Below are positions 1-58,394 of a stretch of 58,394 nucleotides of DNA, in pieces (the first letter of the stretch is position 1; every line of letters begins with the position of its first letter). The position numbers and the translations under genes were made by a program. Origin of the DNA: Girardia tigrina. Taxonomy: Eukaryota. The notes under the pieces were generated by a model. It saw only the letters and a program-made list of their open reading frames with translations, made no database searches and had not been told where the DNA came from. The DNA lies in NCBI GenBank assembly GCA_001938485.1, contig MQRK01228157.1, positions 1 through 58,394 of the forward strand. Reading direction: 5' to 3'.

Positions 1-389
1 ATGAGTTTTACAACATTTATTAATATCACAAGCGCATTCACTATTTGACATTTTTCTTGATCAATATATTTCTGAGTTCATACTAATTATTTTCAATAAA
101 TGAAAATCTGTTAATAAAATTATTAATTATAAAGAATCTAATTGATTACCATTAAATGTAAACATTTTAAAAAAAGAACATATGAAATTAATATATTAAA
201 ATTTTAAATTACGTTAAAAAATAAATAATACATTCAAAAATTATTTTAAATCTTTTTAGTTTAAAATTAAATTATTTTTAATTAGTAAGAATCAAGAAAA
301 TATCAATCATCCATCTGTGCAGGAGAGGCACAATCCGAATCAACATAAAACATGCACAATATCAACACACAATTCAAAACATTCCTCAC
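1..389 (-). mobile_element. LTR of the dispersed TGTGAGGAAT solo-LTR family (runs off the window start)
   Basis: Minus strand begins TGTGAGGAATGTTTTG at 389 and shares blocks with the copies at 23329-23835 and 49040-49597. A purine tract (GAAGGGAAAA) lies shortly upstream. Confidence 0.5.
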
Positions 390-1329
390 AGTCATATTAA
401 TTTTCCCTTCAGCAAAAGATAAAAAATTCTCTTTTCTTAATAGAGATCTGCCAGCATAATGATTCGATATAAAATTTTTTTGATTAACTAGTTTTTTCAA
501 GTAGTGGATTAAAAGGATTTGAATAGTTGTCTTTTTGTCAGTCATTCTACATAACATGTAGCAAAGTATATCAATAATAAAATATAATTTTACAACAGGA
601 ATAGATTAAACTTTTTTGGTGCAAGAAACTTAATATATAAAGTTAAAAATCAAAAATAATTGCACATTGGTAAAATCACAAATAATTCTTGGAACAACTT
701 AACTATATCAAAAATTATAAATTTATGATTGTAAGGTGTATTATTAAAAAGACATTAATATTTTGAAAAATTTTAGATTCAAACAAATTTTTTTTATTTA
801 CATCTTTTAGTTTTCGATATTTTTTTTAATTTCGATTTTAATTCAAAATTTTCAATAACACAAATTGTGATGAGGTGCTTCATCTTTGAAAATATAAAAT
901 TATAAAAACACTCTTTGACAGTGACAAATAAAACAAACATCACTTTCAAATTAATTTTTGTTCTATTTAAGTTAATAATAATCTCGAATTTCTTGGAACA
1001 AAAATGACTAATTAATCATTTTAAAATAATAAATGGATTAATATGTTGTCATTAGCATTTCACATTCGTCAAAAATTTCAGCTCGATCAGACCGCGGTAG
1101 GTTGGTGAAAAATGGTTTTGCAAGATAATACACAAATAACAAAGCAAACTAAATGAGTTCTTTTAAGGGTGATGAAATTAAGTTTTAGCAATTTATTTTC
1201 TTCAAACGACGAAAGTACCCAGTTAGGATTATATCAGTAGAAAAAGGGTCGGGTCTGACTGAAAGAATGTTTAAATCTTACTATTTGTTTAAGGACCTAA
1301 ATTTTTGTTTGTTTCTCAAACACATATTT

Positions 1330-1450
1330 CGTCTGTATTTGAATTTAGTTTATCAATAGTCAGGTAATTAGGGGAATGCCACATATTTTGAGGAGACACC
1401 ATGTCATCTCTGCAAACGAATCATGTAACGCAGTCGTTCTTATTGTAGCA
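1330..1450 (+). mobile_element. Degenerate Penelope-like GIY-YIG fragment
   Basis: ACATATTTTGAGGAGACACCATGTCATCTCTGCAAACGAATC reads TYFEETPCHLCKRI, matching the YIGETxRHLxKRI motif of the other copies. Confidence 0.5.
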
Positions 1451-1579
1451 GTGAAATTGTTGAAAATAGAAAGAGGAGAGTGTATAAAATGTTATTCATG
1501 AGGTCCTAGAATCCTAAAATTAATATTCAACCGACAATATCAAGCACTTTTTTAAACATATTTGAATAATAATTTTCGA

Positions 1580-2560
1580 AAATTACTATTACACGAGGAT
1601 TCATTATTATCATTTGTGTATAGAAGAGTGTAACCTCAGGAAGCGCCATCAATAATTATGGTTCAAGTTCAAAAGTTGTAGGCGACTAAGTTTCTCAGAT
1701 TCAATCACATCATGGCGCTTAGGAAGTGTTATCACACAGGAAAATGTTCAGAATGAGAGACAGCTAATGAGAAATGACCCAAAGTTATCTATCCAAGATT
1801 TGGAACAAATTCCCGACATTAAAGTGGACACTTTAATCTCACTGTTATAGATAAATTACAGATGCGGAATTTTTGTAACTTATTAGTTCCAGGCACTTCA
1901 AATACAAATATTATAACTGTTTCTCGTGATATTTTCAATTTTATGGAAATTAAGGATCACGACATCATGATACATAATTTTTGCGTTTATGTACTATTTA
2001 TGGATGTAGCATCGAAATTCTTGATAAGATATTGTTAAAAGGACACTGTGTTCCTGCACTAAGAAAAAGGTGACAAACTTCAAGACAGGGATTAACTCAA
2101 CTTAAATCGTTATTAATTCTAGCAGTTTCATTTGATAAAAACTTCAGCGGTCAATTTTTACTTCTAAATTCATTAATCTTTTAAAAGCAAATATTATGTA
2201 AAATTCCTGCAGGATCTCGGTAAATCAGGAAGATCAAATAACAATCCAATGGCGTTTTTAACCTGTATATTTAGCATGATAATATGCTACCTCATAGTGT
2301 CACTATTGTGAAACAATTTTGTGATACTCCTGGCGTATATTTTACCAGACAAAGTCTTTACTCACCCGCTTTCAATGTATTAGATTGGTGGTACTTTCTG
2401 CACACCAAATCTGTAATTGGTAAGACTTGTTGTTATTCTTCTGAAGAAATTTCATCATTTGTCAAGTCCATAATCTGATCGATAAAAAGTGATAATTTTA
2501 ACGATCTTTTCAATAGCCTAAATATCTCTGAATAGTTGTAAATGTCCAAGAGACATGTGA
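1580..2560 (+). mobile_element. Heavily decayed mariner transposase
   Basis: VITQENVQNERQLMRNDPKLS (HTH region) near 1730. HDNMLPH...LYSPAFNVLD at about 2276-2385 corresponds to mariner HDNAxPH...YSPDLxPxD. Confidence 0.65.
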
Positions 2561-2670
2561 CAGATTAAGCAGGTAGAATTTGTAAATATGTCTCGACGTA
2601 CATTTTCGGTAATAAATGACGAGACTTTTCTAGAAACGCAGTATATTTTGTTTCAATTGTTTTTCATTTT

Positions 2671-2707
2671 ATCTGATGATGACAAATGATCCTTTGAAAT
2701 TAATCTC
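2671..2707 (+). ncRNA. Degenerate minimal hammerhead ribozyme relic
   Basis: CTGATGATGACAAATGATCCTTTGAAATTAATC resembles the 37555-37593 HHR, but stem II is broken. Confidence 0.45.
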
Positions 2708-4025
2708 TGATTTCTCTCTTTTTTGTCAATAAATCTCTAGTGCCTCATATTGTGGTGCTTGCGTCAAAAACAACTTTAAAAATTACATTAAAAAATAACA
2801 GTTTTTTAAATAATTAAAAAATGTGTAGTAAATTTGAATCCTAAAATAAAGATTCGTCGTTTATTTTTCTTTTTTTCCTATTTTGATATTATCATTAACC
2901 GATATCTGAGAGCACGCCGATCGGTGACCACTGGGTCTAATCGGGTCACGAGCAAACTCAATATAATCGAACGATTCCCTCGATCGCCGGGCTCCCTCAC
3001 AGTCAAGAAGTCCTGACTACTGTGACGTGGCAGTGACCAGAACTTCACATATATTAATAATTTCGAGAGTAATGACATCTTTTAGCAACAAGAAATTCTT
3101 TCAGATTTAGAAAATATTGTATCAGAATTCATTTCTATGTGTTTATAAAATGTCTACATCATATCCTATTTTATTATTTTTTATATTTCTTCTATAGTAC
3201 AAGATAATTAAATTTATAAAATAGGTCTTGATATCCAGTTAATGAAAATAAAAGATTTTTGTCCTAACTTTTCATCATGAGATTTTTTCAAATTAAATAT
3301 TTCAGTTCAGCTATACAAATAATTGTATTGTTAGTTTAACAATAAAAATTGTTATTCTCATGTTTCATTATTCAATGATGAATAGATGTAGAACATATTA
3401 GCTTTATAAATCATTGCTTAGAATTGCAATATGAGATACTGTAAAAAAATCACATACTTTTTTATTTTAATTTCAGAGATCAAAATCAAGTGATGATGAC
3501 AATAAAAGGTAGGAGTTCCTTTTGGATTTGTGTTCAAATTAGATTATTAAGAGAATAATTGAAATCTTTATCTGTATATTCATTTATATCTAATTGTTTT
3601 CTTTGACGGGAAGGGATCAAGACAAAGAAATTTGCCTTTATTTATGTAAGATTTGTAAGTATAATTTATAAGATATTTTAATTCTCAACATTTAAATAAT
3701 TATTGATATTATTAAATATATATATCTATATCGATATCCATATTTATAAGAAACGGTTAAAAATAGAAATACTAAAATATCCTCAAATAAATTCAGTTGT
3801 TTAAATAAACAGAAATTTTGTGGGTAATTCAAAAAGTTGTCGATAAATAAATTATTTGGATCCAAGCTTATCTCTTTTGTGATTTGAATGTCTGAAGAAA
3901 CAGGAGACATTTATGCGACCAATGTCGTTCCTAACAATTTATATTTAAATATAAAATAAAATAAATAAATTATATATTAAAGAATTTATAAAACAAATAA
4001 TAGATAAAAATAACATTATGGTTAT

Positions 4026-4619
4026 GTAAGTAGCGTTTATGCCACTTTCATTATTATCAAATTCCGAAGTCATAATTTAATACCAAAAAATATTAATATC
4101 AACAATTCACATATTTAAACAAATTTCTTATTAATTCAATTATTTCGCCCAAAATTAATTCATTAAATTTTTTCTATTAAATTTTGAAAATTTACGAAAT
4201 TTAAACTTTAATATATATTTACATTTTTTTACGAAAATTTTACGAAATTCAAACCTTAAATTATTTTACATTTTTTTACGAAAATTTTACGAAATTTAAA
4301 CTTTAAAATAATTCAAACATTTTTACGAAACTTTATCATAAAAACTAATTAATTTAGATTTACAATAAGCCCTTTTATTTAAAAAATTATTTCTTAAAAT
4401 ATTAATCCGTTAATTATTTATTTTAAAATTTATTTAAACTTATTTCATACTTTTATTAAAATATATCAATTGTTATTACTGTAAGCATATTTAAGATAAG
4501 TATTTATTTTATCATATTTTTACTCTACATTTTAATTTTTTAATTTATTTCTTTTAAATTTTCAATTTAAAAAAAATAGTACACTATTTTGGCGAAACTT
4601 AAATTTAAACTAATCCCTC
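4026..4619. repeat. AT-rich dispersed repeat, copy 1, with an internal ~45-bp tandem unit
   Basis: Colinear with 30080-30556 from GTAAGTAGCGTTTATGCCACTTTC to TTTTGGCGAAACTTAAATTTAAACTAA. The TTTTACGAAATTTAAAC unit repeats about three times here. Confidence 0.8.
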
Positions 4620-4989
4620 ATTGGTTTAATATCTATATTAGGTGTTTTTTTTCAAATTAAACTGCGTATTAATGTTTTCGAAAATACTGTAAAAATAATT
4701 AACCGTATATTTTGTTAACAACAGTCACAGTTGCTTGTTTGCGAAGCCGTAGCGCCGGTGGGGATACCTGAGTCTTTGAGACATGGAAACCAATGTCTAA
4801 CCGTATGAGATTGCAAGTATTATCAAAAGTTCTGTTCTGGACGTCTCTAATCATAAAGGAGTTATCATTAACTAATTTGACTAAAATAATTTTGATCATT
4901 GGCTTCTTGGTAGTGTTCAGGACGCATGAATCATCTAGGCTTTTGATTTTATTGAGAGCATCTTTGGGTACTTATTCCTTTTCCCCCAG

Positions 4990-6130
4990 TATGTTTTGAA
5001 ATATCAATTTAATATATCAACTTAATCTCAGATTCCCCCTGATTATTTCATTTTCATCTGTGAATGCATTCATCTGCCTCAATAGTGTATTTGTAATATC
5101 TTGTCCATTTCTCAAACATTTAATCTCATGCACAAAGGTCTTTGACTGATCTCATTCAATCAAAATAAATTCAGCATCATAAAGCTCTATTATCGTGAGA
5201 TCGTTTGACTGACGTTGACTTTTATTTTTCATTCTAAAATACATTACCCACCACAGAATCCAACCTATCGCTCTTTTTAAACTTCAGCAGTTGCTGAGCG
5301 ATTTTCGTTTGAAAATAAATCGTGATTTAGATTCCGATGTTTTATTAACTGTTGCCACTATGGTTCGTTTCAGTTCAGAATCTGTTGGTCCATTAGAAAA
5401 TATTACAAATTGTTCTTTCAATTTATCCTCACCAGTATACAAAAATCTTAGTTCATTTCACCATAATTCACAATTTTTATAATCATCAGCTGAGATTCCT
5501 CTGGACAGAATATGAGCCGGATTTTGTTTTGAAATTTCATGTTTCCAATTTTTTACCAATGTTATTTTTTGTAATTTGCCGACCCGATTATCCACGAATG
5601 GTTTATTCCCTATTTGCTTTATCCAATATATATATATCCAATCGCGATCATACAATCTGTCCAGATTCAAGTATTTGACATATAGATTCCCAGCGAATTT
5701 CCTACCTTTTTTTCTAATCTTGCCTTTTCATATGCTGTCATCAGTTCCAATCTGCACATTGCCATTACTTTTGTTGGGCTTATTCGATCTTTTGCTATTA
5801 CAAATTTTACATTAGATTTCATCTTCGATTTTCTGATGAAGATAGACAACGGCTTCATATGTATTTATCGCTATATCAACAAACACATGTAATTCTGTAT
5901 TCGTTATTGGTCTCTGTAATTTTCGTTCAACTTTTATCTCATTTAATTTTGAAAGCCCACTTACCCATGTTTCTATTTTTGAAGCCAAATCACCAGTTAA
6001 ATTCTCATCACCCGCTAATCCTTTAATACAGGTGTCCTGAATGCAATTGTGTTGTTTGGATATATTATAAATTATGGCTTAGAAACCAGGACTGGATTTC
6101 ATCTCCAATCTTAGCAAATCATGTAGGGTA
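4990..6130 (-). mobile_element. BEL/Pao LTR retrotransposon pol relic (RNase H region)
   Basis: Minus-strand ELHVFVD, AKDRISPTKVMAMCRLEL (Pao SKSRVAPLKxxTIPRLEL), KPFVDNRV and NPAHILSRG motifs, broken by stops and frameshifts. Confidence 0.85.
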
Positions 6131-7343
6131 AATAAAAGTTCGAATCTTTGTAGTATAAGAAACATCAGATGTAGTACCATACAAAATGGTTAATCAGTCA
6201 ATTGATCGCCAACTGAAGTATTCAGAAACTTCAACCATCATATTGTAATTAAAACTGGGTATCCTGAATATTATATCGTTTGCTACGAGTACTCCACACT
6301 CGAATTTTTCTTTCATAACCCAGAAGCGAGAAGCGGGTTTAGCCAAAAAGCGATATATTTTTCCCTTCGTCATCCTCTACATTCATTCTTTTTAAGCGCA
6401 ATTTTACACATGCGTCTCTGGTTTGACTGAAATCCGAATTGTGCTTTTTGGCAACCTTCACAATTTGAATACTTCCTGAAATTTCCTAACCGTGATGAGG
6501 TTATCTAGTGCCTTAGATTTTTTATTTGGAGGAAATTAATAGGAAGAGGAATTGTTTCTTTCTTTATTATTATAAAATTTCAGTAATCTCGCAGTCAATC
6601 ATTTGTATTATTCGTGAGAGTATTATGAATTCTTTAGACAATAAATTTTAAATTCGTTTTTTTATTAAATAAAATTAAAAACGGAAATGGAATGAAATAA
6701 ATATTTATTTTTTGACCGAAAAGTGAAGTTTGAATATTGGATAATGAAAGATACTTGACAAAGCAAAATATTTATATTTATATCTGCCTCTTATTTTCGA
6801 CGGAATGATTTATTAAGGAACGGAAAATTGATTGTTTTATTAAAAATGGAATCTTGAACAATTTTTCAAAACAAAAATTGCATTTTTTCTATCGATTATG
6901 AATCCGTATTATTTTGCTTTCAACATTTACGTTTCACTTCACTGAGTTCTTTGATTTAAAAAGTAAAGGAAAGAATTTGTTTTATATTTAATTATACTTT
7001 TTCAGTGTATTATAATTACTTTTTAATTAATCATTTTGTGTTAAAGACAAACTTATGACGAAGGAAAATTAATAATATGTTACTGAAATAGTATTTATTA
7101 GACAATAATATCTTCTAGAAAGATTGGGGAAAATGTGACTGGTTTAAGGGGTTGTACCTTCTGAAAATATGTATATTGATATTGGAAAGGGTATCCACCT
7201 ATTTATGAAAGATTGCAAACAAATTTCTGTAGTATTAATTCAACAAATGATTTTAAAATGATCCGATAAATGTTCAAAAATAAATTATGTAATGTTTTTT
7301 TAAAAAACAAAAATAACACCATTTTAATTTTAAATTTTTATTT

Positions 7344-7381
7344 GAAAACATGTTTCGCCACTTTTGTGGCATCTTCAGTTC
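7344..7381 (-). ncRNA. Minimal type I hammerhead ribozyme
   Basis: Minus strand reads GAA-CUGAAGA-U-GCCAC-AAAA-GUGGC-GAAA-CAUG-UU-UUC: intact core, 5-bp stem II, palindromic stem III. Confidence 0.85.
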
Positions 7382-8129
7382 TGTATTTAATTAGAAAGTT
7401 ATTGTTTATATAGAAANNNNNNNNNNNNNNNNNNNNNNNNNNNNNNNNNNNNNNNNNNNNNNNNNNNNNNNNNNNNNNNNNNNNNNNNNNNNNNNNNNNN
7501 NNNNNNNNNNNNNNNNNNNNNNNNNNNNNNNNNNNNNNNNNNNNNNNNNNNNNNNNNNNNNNNNNNNNNNNNNNNNNNNNNNNNNNNNNNNNNNNNNNNN
7601 NNNNNNNNNNNNNNNNNNNNNNNNNNNNNNNNNNNNNNNNNNNNNNNNNNNNNNNNNNNNNNNNNNNNNNNNNNNNNNNNNNNNNNNNNNNNNNNNNNNN
7701 NNNNNNNNNNNNNNNNNNNNNNNNNNNNNNNNNNNNNNNNNNNNNNNNNNNNNNNNNNNNNNNNNNNNNNNNNNNNNNNNNNNNNNNNNNNNNNNNNNNN
7801 NNNNNNNNNNNNNNNNNNNNNNNNNNNNNNNNNNNNNNNNNNNNNNNNNNNNNNNNNNNNNNNNNNNNNNNNNNNNNNNNNNNNNNNNNNNNNNNNNNNN
7901 NNNNNNNNNNNNNNNNNNNNNNNNNNNNNNNNNNNNNNNNNNNNNNNNNNNNNNNNNNNNNNNNNNNNNNNNNNNNNNNNNNNNNNNNNNNNNNNNNNNN
8001 NNNNNNNNNNNNNNNNNNNNNNNNNNNNNNNNNNNNNNNNNNNNNNNNNNNNNNNNNNNNNNNNNNNNNNNNNNNNNNNNNNNNNNNNNNNNNNNNNNNN
8101 NNNNNNNNNNNNNNNNNNNNNTAAATACA

Positions 8130-8167
8130 GAACTGAAGATGCCACAAAAGTGGCGAAACATGTTTTC
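8130..8167 (+). ncRNA. Minimal type I hammerhead ribozyme
   Basis: GAACTGAAGATGCCACAAAAGTGGCGAAACATGTTTTC, identical to the 7344-7381 copy. Confidence 0.85.
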
Positions 8168-8562
8168 AAATAAAAATTTAAAATTAAAATGGTGTTATTT
8201 TTGTTTATTGACTAAATTGCCATTTGATTTAAAGAAACTTAATTTTTTTTAATTTAATATATTTAATTTAGTAGGAGAGCAAAGTAAAATGCTTTAATTA
8301 AAAATTGAAAGAAATCTTTAATTCATTGTTATTCATTTACGTTTTCATTAATCCATTTACTGTAAAATCCTACAAAAGATATAGGTAAAACCTTTTAGCA
8401 GAATAAAGCTCGTAACTTCGAGGTATTCATATCTACTTTTATGATGTCTAGTTTGCAACTATTTTTAATAATAAAAAAAATCTTTCTTAAAAAATTAGTG
8501 TTAGCTTTAAATTAAAGGAAACACTTTGATTGGTTGTGACTTTTTGAACAGTTTGTATCATA

Positions 8563-8835
8563 TATTAAGTTGTTGCGAAAGCAATGAAGGTTTTTGAACC
8601 TAAACTTTATACAAATGTAACTCAGCACAGAATAAACTTTATTAATTGAAATAAAAACCATCAGAATGAATACATTTTTGCCAACGAAAAACAAGTTTTT
8701 GATGTCCTTAGTGTAGAACTCCTGAGATGAGGCAGGATTTCGTAGCCGAATTTGTTTAGCTTTTGGGGGTTCGGTTTTGCGATGTGTAGCCGGGCGTTGT
8801 CGTGAAGGAGAATTGGCCCTTTCATAATGAAACTC
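8563..8835 (-). mobile_element. Mariner 3' end fragment with TIR
   Basis: TATTAAGTTGTTGCGAAAGCAATG TIR and subterminal sequence are similar to 33098-33260; HYER...HDNARLH-type remnants are present. Confidence 0.75.
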
Positions 8836-9051
8836 TAAATATACTGCCATATATCTGCTACCACTGGTCAGTCTCTAGGGAAAACTGGAACTGTATATAT
8901 GGATCAATATCAAAATAATATTAATAAAATCAGTATGTAAAAAATAAATCAAAGAATTACTTTTTATAATGTCAAAGAAGATGGTGTATGTACTATGATA
9001 TTAGGATCAAAATATTTTTCTTTATTACTTCAGACATAAGTCACTAGCAGA

Positions 9052-11870
9052 CAGTGGCGGCCGCCCCCCAATATTATTTTTAGGGGATGAGAGTATCTTT
9101 GCATAATAATTTGCATAACCTTTTCGAATTATCACTCATTTTACCATTTTAAATATAGGCTTTTCCGTTAGTACAGCATATTCGGTACTGTTTTGTAATT
9201 AAGTTAAGTCGGTAACATTTGCAAATTAAATGAAAAGAGCGAGCGAATTATTGATGGAAATTAACAATTTGACTTAATGAAAACTGTAATTATTTATATA
9301 AAAAAATTGTGATTTTAAAGGAAAAGTTTTTTGTGAAATTATTATTATTATTATATGTAAAACTGTATTTTATTAAAAATTATTATTATGAAAAACAAAA
9401 ATTGCTTTTTTGTATTAACGCTTTAATTTGGCTTTGTTGATGTTGTAAAAAGTTAAAAAAAGTTGTGACTTTGGTTAAAAAAATACATGTTGTGTCATTT
9501 TTAGAGTTCATCAATTTCTGTTCTTGTGATTTATAACTCTAATCCTTTATGATGCAAATTATTGATTTTCAAAACTACTGTGTTACCGTCGTACTTTTTG
9601 AATTTACTTTAATTTTTTAGAGTATGCGCCGAATCGACACTTTTTTCAAGAGTGCTTCAATCGGTCATTTGACTTCCATCACTGACTGCCTTCCAACCCC
9701 AACAACAGGGTACATCCACAACGGCCGCGAGGTGATTTCGAGCTGTTCTTTAAGTCAGTCAACCGAGAAGTGTGAGATTGTTGCAGAACCTCCTCTGAAA
9801 AAAGACAAAAGGCGATCCGCCTATTATACGCAGAGAACCTAATCAGCCAAGTACTGCTACTTTCCCTGTCTCGGAGGACAAATAACGATTTCTTCCTGCT
9901 TGGTATAAACTCTTTACCTGGCTGGAATTGGATGAAGAAGTTGAAGTTGTCTTCTTCCACCCGTGCAGACAACTGCACCAACAAGGAGTCAGCATTTATG
10001 TCAAAAGCGAGAGGGCATTTACTACCAAGGGCTTCAAAAATTAGAAGAAGGTAACCCAGTGTTTCGGAGATCATGCGAGGAGTCTTTCGCTCTTTCAATC
10101 GGCCTACAAGTTCTCGAATCTCTTAAATGGCAGCAATGTTCTCAAACAATTGAATCTTCAAACTGAAGCTGAAAGAAAGAGGGCCACAGAATGCTTAACG
10201 CAGGTATTTTCCTCACTTCTGTTTCTTGTGCATCAATGCATTGCTATTCGTCTGCATGAAGATGTGAACAGCAATTTCAAACAGTTATTAAAGCTCCAAT
10301 GTGGTGACTTAAGTGATTTACTTCTCTGGTTGAAAAAAAACCACATGGATATGGGTAGAAATTCAGGAAGAAATTCTATAGACCATGTCCTTTACCATTA
10401 TTCGCCATTTCGCAAAAGTAGCAAAGGAAAGAAAATGTTTCGGCATCATTGCTGGTGAAACAGCAGACGTCAGTGGTCAGGAGCAGCTGATCTCAAACAG
10501 TTAGTGAAAACTTTGATGTGGAGGAAACGTATTTTGGATTGTACTCACTTGATCGTTGTGATATCCATACAATTTTCAGGTCCATTGAAGATGTTTTACG
10601 TCTACTAAATTTGGAAATAAAGGATTGCAAAACGGTGTGTCTTGACGCCGCAGCAGCTTACCAAGATGAGACAATCGGAGTTGCCAATCGAATTCAAGAG
10701 AAATCTCCAAGTGTTGTCAAAACACACTGCTACATGCACTGCATGAATCTGGCAGTGCAGGATGCTGTCTCAAGAGTGAATTCCTTCAACTCATTCACGA
10801 ACTCATAAATTTTATGCGAGGATTACCGAAACCATGTGCTTTTGTTCGTTTTGTGTCAGAGGCAATAGGTTCTCCCCAAACCCAGCTGCGTCCACTTTGT
10901 TATACAAGGTTTACAGTGACATACCGCGCAATTTCACGTGTTGATGAGATATTTCTGGTGAATGAGAAAGCGCTCCAGCTAAATGACAACGAATCCACTG
11001 ATACTTCTGTAAGCTCAAAGGCTAGTGTATTTTTTACGAAGACAGAATTTGAGTTTTTTCTCGGTTTGAGGCTGACATCTCTGTTTTTTGAAATCACCAA
11101 TCAATTAAGCAGCAGTCTTCAAGGGGAATCAACGTCTGCCGGTGCCGGCTTGCAGCTTATTCGTCATGCCACAATGGAGCTAACTTCGCATCGAACGGAA
11201 GATCCATTCTCAACCGTTTGGTAGTCAGCTTTATACCAATCTGAATACTTCAACAGTGACATTCTCAAAATTCTTCGAAAATCCCGGGCACCTGTACGAT
11301 TTCAGTCAAGTAAACAACATCACTTTTCAACTCCAAAGGACTATTACTGCGTGGCTTATTTTGAGGCGCTCGATTGCATTCTGTGTAAACTAAAGGAGAG
11401 AATTGAGAAAAAGGCAATGTCGGTTTTGATAGCCACAGAGCAATACAACTTGAATCGTATATGCCATCATTATGCAGAAGATTTGGACAAGCATCTAATA
11501 GCCGACGAGCTCCTTGGGTTGGAGCACCTTTGACCTGCTGGAAAAGAAAACGTCGCTACCACCCCCATGCAGATCATTAAGCGAATTGGTAACAGTCAAG
11601 TGACGCACATGATTCCGCAGGTGGTCCGTCTCATAAAATTGTATTTGGTCAGCCCAGCCTCAATTTCAACCGGTGAGAATTCTTTCAGCCAACTGAAGCT
11701 TCTCAAAACTCGCATGAGAAGCACCATGCTCCTAGAGAGGACGAATCACCTTCTCGTCTTTGCAACATATCCCGAGGAGGTGGACAACTTATAATTGAAA
11801 GAGTTTATTAATGAATTTATTCAGAAAAATGATCTTCGCCGTAAGACGCTTGCTATAATATTACTTGAAA
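9052..11870 (+). mobile_element. hAT transposon (ZMYM1/TTF-zinc-finger type), frameshifted transposase
   Basis: Starts CAGTGGCGG. ORF pieces 9624-11850 include ETADVSGQEQL, HCYMHCMNLAVQD, LRPLCYTRF and dimerisation-domain PASISTGENSFSQLKLLKTRMRSTM. No 3' TIR was identified. Confidence 0.88.
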
Positions 11871-13194
11871 AAATTGTGGATGAAGAATAAATTGTTAGTA
11901 TTTGGATTTTGTTTTTTTTTACATTGTGGTATGTGTCTACGGCCCAGTTACTTGGCCCCAGTAGGAAAAATCGTACCGTATGATTTTGTAAGCACAAGGA
12001 TGTCAAAAGGCGAAATTAATCAAACTAAAAATGCGATCTGCATATCAATTTATCAATTTATTATCAATTTGTGAACAGAAAATCTTAAAATTAAAAATCA
12101 ACTATACAATTCTTTCAATATTGAGCAGCAGTACTTAGTATTTTCCTTTGATTCTGTTCCTGAATTCGTTTTCAGAATAATTGAAATGGGTGTTACGCCA
12201 CATCATTGGGGTTTTATATTCCTATTTCTTACTAAAGTCATTTTCCTTACTTAAAAGACTTCATCAAATTTCTTGATTACTAAAAACGTGGGACCAATAT
12301 TTGGTTAATGTTAAACATATAATTCGGTTGTGTCATGTCTCATAAAGGTTCATTATTTACTGATCCCGATAATTTTGGGACTCTCCTGATTATTGTTAAA
12401 TTTGAACGTTTTTATGTTATTATATAATATATATTTCATACCGGCATGATAAGTCATCCAATAATATCCGAAACTTGTTTAAATGTATCTTGTATTTAAA
12501 CAATTATTTAAACAATCGTTGAAAAACGCATTTATTTTACAGTAAATCAGTATCATAAAATTTGATAAAATATATTTGAATAATATAACTATTTGTATTG
12601 TTGTAAACATTTATTTATTTATTTACCTTATTAAATATATTTTTATTACTAATTCTATCTTTTGTGTATAGTGAATATTAGATGATTAAAAATATGATAT
12701 GCCTTTTACTCGTTTTCCCAGTTACTTCTCTGAAAAATTAATCCTACGAATTCACCACCAAATGAATATATAAATATTTATATTTGAAACAAACAACCGC
12801 TGCTTTCAATATCGTTTAAATCGATCGCTGTTGCCACTATTTCCATCCCAAATGAGAGGCAACACTGAAAGTTTACCCAAATAATCATTAGTCTTACGAT
12901 AATCAAATCATTATATTTTTATTTATTTTATACATTTAATTATTTATTTATTAATCTATTTAGTTTTTATTTTTTAATTTCAAAAATAATTATCGAGTTA
13001 AAACAAGAAAGTATATATTTATATATTTAATATTATATATATATATATATATAATGTATATGGTAACTATTTTTAAGAAAAATAAAATTATAGTTCAATA
13101 TTAGTGATAAATATGTTATTACAAGATATTTAATATTGAGACTGCTTTACTTTTCCAATTTTTGATGTTTATAAATGGATTTATATGTCTTATT

Positions 13195-13640
13195 AGCAAT
13201 GATTCAAAACACAATCTTGACGCACTCCTTTATCCATGTTGAAGGTTGCATCACATATAGAACTTTCAAATCCCTCATGGAAAGCATTGATGATCTCTAA
13301 CATTCTCCCTTTATCCCTAGTCTCTTTAAATAGCTCCAGAGAGACTCCCGGGTGACACTGTCGAATGTCTTCTCCAAGTCGATAAAGATGACATACATAT
13401 TAATGTTCTTGTATCGCGCTTCCTCCTGCAATTTCCTCAAGAAATAGCCAACTGAGTTCCTCTTCCCGGCCGGAATCCATACTGCCACTCGTCCAGTATC
13501 GCTTCGGTGATCGGAGTAATTCGGTTCGCGATGATTCTGGCTAGAATCGTTCCTCCTACATCTAAAAGAAAAATGCCTCGGTAGTTATTTGAATCTTTTC
13601 GAGAGCCTTTCCCTTTGAAAAGAACCACCAATAATTGTGA
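13195..13640 (-). mobile_element. Non-LTR (RTE-like) reverse transcriptase fragment
   Basis: LFKGKGSRKDSNNYRGIFLL, QYGFRPGRGT and FIDLEKTFDSV motifs with one frameshift. Confidence 0.9.
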
Positions 13641-15402
13641 CGATTTTGGAAGTCTCATTTATATTTTTGACTTAAAGATAAAAACATTTAAAATTAATAT
13701 TAAATTATAAAAGTGAAAAATAGAAATTTATTGTAAAGTACGTGAAGACGATTAAGTTTCATAATAATAATATTTAATTATAAATGTTTTAGATAAAATT
13801 TTAAATAATGAAACTTGTAATTAAATAGATTAAAAACAAAACTAATTAAATTTAAAATAATAAAATTAGCAAATAAAATAGATTTGGACACGAATTAAAT
13901 ATGAGCTAAAAAATAGTTTAACAAAATTTAATAAACTTTAAAAAGTAAATACAATATGAAGAAAAATAAATATCATAATAAATATTAAATTTTAACGAAG
14001 TTTAATAAAATGTTTATTCAAAAGAAAATACAATATTTAAAAAATATCTATTGTATTAAATACAGAATTAATATATAAAAATTTGAAAATAGTTTATGTT
14101 TATAATTTAATGATTTATGTTTTAAATTAAAAAAATAATATAATACAAAATTTAGAAAATAATTAATTTATATACATTTATATTTACAATTATTTTGATA
14201 TTATTGGTTTGTGCAAGAAAAATTAAAAATCATTCTACAGAAATTTACTTATGGAAAGATTGGTTAAATAATATGTCTATTGTTGTTATTACAGAAGAGT
14301 TTTAAAAATGTCTTTTTTGAAATTTCATCATAACACAACCACGAACATAATTGTAATTTAAACGCGTTCACATTTATCTATCCTGGTTTTGTTAGTGTGA
14401 ATTCTATCTAGTATCGGTATAAAATTGTTTTTCTATTGGTCTATTGTGGTACATATTATTATGTAAACCTTCCTTAGAATTTCCAATGTGTCGCATGTAC
14501 CTGGAAAGGTTGAGGAAAGATTCCATATTCTATGAATTAAACCCTTCACAATACTACGCTAAATATTAAACATCTTTAAATAAAATTAATAAAATAAATA
14601 AAATAGTAACCGATAAAATTGAACTTAAAATTTTTTTTATTGTTACTATTTATATTAAAAAAATTTAATTAATTAAACAAAAACACAAATAATAATAAAA
14701 CAAATAAATGACAACACAAATAAAGTAACGGAAGATGATCAAAACATGTTTAAGGTTGATTTTTAAAAAATATACTTTAACAAATATATATATTGCAATT
14801 GAAAAATAATGTAATTTTATGACAGTTTATTTCTGTTAATTTATGTTCCCTTTTGATTTATATAATAAATTGTCGGCGGGATTCAATGATAATTCTGGAA
14901 AATGAATTGAAAGTTCATTCAGGAATTTTTTATTTTGTTGATCGTAATTGTAAAAGTCGGACTATTTATTTTAATTTTTCAGTGAAACAAATTCTGAAGG
15001 AAAAAAACTTTCCTCGAATAAGATAATTTAATGACATATTGTAAAAACATATAGAAACATTTTTCTAATTATTTATTTTTTCGATAATTCCAGTACCTAA
15101 AATAGTTGATTGTGAGCTTATATTTTGTGGAATAATTGAAGCAGAAGATTTTTAATTTCTGTGACAGAATATTTTAATTGAGAACGAATTAAATGCGAAA
15201 TAATTTACTAGTTTTAAATATTTTTTATAAAAATAATTATAAAGTGAAATCTTAAATAATTTGAAATATTATTCTTTCATATACTATTAATAAGGGAAAT
15301 ATTATTTTTAGTCCGAGATCGAACGTTTTCTTAATGTTTGAGGTCTTTCTGCTATTTTGTATAAATAATGTCACATTTTTTATATTCATTGTATTTTTCA
15401 TA

Positions 15403-17565
15403 CAGTAGAAACCGCCTAATAGGCCAAATTATGTAGGACCGAATCATTTCCTATGTAAATAATGTAAAATTAGTCGTTTTAGAGGACCGAAAAAGTCGGT
15501 TAATAGGACCAATCAGTACATCAACAACAGCCAAATATTTCTTTAATTAATAATTTTTTAATAGTTAATACTTTTTATTTAAAAATAAAATTTGTTTAAA
15601 TCTACTCAATACTTAGTGGATTGATATTTCAAATTTAGATAAGGGTAAGTCGGATAATTATGTTAAAAAAACTTAATTTTTTAAATTAAGATAAACATCA
15701 CCACAAAAAAACTGAATTTTTATCATTTGTAACCTAGTGTCTTTTTTGTTGCTGCTGAACTGTACTAAGTGATCTATTTTATCCAAATGCCTCAGACGGA
15801 CCGTTTCACAGAAAGATAAACTCTCTATTCACAAAATGGATGAGTTTCCAAAATTTAGCCAACGTCAATTAGCATCTGCCTTAAATGTATTTAAGTCAAA
15901 AATTCTTCGATTGCAACAACAACGTCAAGAAATAGAAGGAACAGCTGGTGGACCTCAGAGAAAGCGTTGGCGAGAATCTAAAGACGCTGAAGCGGATGAA
16001 GCTCTTTTGCATTGGTTTCGGGAGGACAGATATTGGGACATTTCGATCTCTAGATCATTACTGCTTACAAAGCGAAAGGCCTGGCTGATCGAATGGGAAA
16101 AGCCGATTTCAAACCAACTGATGGATGGCTCAGTAGATGGAAAAACCGCAATGGCATCTGCTATAAAGTTACCCATAGTGAAAAGAAAGACGTTGATGTT
16201 GCATAAGCCACATCATGGGTCAACAATATTATCCTTCAAATTCTTAATTCAATTGCTCCAGAAGACGTTTATAATGTTGATGAAACAGACATTTACTACA
16301 CGGCCACGCCAGATGGAACCCTCACTTTACATTTTGAAGCACTGACTGGATCAAAAAAGGCAATGGATCCTATCACAGTTCTTTTGTGCGCCAACATAAC
16401 TGGATCTGATCGTCGCCCTTTACTTGTCATTGGTAAGAGGAAAAACTCGAGTTGCATTAAAAGCGTCAACCAACTTCCCGTGAAACATAAACATAATCAA
16501 AATGCATGGATGACCTAAATGATATTCAGTGAGTTGCTGATAAACTGGGATTCGCAGCTTCACAGAGAGAAACGAAAGGTGCTTCTATTCCTTGATAAAT
16601 GTTCAGCTCATCCAAATGTTGAGAATTGTTCAAACATTAAGCTGCGCTTTCTCTTGTCGAACACAACTTATATTATCCGACCGGTGGATCAAGGGATCAT
16701 CAAGAATTTGAAAACAATTTACCGCAGGCTCGTTCTTCAGAAAATTGTTTGAGAGTTCGATGCGGCTCCAACGGAAAACTTCAATGCAATTGCTCTGTCG
16801 CGAAAACTAAACTTCTTGACAGCACTGCAGATGCTTGTGTGAAATGATTGCAAATTGCTTTGCAAAAGCTGGATTCACTTTTTGCAAAGAATCATCTGAT
16901 GATGGACCTCTCCTTAGTGAACTCCTCAATGAGTTCAACGGCATTGACATTGGAATAGCTAGCCAGGAATTAGTAAGCTATTGTGATGTCGATGCGAATC
17001 TTCAGTGTCGAACACCTGTCATGGTAGAAGAAATAGATCAAGGAATTATTCAAAATCAACTTACTGAACATGAAGTCTTCGATATTAACGAAAGTAGTGA
17101 CTCAGAAGAAGAAACGCCGCACTTTTCCGTTAACGAAGCATTACAATGTGTTCAGAAGTTGAAACTTTTCTTTGCTCAGAACAGAGGTAACGCTGGAACC
17201 AATGGTGCTCTGGAGCTGGTGCATCAGTCTGTGTCTCAAGTAGCCAGCAATAAAAGAAAACAATTAAAGTTGACTGACTTCTTCCAAACAACTGAGTAGC
17301 TGAGTTTCGCTGGTGCTGAAACCCATTTTTGATATTGTTTAAAATAAATTTTATTCATTTTTTCTAGTTTTCTAATTGAAAATGTTTTTTTAATTTTTCA
17401 TGTGGCTTCAAGTAATAATGGATTAATATGTGATTACATTTAGCATTTCCAAAGTTTTAAGAAAGAAATTGTTAAAAATAAAAGCACTTCGCTTTAAGGG
17501 ACCATTCGGTTAATGGGACCAGTTTTACTTGGGACAAATGTGGTTCTATTAAGCGGCTTACACTG
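15403..17565 (+). mobile_element. Tigger/pogo (CENP-B-like DDE) transposon, full length but decayed
   Basis: TIRs TA|CAGTAGAAACCGCCTAATAG ... CTATTAAGCGGCTTACACTG. Motifs EADEALLHWF, YNVDET, NQNAWMT, LLFLDKCSAH, RPVDQGIIKNLK and KQLKLTDFF, with stops and frameshifts. Confidence 0.92.
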
Positions 17566-17819
17566 TGTTAATTATAGACAGAACTGAATAAATTTTACTG
17601 TCATGTTAGAATTCATTTATTCTTTATTGAGTTATTTGGAATCAAGACTAATTAGGTATTCATATATTCCAATTTCTTGCAGCCTTCGCTAGATTAAATA
17701 TAATATACAATTAGAATATATAATATAAATTAAAATACAATACAATATAAAATATAATTCTGAAAATAAATTTTACTATATTAATAAATTTTTATTATAT
17801 TCTACTTTGGTTGAAACAG

Positions 17820-20800
17820 TTTCCAGGAGTTCACGAGTAATTCTGATGTCGTCGAAGTACCTATATTGTATAGAATAAGCGTTGCCAATGATCTGGTTTA
17901 TAACGACAAGTATAACGAGGAGACCGCCGCCACAGTAATAATATTTTTTTAACTATATAATTATTATTTTACATATTTATTGTGTAGTCTACAATAAGGA
18001 TATTTTTGTTGTTATTATTTTCTGAATCTAATCAAGCCTTAGCCTTATTTACAACAGAAATTTTATCTCGAAATTTATTAGAATTAATTTTAAATATAAT
18101 GTGCTTGTATAATATGCTTTTTAAATAATATGCTTGTTATTGTATACGATTTGAATTTCAATTCCGATTTCCTTGTAATACATTTCTTTCTTATTAATCT
18201 GAGATGATTCTAAATAATTGCAAAAATTAAAAAAAACGTGTATGAAAGTTTTCTGGAGAATTGTCCGTGAGGAGATTCGAATTTAAATATCAATAAAAGA
18301 ATGGGAAATCATATTAGTATTCTTAATACCATGAATGATACTTTTAATCAAAAATTAACCAGATTATTTAGAGATCAATTTAGTTCATTTCAAGATTGTC
18401 TTCCAAATGTTACTGACCACAACTTTACTATTTAATGCTCATGAAACAGTTTTTGTTCTTTTGTCTCAAATGTTCTATTTGTGGGTTCGATCTAAATTGC
18501 ATCAAAAAATATGTGAAGATTTCTTAGAAAATTTCAATATTTTATATTTTTCTGCAATTTTTAAATAAAAGTTTTAATAAATAAAAAATCTTAAAAAGTC
18601 AACTAACGTTTTCAGAATTTTTAAATATACATTTTGAATTATATTCATAGTTCAGTTTGGCTTTTGTCTTCTAGAACTTGCTTCATCTTGAATTGATAAA
18701 CAAACACAGTTCAATTATATGTAGTAAATCTGCATGGGGCGGAATCAAGTTGCTACTGATGATTTAAAGGAAATGTTTATATCGGCGTGACGTTGTTCTT
18801 ACTAAATCATATTACAGTCCGACCTCGCTTTTGGGGAAACCTCGAAAATGGGGAAATATTATAATTTATACCAAAATAACGTTACAGTCCGACCTCGCTT
18901 TTGGGGAAACCAATGAATGTAGTTTTTATTAAACATAATTTGAATTTCGAGTCTGAATGGATGGAGTGGATATATATTTTGGTATAAATTGTAATATTTC
19001 CCCATTTTCGAGGTTTCCCCAAAAGCGAGGTCGGACTGTATTACAAAAAACTATCCAAGGAATATTGTCAAAATTATTTTATAAATCAAAAAGTTTTAAT
19101 AACGCTCATCAACGGGATATTATTTTTAAACTCAAAGCATTATCTAACGCTTTCAAAATAGAATTTTTAAATATTTTCACCCTTTGAATATGTTCTAACT
19201 GTACCATATTCAGAGGGGTTTAAAATATTCGAAAATTATATTTTGAAAGCGTTAGATAATGCTTTGAGTTTAAAAGTAATATCCCGTATTCAAAAACGCC
19301 GTTAAAATTGTTTTTCGATCCCATTTACCAATATGTAGTGGGTGTAACATACTTTGGAGAGACTTCACGTCATCTTGGTAAAATAATTCAGAAACACGGT
19401 CGTAATGAAGGTGAAAGTAATATTGTAGGACATAGAAAACATTGTAAAGAAGATATAACTTCACAACTCTTCAAAATTCTGTGCACTCAATTTAAAAATT
19501 ATTGGAAGAGAGTGACATGTGAAGCGTTATATATAAGATCTTGTGATCCTAAAATTAACCTTCGAACTGCATTCTCTACAACTTTGTTGGGAGTTTTTAA
19601 ATGATATACTGATGACGTATTGATTGCATAACCATTAATTGCACTATATAAGTAAATTTCGTTTGAAAAATCATTTGTTCTGACGATGACGGTTAAACCG
19701 TCGAAATTTATAAATTTTGATTGGCTTGAAAATTAATTGTTTTAATCATTACAAATTTTGACGAATTTTTGGAAATTCAATAGAAGCAGCAAGTCATGCC
19801 AAGACGCTGATTACCGATCATTTTATTGTTAATAAATAATATGATATTCTATTAATATTCTTAATAGTATAATTGTTTGTATTTTTTCTGAAAATGAAGT
19901 TTGAATTATTATAACTTTTAATTATCATTTAGTATTTTGTAAGTATTTAATTTCCAGGGGAAGCAGCTATCAATTGCAGCTGGGCAGATCGACACGTTAA
20001 TCGCCCATGCCTGTTCCATTGGTATCAACTCCACTCCAGACTGTAAGTCCATATCTTAAATATTCATCTGTTTGTATAACAAAAACATGAATTATTTGAA
20101 GAATAATGATTATTCTTTATTCTAGATCATCTTTTTCACAAAGCTTTTGTTGTGACATATCCTCTCTTTATAAAAACAGATGACCTTTTAAATAAATTGA
20201 TAAAACGGTATTTGTTTTTCCATGAAAATGAACCAGAGGAAAAAGAGTTAATTGAAAATAATATCGAAACCTCTCCAGATTATGTTCAAAGAGAACTTTT
20301 ATCTGCTGTTATTAACTTAATGGTTCAGATAGTTAGTTTTATTTGTATTTATTTAGCAACTTTTATCAATAATAATTGTTTTATAATGCCATTCTTTCTG
20401 AAATTAGTTAGACAAAATTAATAAAATCGTTTATCAAAACATTATTTCAAGTTCACTTGTTAATTGAAAAAATGATTTTATGTTTTCAGAGAATAAAAAT
20501 TTGAGAAACAGTTTCTAGAAAGGCTTTCTATACAGTTAACTATTTTAGAATTTTTTAAACGGAATCGGAATTCAAATATCGTTCTTACAAATTCTTTAAA
20601 GGAAAACGCTTTTTCGACTGCTCCAGAGCTGGGACTCCATCATCTGTCATTCCATTGCCTTCATTTTATTTTTTTAAACAATCGAGGTCCGAAACATCGT
20701 CGATTCATATCATGACCAGTACCAAAATGGTAATCAGCTCTTCATCTTCATTGTTGGGACAAGTCCATCACAGTGAAACTGCATTCGAAAATTTTATTGA

Positions 20801-22000
20801 AATTTAAACTTTTGTTTCATAAGTTCATCTTATTATAAACACTATTATATTTCCGAAATATTCAATGTCAATGAAAGTTTCAAACGTTGGTTTAACCGTG
20901 ATGAACATGTCATACCCGTGAAATACGTGTATTTCTGAAATGATGAGATACAGACTTTTTTAGTACTTGTCCCGGCTAGAACCGACGAAGTTTTAAATCG
21001 ATTTTCTTGGAATATCAAATGAAAATAAGAGAACAGAACGACAGATAAAAGTGTATATTACGATGGAAGTACTGCTTAAGAGTACATGATATGGAAATGC
21101 TCATTCGATTTCAAACGAGAACCGAGTTCTATTTCTATTACCAAAATATTCAAAAAGTACAAAATCGAATATTATTTTTCTAAAATCATTGAGTAGCGTT
21201 GAAATGACTATTGAATATTGTATTGTTATCAAGACATCGCAAGATGTATGGGTATAGTTCCCAAGCTTTTCACCTTACCCAGCTTATCCTCTATAATTTT
21301 TAATATTTATTAATTTCCAGAAAATTCAAGGTTGAATTGAGATAAAATTTTGATTTCCTGGTGGACGAAGACAAATTTTATCTTTCAGATAATTGGCATT
21401 TGCAAATCGAAAGATAGATCTTGTACTTTTCTTTTTGACTTCTAAAACTGAATCGCTTAAAATTGTATAAATATAATATTAAAAAAAGTTACTGAAATTA
21501 TACAGACATTAAATTTAATTTTATATTTTGATATATAAAATAATACACTTTGTCTTACCCAATTGAAATATTTATTTATTCAAGGATTAATTTATTGGAA
21601 TTGTTATTTTATTGTAATATGTGATATAAGAATGAATGGTTAATGTAGTCGTTGACGGTTAATGCGAGTGTGAATAACGATACCATCCGATGAAACTCTA
21701 TGATTAATTGCATCTTATTCATTCTTTTTATTATTGTGAGAATTGTTCTATGTGATTATCATTGACGATTTCAAGTAATAAATTATCTATTTAGTAATTT
21801 AATTAATCATTTTATACGATTTTCAATAGCTTTCAACATAATTTCTTTTCATTAAACAATTATTATTATTAATTTTTATCTTTATTATTTATTTTAAAGT
21901 TCAATAATAAATTTTTAATATTAGTAAACATAAAAATATCTAATTGGTTTTAGATAAAAATACTAATAATCCTCAGTTCCGGAGCCTTTAAATTAACTAA

Positions 22001-22035
<35 letters not shown>

Positions 22036-25000
22036 GAATAAATTGATTATATTATTATTTCTATGAAAAGAAAAAGGATATTGGATTATAGCTTTTGTGT
22101 TATTTTTAAACTAGATTTTTATTTATGTCTTAAATACGATTTTCTGTATGTATAACATATTTAATTTCAAAAAATAAATAAAATAATAAACAAGCATATG
22201 AATTATTTTATGGAGTATCCCTGCAAAAAATAATCCTTCAAAGTAAAGTAATTTAAAGTAACAAGGATCAATCCTATGGACAAAATAACAACTCTTATTA
22301 CTGCACGTTCATTCCTTAATCAAAATAAACTGTAAAAGGATGAGAAGATTTATTATCAAAACGGAATTAATAAAATAAATAAAGAAGAAATTAGTCCGCA
22401 GAAATAACTTTTTGAACAACTGTTCTTGTAAATCAAAACATCCAAGATACTAAAAGATAAAAAGGAACTTGATATTGTTTTTCCCTGGCTGTGGTGCTGT
22501 TTATTGAACTAGTTTTTATTTTATTATAAACATTTTGTAATGTCAATTCGGAAGAGAATTAACTCCAACAAATTGCTAGTAATGCGAACTTTTTATATCA
22601 TATCCCGTATTTCGTTTTATCTGAGAAAGGGAACTTTATTCGTTTCTGCATTTTAAAATTGTATAAATATAATATTAAAAAAAGTTACTTACTGAAATTA
22701 TATAGACATTAAATTAAATTTTATATTTTGATATATAATAAATACACTTTGTCTTACCCAATTGAAATATTTATTTATTCAAGGATTAATTTATTGTATT
22801 CCTATTTATAAACAAATGTTACTCTTGCAATTCGAAATCAAATTGTTATTCAAAATTTTTAAAGACTCGAATCGTTTTTATTTTTTCAATTTTTAATATC
22901 GCTGTTATCTTCTTTCGGAACGGCCGAATACTCCATAATAAAAATTAAGAAATAACTTTTTAGTAAAAATTTATTTTAATAAACAATTTGCCACTTTTTT
23001 TGAATTTTTTCCAAACTCTGAATATTAAAACAATTTCTTTATTTTAATATGATTCAGTTATTTTTTGGAGGAATCAATTTATTTAAATTACCAACCATAT
23101 ATAGTACAAATATTTATATACATAAAAGTAGTTTAATTATTTAATTATTTAACTTAATTATTATGATAAAATTTTCTTAAAGAATTTTACATTATTATTA
23201 TTCATTTAAATTAATTTACTACATTAAAAATTTTAGCTTCAAATTTAATCCCTAACAATCGCAATCGTTGATTTTTTTCTCTTGATTACTGTTATATGCA
23301 CGTAATTAAATGTAGATATTTAATTATATTATTAAGAACACCAATATGAGTTTTCGAACATTTATTTCCAATACAAATTGAATTGCCCTGTAAATAACTC
23401 TCAGCAAAGCTTTCAGAATTTGACATCGTTCTTAATTGATTTACTTTTGTTAATGTTTTTTAATAAACAACTATTGGAAAAAAATTTCATTATTTTCAGA
23501 TTTTATAATTTTAGTAATAATTTTATCTACATTTTAATTTTATTTTAAAAATGATTTTAATTAATGAAAAAACATTTATTTAATTAATTTAAAAATTAGT
23601 TAAAAGTTATTTACTTTACTTAAATTTTTAATATTAAAATTTGAAACGATTTAATATTTTTAAAGTTTTATGCTGTACTTTAAAATGCAAATTATACTCG
23701 AATAATTATTCATCGTGAACATCCAAAATATCAATTTTCCACCTGGGTGAGAGAAACACATTTCCAAATACTAAATTCAACATAAAAAATTCAACATACC
23801 AATTTCAACATACCAAACTTAAAATATTCCTCACATATATAAAATAAATTAAATAATTAAAACAAAAAATAACATTATTATTATCTTCAATTCAAATTCA
23901 GACAAAAAGTTCTTTGTCTGTATTTGAGGATTGATTGAGTATGCAAGTTGAGTGCTCTAGAATTTTGGTGGCGTGATTGTACGAATTTGTGTGCCGAATA
24001 AGTTACAGTTATTGACTGAAATGGTCGAAAATATCGAATGACTAGCTCTGATTGTCGAGTGGTCATCCATTTCATTAATTAAATGATTATTTGTTTTGAA
24101 AAGTTGAAATATTTTGTGACTGATTATTGTTTTGTTAAAAGTCGAAAAGTTTTTTGCCACTGTTTATTTTTTTAAAGGATAATTAAAAATCGATTTCTTA
24201 ATTTTTTACTGATTTATAAAGTTTTTCTTGTTAACTGATTTATTACTGAAACACTTTTGTCATGATTTCATTGTTTTGTGAGATGAATTTTATCAAATAT
24301 CAAATTATTGAAAATTCGAGATTTCCTTTTCTTTATTACTGTTTTGGTATCCGAACATAGAATATTTTTTAAAGAAATAATTTGAGAAAGAATTTTGTAC
24401 GTATTAAAATAAGTCAAACAAAAATGAACTCAAAATTATTTCAAAAATGGGACTAGCACCGTCATGACTTTGCTACCACCGGAAAGTCTCTGAGGTAACC
24501 TTTGGATTGCTGAAGCAATATTAGATTACAAGTTAGATATTAGTTAAAACTTTGCTTCTCTTCCAATTTTCTTGTAATTGTGATCCAAATGTTCAGCATC
24601 CTTTTCATTTATTTCTTTACCCTTACTATTGATTAAGTTTTGATAAATTGTATAAAGTTAAAAGTAATATGTTAATTTATTTTTCTATAAAAGTACAAAT
24701 AATAAAGACAAACGTGTCGGCTAAAACGTACTTCATAATGTTTTGTTTTTTATTATATCATTTGAATTGCCACTTACAGCTTTTATCTAATATTTGCCAC
24801 TGTTGATACTTTTGGTCATCTTTAATACATTTAATACATAGTCAATACAAATCCATATTAAGATTATTTCTTAGATTATAAATCCATGTTTGTTCCATCA
24901 AACACATAGCATTACTTTCTTGCAGTAAACGTCTATTATTATTTCTTTCAGTGATACATCTAGCGAAACGTTTCGCGAATTCTTTTCACGGTTTTGAAGG

Positions 25001-28000
25001 GTTCACGATTCATTTCAAGTCACAAGATTATTCAATAACGGGATTCTCACGGCAGCCAACTAGTAGAAATTTTGTTGTTTTCAGACAGCTTCTGATTGAT
25101 CCAAAAAAGCTATTTTCCATGCCTTGCCGAGAATTTTAGGAAGACGAATGATCATCAAACTGTTCATATTGAGGTCTTCGACCAACTTTCTCATAAAATA
25201 AACCTCTGCCATATATTGGTTCAGATCACAAAATAACTGTTGTATTCCAACCTGATGTGATATTCTCAAATTGGTAGATCTTATGGCGAATACGAATATG
25301 TTTATCGATATACATTTTCAAGTGCAATAATTATATACAAATCTTATATGTTTATGAGACGTTGATCCTTGTTTGATCCCAGATTGAATAAAACATAAAA
25401 TAGACAATCAGATTTTATTACCGACAATTGTAATTTTGTAACACAAAATATAACGTGATCATTTTTAATTTAGATCAAAAGAAAGTATCGAAATGATCAC
25501 TAAGACTTGTAAAAATATCAATAATGATTTTGCTTCAATTAAACTGAAATTAAGTCGTTTTATATACAAAATTATAATAAATTTTATGTATCTTTTTTTA
25601 ATCTGCGTGAAAGCCAAGATGCATATTCAAGTTATTATCAAATAGACGTCTCAGAATATAAATAAATTAATTAATGCTTAATAGTTAATCAATTGCAATT
25701 ATAAATATTTAATTATATTATGATTTAATTCTTCATATTTTTTCGGTTTTTAAATAGATGTTTTTCTAATAAATGTAACGCGTTTGTCGGAAAAAGAAGA
25801 CCTGAGATCTCCTGGCCAAGACGTTTGGGGTCGCAATAAAGTAACTTGAAAACATTTCAAAAATGTTATATCTTTTACTCAATTTTTGGTCCGATTCTAA
25901 ATTTCATCTAAATAAATAAAATAATTATTGACAATTTATTTTTATGTTAATAAGAAGGCCTAATTAAATAAATAATGTTACTTATTGTCATTAAAAAAGT
26001 TTATAAAGGTCAAATATGATGGTCGTCAATTACTTTTGATCGCAAAATTTACATTGTTTTGAATCATCAACATTCATCTAAGAAAATATTTGATTTAAAA
26101 AAACATTTCCTGATTTTAAAATAGAAGAAAAGTTTTATAAATCAAGAAGTATTATAATTTCTCTATATTTTTTCATAATTCTTCTAATTTAAATAATTAA
26201 TTAGCTTGTTTTTTTAATGTTTAAGCTAACGTCTCTAATTTTTGATTAGATATATCACTGGAGTCGGCCGATGGAGGACAGCACTCAGCGTATCTTGTCG
26301 ACATTCTGTGACAACCTGAACAAGTTCAGCTGCATCAAACACAGTCTTCTTCTGGAGTCTGCCCTGAGAGACTTGAGTAATCGCATCGCAATTAAAACTA
26401 AGAGGAATACTTTGATATCTTTACCAAAAATTGATGTCACAAATAATGTTATTTACAAGTAAAGTTTTTATGTATATACATTCCTTTTTTCTAATTGTTT
26501 TTAAAAGATTTTACATTATGTCATTTATATAATGTTTGTTATATATTTATTCTTCAGTAATGACCTTTTTAAATTAACGTTTAGATTTTCAGATTTACGG
26601 TTTAAATAATGTTTTATCATTTTAAGGACCACATTTTCGGGATCAAATACAATCCGGAGGTATGAGTTAAATGGAATAATTGGGATAAAATATCTCCTAA
26701 ATATATTAATTTTAAATTACCTGAATTTTAGAGAGTTATGTATTGCTAGGTCTATCTTTATTTTACGTCCTTGAATCCATCCAGTTCATAAATTAAATAA
26801 ATTTCTTCAGCTAAACAGTAACTGAACATTACAGCTCGACTAGAATACGGGTTATTAAACACATTTTCATACATGAAAACTTTCATTGCTCTATTGTTAT
26901 AATATCTTCTTGACAATTTGGACAAGATAAGGGTGTGGTATGTATGAAGGTAACGTTCTATAGAGAAGTTGTTTAGACAATCTTTTGTCTTTCTTTATTA
27001 TTACTTTCATATATAAACTAGAGAAATGATTTTAGAGGTTCATTACCAAGGATTTTAGAGAACAAGAGCACATTTATTTCGGTTTCACTGTTTATAAATT
27101 TGTACTTGATATACAATCAAATTGTAGGGATAATTATCAATACTTCATCTAATTAAAAGAAAAGAAGTAAGGATAGTGAAGCTTTTCCATATTATGGCGT
27201 CAGAGATTCTTAAAATAACCCTCTATTTGATTAGGTAAAGTAATGGGATTTGGAGTATCTTATTAAAAAATATTTTAATAATAATGATAAGATTTAACAA
27301 AATATAAGTAAAAAAAATAAATAATTAGATTGTGAAAATTATTTACTAAATTCAAAACGTTAAATTTTAACTTTAAAGGTGAAAGATTATTGATGACATT
27401 GAAAAAAATATGAATGAAAACTATTACGAGGTACTTTTTAGTTCTAATAACCAAGTAGTAAGTAAATTATCTCTACATTGTCGTCAAGGTTTTAATCCTA
27501 GACTCTTCAGACTCAGTACCATCCAGATACTGCAAGGTTAAATAAGGCTTATCTAAGGGATAAAACTTAGTATTTCCACATTTTTCTATTGGTAGATTCC
27601 TTTTTATGTCATATGAGAAAAATTCCGTTTTTTCGTTGGTTTAAAACAAATGTAAGGTCATTTTAAGAAGGATGACAATCATGTGGTGCTTTCAATAAAT
27701 ACCCAACTTAATAAAAAAATGAATTCCGTAAAAGGTATTTTTATAACACAGCAAGCTTAACGTATGTGGGCATCATTTTTCAATATAATGTCTATTTTGT
27801 TCCACACACTTCCGTCAAAAAATAATCAACTCAAAAAAAAGCCTTTTTGAAAATTTCTGGGGATTTTCCGGGGAAATATTTCTCTACAGCGACCTTCAAA
27901 TCGTCTTTAGATCAAAACTAGACGCCTTTCAAATGCTTTTTTTTAAGTGTCTGGAAAATTGAAAATCGCTCGGAGCCAAATCTAGGCTGTACAACGGATA

Positions 28001-31000
28001 TTCCACAAGCAATGGTAACGTTACAAACGGATAGTCCAGCACCTTCAATTGTGGCCCGAGAAATGCTCGTTGAGTGCACTGGAGCATTGTCATGGAGAAA
28101 CCATATTAGCGTGTTCTTCTGTTTCAAATTTTCTTTCTGGCGGTTGCCACGAGTTGACTGTAATGAGAACAACACCTTTATTATTCCAGAAAATGAAAAG
28201 TCATCCGTGACTTGTCCACGTTTGCATCTTTAAAGATGGCTTCTCTCCAGACCATTTTCACTCTGTTGACTGACGCTTTGTTTTTGTCAAATACACATTG
28301 AGTGGGGTTTAATCCTCCTTAATTCAATTTGTCAAGAAATTCTCACAATGCTGGTCCCACAGGTTTAAGTTTTTCTGACTGCTATCCAAGTAGTTTTGCA
28401 TCATTTCAGGAGTCAAGAAGCGGGTTATGATTCTGAAACAAAGTTTTCTGATAATCATGGATTTCAATTTGTCGTGAGCTGTACCAACACTGATGTTGAT
28501 CTTCATTAATAGTGATTTTTTGGTAATTTAACGCTCTTTTTAGACCATTTTCTCCAATTTTTATCAAGTGTGTCTTGTGGCCGACCAGATGTTTCTTGTA
28601 CAAAAAAGGAGGTGCGACCACCTTTAAACTCTCTAACCCAATATTTTATAGTTATCAGAGATGGGGAGTCTTGTAGGTGAAATCATGAATTTCACTATAT
28701 GTCTTCTTCTGTAACACAAGAAACTTGATAACACTGCTATATTCGACGTCGAAAATCATCGCAGTGACGAAAATGCAAAATGTCGCAATAAAAATTTTAA
28801 TGCGTTTCATAAAATAAAATAATTACTGAAATTAAAATCTACATGAATTTATTTAAACACTCAAAAAACTCAAATTTGCTATTACATTTTTTTAACCTTA
28901 TGTCGGGTACTTATTGAACGCACCATGTAAGAGATCAATTTAATCTTGATTTAGAATAAACATTTTAGCGTCATTATGACCATGCTGATACTGTATTCAA
29001 TCTCTTATGTACAGCTTCATTCTTACTAATGCCATGGAAAATATTTTGACATAATTTTCATTTTTATTCTTGTAATTTTATATTGATTATTTCATTTAGA
29101 GATTCCACGAAAACGATTCTCGATTTCGACTCGCAAGTGGTCGCCGAACAATTAACATTATTGGAAAGCCAAATATTTGATCATTTAGAAGTGAATTTTA
29201 TGAATTAATCTAATTTTTCTTAAATTAACTTAATGTTTCCTAATTTAGCTGGAGGATCTGTTAAATTTCAAAGCAGCCTCTAATAATCCGCAATTGATGA
29301 AATGCGTTCATTTCTTCAACAAGTTAACATTTTGGGTTAAAACGCAATTATTGTTTACGGAAAGCGAAAAAACGTCTCACGACAGAGATAAAAGATTTAA
29401 TAAATTCTTTGAAATTTTAAAGGTAAACTTAAAAGTTCTTTTTCTAATTACTTCAATAACTAGGCTCTGAAGGCCCATCAGAACTTCAGTGGATATACGT
29501 CGATTCTTTATTCTCTCATCGACTTTCCAGAAAAGATTTTGTCCAAAAAAACTAGACTGGTATTTATTTTTTGTTGCTGAATTATTTATTTTTGTTATTT
29601 TACTCATCTCAATGAAAATTATTTTTAACAAAATTAGCTTTGTTTGTAAAGATGGAAAAATAAACTTAATATCATTTACTTAACCTAAATTTAACCCTAA
29701 AGCATTACAATAGTAATTTATCTTAAGTCTGGTCTTAAAGTACGTTTTAAATAATAAATAAATAATAAAATAATAAATAACAGAAATGTACAAGGCGATT
29801 TAATATAGTTTACTATTTCCAAGTCTTTCTCCTTGGATTGTCTCTTTATCACTTGTCTGATATGGTACAAGAGGCAATCAGTTCGTTATTGGAGGATAGA
29901 GTTGGCGATAGGAAACAACTGATCTTAATGGTAATCCTGAGCATAGTTGAAAAGAAACAAGTTCCTCTGTATCAATATTTTCTGTCAATTCTTCTACTGG
30001 CGGAATTACCCACGTCCCTATGAGCCCGGACGCAGTCGCGCCAAAATTGAGCCAAAATTGTGATCATGAAATCTGTCGTGTAAGTAGCGTTTATGCCACT
30101 TTCAGTATTATCGAATTCCGAAATCATAATTTAACATCACAAAATTTATTAATATCAACAATTCACATATTTAAACAAATTTCTCCCAAAATTAATTCAT
30201 TTATTTTTTTTGATTAAATTTTGAAATTTTACGAAATTTAAACCTTAAATTATTTTACATTTTTTTCGAAAATTTTATCATAAAAACTAATTAATTTAAA
30301 TTTACAATAAACCCTTTTATTAAAAAATTATTTCTTAAAATATTAATCCGTTAATTATTTATTTTAAAATTTTTTCAAACTTATTTCATAAATTTTATTA
30401 AAATATATCAATTGTTATTAATGTAAGCATATTTTAAATAAGTATATTTTTTCATATTTTTACTCTACATTTTAGTTTTTTAATTGATTTCTTTTAAATT
30501 TTCAAATTAAAAAATAATAAACTATTTTGGCGAAACTTAAATTTAAACTAACCCCTTATATGTCGTTTATATCGAAAAAAAGATCAGTAGCTCCTAATCT
30601 GATATATCTGATAAATCTGTACCAAGGAGAATAAAAAGAGTAAAAGGTTTTGAAAGACTTTTAATTTTGAATAATAAAAGTTTATTATAGAGTTAAGACA
30701 GTTTTTAGATTTAAAATTGGTATTTTAAGATTCCTTCGTAAAGAATTTTTTCTAAATAATTTGATTGTCGTAAAACTTTTAATTTGAACTCAAATATTAA
30801 AAATCATAATTTTATTTTAAAATTGAGTTCAAATATTTTACTATAGCTTTTCGCAGAAGACACCACAATTATATATTTGCATTTTTTTATTGAACTTTAG
30901 TTTTATGTTGTGATGGTTAATTTTATGAACTTAACAAAACTGAAAATAAATCAATAGAAATAATTAGTAAAACTAGCAAAAATTGGTAATAAAATTTCGA

Positions 31001-34000
31001 CAACGATTTTTCCAAGAAGATAGAAACTATGTTGAACTTGAATATTTTCGCTATCGAAGAGTGACGAGTAACCTAGAAATATCGAAATTTGAGATTCGTC
31101 TTTGAGTGATTATGTGTGGGGAATGATTTGAAAAAGGAAACGTTTTTTTTTCGGCTGTACAGAAATTTTATGATAACAGATTTGTTTATTTCGAGATTAA
31201 AAATTTGAATGTTGATTAAAAAAGAATTGAAAATTAAAAAAAGTTTCTTAATATATTTGAGAGTCTGAATTTATAAGGATTTTTGAAGCTCTAAATTTTA
31301 AATTTTAAATTTTGTGAAGACTATTGTGTATTAAAGTTGAAATTTTAAAGGCGAGTTGTGGAACGTAAATTTATTTTTATATTGAAGTTAAAAAGTGTTA
31401 AGTGTGTTAAAAAAGTAAAAGGATGTATTAAATGATAAAAATAAAGTACTTATAAAAAAGTTACCGAATTTATCATCAAAACTAAAAGAGGGCAGAAAAT
31501 TTATAGTTGATAGCTTTGAGGAAGTTGAAAGTTTACTAGAGAGATTATTTAGATGATCAGAAGTTACGACAGTGTCATTTCTTTCTTCAAGCTGGTGCAA
31601 GATTAATAATGGATTCATTGTCGCTGTACTCTGTTTTCCGATATTGACTGCTCCGTGAGTCTGATTTTCAGGCGCTATATTTGGTTATTGAACTTATATT
31701 CAGTCGGAATTGTGTTTTACCGAATAAACTCAAGAACGAGCATTAACTGTAACACCAATCGTTTGAAGAAGTGAATAGATTTATTTTTGAAATCTCGAAT
31801 TACCTCGGTCAATGCTGTCGACAAATATGATTCTCTTTTTTAAAATTCATCAGAACCATCCAGGCACGTTTCTCTGAATCGAAGGTCACGTTGACGTTTA
31901 ATTAATTATGTTTTAAACATTAAGTAAAAAACACGCGATCAAGTCAGTAAATTAACCTATTAGATGTATGTATACCTTTCGGGCAAAACTGTGAAGGGGT
32001 TAACAAAATAATTTTTCAAAAATATCAAATTCGCTTTTATAAGACTCAATATAAATATATGGGTACAATTTACATCAGAAAATGGTCATTTAAATATCGA
32101 GAATTAAAAGTTTCATTATAAATTTTACATATCGTACATTCATGATTATATTATTTCATTTCTTTTTTTAATTTATTTATTTAATCATGTTTTAAATTTT
32201 TAAATATGTAATTTTGGAATTAAACAATGATTATTCTTTTTCATTATCAAAGAAATTTGTTGAAGAAAGTCAATTTATGAACTTATCAAATAAAAAGTTG
32301 TATCTCAATGCAATCCAGTCGGCTCAGTATCCATATATCCCCCTTCTTGCAGAAACATTTTCTCATTTAACCCGCCTTAATGAAATCATGCCAACCTTCA
32401 TCAACAATACTTTGCCTGGTGTACAAAGCGTTAATTTTAAAAAGATGTGGCAATATTTTATCATCATTCAGTATTTTGTTGTAAAAATGCATTTACCTCC
32501 TGAGAAGAAGTAAGATTGTATTATAATTCGTTTTATAATAACTAACAATAATACTTAACTAATTTTATTTATTTAAAAAAAATATTTTTTTATAATTTAA
32601 TAAATCAGTATTATTTTTATTATATTTTCTGCCTTGTAAATTTTCTTTTTACAATTTTCGACATCGAATCGATTCTTTTCCAGAATTTGTGTATATTTTG
32701 GTGAATATTTCTATTTCAATGTCCCTGTGGATTTGACATATTTGGGAAGAAACGTACTTGTGTTAACCAAAGAAGAATTAATTATTAAATTAGATTATTT
32801 ATTAATGATAATTTTGATCGAAATTTATTACTAATTATTGTCAGCTGTGGAAAACGTTTCCAGTCTTTTAGATATTAAAATTTGTAAAATGAACCATAAG
32901 ACGTCATTTCTTCTAAATTACAAGCTCATGATTTGTAAAGTTGAAATAGTAAAAAATCTATTGGAAAGTTAAAAAGACAGTAAAATTAAAACAGCAATTG
33001 CAGAAATGGTCCCCAGTGAATGCATTCAATTTTTATTGTACAATTTACATCAGAAAATGGTCATTTAAATATCGAAAATTAAAAATTTTCATTATAATTA
33101 TGTTGTTGCAAAAGCAATGCAGGATTTTGAACCTGAACTTTAAACAAATGTAACTGAGCACAGAATAAACTTTATTAATCGAAATAGAAACCATCAGAAT
33201 CAATACAGTTTTGCCAATGAGAAACAAGTTTATTGATGCCCTAGTGTAGACCTCCTGAGTTCTGGATTTGAGGACGTTAAAGTCATCTTTGGCGTCGTCT
33301 TGGTTTTTGATGCAATTTTCCTGGAAATATTTGTCTAGATGCTTGAAAAAATGATAGTCAGTGGGCGAGAGGTCCGGCGAGTAGGATGGATAAGGCAGAG
33401 TTTCCTAGCTCAATTCGTTTAGCTTTTATAGTATCGGGTTTGAGATGTGTGGCCGGGCGTTGTCGTGGAGGAAAATTTGCCCCTTCATATTGACCAATCC
33501 CGGGCACATACGTCGGGGTTCGTCATGTATTTCGTTAATTTGTTGGTAGTGATCGTTTCACCCGTATTCAGAAAGCTGTGATAGATGAGATCGGCTACAG
33601 ACCACCAAACAGTCACTATAACCTTCTTTTGATGGAGTTTCGGTTTCGGAAAGTGGTGAGGACCCTCATTGCGGTTCAACCTTTGTACCAAACATCGCTG
33701 ATTATCGTTGAGAATTCACTTCTCATTACACGTCACAATCTAATCGAGAAATAGGTCGTTCTTGTTGCGCAGAAGAAGCGCTGAAGACACTTCAAAACGA
33801 AGACATTTTTGATTTTCGATCAATTCGTGAGGCATCCATTTATCGAGTTTTTTTGACTTTCCAATTTGCTTCAAGTGCCGAGAGACGGTTGACGGATCAA
33901 CGTTAAGGTCTTCTGTGAGTGCTCGAACAGTTGTGCATGGATCGGCTTCCACCAACTCCTTCAATTCTACGTTCTCAATTGTTGATAGGCGGCTGCCATG

Positions 34001-35418
34001 AGGCTTATCTTCCAGGCTGATATTGCCAGAGCGAAACTTGTGATACCAATGCTGAACAGTGGATTCGTTGACACTTCCCTTGCCCCAAACTTCATTCATG
34101 TTTTGAGTGGTATGAGATGCGTTACGTACCAGCTTGAACTCGTAGAAGTAAATGTTGCGAAAATCATGTTTTGACATCTGCAAATAAAATCAAAATTATT
34201 AAAAATAAGAAATAAGTTTTAGACAAATATATCTGAAAGAGTATAAATTAAGCTTTTAAATGACTCATAACATCAATCATTACATAACATAATACATGAT
34301 TTAGTCGTATAACGTTGCGGTAAATACAAAAAGAAATCAAAAACCTACATTCCTTTTGCAACAACCTAATATCTGTAGCTAAGGGTGGATCTTATCCTTG
34401 GAAAACGTTCCAAGTTTTGATAGGCAAAGTCTTGATCTCTTTTAAGTCTGCAAATGATTTTTGTCTAGAGACATAATGAGATTGGCTAACACAGTTTTAT
34501 AAAAAGCCCCTACTAAATTTTCACCATCACTTTTCTTTGATGGAACTCATGTGGTGTACGGTACTAAGACAAAATCTGAGCTGTGGTGTCGGTGCAATGA
34601 CGGTAATTTCCTTTGCCCAATTGATATGGAATATATTAAAAAAGCTTTTATACTTTTCAATTGACAGGAAAAGTGCTTATTGCCAATCTTAAAAGCCTCA
34701 GCAAGTTACAGTGTTGACTGATGCAAGTTCGATTTTGTAAGAGAACATTTGCAGTCTTTATTTTTTTACAGTGCCTTGACCAAATACGTTGTTAATGTGG
34801 CACTAGTTTGGACATCTTGGAGTCATATTGAAGACACATGCGTATTAAATATCCTGAAATTCACATTTTGTATTCCCTGAAATATTAAGCAATTAATTCG
34901 TTGAAAGAGCGTTTACATAAATATTTAACATATAGCATAATTCGTATAAGTGATTCGTCCAATCATATTAGAGTATTTTGACGTAACACATTGTGACGTA
35001 ATTGTCATCTTACTATAAAAACAATAACTTTCTAATTAAATACAGAAATGAAGATTCCACAAAAGTGGCGAAGCATGTTTTCCAATAAAAATTTAAAGTT
35101 GAAATGGTGTTAATTGAGTTTATATAGCATAATAAAAGTTATGAAATGATCGATATGTTTTCCACGACCGAATTTGTTTTAAGATTAGTATTGTAATTAT
35201 TATATCAATTTTTGTTATAAAAAAAGAAACGTAATTGAATTAATATTTATCCGTTTAGATATTATCAGTTCAGAATAGATGTTGACGTTTTAGCTTTTAT
35301 CAACAACTTTCAAGATGCTCTATCAGAAACAGAACTTTTTGAGTACAAAGAAAAACTGATAAGATCAAAAAGTAAAAAACTTTATCAAAGAGAACAATCA
35401 TATTGTACAGATTTATAA
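17820..35418 (+). CDS. RAPGEF1: RAPGEF1/C3G-like Rap guanine nucleotide exchange factor (REM + CDC25 RasGEF domains); 5' end undetermined
   Basis: Phase-consistent GT-AG exons 17820-17934, 19958-20042, 20126-20331, 26250-26458, 29100-29190, 29249-29422, 29464-29559, 32253-32509, 35259-35418 (TAA). Peptides AGQIDTLIAHA, KAFVVTYPLFIKTDDLLNKLIKRY, ILDFDSQVVAEQLTLLE, HFFNKLTFWV, HQNFSGY, PYIPLL, VNFKKMWQYF and FINNFQDALSETELF follow the C3G domain order. Orthology is inferred from recalled motifs. Confidence 0.85.
18815..19038. mobile_element. Pogo/Tigger-type MITE with ~65-bp TIRs
   Basis: TA|CAGTCCGACCTCGCTTTTGGGGAAACCTCG ... CGAGGTTTCCCCAAAAGCGAGGTCGGACTG|TA, plus an extra internal TIR start at 18885-18911. 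Confidence 0.85.
19112..19287. repeat. Long imperfect palindrome (~82-bp arms, ~12-nt loop)
   Basis: ACGGGATATTATTTTTAAACTCAAAGCATTATCTAACGCTTTCAAAATA ... TATTTTGAAAGCGTTAGATAATGCTTTGAGTTTAAAAGTAATATCCCGT. Confidence 0.85.
19290..19760 (+). mobile_element. Penelope-like element 3' part (GIY-YIG endonuclease + HHR)
   Basis: ORF 19308-19604: IYQY...YFGETSRHL...NIVGHRKHC...FKILC...KRVTCEALYI...PKIN, followed by an HHR. Confidence 0.85.
19677..19715 (+). ncRNA. Minimal type I hammerhead ribozyme
   Basis: GUU-CUGACGA-U-GACGG-UUAAA-CCGUC-GAAA-UUUA-UA-AAU, with a predicted AUA cleavage triplet. Confidence 0.85.
21458..22797. repeat. Pair of ~140-bp direct repeats (about 21458-21597 and 22654-22797)
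   Basis: Both read TTAAAATTGTATAAATATAATATTAAAAAAAGTTACT...CACTTTGTCTTACCCAATTGAAATATTTATTTATTCAAGGATTAATTTATTG. Confidence 0.85.
23329..23835 (-). mobile_element. Solo LTR (TGTGAGGAATA family)
   Basis: Colinear with 49040-49597; minus-strand start TGTGAGGAATATTTT; TATA on both flanks (possible TSD). Confidence 0.6.
27682..28927 (-). mobile_element. Mariner element, full length, decayed
   Basis: TIRs TGGTGCTTTCAATAAATACCC / GGGTACTTATTGAACGCACCATG|TA; LHDNAPVH, ISVGTAH and RKLCFRIITRFLT motifs. Confidence 0.85.
29790..30010 (-). mobile_element. Possible CR1-like LINE RT relic
   Basis: Weak SGLP..LSPTL and EKDL(G)IV-like remnants on the minus strand. Confidence 0.3.
30080..30556. repeat. 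AT-rich dispersed repeat, copy 2
   Basis: Colinear with 4026-4619 but with fewer internal tandem units. Confidence 0.8.
33098..34369 (-). mobile_element. Mariner (Mos1/SETMAR-like) element, full length, frameshifted
   Basis: TIRs TTAGGTTGTTGCAAAAGGAATG / TTATGTTGTTGCAAAAGCAATG. ORFs 33740-34183 (KKLDKWMPHEL) and 33485-33691 (PKPKLHQKKVIVTVWW), then HDNARPH and YSPDLSPTDY. Confidence 0.95.
34948..35112 (+). mobile_element. Very short Penelope-like 3' fragment with mutated HHR
   Basis: AGTGATTCGTCCAATCATATTAGAGTATTTTGA equals the SDSSNHIRVF* end of ORF 43817-44185. The HHR at 35045-35082 has core changes (AUGAAGA, GAAG). Confidence 0.85.
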
Positions 35419-37539
35419 TGTATATTAATCGATTAGCGAATTCATTTTTGAATTTTTATTACTTAAATATTTTATTATTTTTAAAGTACATTCATTATTT
35501 CAGTTGGTTTTTTATTCTTTTATGTGTTGTATAACTTTAATAGCGTAAATATATCCAATGAACCAAATCTCTTTATTAATGTTCAGGCTGAAGATAGTTT
35601 TGAATCCTCAACTTTTGAATCCATCCCACAAACTTTCATAATACGTTACTTTCGTGCGTTACAAATATTGGAACGATGTTTTCACTGATTTGGTCTTTCG
35701 AGGATTCTGATGAGCTTTTATGAGATAATTTCTGGATAAAGAAGTCGCGGATTTATTAACCAGTTAAAGTGCGAAGGTTTTAACCTTTCGATCAGGAAAT
35801 TTCTCATAAGTCGTTACTCTTCTGAATATGAGTTCTCATTCTGAATTTATTTTGCGACAGATCTATTGAAAAGGAAGTTTTATAGAAGCCCAAAATATTT
35901 TTCAGCAGTCAATGTTGGGCTAATAACGCTGCTTTTATATTTTGGCCTGGAATCATGGCCTTCTAAAGACAAAAGCTAAGACAAAGTGAACCAAAGTTTT
36001 CATAATGCTGGTTTATTAAAGTTTTTTAACAGATTTTTTTTCGAATTAATTTTCAGAAATGGTTCCAATAATCTTTCAGTCTAATTCGTTAACATTTCGC
36101 ACCGCTCTCTTCGGTAGAGATTAAACAAGTTGCCAGAAAGTAATTGAACAATTTGTAAGCCAAAAATGAATGAAGAACTGTTACTTTAATATTAGAGTCA
36201 CTCAGGATGATATTTAATCGGAATAATTCAACTGAATTCTCGTAATAAATATCCTAAATCGAAAAGATTAATTTCTATTGAAAATATTGTTATTCGTTTT
36301 ACACATAATTTTACTATCATGCTCCACATTTCTTTAGATGCGAACTTCGGTTAAAACTTTGTTACGATGAATGTTTAGTGAATTATTTTCCGAATTTTCT
36401 ATGTGACTTACAACATGGCAAGCACTTGAAATAATGAAGTGTTATTTGGTGGAATGCGAAGATAATAAAACACATGAGATTTATCTTTTCAATGTGGGAA
36501 TCGTAATGGAGAAAGAGAATTAAAACATTAGGATCTACCTTTGTTTATGGAGATCCTACATTATTGAACTGCATGAAGCTGAATATTATATGGTTTAGTA
36601 CAAAGTGGATTATTGAAGCTTATACTTAAGAAATACGTGAAAATAATCCATTTTGCTTTTAATCAGGAGTGGACACAAAACATTATTACGTATTGTATAA
36701 GCTTTGGTATACATCTTGGTATACATTTTGGTATACAGATGCTATCAAAATGTATTTCCCCGGAAAGTATATAATTCCAGTATTTTGCGTTCATACCATG
36801 ACTGATCTTGTTTACAACCTTATCTTGTCCTGATATATCGAACTTATATTAGTCGATTAAATTCTAGTTGAAGTTTAAAAATCAGACATAAACAAACATA
36901 CAAATCAAAAGAAGGAAATAAATAAATTACAAATTTTATTAAAAAGAAACAGATTGATAAATGCCTGGTATCTAGAACTGCGTTCGCTTCGTGTTCCGCG
37001 GATCCTGCTACGACATCACTCGTATAAACAGAAATACACAAAATCACTATTAAATTACTAAGTTGCCTGCTAAGACTTTACCGCTGAAGCATAACGACGA
37101 TCCAATACTTCAGAAATAGAGAATGTCGAAGAGAGTTCAAATCCATCCCCTGCTTTTGCTTTTTCCCCTTCGTTCATGATTTTAAGAACATAAAGACAAT
37201 TTTCGTATTATTATCACATTTAAGGTCATCACCAATCTCGGAAAGTCGTTCACCGTTTGACATCGCTTTAATTGGTTTTTTAATTTCTATTTTTAACATG
37301 ATTATTCGAACATTTTTTTTAAATCTTTGTAAAATATTTAATTTCTAAAAATAATAATTTTAAACACTTCTTTATAAAAACTCAAAATAATAAAAGAAAT
37401 TTTAAATTGCTAAAAATTAATTTAAGTTAAATTTAATTAAATGCGTTTTTTTCTGTTTATATAAAAATATTAAACTTAATTTTAATTCATATAAATATTT
37501 AAAAATGACGACAATGAATTTTTAAAAGTCAAAAATTTT

Positions 37540-38000
37540 TCGTCAAAATTTATTGTGATTAATTTCGACGGATCAACCGTCATCATCAGATTGAATTAAC
37601 AATGATATACTCGCGTTTATATATCAAAGCAATGTTTATGTAATCATTATGTCATTTAAATCATGAAAANNNNNNNNNNNNNNNNNNNNNNNNNNNNNNN
37701 NNNNNNNNNNNNNNNNNNNNNNNNNNNNNNNNNNNNNNNNNNNNNNNNNNNNNNNNNNNNNNNNNNNNNNNNNNNNNNNNNNNNNNNNNNNNNNNNTTAC
37801 ATCAACTTTACTATTCAAACAGTTCTTCTTATGTTGAGCAATATTACTATCACTTTCCCTGTGATTATGTTCCTGAATCCGTTTACAGAGATGACGACAA
37901 GTCTCTCCGATGTATATGGTGTCCCACCCATTACATTTATATTGATAAACTAAATTTGAACATAACCCAGTTGGAGTGATAGATTTACTACTAAACAAAT
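37540..38000 (-). mobile_element. Penelope-like element 3' part (GIY-YIG + HHR), spans a gap
   Basis: NLVYQYKCNGWDTIYIGETCRHLCKRIQEH...SNIAQHKKNC, with an HHR downstream. Confidence 0.88.
37555..37593 (-). ncRNA. Minimal type I hammerhead ribozyme
   Basis: Minus strand CUGAUGA-U-GACGG-UUGAU-CCGUC-GAAA-UUAA-UC; palindromic stem III, weak stem I. Confidence 0.82.
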
Positions 38001-38089
38001 CTAATTAATCATGATGATTAATAATTATACATGATGAAATTAATCTCAATAAATTTTGACGAAAATTAATTTTAATTGTTAATTTTAAA

Positions 38090-38263
38090 AATATAAACTT
38101 ATCAAATTATTTTAATTATGTTTGAATAGTCAATCACTGTAAATATTAAAAAATACTAATTTCTGTCTTGGTGGGAGAATTGTCATTCTAAGATCAACAT
38201 ACTCAAATCAACATATAGCATCAATACATTCAAACATTCATACAATTTAAAATATTCCTCACA
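38090..38263 (-). mobile_element. Partial LTR of the TGTGAGGAATA family
   Basis: Plus strand ends TTTAAAATATTCCTCACA and contains GGTGGGAGA and TCAACATA blocks like the other copies. Confidence 0.5.
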
Positions 38264-38789
38264 ATGACGAAAGGCTGCAGTAAAACATTGTGAAATATTA
38301 ATTAATTAATTAAGAAAAAAATAATTACCAAAAACCACAAGATTTCTTTGTCCATCCAGGTTGCTAAAATAAAATATATAACCAAGATTCATGATGAATC
38401 AACTAACATAAATCACTAGACCATCATACAATTTCACCCCGTCGCAAACACATCCGCTGGTTTAACAATTTTTAAGCCAAAAAATACAAACTTATCAAAT
38501 TATTCTAATTATGTCCGAATAGACAGCATGTAAAAGATCTCCAGAAGGACACCTAAAACTATTGTAGTAGAAACAATTACATTACAGACGTTGGCGATAT
38601 CATAGAGTGATCTGAAATAAGGATACATAAACCACAATTAAACATCATAAATACACATGCCATGTTTGGTGCACATTTTGATTCTCTATCCGACTGTGCA
38701 TACAGATTTTTCATTTATTGATTCAAGTTTCAAAACAAAAATATGATATCTATAAATATTTACAACATACAACTTCATTAGTCTAAAAA

Positions 38790-39149
38790 ATATAGTCAAC
38801 AACATGTTACAACAAATCACTGTAGTTTACATCCTTCAAACTAGTGATTATAATTTTCACCAGTATGAAAAACATTTACACATAAAGGGTTGAAACCTTT
38901 TAATCTCAGTGAAAGAAACAATTCAGGTTCATATAGACTTATATTATTCCTTACCAAAGCAACGAGATTAATATGTTGATCATAATCACATGTCACTGTA
39001 AAAGATTGTATACTGACATTGGTGATGTTGTAAGGCAAACTGGATGGATCAATAGGTTGTTTGCAGTCCATTATTCGGCATTTTCAACTGCTGAAATATA
39101 AAATAGTGTATTCTGGAAAGTGTAAAACACATTGGCATGGTTTTAAGCA
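38790..39149 (-). pseudogene. Divergent TATA-binding-protein-like ORF relic
   Basis: CLKPCQCVLHFPEYTILYFSS*KCRIMD...VSIQSFTVTCDYDQHINLVAL...LYEPELFLSLRLKGFNPLCVNVFHTG(frameshift)KIIITSL parallels TBP TALIFSSGKMVCTG / KIQNMVGSCD..IRLEGL / YEPELFPGL / LIFVSGKVVLTG. Confidence 0.75.
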
Positions 39150-40290
39150 AAAATCGAGTTTATTAATAGAATTTAAAAAAGTGAGATAACTTCATCTTTT
39201 TAAAATTGTAATTATTTTATTTTTTTAAATTATTATTTATAGGCACTAATTTTTTATAAAAACAAGGCAAAGAAATTCAACAAATTGTCATTCAACATGA
39301 TTAAGATAATGTTTTTGGGTAAGAAGAAGGAGGCAAATTATAAAAAAGATAACAATATGTATAATAATTCAATTTAAATTCTGAAACAAGGATAAATAAC
39401 TAAACAGGCTGAATAAAATTACTTTGGATGTCTAAAGTACAACAATGCGTCTCAATACAATAAGCAATTCATTGCTTTTAATTGAAAAAGAATGTGGAAG
39501 TAGCTTGTGGAACGTGATTAAGACTAACTTTGTAACACAATTTAATATAATCATGCACTATTTTATTGTTTTCTAATATAATATAAAGGATATGAAGTTT
39601 TATAGCGTTTTATATGATAAATTAACTGACAAATGTTATTGCTGCTTAATAAATGTTAGGAAATATTGTGAGAAATTTTAATTTATTCCTTTTTTCATTC
39701 CCCATTAAAAAGCCGATTGAAATAACATTTTAATGATAACAGAGTTTCAGTAATTATTCCTTGAAAAAATATTTTTTTAGGTTGGTTAACTTTAAAAAAG
39801 AAATTAAAAAATTATATCAATAAATTTTATTTAATTATTTTAATTTATGAAAATTAATAAGGTGGTCATTATGAAACAGGAAACTTTTATTAATATTACT
39901 TGAATTATTTTTTATACACGGAATATACTCTTATTAATCGCCATTATCATATACTTCATGAATACTTTTACTGTTGACTTTATGGCGAAATTATAACAAT
40001 TATCTGAATTTTAAAGGTCAGTTATGATTGCTGTTAGGAATTCTGAAATGTTATTAAAAATTTTTGAAAGATTATAAAATTAAATATTCCAATTGTTATG
40101 TAGAAAATTTATAAAATATGTAATTATTTGATGATTGTTAGGTACGTCATAATTTTTAAAAATCAGAAGTTGATATTTTTAAAGCTTTTATTTAATAACA
40201 ACAAAATAAAAAAAATTTTTAAACAAGTTTTTTAAATAAATTTCCCAAGAACTCTTCACTTTCCTTGAACAAATCATTTATACATACATA

Positions 40291-41400
40291 TTATGTTGGT
40301 CGAGAAATAATGGCGGTTTTGGGACACAAACTTCAAAGACGTGCAAATTCACAGAAACAAAAGTTTATTAATCAAAGTATGAACCGTTGGCATCAATACA
40401 TTTTTGCCAACGANNNNNNNNNNNNNNNNNNNNNNNNNNNNNNNNNNNNNNNNNNNNNNNNNNNNNNNNNNNNNNNNNNNNNNNNNNNNNNNNNNNNNNN
40501 NNNNNNNNNNNNNNNNNNNNNNNNNNNNNNNNNNNNNNNNNNNNNNNNNNNNNNNNNNNNNNNNNNNNNNNNNNNNNNNNNAGGGTTTCATAGCCCAACT
40601 CATTAAGCTTTTGAAGAGTCACTTTTGAAATATGAGGTCTAGCGTTTTCATGAAGAAGGATGGGACTTTTTCGATTGACCAATCCCGGACAAAGGGTTTT
40701 TAATTTTTTATGCACTTAATCAATTCCATGACAGTACCTCTCCGTTGTGATTGTTTCCCCTGGATTCAAGAAACTATAGTGATGATTCCAGCATCACACC
40801 ACCAAACTGTCACCATAACCTTACGGGGTGTTAGTTTCGGTTTTGTAAAGTGTTTCGGTACTTCCTTTTTATCCAACCACTGTGCAGATCGACGTCGGAT
40901 ATCATACAGGATCCATTTCTCATCACAGGTAACAATACGATCAAGAAATGGATCGTTTTTTATTGCTAAGATGAATGGCAGAACAAATTTCACAGCGTCG
41001 TTTCTTTTGATTTTCATTCAAATCATGTGGAACCCATTTATCAAGTTTCTTGATTTTTCCAAGTTGTTTTAAATAATCCAGGACTGTTGAATAACTAATG
41101 CCCAACCCATCTGCAAGTTCTTTGATTGTTGTACGGGGATCTGTTTCCACCATTGTCCTCAAATTGTCTTTGTTCACAGCAACTGGACGACCACGACCTT
41201 CTTCATCTTCAAGGTTTTCATCTCCATCAGAAAATTTTCGGAACCATCGTTGCACTGTGCGCTCAGAAGATGTTCCCTTGCCAAACGCTTTATTGATATT
41301 GTGAGCCGTTTCTGCTGCTTTACAACCCAGTTTAAATTCGTACAAGAAAATTGCTCGAATTTTATTTTTTTCCATTATTAATTTAGAACCGTAAATATTC
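40291..41400 (-). mobile_element. Mariner element, frameshifted, spans a gap
   Basis: IRAIFLYEFKLG, KKLDKWVPHDL, RIVTCDEKWILY and LLHENARPH motifs; 3' TIR TTATGTTGGTCGAGAAATAATG. Confidence 0.93.
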
Positions 41401-41769
41401 TAAAAAATAAAAAATATAATTTAATATAAAATATAATTTAATTTTAAAGATGTTTATTTAAATTTTAAAATTGAATAAATACTTTGATGTTCTAAAATAT
41501 TTAAAATATCAATCTACCATCTGGGTTGGAGAAACACAATCGTGAAAAAAACTTACCAACAATATAAAATAAACACCATTCAAAATATTCCCCACACTCA
41601 TAATGATTGAAAAAAAATTTTAAATTAATAAAATGTAACAACGAATAAAAAGTATGCAAATTTTTTTTCACAACAAATATTTTTGTATATATATATATTA
41701 TTTAAACAAATAATTATCCATATTTTTTCATGTTAAATATTTCATTTAATAAATAAATTTAACATGTAA

Positions 41770-42580
41770 CACTCGCACCAGATTCTTCGTCAAAAGAATC
41801 TATCCTCTACATACTCGTTCAAATAATTCGGTTTTCGTCTTTCTCTTTAAGGCCAGTTGCTGTTTCCCGATTCACTTTACTTGACACTCGAACCTGAAGC
41901 GTTATTATTGTCCAACATGTAACCAAGTAAGAGTTTCGTGGCAGGACTGGTTGTCTTGGTCGAATATCTTTTATATGCCGTGGACTGCAAAAACCATCAC
42001 AATTTATTAAATACTTTGATCCACTTTCCTAACGAAAACGCTTCTGGCCCATTGCTTTGTACATGGCATACTATTTTCAGGCTTTACCCAGACTAACTGT
42101 TGCTCTACAAAGTCTCTATTTACCTTATTTTAAACCGGCTCCCTTTATATTCTTTCGATTATCTCCAAACCGACTGGAACGTACTTGTAAAGTGCTGAAC
42201 TAGGTGTCGCATTTCTGTCAGACGGTGTATTGTTATACCACCATAAGGCTTCCATGATACTAATATTCGATTTAGATGCGATTCTCTTGATTGCCTTATG
42301 ATTTTTCTCTATTATTCTGTTGCAATTTGGTCTATTAAAAGTACGGTATAAGACATGTACATTCCATTTCTCCATTAAATTGCTAAATTCGGCTGAATGA
42401 CATGTCGTATAATTGTCGATAATCAACTCATTGGGAGATACACGCTCGCAGAACAAATTTGAAAACTCTGTAACTATTGAATTAACGTACTCAGCCTTGA
42501 TTAGTTTCCATACAGCAAATAGAGAGAGTCCACAATCAATGATACTTAAGAATTTTTGTTGATCAAATTTTGTGACATTC
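41770..42580 (-). mobile_element. Gypsy-type integrase relic
   Basis: FLSIIDCGLSLFAVWK, PNELIIDN, FSNLMEKWNV, RPNCNRIIEKNHKAIKR and ALWWYNNTP motifs. Confidence 0.85.
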
Positions 42581-43676
42581 GCTGCAGAAAATTTTACGAA
42601 ATGATTAAGTATTAATAATGATTTAAAAAAACTGAATGCCATTTTATTCGGAATTTAAATATCCTTATTATTTATAATTATTGTTGTTATTAAAATTCTT
42701 GATTCTTTTCTCCCTTTGCCCAACACAATTTAGATCATTATTTTGTGAACAATTACCATTTATTGCCCTTTGTTCGCTCTTTTATAAATAAATTGATATG
42801 AATATAGAAATATGATGTAAAAAGAAATTAAATAATTAAAAGAAGTAAATAAAAAATTTAAATTTAAAGATTAAATAATAAAGAAAAAAAATAAATTTAT
42901 ATAAAATAAAAAGTTAAAAATTAATAAAAAAGATTTTAAATTTTATGAATATCATTTATTTTTAAAAATTTTATTTATTACGAGTCATGTGACTCGTTTT
43001 CATTTTTACTGGCCAGTATATGTGCCAGATAAAGAGTAATTATCGTTCGAGTAAAATGAAATACTCGCTCTGATTGGCTAAAAAACCATTTTTTCATAAT
43101 TGTTAAAATACTTTTGGTTACTGATTCGGAAATATAACTGTTTTGCGAAAGCTAAGTAATTTTCTTCGATATAAAAGCCTTCGAACAGCCTTTCTTTGCC
43201 ATTCATTAATAAATAGTGTATTTAATTAAATTTGAAATAGGCTAAAAATCAAGATTTTTCTAATTTTTGTCGTCGACTTAGTTACATTTTGTAACTTTCT
43301 CCTGACGTCCTACAATTCGTTTTATAATTTAAAGTGATTAACACTTCTTATCCATGAATATTAATTTTTTGTCATATTTTTTTCATTTTTTTAATTTAAT
43401 ATTTATTGTAACATCCCTTTGGAATATGCATTTAAATAACCATAAGAACCATAAAATTTTTGGATTTAAAATATGTATTCATTTGTTTCCCATTATAAAT
43501 AAATTTTCATTGTTACAACACCAATTTTAAAATTCTTGAAATAGTTTTCTAGAGGGAATTTTTTTAAGGTTCAAAATTATTAAAAAAAAATACTATACAT
43601 TTATAAGTTTAGGCACGAAACTATAGCTGCAACAAAATCTTTTTGTGGTAAAGATATATATATATATATATATATT

Positions 43677-44200
43677 AAACAAAAATAACACCATTTTAAT
43701 TTTAAATTTTTATTGGAAAACATGTTTCGCCACTTTTGTGGCATCTTCAGTTCTGTATTTAATTGGAAAGTTATTGTTTATATTGAAAGATGACCATTAC
43801 GTCACAGTGTGTTACGTCAAAATACTCTAATATGATTGGACGAATCACTTTGCCCATTTAGACTAGGTTTACAAAACTTTATCAAGAGTGCTTCAGTAAT
43901 TGTCCTTTCATAATTGTGATCAAAGTTACTAATCAAAACCCGAAAATCATTATCAAATACCCTCCTTTGAGTTCCATGACATTTCACTATGTGGTCCAAA
44001 ATTGAGCTTTTTCTACTTGATTTGGTATGTTCTACAATTCTAGTACGGAGGTGACGATTTGTCTCTCCAATGTACAAGGATTCATACTTGTGACATTTAT
44101 ATTGGTAAACTAAATTTGCTTTCATACCCAATTGTGTTTTAGATTTATTTGAGAAGTAATTAGAAATTTCATTAGTTAGAAACAATACTTTAATACCAAT
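43677..44200 (-). mobile_element. Penelope-like element 3' part (open GIY-YIG frame + HHR)
   Basis: ORF 43817-44185: NLVYQYKC...YIGETNRHLRTRIVEH...SSILDH...TITEALLIKFCKPSLN. The 3' UTR contains an HHR and abuts a (TA)n tract. Confidence 0.92.
43716..43753 (-). ncRNA. Minimal type I hammerhead ribozyme
   Basis: Same sequence as 8130-8167 on the minus strand. Confidence 0.85.
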
Positions 44201-45563
44201 ATAAATGTTTTTTTTCTTTTAATATAAAGGACTCTATAAATTTTACAGTTATGGATTCTTTTAAATAAAATCATATCAACTACTACAGTTTAATTGAACG
44301 TCATGCAATGTTTTACTTTTTCCATTATGTATTTTTGGTAAAATATCTTGCGGTAAACTGTGATGATACAATTAAAAGATATCAAATTCCGAATGATTTA
44401 GAAGGGATTGTTTTAAGATTGATCAAATTTATAATTTTATGAATAAAGTATGTACATGTTCTTATTAATATTTTAATAAATTATGTTGATAAATCTTTCA
44501 TAAATGAATTCATAACATAATTTTGGACCAATTGATAAGAAACAAAATTAAATTAAGCATTATAAAAAGGAAATGCAAAAAATTATATGTGCTCTCGCAA
44601 AGAACACATATCCAGATAACAAAAGTATTTCGAGTAATGAGTTGTGATTTAAAGAGAAAAAAAGCAATTACAATAATTAAATACAGCAGATTTTGCTTGA
44701 AGAGAACAAAATCAGTTAAAGAGAACGTCTTGAGAATTTTTTTTTCAAAGTAAAATAACTGAGTTTATTTTTTAATGTGAAGATTAGTAAAGTTTTTTAA
44801 TATATTTTAAAAAATATCCTTATGAAAAGAATCAGGTAAAAAGAACATTTTTAGGACTTTTAAAAAATGTTCCCTTAGAATGTTATCTTAGAGCATTAAA
44901 ATATTAACTATTCAAGATTATTATTAATTAAAATGTTTAGCTTCACTTTAACTTAGATTTAAAATGTATTTTTACTCGTGTTAATTTACAAAATGACTAA
45001 ATTCTTTAAAAGTTTAATAAATTGAGACAAAAACAAAAGTGCTTTAAAGTCGAAATGTAAGTCACTGGATTGACATGATAACTAAGAAAGGTGCCATGTC
45101 ACCCATTGACTGTTACTGTAGTTCTACTGACAGTGTCAAAAGACAGGAGCACTACTAACGACAGATTGATTATAAGTGGGTTTTTATATGGAATTGTGTA
45201 CATTTAAACATATCATTAATTTTAATTACTGTTGTAATTTTCTTTATTATTTAAAATCACTTATTATTTCTAAAATATTAGTTAAATTAAACTCTCATTT
45301 TTTAGTTAATAATATTATTTTTCTAATTTTAGAAAGCATTTAATTACAATTTAATTTTAATCAAATTCACAAATTTAGATAAAATTAAAGATATGTTAGT
45401 TTTTTAAATTATATCTCAGCAATAAAAATGGCTTGTTTTAATTGTTACAGATTGTGAAAAATCAAGTTGTTTCAGATTTGTGATGATCATTTTTAAGAAG
45501 ATGTTAAGCTTTTTTTCATCAGTAAACTTACAGATAAAAGTCGATCAACATACTAATAATTTG

Positions 45564-45682
45564 AGGGATTCATTTCGATGTGACGTCACATTTCTAAAAT
45601 CTCCGCTCTCCTCGTCACGCTTCGTTACATAATTCTGACCCCCTCTCCCCTCTCCTGCGTGATGTCATTTATGGACAGCCTC
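45564..45682. mobile_element. Small MITE relic (PIF/Harbinger-like ends)
   Basis: Imperfect TIRs AGGGATTCATT..GACGTCAC ... GTGATGTCATTTATGGACAGCCTCT in a GC-rich island. Confidence 0.45.
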
Positions 45683-47249
45683 TTTCTGACCATAATTCGT
45701 GACTGATTTAAATTGAATTTAGATGAACTTTCGAATTATAATTTTATCGCTTTTTTAAAACGTAACTAAATTTAAAATTGTGTTGAGTTTTAACGGAAAA
45801 TTAAGTGTTGTACACATTTTAGAATTTTTGTTAAGTATCTTGAAAATTATTTTTTTGAATTGATGTTAAATTTTTGCTCGATGTCAAATTCATGTGAAAA
45901 TTATCAGTTTTATTAAAGAAAACAATTATTTTCAATTAAAAAAAGCGTTTTTTTGTTTCAATGAAGCGAATGAAATAAAAAAATTAACAACTGGTCAGTA
46001 AAACGAACGAAGTAATGTTGATTGATAAATTGTTTAAACTAAAACAAGAGTTCGATATCGTTGAATCCGATCGAAAGCATTCTAATGACAAATTGATGAA
46101 ATTGCATTACTTGATAAGGGCGTTAGAGAGTGTGGAAGAATAAGAATAATATTCTTCTGAAGAATAAGAAAATAAAACAAACTAATGGTATAGCTCAGGG
46201 AAGAAAGGATTTTTGAAACACGAAAAAACGATTGAAAGTCTTTCGAATGAATTAACTTTAAATTTAAATGGATTATAATTTAATTTTTATTGGTCAAAAT
46301 TTTGAATTTTAAATTAATTAAAGATATTTAAAATCAAAGCGGCTTTACTTGGTCCATTTTGAATGTTAATTAATGCATTGTAGTGTCTGATCAACAATGA
46401 TTCACAAAAAATATATTTCATGTAAATTTAACATTATGTATTGACTCTAAGATGTTAAAAAATTGTAAAATAAAAATATTAATTACACAATTGACTTTTT
46501 ATATTTTAAATAGAATTATAAATTAGTGACATTTAATGATTGAAATAATAGTGTAAAATAGTTAAAAATTTATTTTTATTTAAATAATTAAAAATGTGTT
46601 ATTATTATAATAATTTGATCAAATAATAACTCTGATAATTAATAAAAACTAATTATTTAAATTTTATTTCAGATAATGAAAATGAAAAAAAATATTAATG
46701 AAGAATAATGAAAAATTATGTTAGTGTTAGTGAGAATTATTGTTACGACAATTCTGTTTGTGTTATAGATAAAGGTATTCCTGCAAAAAATAATGTTAAA
46801 TATAGCAATAAACATTTTCTATATGAATTTCTAGATTAGAATTACAACTCAATATAATCTTAAACTTTTATTTTTAAGGGATAAAAATAAATTTAAAATT
46901 CATTCAGGAAATTTAGAAGACAATGGGTCTTCGTATCTTTCTGTCACATCGTTAATAAGAAAATACAGAAACAATATTTTATATCAATGAGAAATATATT
47001 ACAGTCATAACTTGTTAATTATATTTTAATAACATTTTTCTCCATGGTTTCACTGTGTTAAGAACACCGACATAAAAACTACGAAAACAGTTACTATTAA
47101 CACATTTAGATTCATCACAACTCTTGGAAGTTCTCTTACCATTTTTCATCATTCCAATTATTGTTGTTTCTATTTTTTTTAATGATGATTATTCAACAAG
47201 TTTCCTAATTTTTCAATAACATTTAATATTATTTTAACTTAAAAATATT

Positions 47250-47577
47250 TCATAAACTTATAAAAAATATTTCGGTGGATTTTCCACCATCTTCAGGCTG
47301 AATTAGCAACAATTTCGCTGTCATGTATATAGCAAGTTGATGATTATGTAAACATCTTGTGTAATAACTAATTAAATATTTTCAACAAATTGGAAGAGAG
47401 ACTTGTTTGGACATTAATGGACGGATTAAGTGATTTAATCAATAATGCTTCACAAGTAACTCTTTTCCAATAATTTTTAAAATTACTGCACAATATTTTA
47501 AAATTAGTTGTTTTTACCTCTGATTTAAAACTCTTCATATGTCCAGCAATATTACTCCCATTACCCAATCGTCCAAG
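47250..47577 (-). mobile_element. Penelope-like 3' fragment (GIY-YIG C-terminus + HHR)
   Basis: SNIAGH...NFKILCSNFKNYWKRVTCEALLIKSLNPSIN, followed by an HHR. Confidence 0.85.
47263..47300 (-). ncRNA. Hammerhead ribozyme (core and stem II intact, stem III degenerate)
   Basis: Minus strand CUGAAGA-U-GGUGG-AAAAU-CCACC-GAAA. Confidence 0.7.
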
Positions 47578-49039
47578 TTCGAAAACCCATGTTGGTGTTC
47601 TTAATAAATGTAATTAGTTTTGCGGTACCAATCGTCAAACTAACTGCCGCCAAATTGATAATACAGTCGGAGGCAAATTTATTATTGACTACCACACTTT
47701 GTCTGAGAGTAAATGTGATTAAATTCCAGAAATATCAAAAATATTGTAATTTTTCAGAATTTAGGAAATGAACTCTGTAATTTCAAAAATTGGAAGAAAT
47801 AAAAATGAAAGTGACTTCAAATCCATGACTGATAAAGAAAGAAAAATTATACTTTTTCAAATTATTGTACACTATTTCAACAACTAGTCGAGCATAAAAG
47901 TAATAAAGTTAATTATTATTTCTTATTATGTAAATTTTAAACCTGAAAATTTATTTAATGAAGCTGCATTAAAACTATTTATTAAAAAATAAATATTTAA
48001 TTTTTTCATAATTGTTGGTTTTTTAACAATTAAAATATTTAATATATATCAAATTTAATAATTTTTTTGGAATTTATTTATAAACAAACTTTTGCCTTCT
48101 TTTTATTTCATAAATTAGGCTTTAATCGGATTATCAATTATATTAATTTTTCAAAATTTTAATTATGTTCGAATAATCAGTTAACACAAATTTAGTAACA
48201 CACCAACTTCCAACTGGGTTAGAGAATCACCATTCAAAGTTCAACATACTAAAATCAACATACGACATACATACACAGTTTAAATGTTCCTTATAATTAA
48301 AATCTTTTATACATTATTTAAAAATAAAAATTTTTACTGCATATAAATTTGAAATAGAGTCATTTAAAATTTGTAAGATTTAGATTTGCTTTTTATTTGC
48401 AGACAATGAGATAAAATACGAATGATAAAATTGAATTAAGAAATGAATAAAAAGTATAAGTTCCGTTACATGTATAAATGATGTCATTGACGACTTATAT
48501 TTCGGAAAGTATCTTGATAGACTTCATCACCAGAGATTAAATAATCAACATACTTACGATTAATAATCAGTCAAACAGCAAATTTCCATTTTATCTTAAT
48601 ATTAAAATGCATTTTATTATTCCTTTGTAATATATTTCAAAAGAGCACATAGATGGCTGAACAACTATTCACTTAATCTAACATATTTCCATCTGAATAG
48701 TGTATCATATTTTTATTTATTTTTTTGCGAACTTTTCTTTACTATCTATTATTTGTATTGTTCTTATTGTTTTGAAATTTTAATTATTTTGTTACCAATA
48801 ATAATAACTATCATAATTTTATTACTATAAATCGGGTGATAATTTCCGATCGTCTAGCCATGCGCTATTTTGAAAATAATGATCTTAAAGATTATATAAA
48901 TAAATTGCAAATTGAAAAAAAGAACTTTCAGGCAATACAAAGAAAAGATCAATCTTGTAAAGTATAATCAAAGTATTTTAAATCAAGAAATAATGACAAA
49001 TTCAAACTGTTACAAAATTAGTGTGAACATTCTATCATA

Positions 49040-49597
49040 TGTATTAAGAACACCAACATGGCTTTTCAAACTTTTATTTTCATTACAATCAGAATTGTCT
49101 TTTGGACAACTCTCAGCGAAATTCTCGTCATTCGACATCATTCTAAATTGATAATTTTTTATTAATGTTTGTTAATAAACAATTATTCGAACAAATTTTC
49201 ATTATTTTCTGATTTTATTTTTAAAATTCAATTTTGTAGTTNNNNNNNNNNNNNNNNNNNNNNNNNNNNNNNNNNNNNNNNNNNNNNNNNNNNNNNNNNN
49301 NNNNNNNNNNNNNNNNNNNNNNNNNNNNNNNNNNNNNNNNNNNNNNNNNNNNNNNNNNNNNNNNNNNNNNNNNNNNNNNNNNNNNNNNNNNNNNNNNNNN
49401 NNNNNNNNNNNNNNNNNNNNNNNNNNNNNNNNNNNNNNNNNNNNNNNNNNNNNNNNNNNNNNNNNNNNNNNNNNNNNNNNNNNNNNAAAATATCAATTTT
49501 CCATCTGGGTGGGAGAAACACATTTCCAAATACTAAACTCAACATACAAAATTCAACAAACCAATTTCAACATACCAAATTTAAAATATTCCTCACA
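49040..49597 (-). mobile_element. Solo LTR (TG...CA), spans a gap
   Basis: Minus strand TGTGAGGAATATTTT ... GGTGTTCTTAATACA; colinear with 23329-23835. Partial relatives lie near 41500-41595 and 48160-48290. Confidence 0.65.
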
Positions 49598-50056
49598 ATA
49601 TGAAATTAAAAAAACACAAAAATACAATCCATGACCAAATTTGTAAACAAAATCTCTCTCAAGATTACGAAAAGTTGGAGGAACGATATCGTGCCACCAA
49701 CGAATACATCAATGTTCTTCCAACACCACATAAATCAGACATGTTAAATAGAAATTACTATAGAACAAAAATAAAAATAATAATAAAAATTAAAAATGAA
49801 GTAATTTAAAAATTGAAATTAAATAATCAAACATTAATTTCCTTGAGTATATCATATATACAAACTCATTTTGTAAATTACTTATTCGATCAACAAACAA
49901 CATTCCTTCTTCAAATTCAATACAAGCAAAATTAAAATTGAAAAGCCAATTTTAATAAATAGAATGACAATTTTCCATCCAGATCTGGAGATCTACAAAG
50001 TGGAATATTGAAACTATAACAGAAATATAAAAAATAATGGCAATTTATATTCTTTA

Positions 50057-50428
50057 TTAAAAACTGAACGCCATTTTTAAAATCCATTTTTTTCAATATT
50101 ATATATATAATATTGCGAACATAATTTAAAATGTAAAAAGAAAATCGGAGAAAATAATTTTCAAATTCTGTGTAATCGATTTAAAAATTACTGGGAGAGA
50201 GTAACGTGTGAGGCCTTATTAATAAGATCCATGGATCCAAAAATTAGTATTCAAGCTTCACACTCAACTTCTCTGTTAAACATTTTCAAATAGAGCCTTT
50301 ATTACATGCTTGATTGCATAATCACCTTTCTTATATATAAACTGCAAAAAGCCAGTGTTAATTTAGTCTGAAGATGGCGGGTAATCCACCGAAAAAAATG
50401 GATTTTAAAAATGGCGTTCAGTTTTTAA
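50057..50428 (+). mobile_element. Penelope-like 3' fragment with HHR and an inverted copy of its 3' end upstream
   Basis: NFQILCNRFKNYWERVTCEALLIRSMDPKIS; HHR at 50364-50404; 50057-50094 is the exact reverse complement of 50391-50428. Confidence 0.85.
50364..50404 (+). ncRNA. Hammerhead ribozyme relic
   Basis: CUGAAGA-U-GGCGG-GUAAU-CCACC-GAAA, with one stem II mismatch and a decayed stem III. Confidence 0.6.
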
Positions 50429-51143
50429 AACAGATATATAACAGATTATTTTACCGTACTATTAAGAATCATTCGACTATCTAACCCAAAGCCCGAAACA
50501 AACTATTATTTATTGGCTCAAATATCAATCAATATTTTCACTAATTCAACTCGAGGGCATAGAATATACATTTCTATACATATCGAATTCTAGTTCGGAA
50601 TTATACAAATAGAAGTATATGTTAAGTTTTACTTACATAAAAATCTGGACAGTCTACACTACTGTCGTTTAATGTCACTATATCAACACATAAGGTATAA
50701 TTAAAATATTATTTTATTTAAGTTCAATTTTTAGTATTCTATGTATTTTAATAATATTTAAATTATATAATACCAATTTATATTTCTATTTAAAGTAAAA
50801 TATTAAATATTTATTTAGGAACGATGATTTACTAATAACAAAATAATGCTTAACCAGCAACAGTATTTATCCTTCTTTTGATTGGATATTGAAAATCAAC
50901 CAATAGAATTTATCGTTGATTTAATCACATCATACTAATACAACTCAAAGGAATGAATGCGCTAACAAATTTTTAACAATTGTTTATCAATAATTGTATT
51001 CACCTTGACAACAGTCATAATAGGTTATGAAACACACGTACACACAATTACGCACATACACGTAATATATGATACATTCAAACAAAATCGTATGTCATAA
51101 ATCGCGGATTTATTGGTATTAAATTGCCAGTTTGACGAACGCT

Positions 51144-54100
51144 ATGACCGATGAAGAACCTGAAGATGTAAGTTGTTTTATATTTTCATCCCGAATAATC
51201 AGTTTATTTTCTTTGTTTAATAATTTATTTATTTAAAATATATATTATTTTCTTTTTCAGACGTTGACTATTTCTCCCCAAGAAGAGAAAAGTAACAAGT
51301 TATATTTTTTCATCAAATTACTTGGAAAAAAAATTTACATGTTTTTTATTTATTTTAAAATAATTATAATTTATAATTATTAAAGTATTTTGAACATCCT
51401 TTTTAATTTCTGCATACATTGGAGAAACTTCTCGTCATCTCTGCAAACAGATCGAGGAGCAAAGTCGATTGGGTAATGCAATCGCAATTGATCTGGACAT
51501 AACTTACAATGTACAAAAAAACGATAACAACTTTTAAATTCTTTGTATTGAATTTTAAACTTGGATGAAAGTAATATTTGAGGTCTGGTTATTAAGATAA
51601 TTTGATTAAAAATTAATATTCAAGCCTCATTATAAACTATGTTAAATAGCTTTAAATAAAGCATTATAACAGGATCGATTGTGTAATAACCATTCATATA
51701 TAAGCTGCTAAAACTTATGTTAATTTAGGCTGACTAAGGCGAGTTATTCGCAGAAAATGCAGTTAGAAAATAGGTTTTTAAAATTTTTTAATATTATCTT
51801 ATTTCTAAATTTGAATTTAGAATGAGTAAAAAAGTATAACAAAATCGTAGATAAATTTTATTTTATTTATTGTTATTTAAAAATTAATTATTAAAGCAAT
51901 TATCTGGAAAAACGCATGAAAAATTTGTATTAATTAGTTTAAAAGGAATTTGTTGTGATGGTAAATATTGATGAAACGGTTTGTTAAATAAATACAAATT
52001 TAACTTTTCAAATGATTCCATTCTTAAGTAAAGGGAAACACTCTTTTCGAGAGGAAATCGCAATTCGATTTTTCTTTTTACCAAGTTGCGAATTGATTCG
52101 ATTCAGAAGAGATTTTTATTTTTTAAAAATTCATCTTTCAAGCAATTTTTAATTTTAAAGTTATATATTTCTTTAGATTTTTAATAAATGTTATCATAAA
52201 ACTGATTTGGTATTTATTATGATAAATTTTTACAAAAGAACGGTATACTTAAAAACCATTCTTAAACTATGTCATAGTTGGATGTAGTCGCTGTCAACAA
52301 GTGTCATTTTAACTCTGTACAACGATGTGTGAAATATGAATGTTACTTGATAATAATGTATTTAATGGATAATATCATCAGAAAGATCATATCAATAAAT
52401 ACATTGATGTAAAACCTATGTTGCGAGAGGGATGTGTAGATGATATTTTTCAAGGACCGTCTGTAAACTAATTGTTGTGTTCGTTGTCAATTCCCAACAA
52501 ATAAAAAAACTCAATCAATCAACAATCAATCCACTCAACATAAAACCCAAACCCAAAAGTCACTAAAATTCAATCGATCCATTCAACAAGAAACTCAAGC
52601 CAAAATTCCAAAAAAATCTCAATTAAAAAAAACCTTTTTATGATATCAATTAATAAAAATTCTTTGTAATAATAATTAATGATATAAACTATGTGCGATA
52701 ATGGTGACGTAAAATTTGTTGAAATAAAATGCTTTCACTTTGTCTAAAAATGTGGAGATTTTATTGGAATTTGGGTTCGAGTTTCTTGTTGAATGGATTG
52801 ATTGAATTTTATGGACTTTTTTTGGTTTTGGTTTTATGTTGAATGAATCGATTGTTGATTGATTGAGTTTTCTTTTTGTTGGGAAGTGACAACGAACGTC
52901 ACTCAAATAATAAATTTACTACAGATTTTGAACTTAATGATAAACTTTCTTTACCTAAAATTCTTTTCACTGGGATAAATTTAATAAATCAAACTGAATT
53001 AAAAAGAAAGGTAATATATTCCCTGGTTATAAGAAGAAAAATATAGAATATATGATGAAAACCTCGTTTACAGACAAAAACTATACTAATTTTCTGAATT
53101 TGTATAGTTATGAAGAGGACAATTATTTTTGTCGCAGAGTTAGTCCAAGAATTCCGGTAACATTGTGGACAGTTCGAGATCAAGTACTGGACAATCTACC
53201 ACGAACAAATAATTCAGTGGAGAAATGGCACCACGTATTAAGGATGTTTGTTGATGAGCACTGCCCTGATGTATATAAGTTGATCAATTATTTTCTCAGA
53301 GAATAAGACTACTCTGGAAACAGTTTCACGTAATTTGTTTAATTATATTGGTACAACCTATCCCAAGTAATAAAAAAATCTCTATTGAATTTTTTTTTAA
53401 TTTTAAGGTTACAATAGAAACACAACCAAATAGAACCATTAAAAGCGTTTTCAATAGTATTTGAAAATTGTTGAAGATAAATTTAGACATAATAGATTTT
53501 CGGTGTATATTTACAACATCCTATTGTAAAAAAAGCAACCGGAAATCACCTATGTGTCAATCGTGTATAATAAAACAATACGTCTTTCAAAAAAATAAAT
53601 TTCTTCCTTTGCAAGTTTTAAAATATTGATTATATCCCTTGAAAAAAAAATTATAAAATTACATTAAAAATACGATTTAATTTATTTTAATAATAACAGT
53701 TTATCGTGAAACATTTAATTCAATTGATACATATCAAAGAAGTTGGATCCCCGCCTCTCAAATCGGATACGCACTACGAATAAATGGTCAGTGCCCTTCG
53801 GAAAAGGAAATAGAAGAAATCGTACAAAGTCTGGTGGATGAAAATAATGCCAATGGTTACTTTTTGAATTTTTTTATTCCTATACTTTCTTTTTACTTCT
53901 TTTGTACAGTTTTACACTCCTTTAACCATCATATCAAGTTTTTATTTGATAGAGATTAAATATTGTGACAGTCGAACTATTGGGTTGGCCAAAAAGTCAT
54001 TGCGTTTTTGAGTACGTCCTAATAAAAAGCTTGAAAATATAAAACGATGTGATAAAATTTAAATCCAATTATATATTCTAAAACCTTAATTTTCAGACTA

Positions 54101-55559
54101 TGTTTAGACAAAATATTAATTGATTTTGTTTTAATTTATTACTTTACCGTCAATTCAAAATGGAAAATCAAAATGAGCATATTCGTCATGTTTTGTTGCA
54201 TTATTTTTGCAAAGGGAAAACCGCTGTGCAAGCTCATAAGAAGATATGTTTTGTATATGGTAGTGACTCCTTAAAACTTCGACAGTGTCAGTACTGGTTT
54301 TCTAAATTTCGTTCTGAAAAATTTCATCTGAAAGATGCACCACGCTGCGGTCGACCAGTTGAAGTTGATGGCGACAAAATAACTGACCAAATCTAATTCA
54401 CATATGACGACAAGAGAAGTTGCAGAGACTCTGGAAATATCAAAATCAAGTGTTGGAAGTCATTTAAAGAAACTTGCATTCGTCAGTAAACTCGATATGT
54501 GGTTACCACATGAACTGAAAGAAATTCATTTGGTGAAACGTATAGACATTTACGATTCCCTTTTGAAGCGAGAACAAAGTGATCCATTTTTGAAGCGCTT
54601 GATTACGCCGACGATCATGGACAAAACGTGGTGAGCCTGCCAAAACGATCCCAAAAGCAGAAATTCACCAAAAGAAGGTTATGCTTTCCGTCTGATGGGA
54701 TTTTAAAGGAATTGTGTTTTTTGAACTCCTTCCGAGGAATGAAACCATCAATTCAGACAGATATTGTGGTCAGCTGGAGAAATTGACTCATTCAATTCAA
54801 CAGGAACGTCCTGAATTGGCAAATCGAAAAGGAGTTGTAACGCAAGACCGCATACATACAATATGATCTATTTTTTGTTTATATCAACGGAATTTTGTCG
54901 GCAGAGGTTCGTCCAATATTTTGATCTGATATTTGATTACTCTTGCTGATTTCCTCATCTGTCTGTTAATAGATTGCTAAACTTAAATAATTTTGTTGAA
55001 TTATTTTTAATAAGATTTATATTAAATATCTTTATAAATGTTATTCAACAACATAAAATGATAAATATTGTTTAGCAACTAGACGTTCTGGTCAACAATA
55101 TTTATTACACTTGCATTTACGCCAAAATGATACTGGTCCTTTATAGTTGGTTCTTATGTTTATATAATTATATTAATTGAAAAGATTAATAAATAAGTAA
55201 CATAAGAAACAAATTTTTTTACATTTATTTATTTTAAAGTCACATACGTCTTGGCAAATTAATATATAATACTAAAATCACTGATTTGTTTGAGATATAA
55301 TTATATTCATTCATGCAAATTAGAATTTATTAATTTGTGTGATGTTTTGGTAAACGTTCAAAGTAATATTAGTAAAAATCAGGTATGAAAAATATATAAA
55401 AATAAGTGTTATTGTATTGAATACAAGCAAATAACAAAGATTAAATATTTTTATATTTTAGAAGAACCTCATCTTGAGTATGAAGATTTCAAAGTAATTA
55501 TGAAACAGTATTCGAAAACAAAAGAACAGTTAAGTGCCATGATCGATGAAGCTTTTATG
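51144..55559 (+). CDS. Divergent calmodulin-like / myosin-light-chain-like EF-hand protein (3' exons beyond window)
   Basis: Phase-consistent exons 51144-51167, 51261-51291, 53700-53855, 55462-55559 give MTDEEPEDTLTISPQEEKIYRETFNSIDTYQRSWIPASQIGYALRINGQCPSEKEIEEIVQSLVDENNANEEPHLEYEDFKVIMKQYSKTKEQLSAMIDEAFM, colinear with the calmodulin N-lobe (EFKEAF..D, MRSLGQNPTEAEL, IDFPEF, IREAF). Confidence 0.8.
51395..51760 (+). mobile_element. Decayed Penelope-like 3' fragment
   Basis: YIGETSRHLCKQIEEQ and FKFFVLNF remnants; a degenerate HHR-like sequence lies near 51730-51757. Confidence 0.75.
52479..52897. mobile_element. Foldback/MULE-type MITE with ~140-bp TIRs
   Basis: GTTCGTTGTCAATTCCCAACAAA...CAACAAGAAACTC is mirrored by GAGTTTCTTGTTG...TTTGTTGGGAAGTGACAACGAAC. 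Confidence 0.8.
53050..53330 (+). mobile_element. MULE (Mutator-like) transposase fragment
   Basis: LWTVRDQVLDNLPRTNNSVEKWH...CPDVYKLI matches the RTNNxxExWH motif of animal MULE transposases. Confidence 0.8.
53978..54860 (+). mobile_element. Mariner element, 3'-truncated
   Basis: TIR TATTGGGTTGGCCAAAAAGTCATTGCG; MENQNEHIRHVLL, SKLDMWLPHEL, HQKKVMLSV and RPELANRKGVV..ARPH motifs. Confidence 0.92.
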
Positions 55560-56113
55560 GTTAGTTTATACTTTATTTTGATGTAATAAGACTTTATTTA
55601 TTAATTATAATTAGTTAATATGCTCGAGAAAAAAGGTTTTTTGGCATCCGCAATTACTGATTCTTACTTTTATAGAGTGTACTGATTTCCAATCTAAAAT
55701 TAGTCTTTCTCTGAAAGCTTCAAGGCTCATTAAAAATACTTATTTTAATCATAAAATTTCAGTAGGACCTATTCAAATTCCATTCGAGCTAAATTTGCAC
55801 TAGTACATTGATTAAATATCCCCTTACATGATGCTCCAGTAGACGCTTGCTATCCTCTTCCTGTCCCAATGCATCTGATAACGATCTATTTATTGGTAAG
55901 AGCTCCAAAATTTTCGTGAAACTTATCAAGGTTCATGAAGTGAATCTTAAAGCTCTTTTTTTACGTTAATATACTCTTTGTTCATACTGATCTCATTTAT
56001 ATGGATAAGAAAGAAGTAGCAGTCACAACTCTGGCCTCACGTTCAAACCAAAACATGGGAGTACCAAAAAAACATTGCTTTTTTGTTTCTTTGTGTCCAT
56101 CCCAATACATCCT

Positions 56114-58026
56114 CAATCATTCGTTAAAAAAATCCAACGAAGAATAACATCTTTATTTAATAATAATAATTATAATTACAACATAAAATAAATCAATTTT
56201 TTATCGATTCTTAAAATTTTATATGTATATATATATGTTCCATAAAAAGGTTGGTCACAACATTAGCCCCCTTATTAAAAGTGGAACGTTTGGGTTCTAA
56301 TAACTGTCTGTTGTTTTTCTGTTTGTTAATGATCGAATTTTCTTTTATATTTTCTAGTAACTTATTATTGATATAAAGTAGCTTCAATTCTTCTAGTGAT
56401 TTTTCTGACCAGAATCTTATTCTTTTCTGGTTTACTAAAGTGTTGGTACCCCTTATGTCCAAGACGAAAGAATGCTTCTGTTGGTCAATGGGCCTTCAAA
56501 AAAATCGCTTATGTTATTTCTAACTAATGCCAAAAAATCGGCATAAATGTCTCTATTTGATTCTTCGTTTCCACTAACGGTGCCTACTTTGTCCCTAACA
56601 CTGGTATTGTTTATTTCTTTTTAAATTGATTTTCTTCCTCTGCTTGTATGGTGTTGGTTGCGTTTTGCAAACTTCCACGAACCAATGTATTTTTATTGTG
56701 ATCATTTGATTGAAAAATATTTGTGTTTACATTGTCGGTTGAAAAATCATATTATTATTATTAGAATTAAGTGTACAAATGCCAGTCTGGGAAATATCTA
56801 AAATTTCTTGTCCTGAAGCACTTATCCTTGGACATAACAAATGACTTTGTGTATGTGCTACATCAGAATGAGGAAAACTCTGAGGTTTTGTAGTAACCGT
56901 CAATTTTAATGTTGGTGCAATCGAATTAGAAATGTTATTACTAGATATTTGTGAAGATGGTTAAGGAGATGCTGTTAATAGCTCTAATGAATCCTCTAAT
57001 GCTGCAGTGGCCAACTCAGCAGATCCAGGTCCATTTTATGTCAATACAACTTGTTGCTCATTGCTTGGATTAGGAATTACATCAGCAGGAGTTTGATAAA
57101 CAAACTAAGGATGCGGTAAATTTATCACAGGAGCCGGTTGGGGTAACATAATATTAGCATATTGTGGAGACTGTGAAGCTAAATCTGAAGAATTTTACCC
57201 AGGGACGTGAAATAGATTTCATCCGCTTTGGAAAGCATATGGAGCTGGTCCATTATATAAAACTGTTCCAGATATTTTTTGTTGAGGAAATAAATTTTTC
57301 TTCCTTACATCATGGCCAATGTTCAATTTTCGTTTTTTAAATATCATTTTTTAGCTTCATTTTTGATGATTTTGTTAGCAGTTTCCTGATTTTCAAAAGT
57401 CACAAATCCAAAGCTTCTTTTCTATAATCCCGTACGATCATTTATTATGTTAGCGTATATATTTGGACCATAACTCGAAAAGAAAATTTTTAATTCGTCC
57501 TCAGTTGTATTTGATGTGAGTCCGCCAACAAAAATTCTATTTGGGATTAGTGTACCTATTTTTGGTATTGATTTGCGAAAGATAGAATTAAGCTGATTTG
57601 ACTGATTGATTTGATTATTATTTGCTTTATTATTTTTTTGAGAAATTCGCATGTTAATGAAGGCATCATTTTAAAAGTCGAAGAATAATCTTTCTACTGA
57701 AAATTGTATTTTTCATTTAGTCCCGATAAATTGTCTTGTTGAATTTGAAGTTTGGTTAATAACTTCTTAATTAATTTTTTAAAATTACTTGGAGGCGAAT
57801 TTTTCTTTTTATATAGATGCATTTTCTTATTCTTTATTTCTTTCTTCTGACACAAGTGTTGAGGATCATATTGGTCAACAATCATTCGTTAAAAAAATCC
57901 AACGAAGAATAATGTCTTTATTTAATAATAATAACTATAATGATAACATAAAATAAATCCATTTTTTTATCGATTCTTAAATTTTTATATGTATTTATGT
58001 TTTCTATAAAAAGGTTGGTCACAACA
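56114..58026 (-). mobile_element. Non-autonomous LTR retroelement carrying a boule retrocopy
   Basis: 5' LTR 58026-57857 (TGTTG...CAACA); PBS-like TTGTGTCAGAAG; PPT AAGGGGG at about 56267-56273; 3' LTR 56262-56114 lacking its last ~22 bp. A possible integrase tail (RFFEGP, VNQKRIRFW) lies before the PPT. Confidence 0.75.
56760..57652 (-). pseudogene. boule: Processed boule/DAZ-family RRM pseudogene
   Basis: PKIGTLIPNRIFVGGLTSNTTEDELKIFFSSYG...IINDRTGL*KRSFGFVTFENQETANKII...FKKRKLNIGHDVRK is a Boule-type RRM with no introns. It has a TAG at 57424-57422 and more stops and frameshifts in the P/Q-rich tail. Confidence 0.88.
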
Positions 58027-58394
58027 GTTTCCTTGTGTCCCATTCTGATACATTTCCTCAGAGGTATGATACACTATATGAGAGACCAAATTTTTGTCCA
58101 ACATTATCATATCTCAAGCTGGTATCCAGAACACTAAAGCAAACTCTGAGATTTTATCTTCCACTTGACCACCAACTCATGATCTGGATGTTTTTGCAGC
58201 ATCTTATAAATCTTCTTTAGAGCTTATTTGATATTTGTTTATGGGATAGCCATTGATAGAGTTTGACCTACTCAGAATTGTACTACGGAATGATATGAAT
58301 AGTTATTTTATTGAAAATTAATAATTATTCAGAGTACTGAAATAATACGTTTTAATATTAAGTAGGGGGAAAATGGGCATTCTGGCGACATACC

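Follow-up and report, generated by a model that had tools for sequence, protein, structure and literature searches.

TBP-like proteins have been described from large dsDNA viruses, where, according to passages of the study concerned, they frequently have a viral TFIIB as their partner (Ravarani et al., 2020; PMC7221094). In the same passages, helix H2 of TBP carries the basic patch used by TFIIA, TAF1, Mot1 and Brf, and the relevant passages do not name Polintons. Another viral TBP, KSHV ORF24, reads TATTWAA late promoters through a polar interface, according to the pertinent part of a separate study (PMC12529657). Altered specificity has also been obtained in the laboratory mutant TBPm3, for which the relevant part of the source names I194, V203 and L205 as the positions responsible (PMC1636458). 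For adintoviruses, “TBP” appears in Starrett et al. as a bare figure-legend label only, and their maps may show the gene considered below; the text covered is silent on the TBP gene and the YATAAAC motif, on TFIIB genes and on any split between two units bounded by terminal inverted repeats (TIRs), and TBP is absent from the portion of the supplement searched (Starrett et al., 2021; PMC8502044). A literature search combining Polintons and adintoviruses with TBP or TFIIB, promoters, segmentation and planarians, based in part on partial texts and with subscription journals and Repbase outside its scope, found no account of this gene, motif or split. The main text of a coral polintovirus paper contains no TATA, TBP or TFIIB. 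The question addressed here is how animal Polintons and adintoviruses control the timing of capsid-gene expression when they have no RNA polymerase.

The window, that is, the whole stretch of DNA analyzed, comprises 58,394 nucleotides of Girardia tigrina (contig MQRK01228157.1, positions 1 to 58,394; assembly GCA_001938485.1). It contains a stretch that is almost certainly the relic of a Polinton gene for a small TBP, hereafter mini-TBP, with the following features.

38746..39164, minus strand: decayed Polinton mini-TBP gene, with 77-82% DNA identity to copies in the same genome, a Pfam TBP match and 67% tblastn identity over 116 aa.
39084..39143, minus strand: remnant of the reduced N-terminal TBP lobe, comprising the strand region up to the FSS signature and the stop codon.
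38916..38933, minus strand: YEPELF, stirrup of the C-lobe, which includes both TFIIB-contact glutamates (signature as defined in the relevant passages of PMC7221094).
38859..38870, minus strand: FHTG, the second-repeat signature, right behind which the frame breaks.
38844..39071, minus strand: residual 76-aa ORF with an ATG, a by-product of the breaks and not the gene itself.
38640..38723, no strand assigned: piece of the inner TIR, common to both unit types described below, which matches 21 of 26 element ends.

On the minus strand, the FSS signature (39095-39087) is followed by an in-frame TGA (39086-39084), and homology beyond FHTG (38870-38859) runs on in a different frame to about 38789, with the frameshift near 38859. 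The 5′ end is missing; there is no start, and the first ~15-20 codons are unrecognisable. The preliminary description had picked out both TBP repeat signatures, YEPELF, this TGA, a frame change and a 76-aa ORF, and each of these was borne out (the ORF at 39071-38844), although DNA homology to sister copies (38746-39164) extends slightly beyond the 38790..39149 first delimited. The TBP-domain search proposed there, with the repaired peptide carrying X at the stop, gave a Pfam TBP match of 26.9 bits (E 4.5e-6; cut-off 22.9 bits), and the unaltered 80-aa open stretch alone matched at E 2.1e-5. With a profile built only from 17 TBPs outside the family (eukaryotic, archaeal and other), the TBP fragment was the single match in the window, at 13.9 bits, whereas none of 200 shuffles exceeded 5.0 bits; a chance match is thus excluded. 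The window copy is a dead fragment of an intronless TBP gene of ~145 aa, as which it does not make the full protein, and in itself it is a fossil only. Within the window, no element ends, target-site duplication (TSD) or other Polinton genes were found; what remains is the TBP gene and 60-85 bp of inner TIR, which is 73-96% identical to the 21 matching element ends, mostly over 60-85 bp, and whose orientation implies that the lost terminus lay downstream of the TBP gene. Decayed mariner transposases and fragments of GIY-YIG (Penelope-like) endonucleases, ordinary repeats, lie at 40368-41399, 33045-34189, 37800-38004 and 43820-44218; the mariner (40368-41399) and GIY-YIG ORFs flanking the TBP fragment are separate, unrelated elements.

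The gene had been called an orphan, a view that did not hold. With the 80-aa open stretch as query, 1,324 candidate matches were found in the same genome; all 150 of those scored match, at 63-79% identity with the window itself set apart, and a further 65 homologues lie outside this genome. Among the best 150 representatives at 50% identity, most belong to the mini-TBP family. Intact copies, for which a search had been suggested, are plentiful: many are open ORFs of ~144 aa with two Pfam TBP stretches (E 6.8e-18), and an open sister copy scores 64.7 bits over two stretches (cut-off 22.9). The window copy shares at most ~82% DNA identity with the copies examined and is therefore either old or from a further sublineage. 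Between the window copy and the two main sublineages (16 and 5 open copies sampled), dN/dS is 0.22 and 0.26; it is 0.21 between sublineages A and B, 0.51 within A and 0.20 within B. The values of 0.21-0.26 between lineages show that purifying selection acted on this lineage before the window copy died.

It is exceedingly improbable that the stretch instead derives from a host TBP or TRF gene, as a decayed retrocopy or paralogue, or is a chance match. Other intronless TBP-family ORFs do exist in the assembly, and two such types (L054-L057 and L058-L059, four contigs each) belong neither to the mini-TBP clade nor to the canonical group; those of L054-L057 may originate from a co-sequenced organism. 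In a quick LG+G4 search over 79 of 108 rows (the 29 dropped being redundant, partial or odd), the window row nevertheless groups with copies from its own genome (support 98) inside a 51-row clade with a long stem (SH-aLRT 100), the family rows having been gathered with the family's own profile and the position of the root within the family being unreliable. This clade is separate from five non-family TBP rows of the same genome and from eukaryotic and archaeal TBPs, and the three intron-bearing host TBPs of the genome group with eukaryotic TBPs. Multicopy status, Polinton context and the tree together refute an origin from a host paralogue or by chance, as does the shuffle control for the latter, and the earlier view of an intronless TBP-fold gene that is no recent retrocopy of host TBP is upheld by this phylogeny, which had been called for.

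The predicted structure of a natural open sister copy, obtained with a 51-row alignment, has a pLDDT of 93.7. In a fold search with this model, TBPs hold the top ranks with a full-length match (Z 14.5, rmsd 2.1, 141 residues aligned), and comparison with residues 66-239 of yeast TBP aligns 144 residues (Z 13.8, rmsd 2.6). Mini-TBP is thus, as modelled, a two-lobed TBP saddle, and within the joint reading set out below it would be among the smallest of these. Its C-lobe is complete; the N-lobe strands are present in the model, with helices H1 and H2 both missing. The N-lobe spacing is 48-59 in 69 of 83 rows versus a canonical 66, and more distant family members retain the N-lobe helices. As H2 carries the patch for TFIIA, TAF1, Mot1 and Brf, mini-TBP would be expected to escape those regulators.

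Residues were counted over 188 family rows, at positions given in what we take to be yeast TBP numbering, mapped by motif. Three of the four kinking (intercalating) phenylalanines are present in the family, at the positions of F116 (165/167), F190 (183/185) and F207 (183/183); at the F99 position, where the alignment is loose, Phe is not among the common letters. The TFIIB-contact glutamates are retained at E186 (169/185) and E188 (182/185). On the DNA-facing side, all three TBPm3 positions are changed: I194 is R in 146/186 rows, V203 is C in 146/183 and L205 is N in 181/183. Furthermore, V122 is R in 167/168 rows, T124 is M in 181/181, the V71 position is polar, and the canonical R196 is not retained. 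Owing to the loss of R196 and of Phe at the F99 position, DNA binding could be weak or different. To judge from its sequence, mini-TBP may be an altered-specificity TBP of natural origin, with substitutions at the three positions that are mutated in TBPm3, and it is a candidate orthogonal promoter factor.

The element that carries mini-TBP is a Polinton/Maverick (adintovirus). A virus-like or transposable carrier had been anticipated correctly; the further epithet “uncharacterised” did not stand, given a protein-primed PolB (pPolB), an rve integrase, an A32-type ATPase, adenain, AGTAG termini and 6-bp TSDs. Polinton ends are long TIRs that start with AG and are flanked by a 6-bp TSD. Here, the element ends start with AGTAG and are 75-93% alike over several hundred bases, and seven units have matching 6-bp target-site flanks (six exact, one with a mismatch). 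The inspection of neighbouring genes proposed in the preliminary description gave a divided answer. In the same genome, 69 TBP loci on 65 contigs have as neighbours an SSB gene (35), PolB (16), a Cys-rich ORF (13) or an ATPase (5, on 3 contigs), and none has an integrase or capsid-like gene; the rve integrase, A32-type ATPase and adenain genes of this genome lie on sister units with the same ends. Among metagenome loci of the family, 10 of 25 carry ATPase, integrase, capsid-like genes, adenain or PolB, with baits for this census taken from three of the same 25 loci. Pfam identifies adenain, A32, rve, DNA_pol_B_2 and PLA2 in three TBP-bearing metagenome loci (L071, L078 and L086), and one L086 contig holds both the PolB and the integrase/capsid gene classes. 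The PolB of L086 matches PF03175 at E 2e-21, and the 16 PolB-bearing loci among the 69 are tblastn matches to it. PolB fragments, SSB and capsid-like ORFs of the planarian genome are unrecognised by Pfam; the labels “hexon” and “penton” are likewise without a Pfam match and are our presumption from size and gene order. None of the elements examined showed a gene for an RNA polymerase.

The SSB gene lies head-to-head with the TBP gene, and its product has the fold of T7 gp2.5/Enc34-type SSBs (Z 8.3-8.9 in a fold search, with rmsd 2.9 over 108 aligned residues at Z 8.9). In a sister copy, the SSB ORF and the TBP ORF are both covered, at 85% likeness, by contigs from four RNA or guessed-RNA runs; the cover has a gap at L030 1314-1355, where one run flags skipped repeats, and such contigs are not proof of transcription. 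Several side observations concern the same elements. In two loci the TBP gene is present twice, as inverted arms with an SSB fragment between them, which is a foldback derivative (L031:3875-6163 and L050:200-2760). Arrays of GTTRCCATGGYAAC-type palindromes, which we take to resemble RFX X-boxes, lie just inside most element ends (for example L022:2171-2276, L039:3030-3093 and L173:5490-5532). Leucine-rich-repeat-like ORFs with a hydrophobic leader are found downstream of mini-TBP in two metagenome loci (L074:1609-1971 and L081:1304-1843).

In 15 TBP-bearing metagenome loci, the heptamer YATAAAC, which had been spotted by eye in upstream stretches of largely the same loci as were later counted, occurs 64 times in sense and twice in antisense (sense being the strand of the TBP gene and of most ORFs), and 11 sibling heptamer classes are strand-balanced. 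It stands 20-50 nt before an ATG in 36 of 64 cases versus 10 of 99 controls, with a peak at 33-37 nt. The motif precedes the ATPase (9/11), the conserved ORF after the ATPase (4/5) and the penton-like (5/7), hexon-like (3/5) and exonuclease-like (3/4) genes; counts are 4/8 for integrase, 1/3 for adenain, 0/4 for core, 1/18 for TBP and 0/5 for SSB, with one further SSB that has the motif (L065). Sense-to-antisense ratios in planarian late-type stretches are 7:0, 5:0, 3:0 and 2:0; in early-type stretches they are 1:1 and 0:0, and the whole window gives 15:25. A role as poly(A) signal or stop codon was considered and rejected, since no more than 13 of the 64 occurrences terminate an ORF, and several are located within the upstream ORF at a fixed distance from the next ATG. 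Alternatively, the motif may belong to Polintons at large, with a host factor as its reader. In viral contigs scanned for TBP-less Polintons, the hexon-like and ATPase queries had no relatives, and the mini-TBP alignment found only 5 distant TBPs.

How the two gene classes are arranged was assessed on 156 contigs of the planarian genome, 62 of which carry element ends. Seven complete, TSD-matched units were found: four have PolB/SSB/TBP-type genes only (5.9-8.9 kb), three have ATPase/integrase/capsid-type genes only (3.0-9.0 kb), and none has both. As the complete units are of one type only and share their ends, a two-segment Polinton is suggested, which is the simplest reading for family B and the arrangement that we favor. 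That the two unit types are instead independent deletion derivatives of one full-length Polinton is possible, though we would not call it probable: most copies are deleted to varying extents, the assembly is fragmented and loci were chosen by top score, and, of six contigs with both gene classes, three short ones (family A) link ATPase, SSB and TBP directly, the remaining three having them kilobases apart. Independent deletions sit less well with the absence of mixed units among the seven, or with the first gene inside the terminus being the ATPase 14 times and the last being TBP 21 times and PolB 7 times. Moreover, none of 20 PolB-picked stretches has late genes, the single early-type fragment on 20 ATPase-picked contigs lies outside the unit, and the family A ATPase shares only ~85% identity with late-unit ATPases. 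If true, the two-segment plan, with its split into two TIR-bounded units, would be unusual for Polintons and adintoviruses. The PolB-type units themselves occur in two layouts, with the block of Cys-rich ORF and PolB inverted relative to the TBP/SSB block, like genome isomers (L039/L276, L047/L278, L038/L289 and L324).

An intronless TFIIB gene is linked to late genes in seven loci (Pfam TFIIB and zinc ribbon; 70 matches), whose ATPases are mostly 92-96% identical to late-unit ATPases. At full length (L205:4012-4881, minus strand; L202:4908-5765, minus strand; L206; L199; L224), it encodes a zinc ribbon and two repeats with the conserved Arg and Thr, and it lies ~900 bp upstream of the Polinton late genes in divergent orientation. 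A single close match was found in the databases, at 94% identity, with the rest at ~30%, so a lineage-specific capture is likely. TBP and TFIIB were not found on one element; on contig C194519, a TFIIB fragment lies about 6 kb from a TBP gene, possibly by chance. More divergent multicopy TFIIB-like ORFs also occur (L208, L212, L217, L211, L213 and L228-L233), and a Polinton-type palindrome lies ~2.3 kb downstream of that in L212.

The strand and position bias of YATAAAC before late-gene ATGs points to mini-TBP as the probable late-promoter factor of the element for capsid and packaging genes, with YATAAAC as its predicted target. Mini-TBP would bind this variant TATA box, as its specific reader, and bring TFIIB and the RNA polymerase II of the host to these genes late in the cycle; in the planarian genome, PolB/SSB-type units would supply the protein in trans to ATPase/integrase/capsid-type units that share their ends. 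Against such a role, most planarian TBP copies accompany replication genes and not late genes. A complex predicted, without DNA, between an open copy of mini-TBP and the core of the Polinton-linked TFIIB scored 0.00 and speaks neither for nor against the pairing. A 145-aa TBP and a 7-bp motif form a directly testable late-promoter candidate. Taken together, and only tentatively, these elements could represent a two-segment Polinton virus with its own initiation kit, in which a replication segment (pPolB, SSB and mini-TBP) and a virion segment (ATPase, integrase and capsid genes, some with captured TFIIB) share common termini and mini-TBP, freed of host regulators, reads YATAAAC and fires the late genes in trans via host Pol II.

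Mini-TBP might instead be a decoy that binds host TFIIB or Brf through its intact stirrup and damps host transcription, YATAAAC being read by host TBP or another host factor. The stirrup glutamates are indeed the best-kept interaction surface, the DNA-facing surface is much altered, and the motif is found on late-type units that have no TBP gene in cis. We nonetheless consider a decoy unlikely, because the altered DNA-facing residues are nearly invariant (N 181/183, R 167/168 and M 181/181), which fits a new specificity better than decay; the three kinking phenylalanines are retained, and the terminal C of YATAAAC departs from the canonical TATA box, TATAWAWR. Still less probable is a service in replication, by which mini-TBP would bind termini or single-stranded DNA together with SSB and pPolB. 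Its head-to-head placement with a gp2.5/Enc34-type SSB gene on PolB-type units speaks for such a role, as does a Giardia TBP without key Phe residues, which prefers ssDNA according to the relevant part of the source (PMC12209930). In other hosts, however, the gene follows adenain or exonuclease-like genes or directly precedes the ATPase; moreover, replication has no need of a TFIIB stirrup and leaves YATAAAC unexplained.

The late-promoter factor thus favored can be set against several known systems. With cellular TBP (PF00352; yeast 1ytb, human 1cdw, M. jannaschii 2z8u), mini-TBP shares the two-lobed saddle, three kinking phenylalanines and the YEPELFP stirrup; unlike it, mini-TBP is ~30 residues shorter, lacks the N-lobe helices H1 and H2 in its own subclade, has lost the F99 position, is polar at V71, V122, I194, V203 and L205, and is multicopy and mobile. 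Like mini-TBP, the TBP-like proteins of large dsDNA viruses retain the L5.1 Phe, and their N-lobe regulatory patch has diverged; the TFIIB-contact glutamate is only ~40% conserved in those proteins, according to the passages concerned, versus 91-98% in the mini-TBP family (Ravarani et al., 2020; PMC7221094). With adintoviruses, as portrayed in the text covered, the elements share pPolB, rve integrase, packaging ATPase, adenain, capsid-like genes and TIRs (Starrett et al., 2021; PMC8502044). The beta- and gammaherpesvirus vTBPs, such as KSHV ORF24 and EBV BcRF1, likewise represent a viral TBP without a viral RNA polymerase, with a polar DNA interface and a variant TATA before late genes, the last being a prediction for mini-TBP. 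ORF24, as characterized in the relevant part of that study, is large and multidomain, makes direct contact with Pol II as part of a six-protein complex, and has a model incompatible with TFIIB binding (PMC12529657), whereas the Polinton mini-TBP is a bare 145-aa core that retains the TFIIB stirrup.
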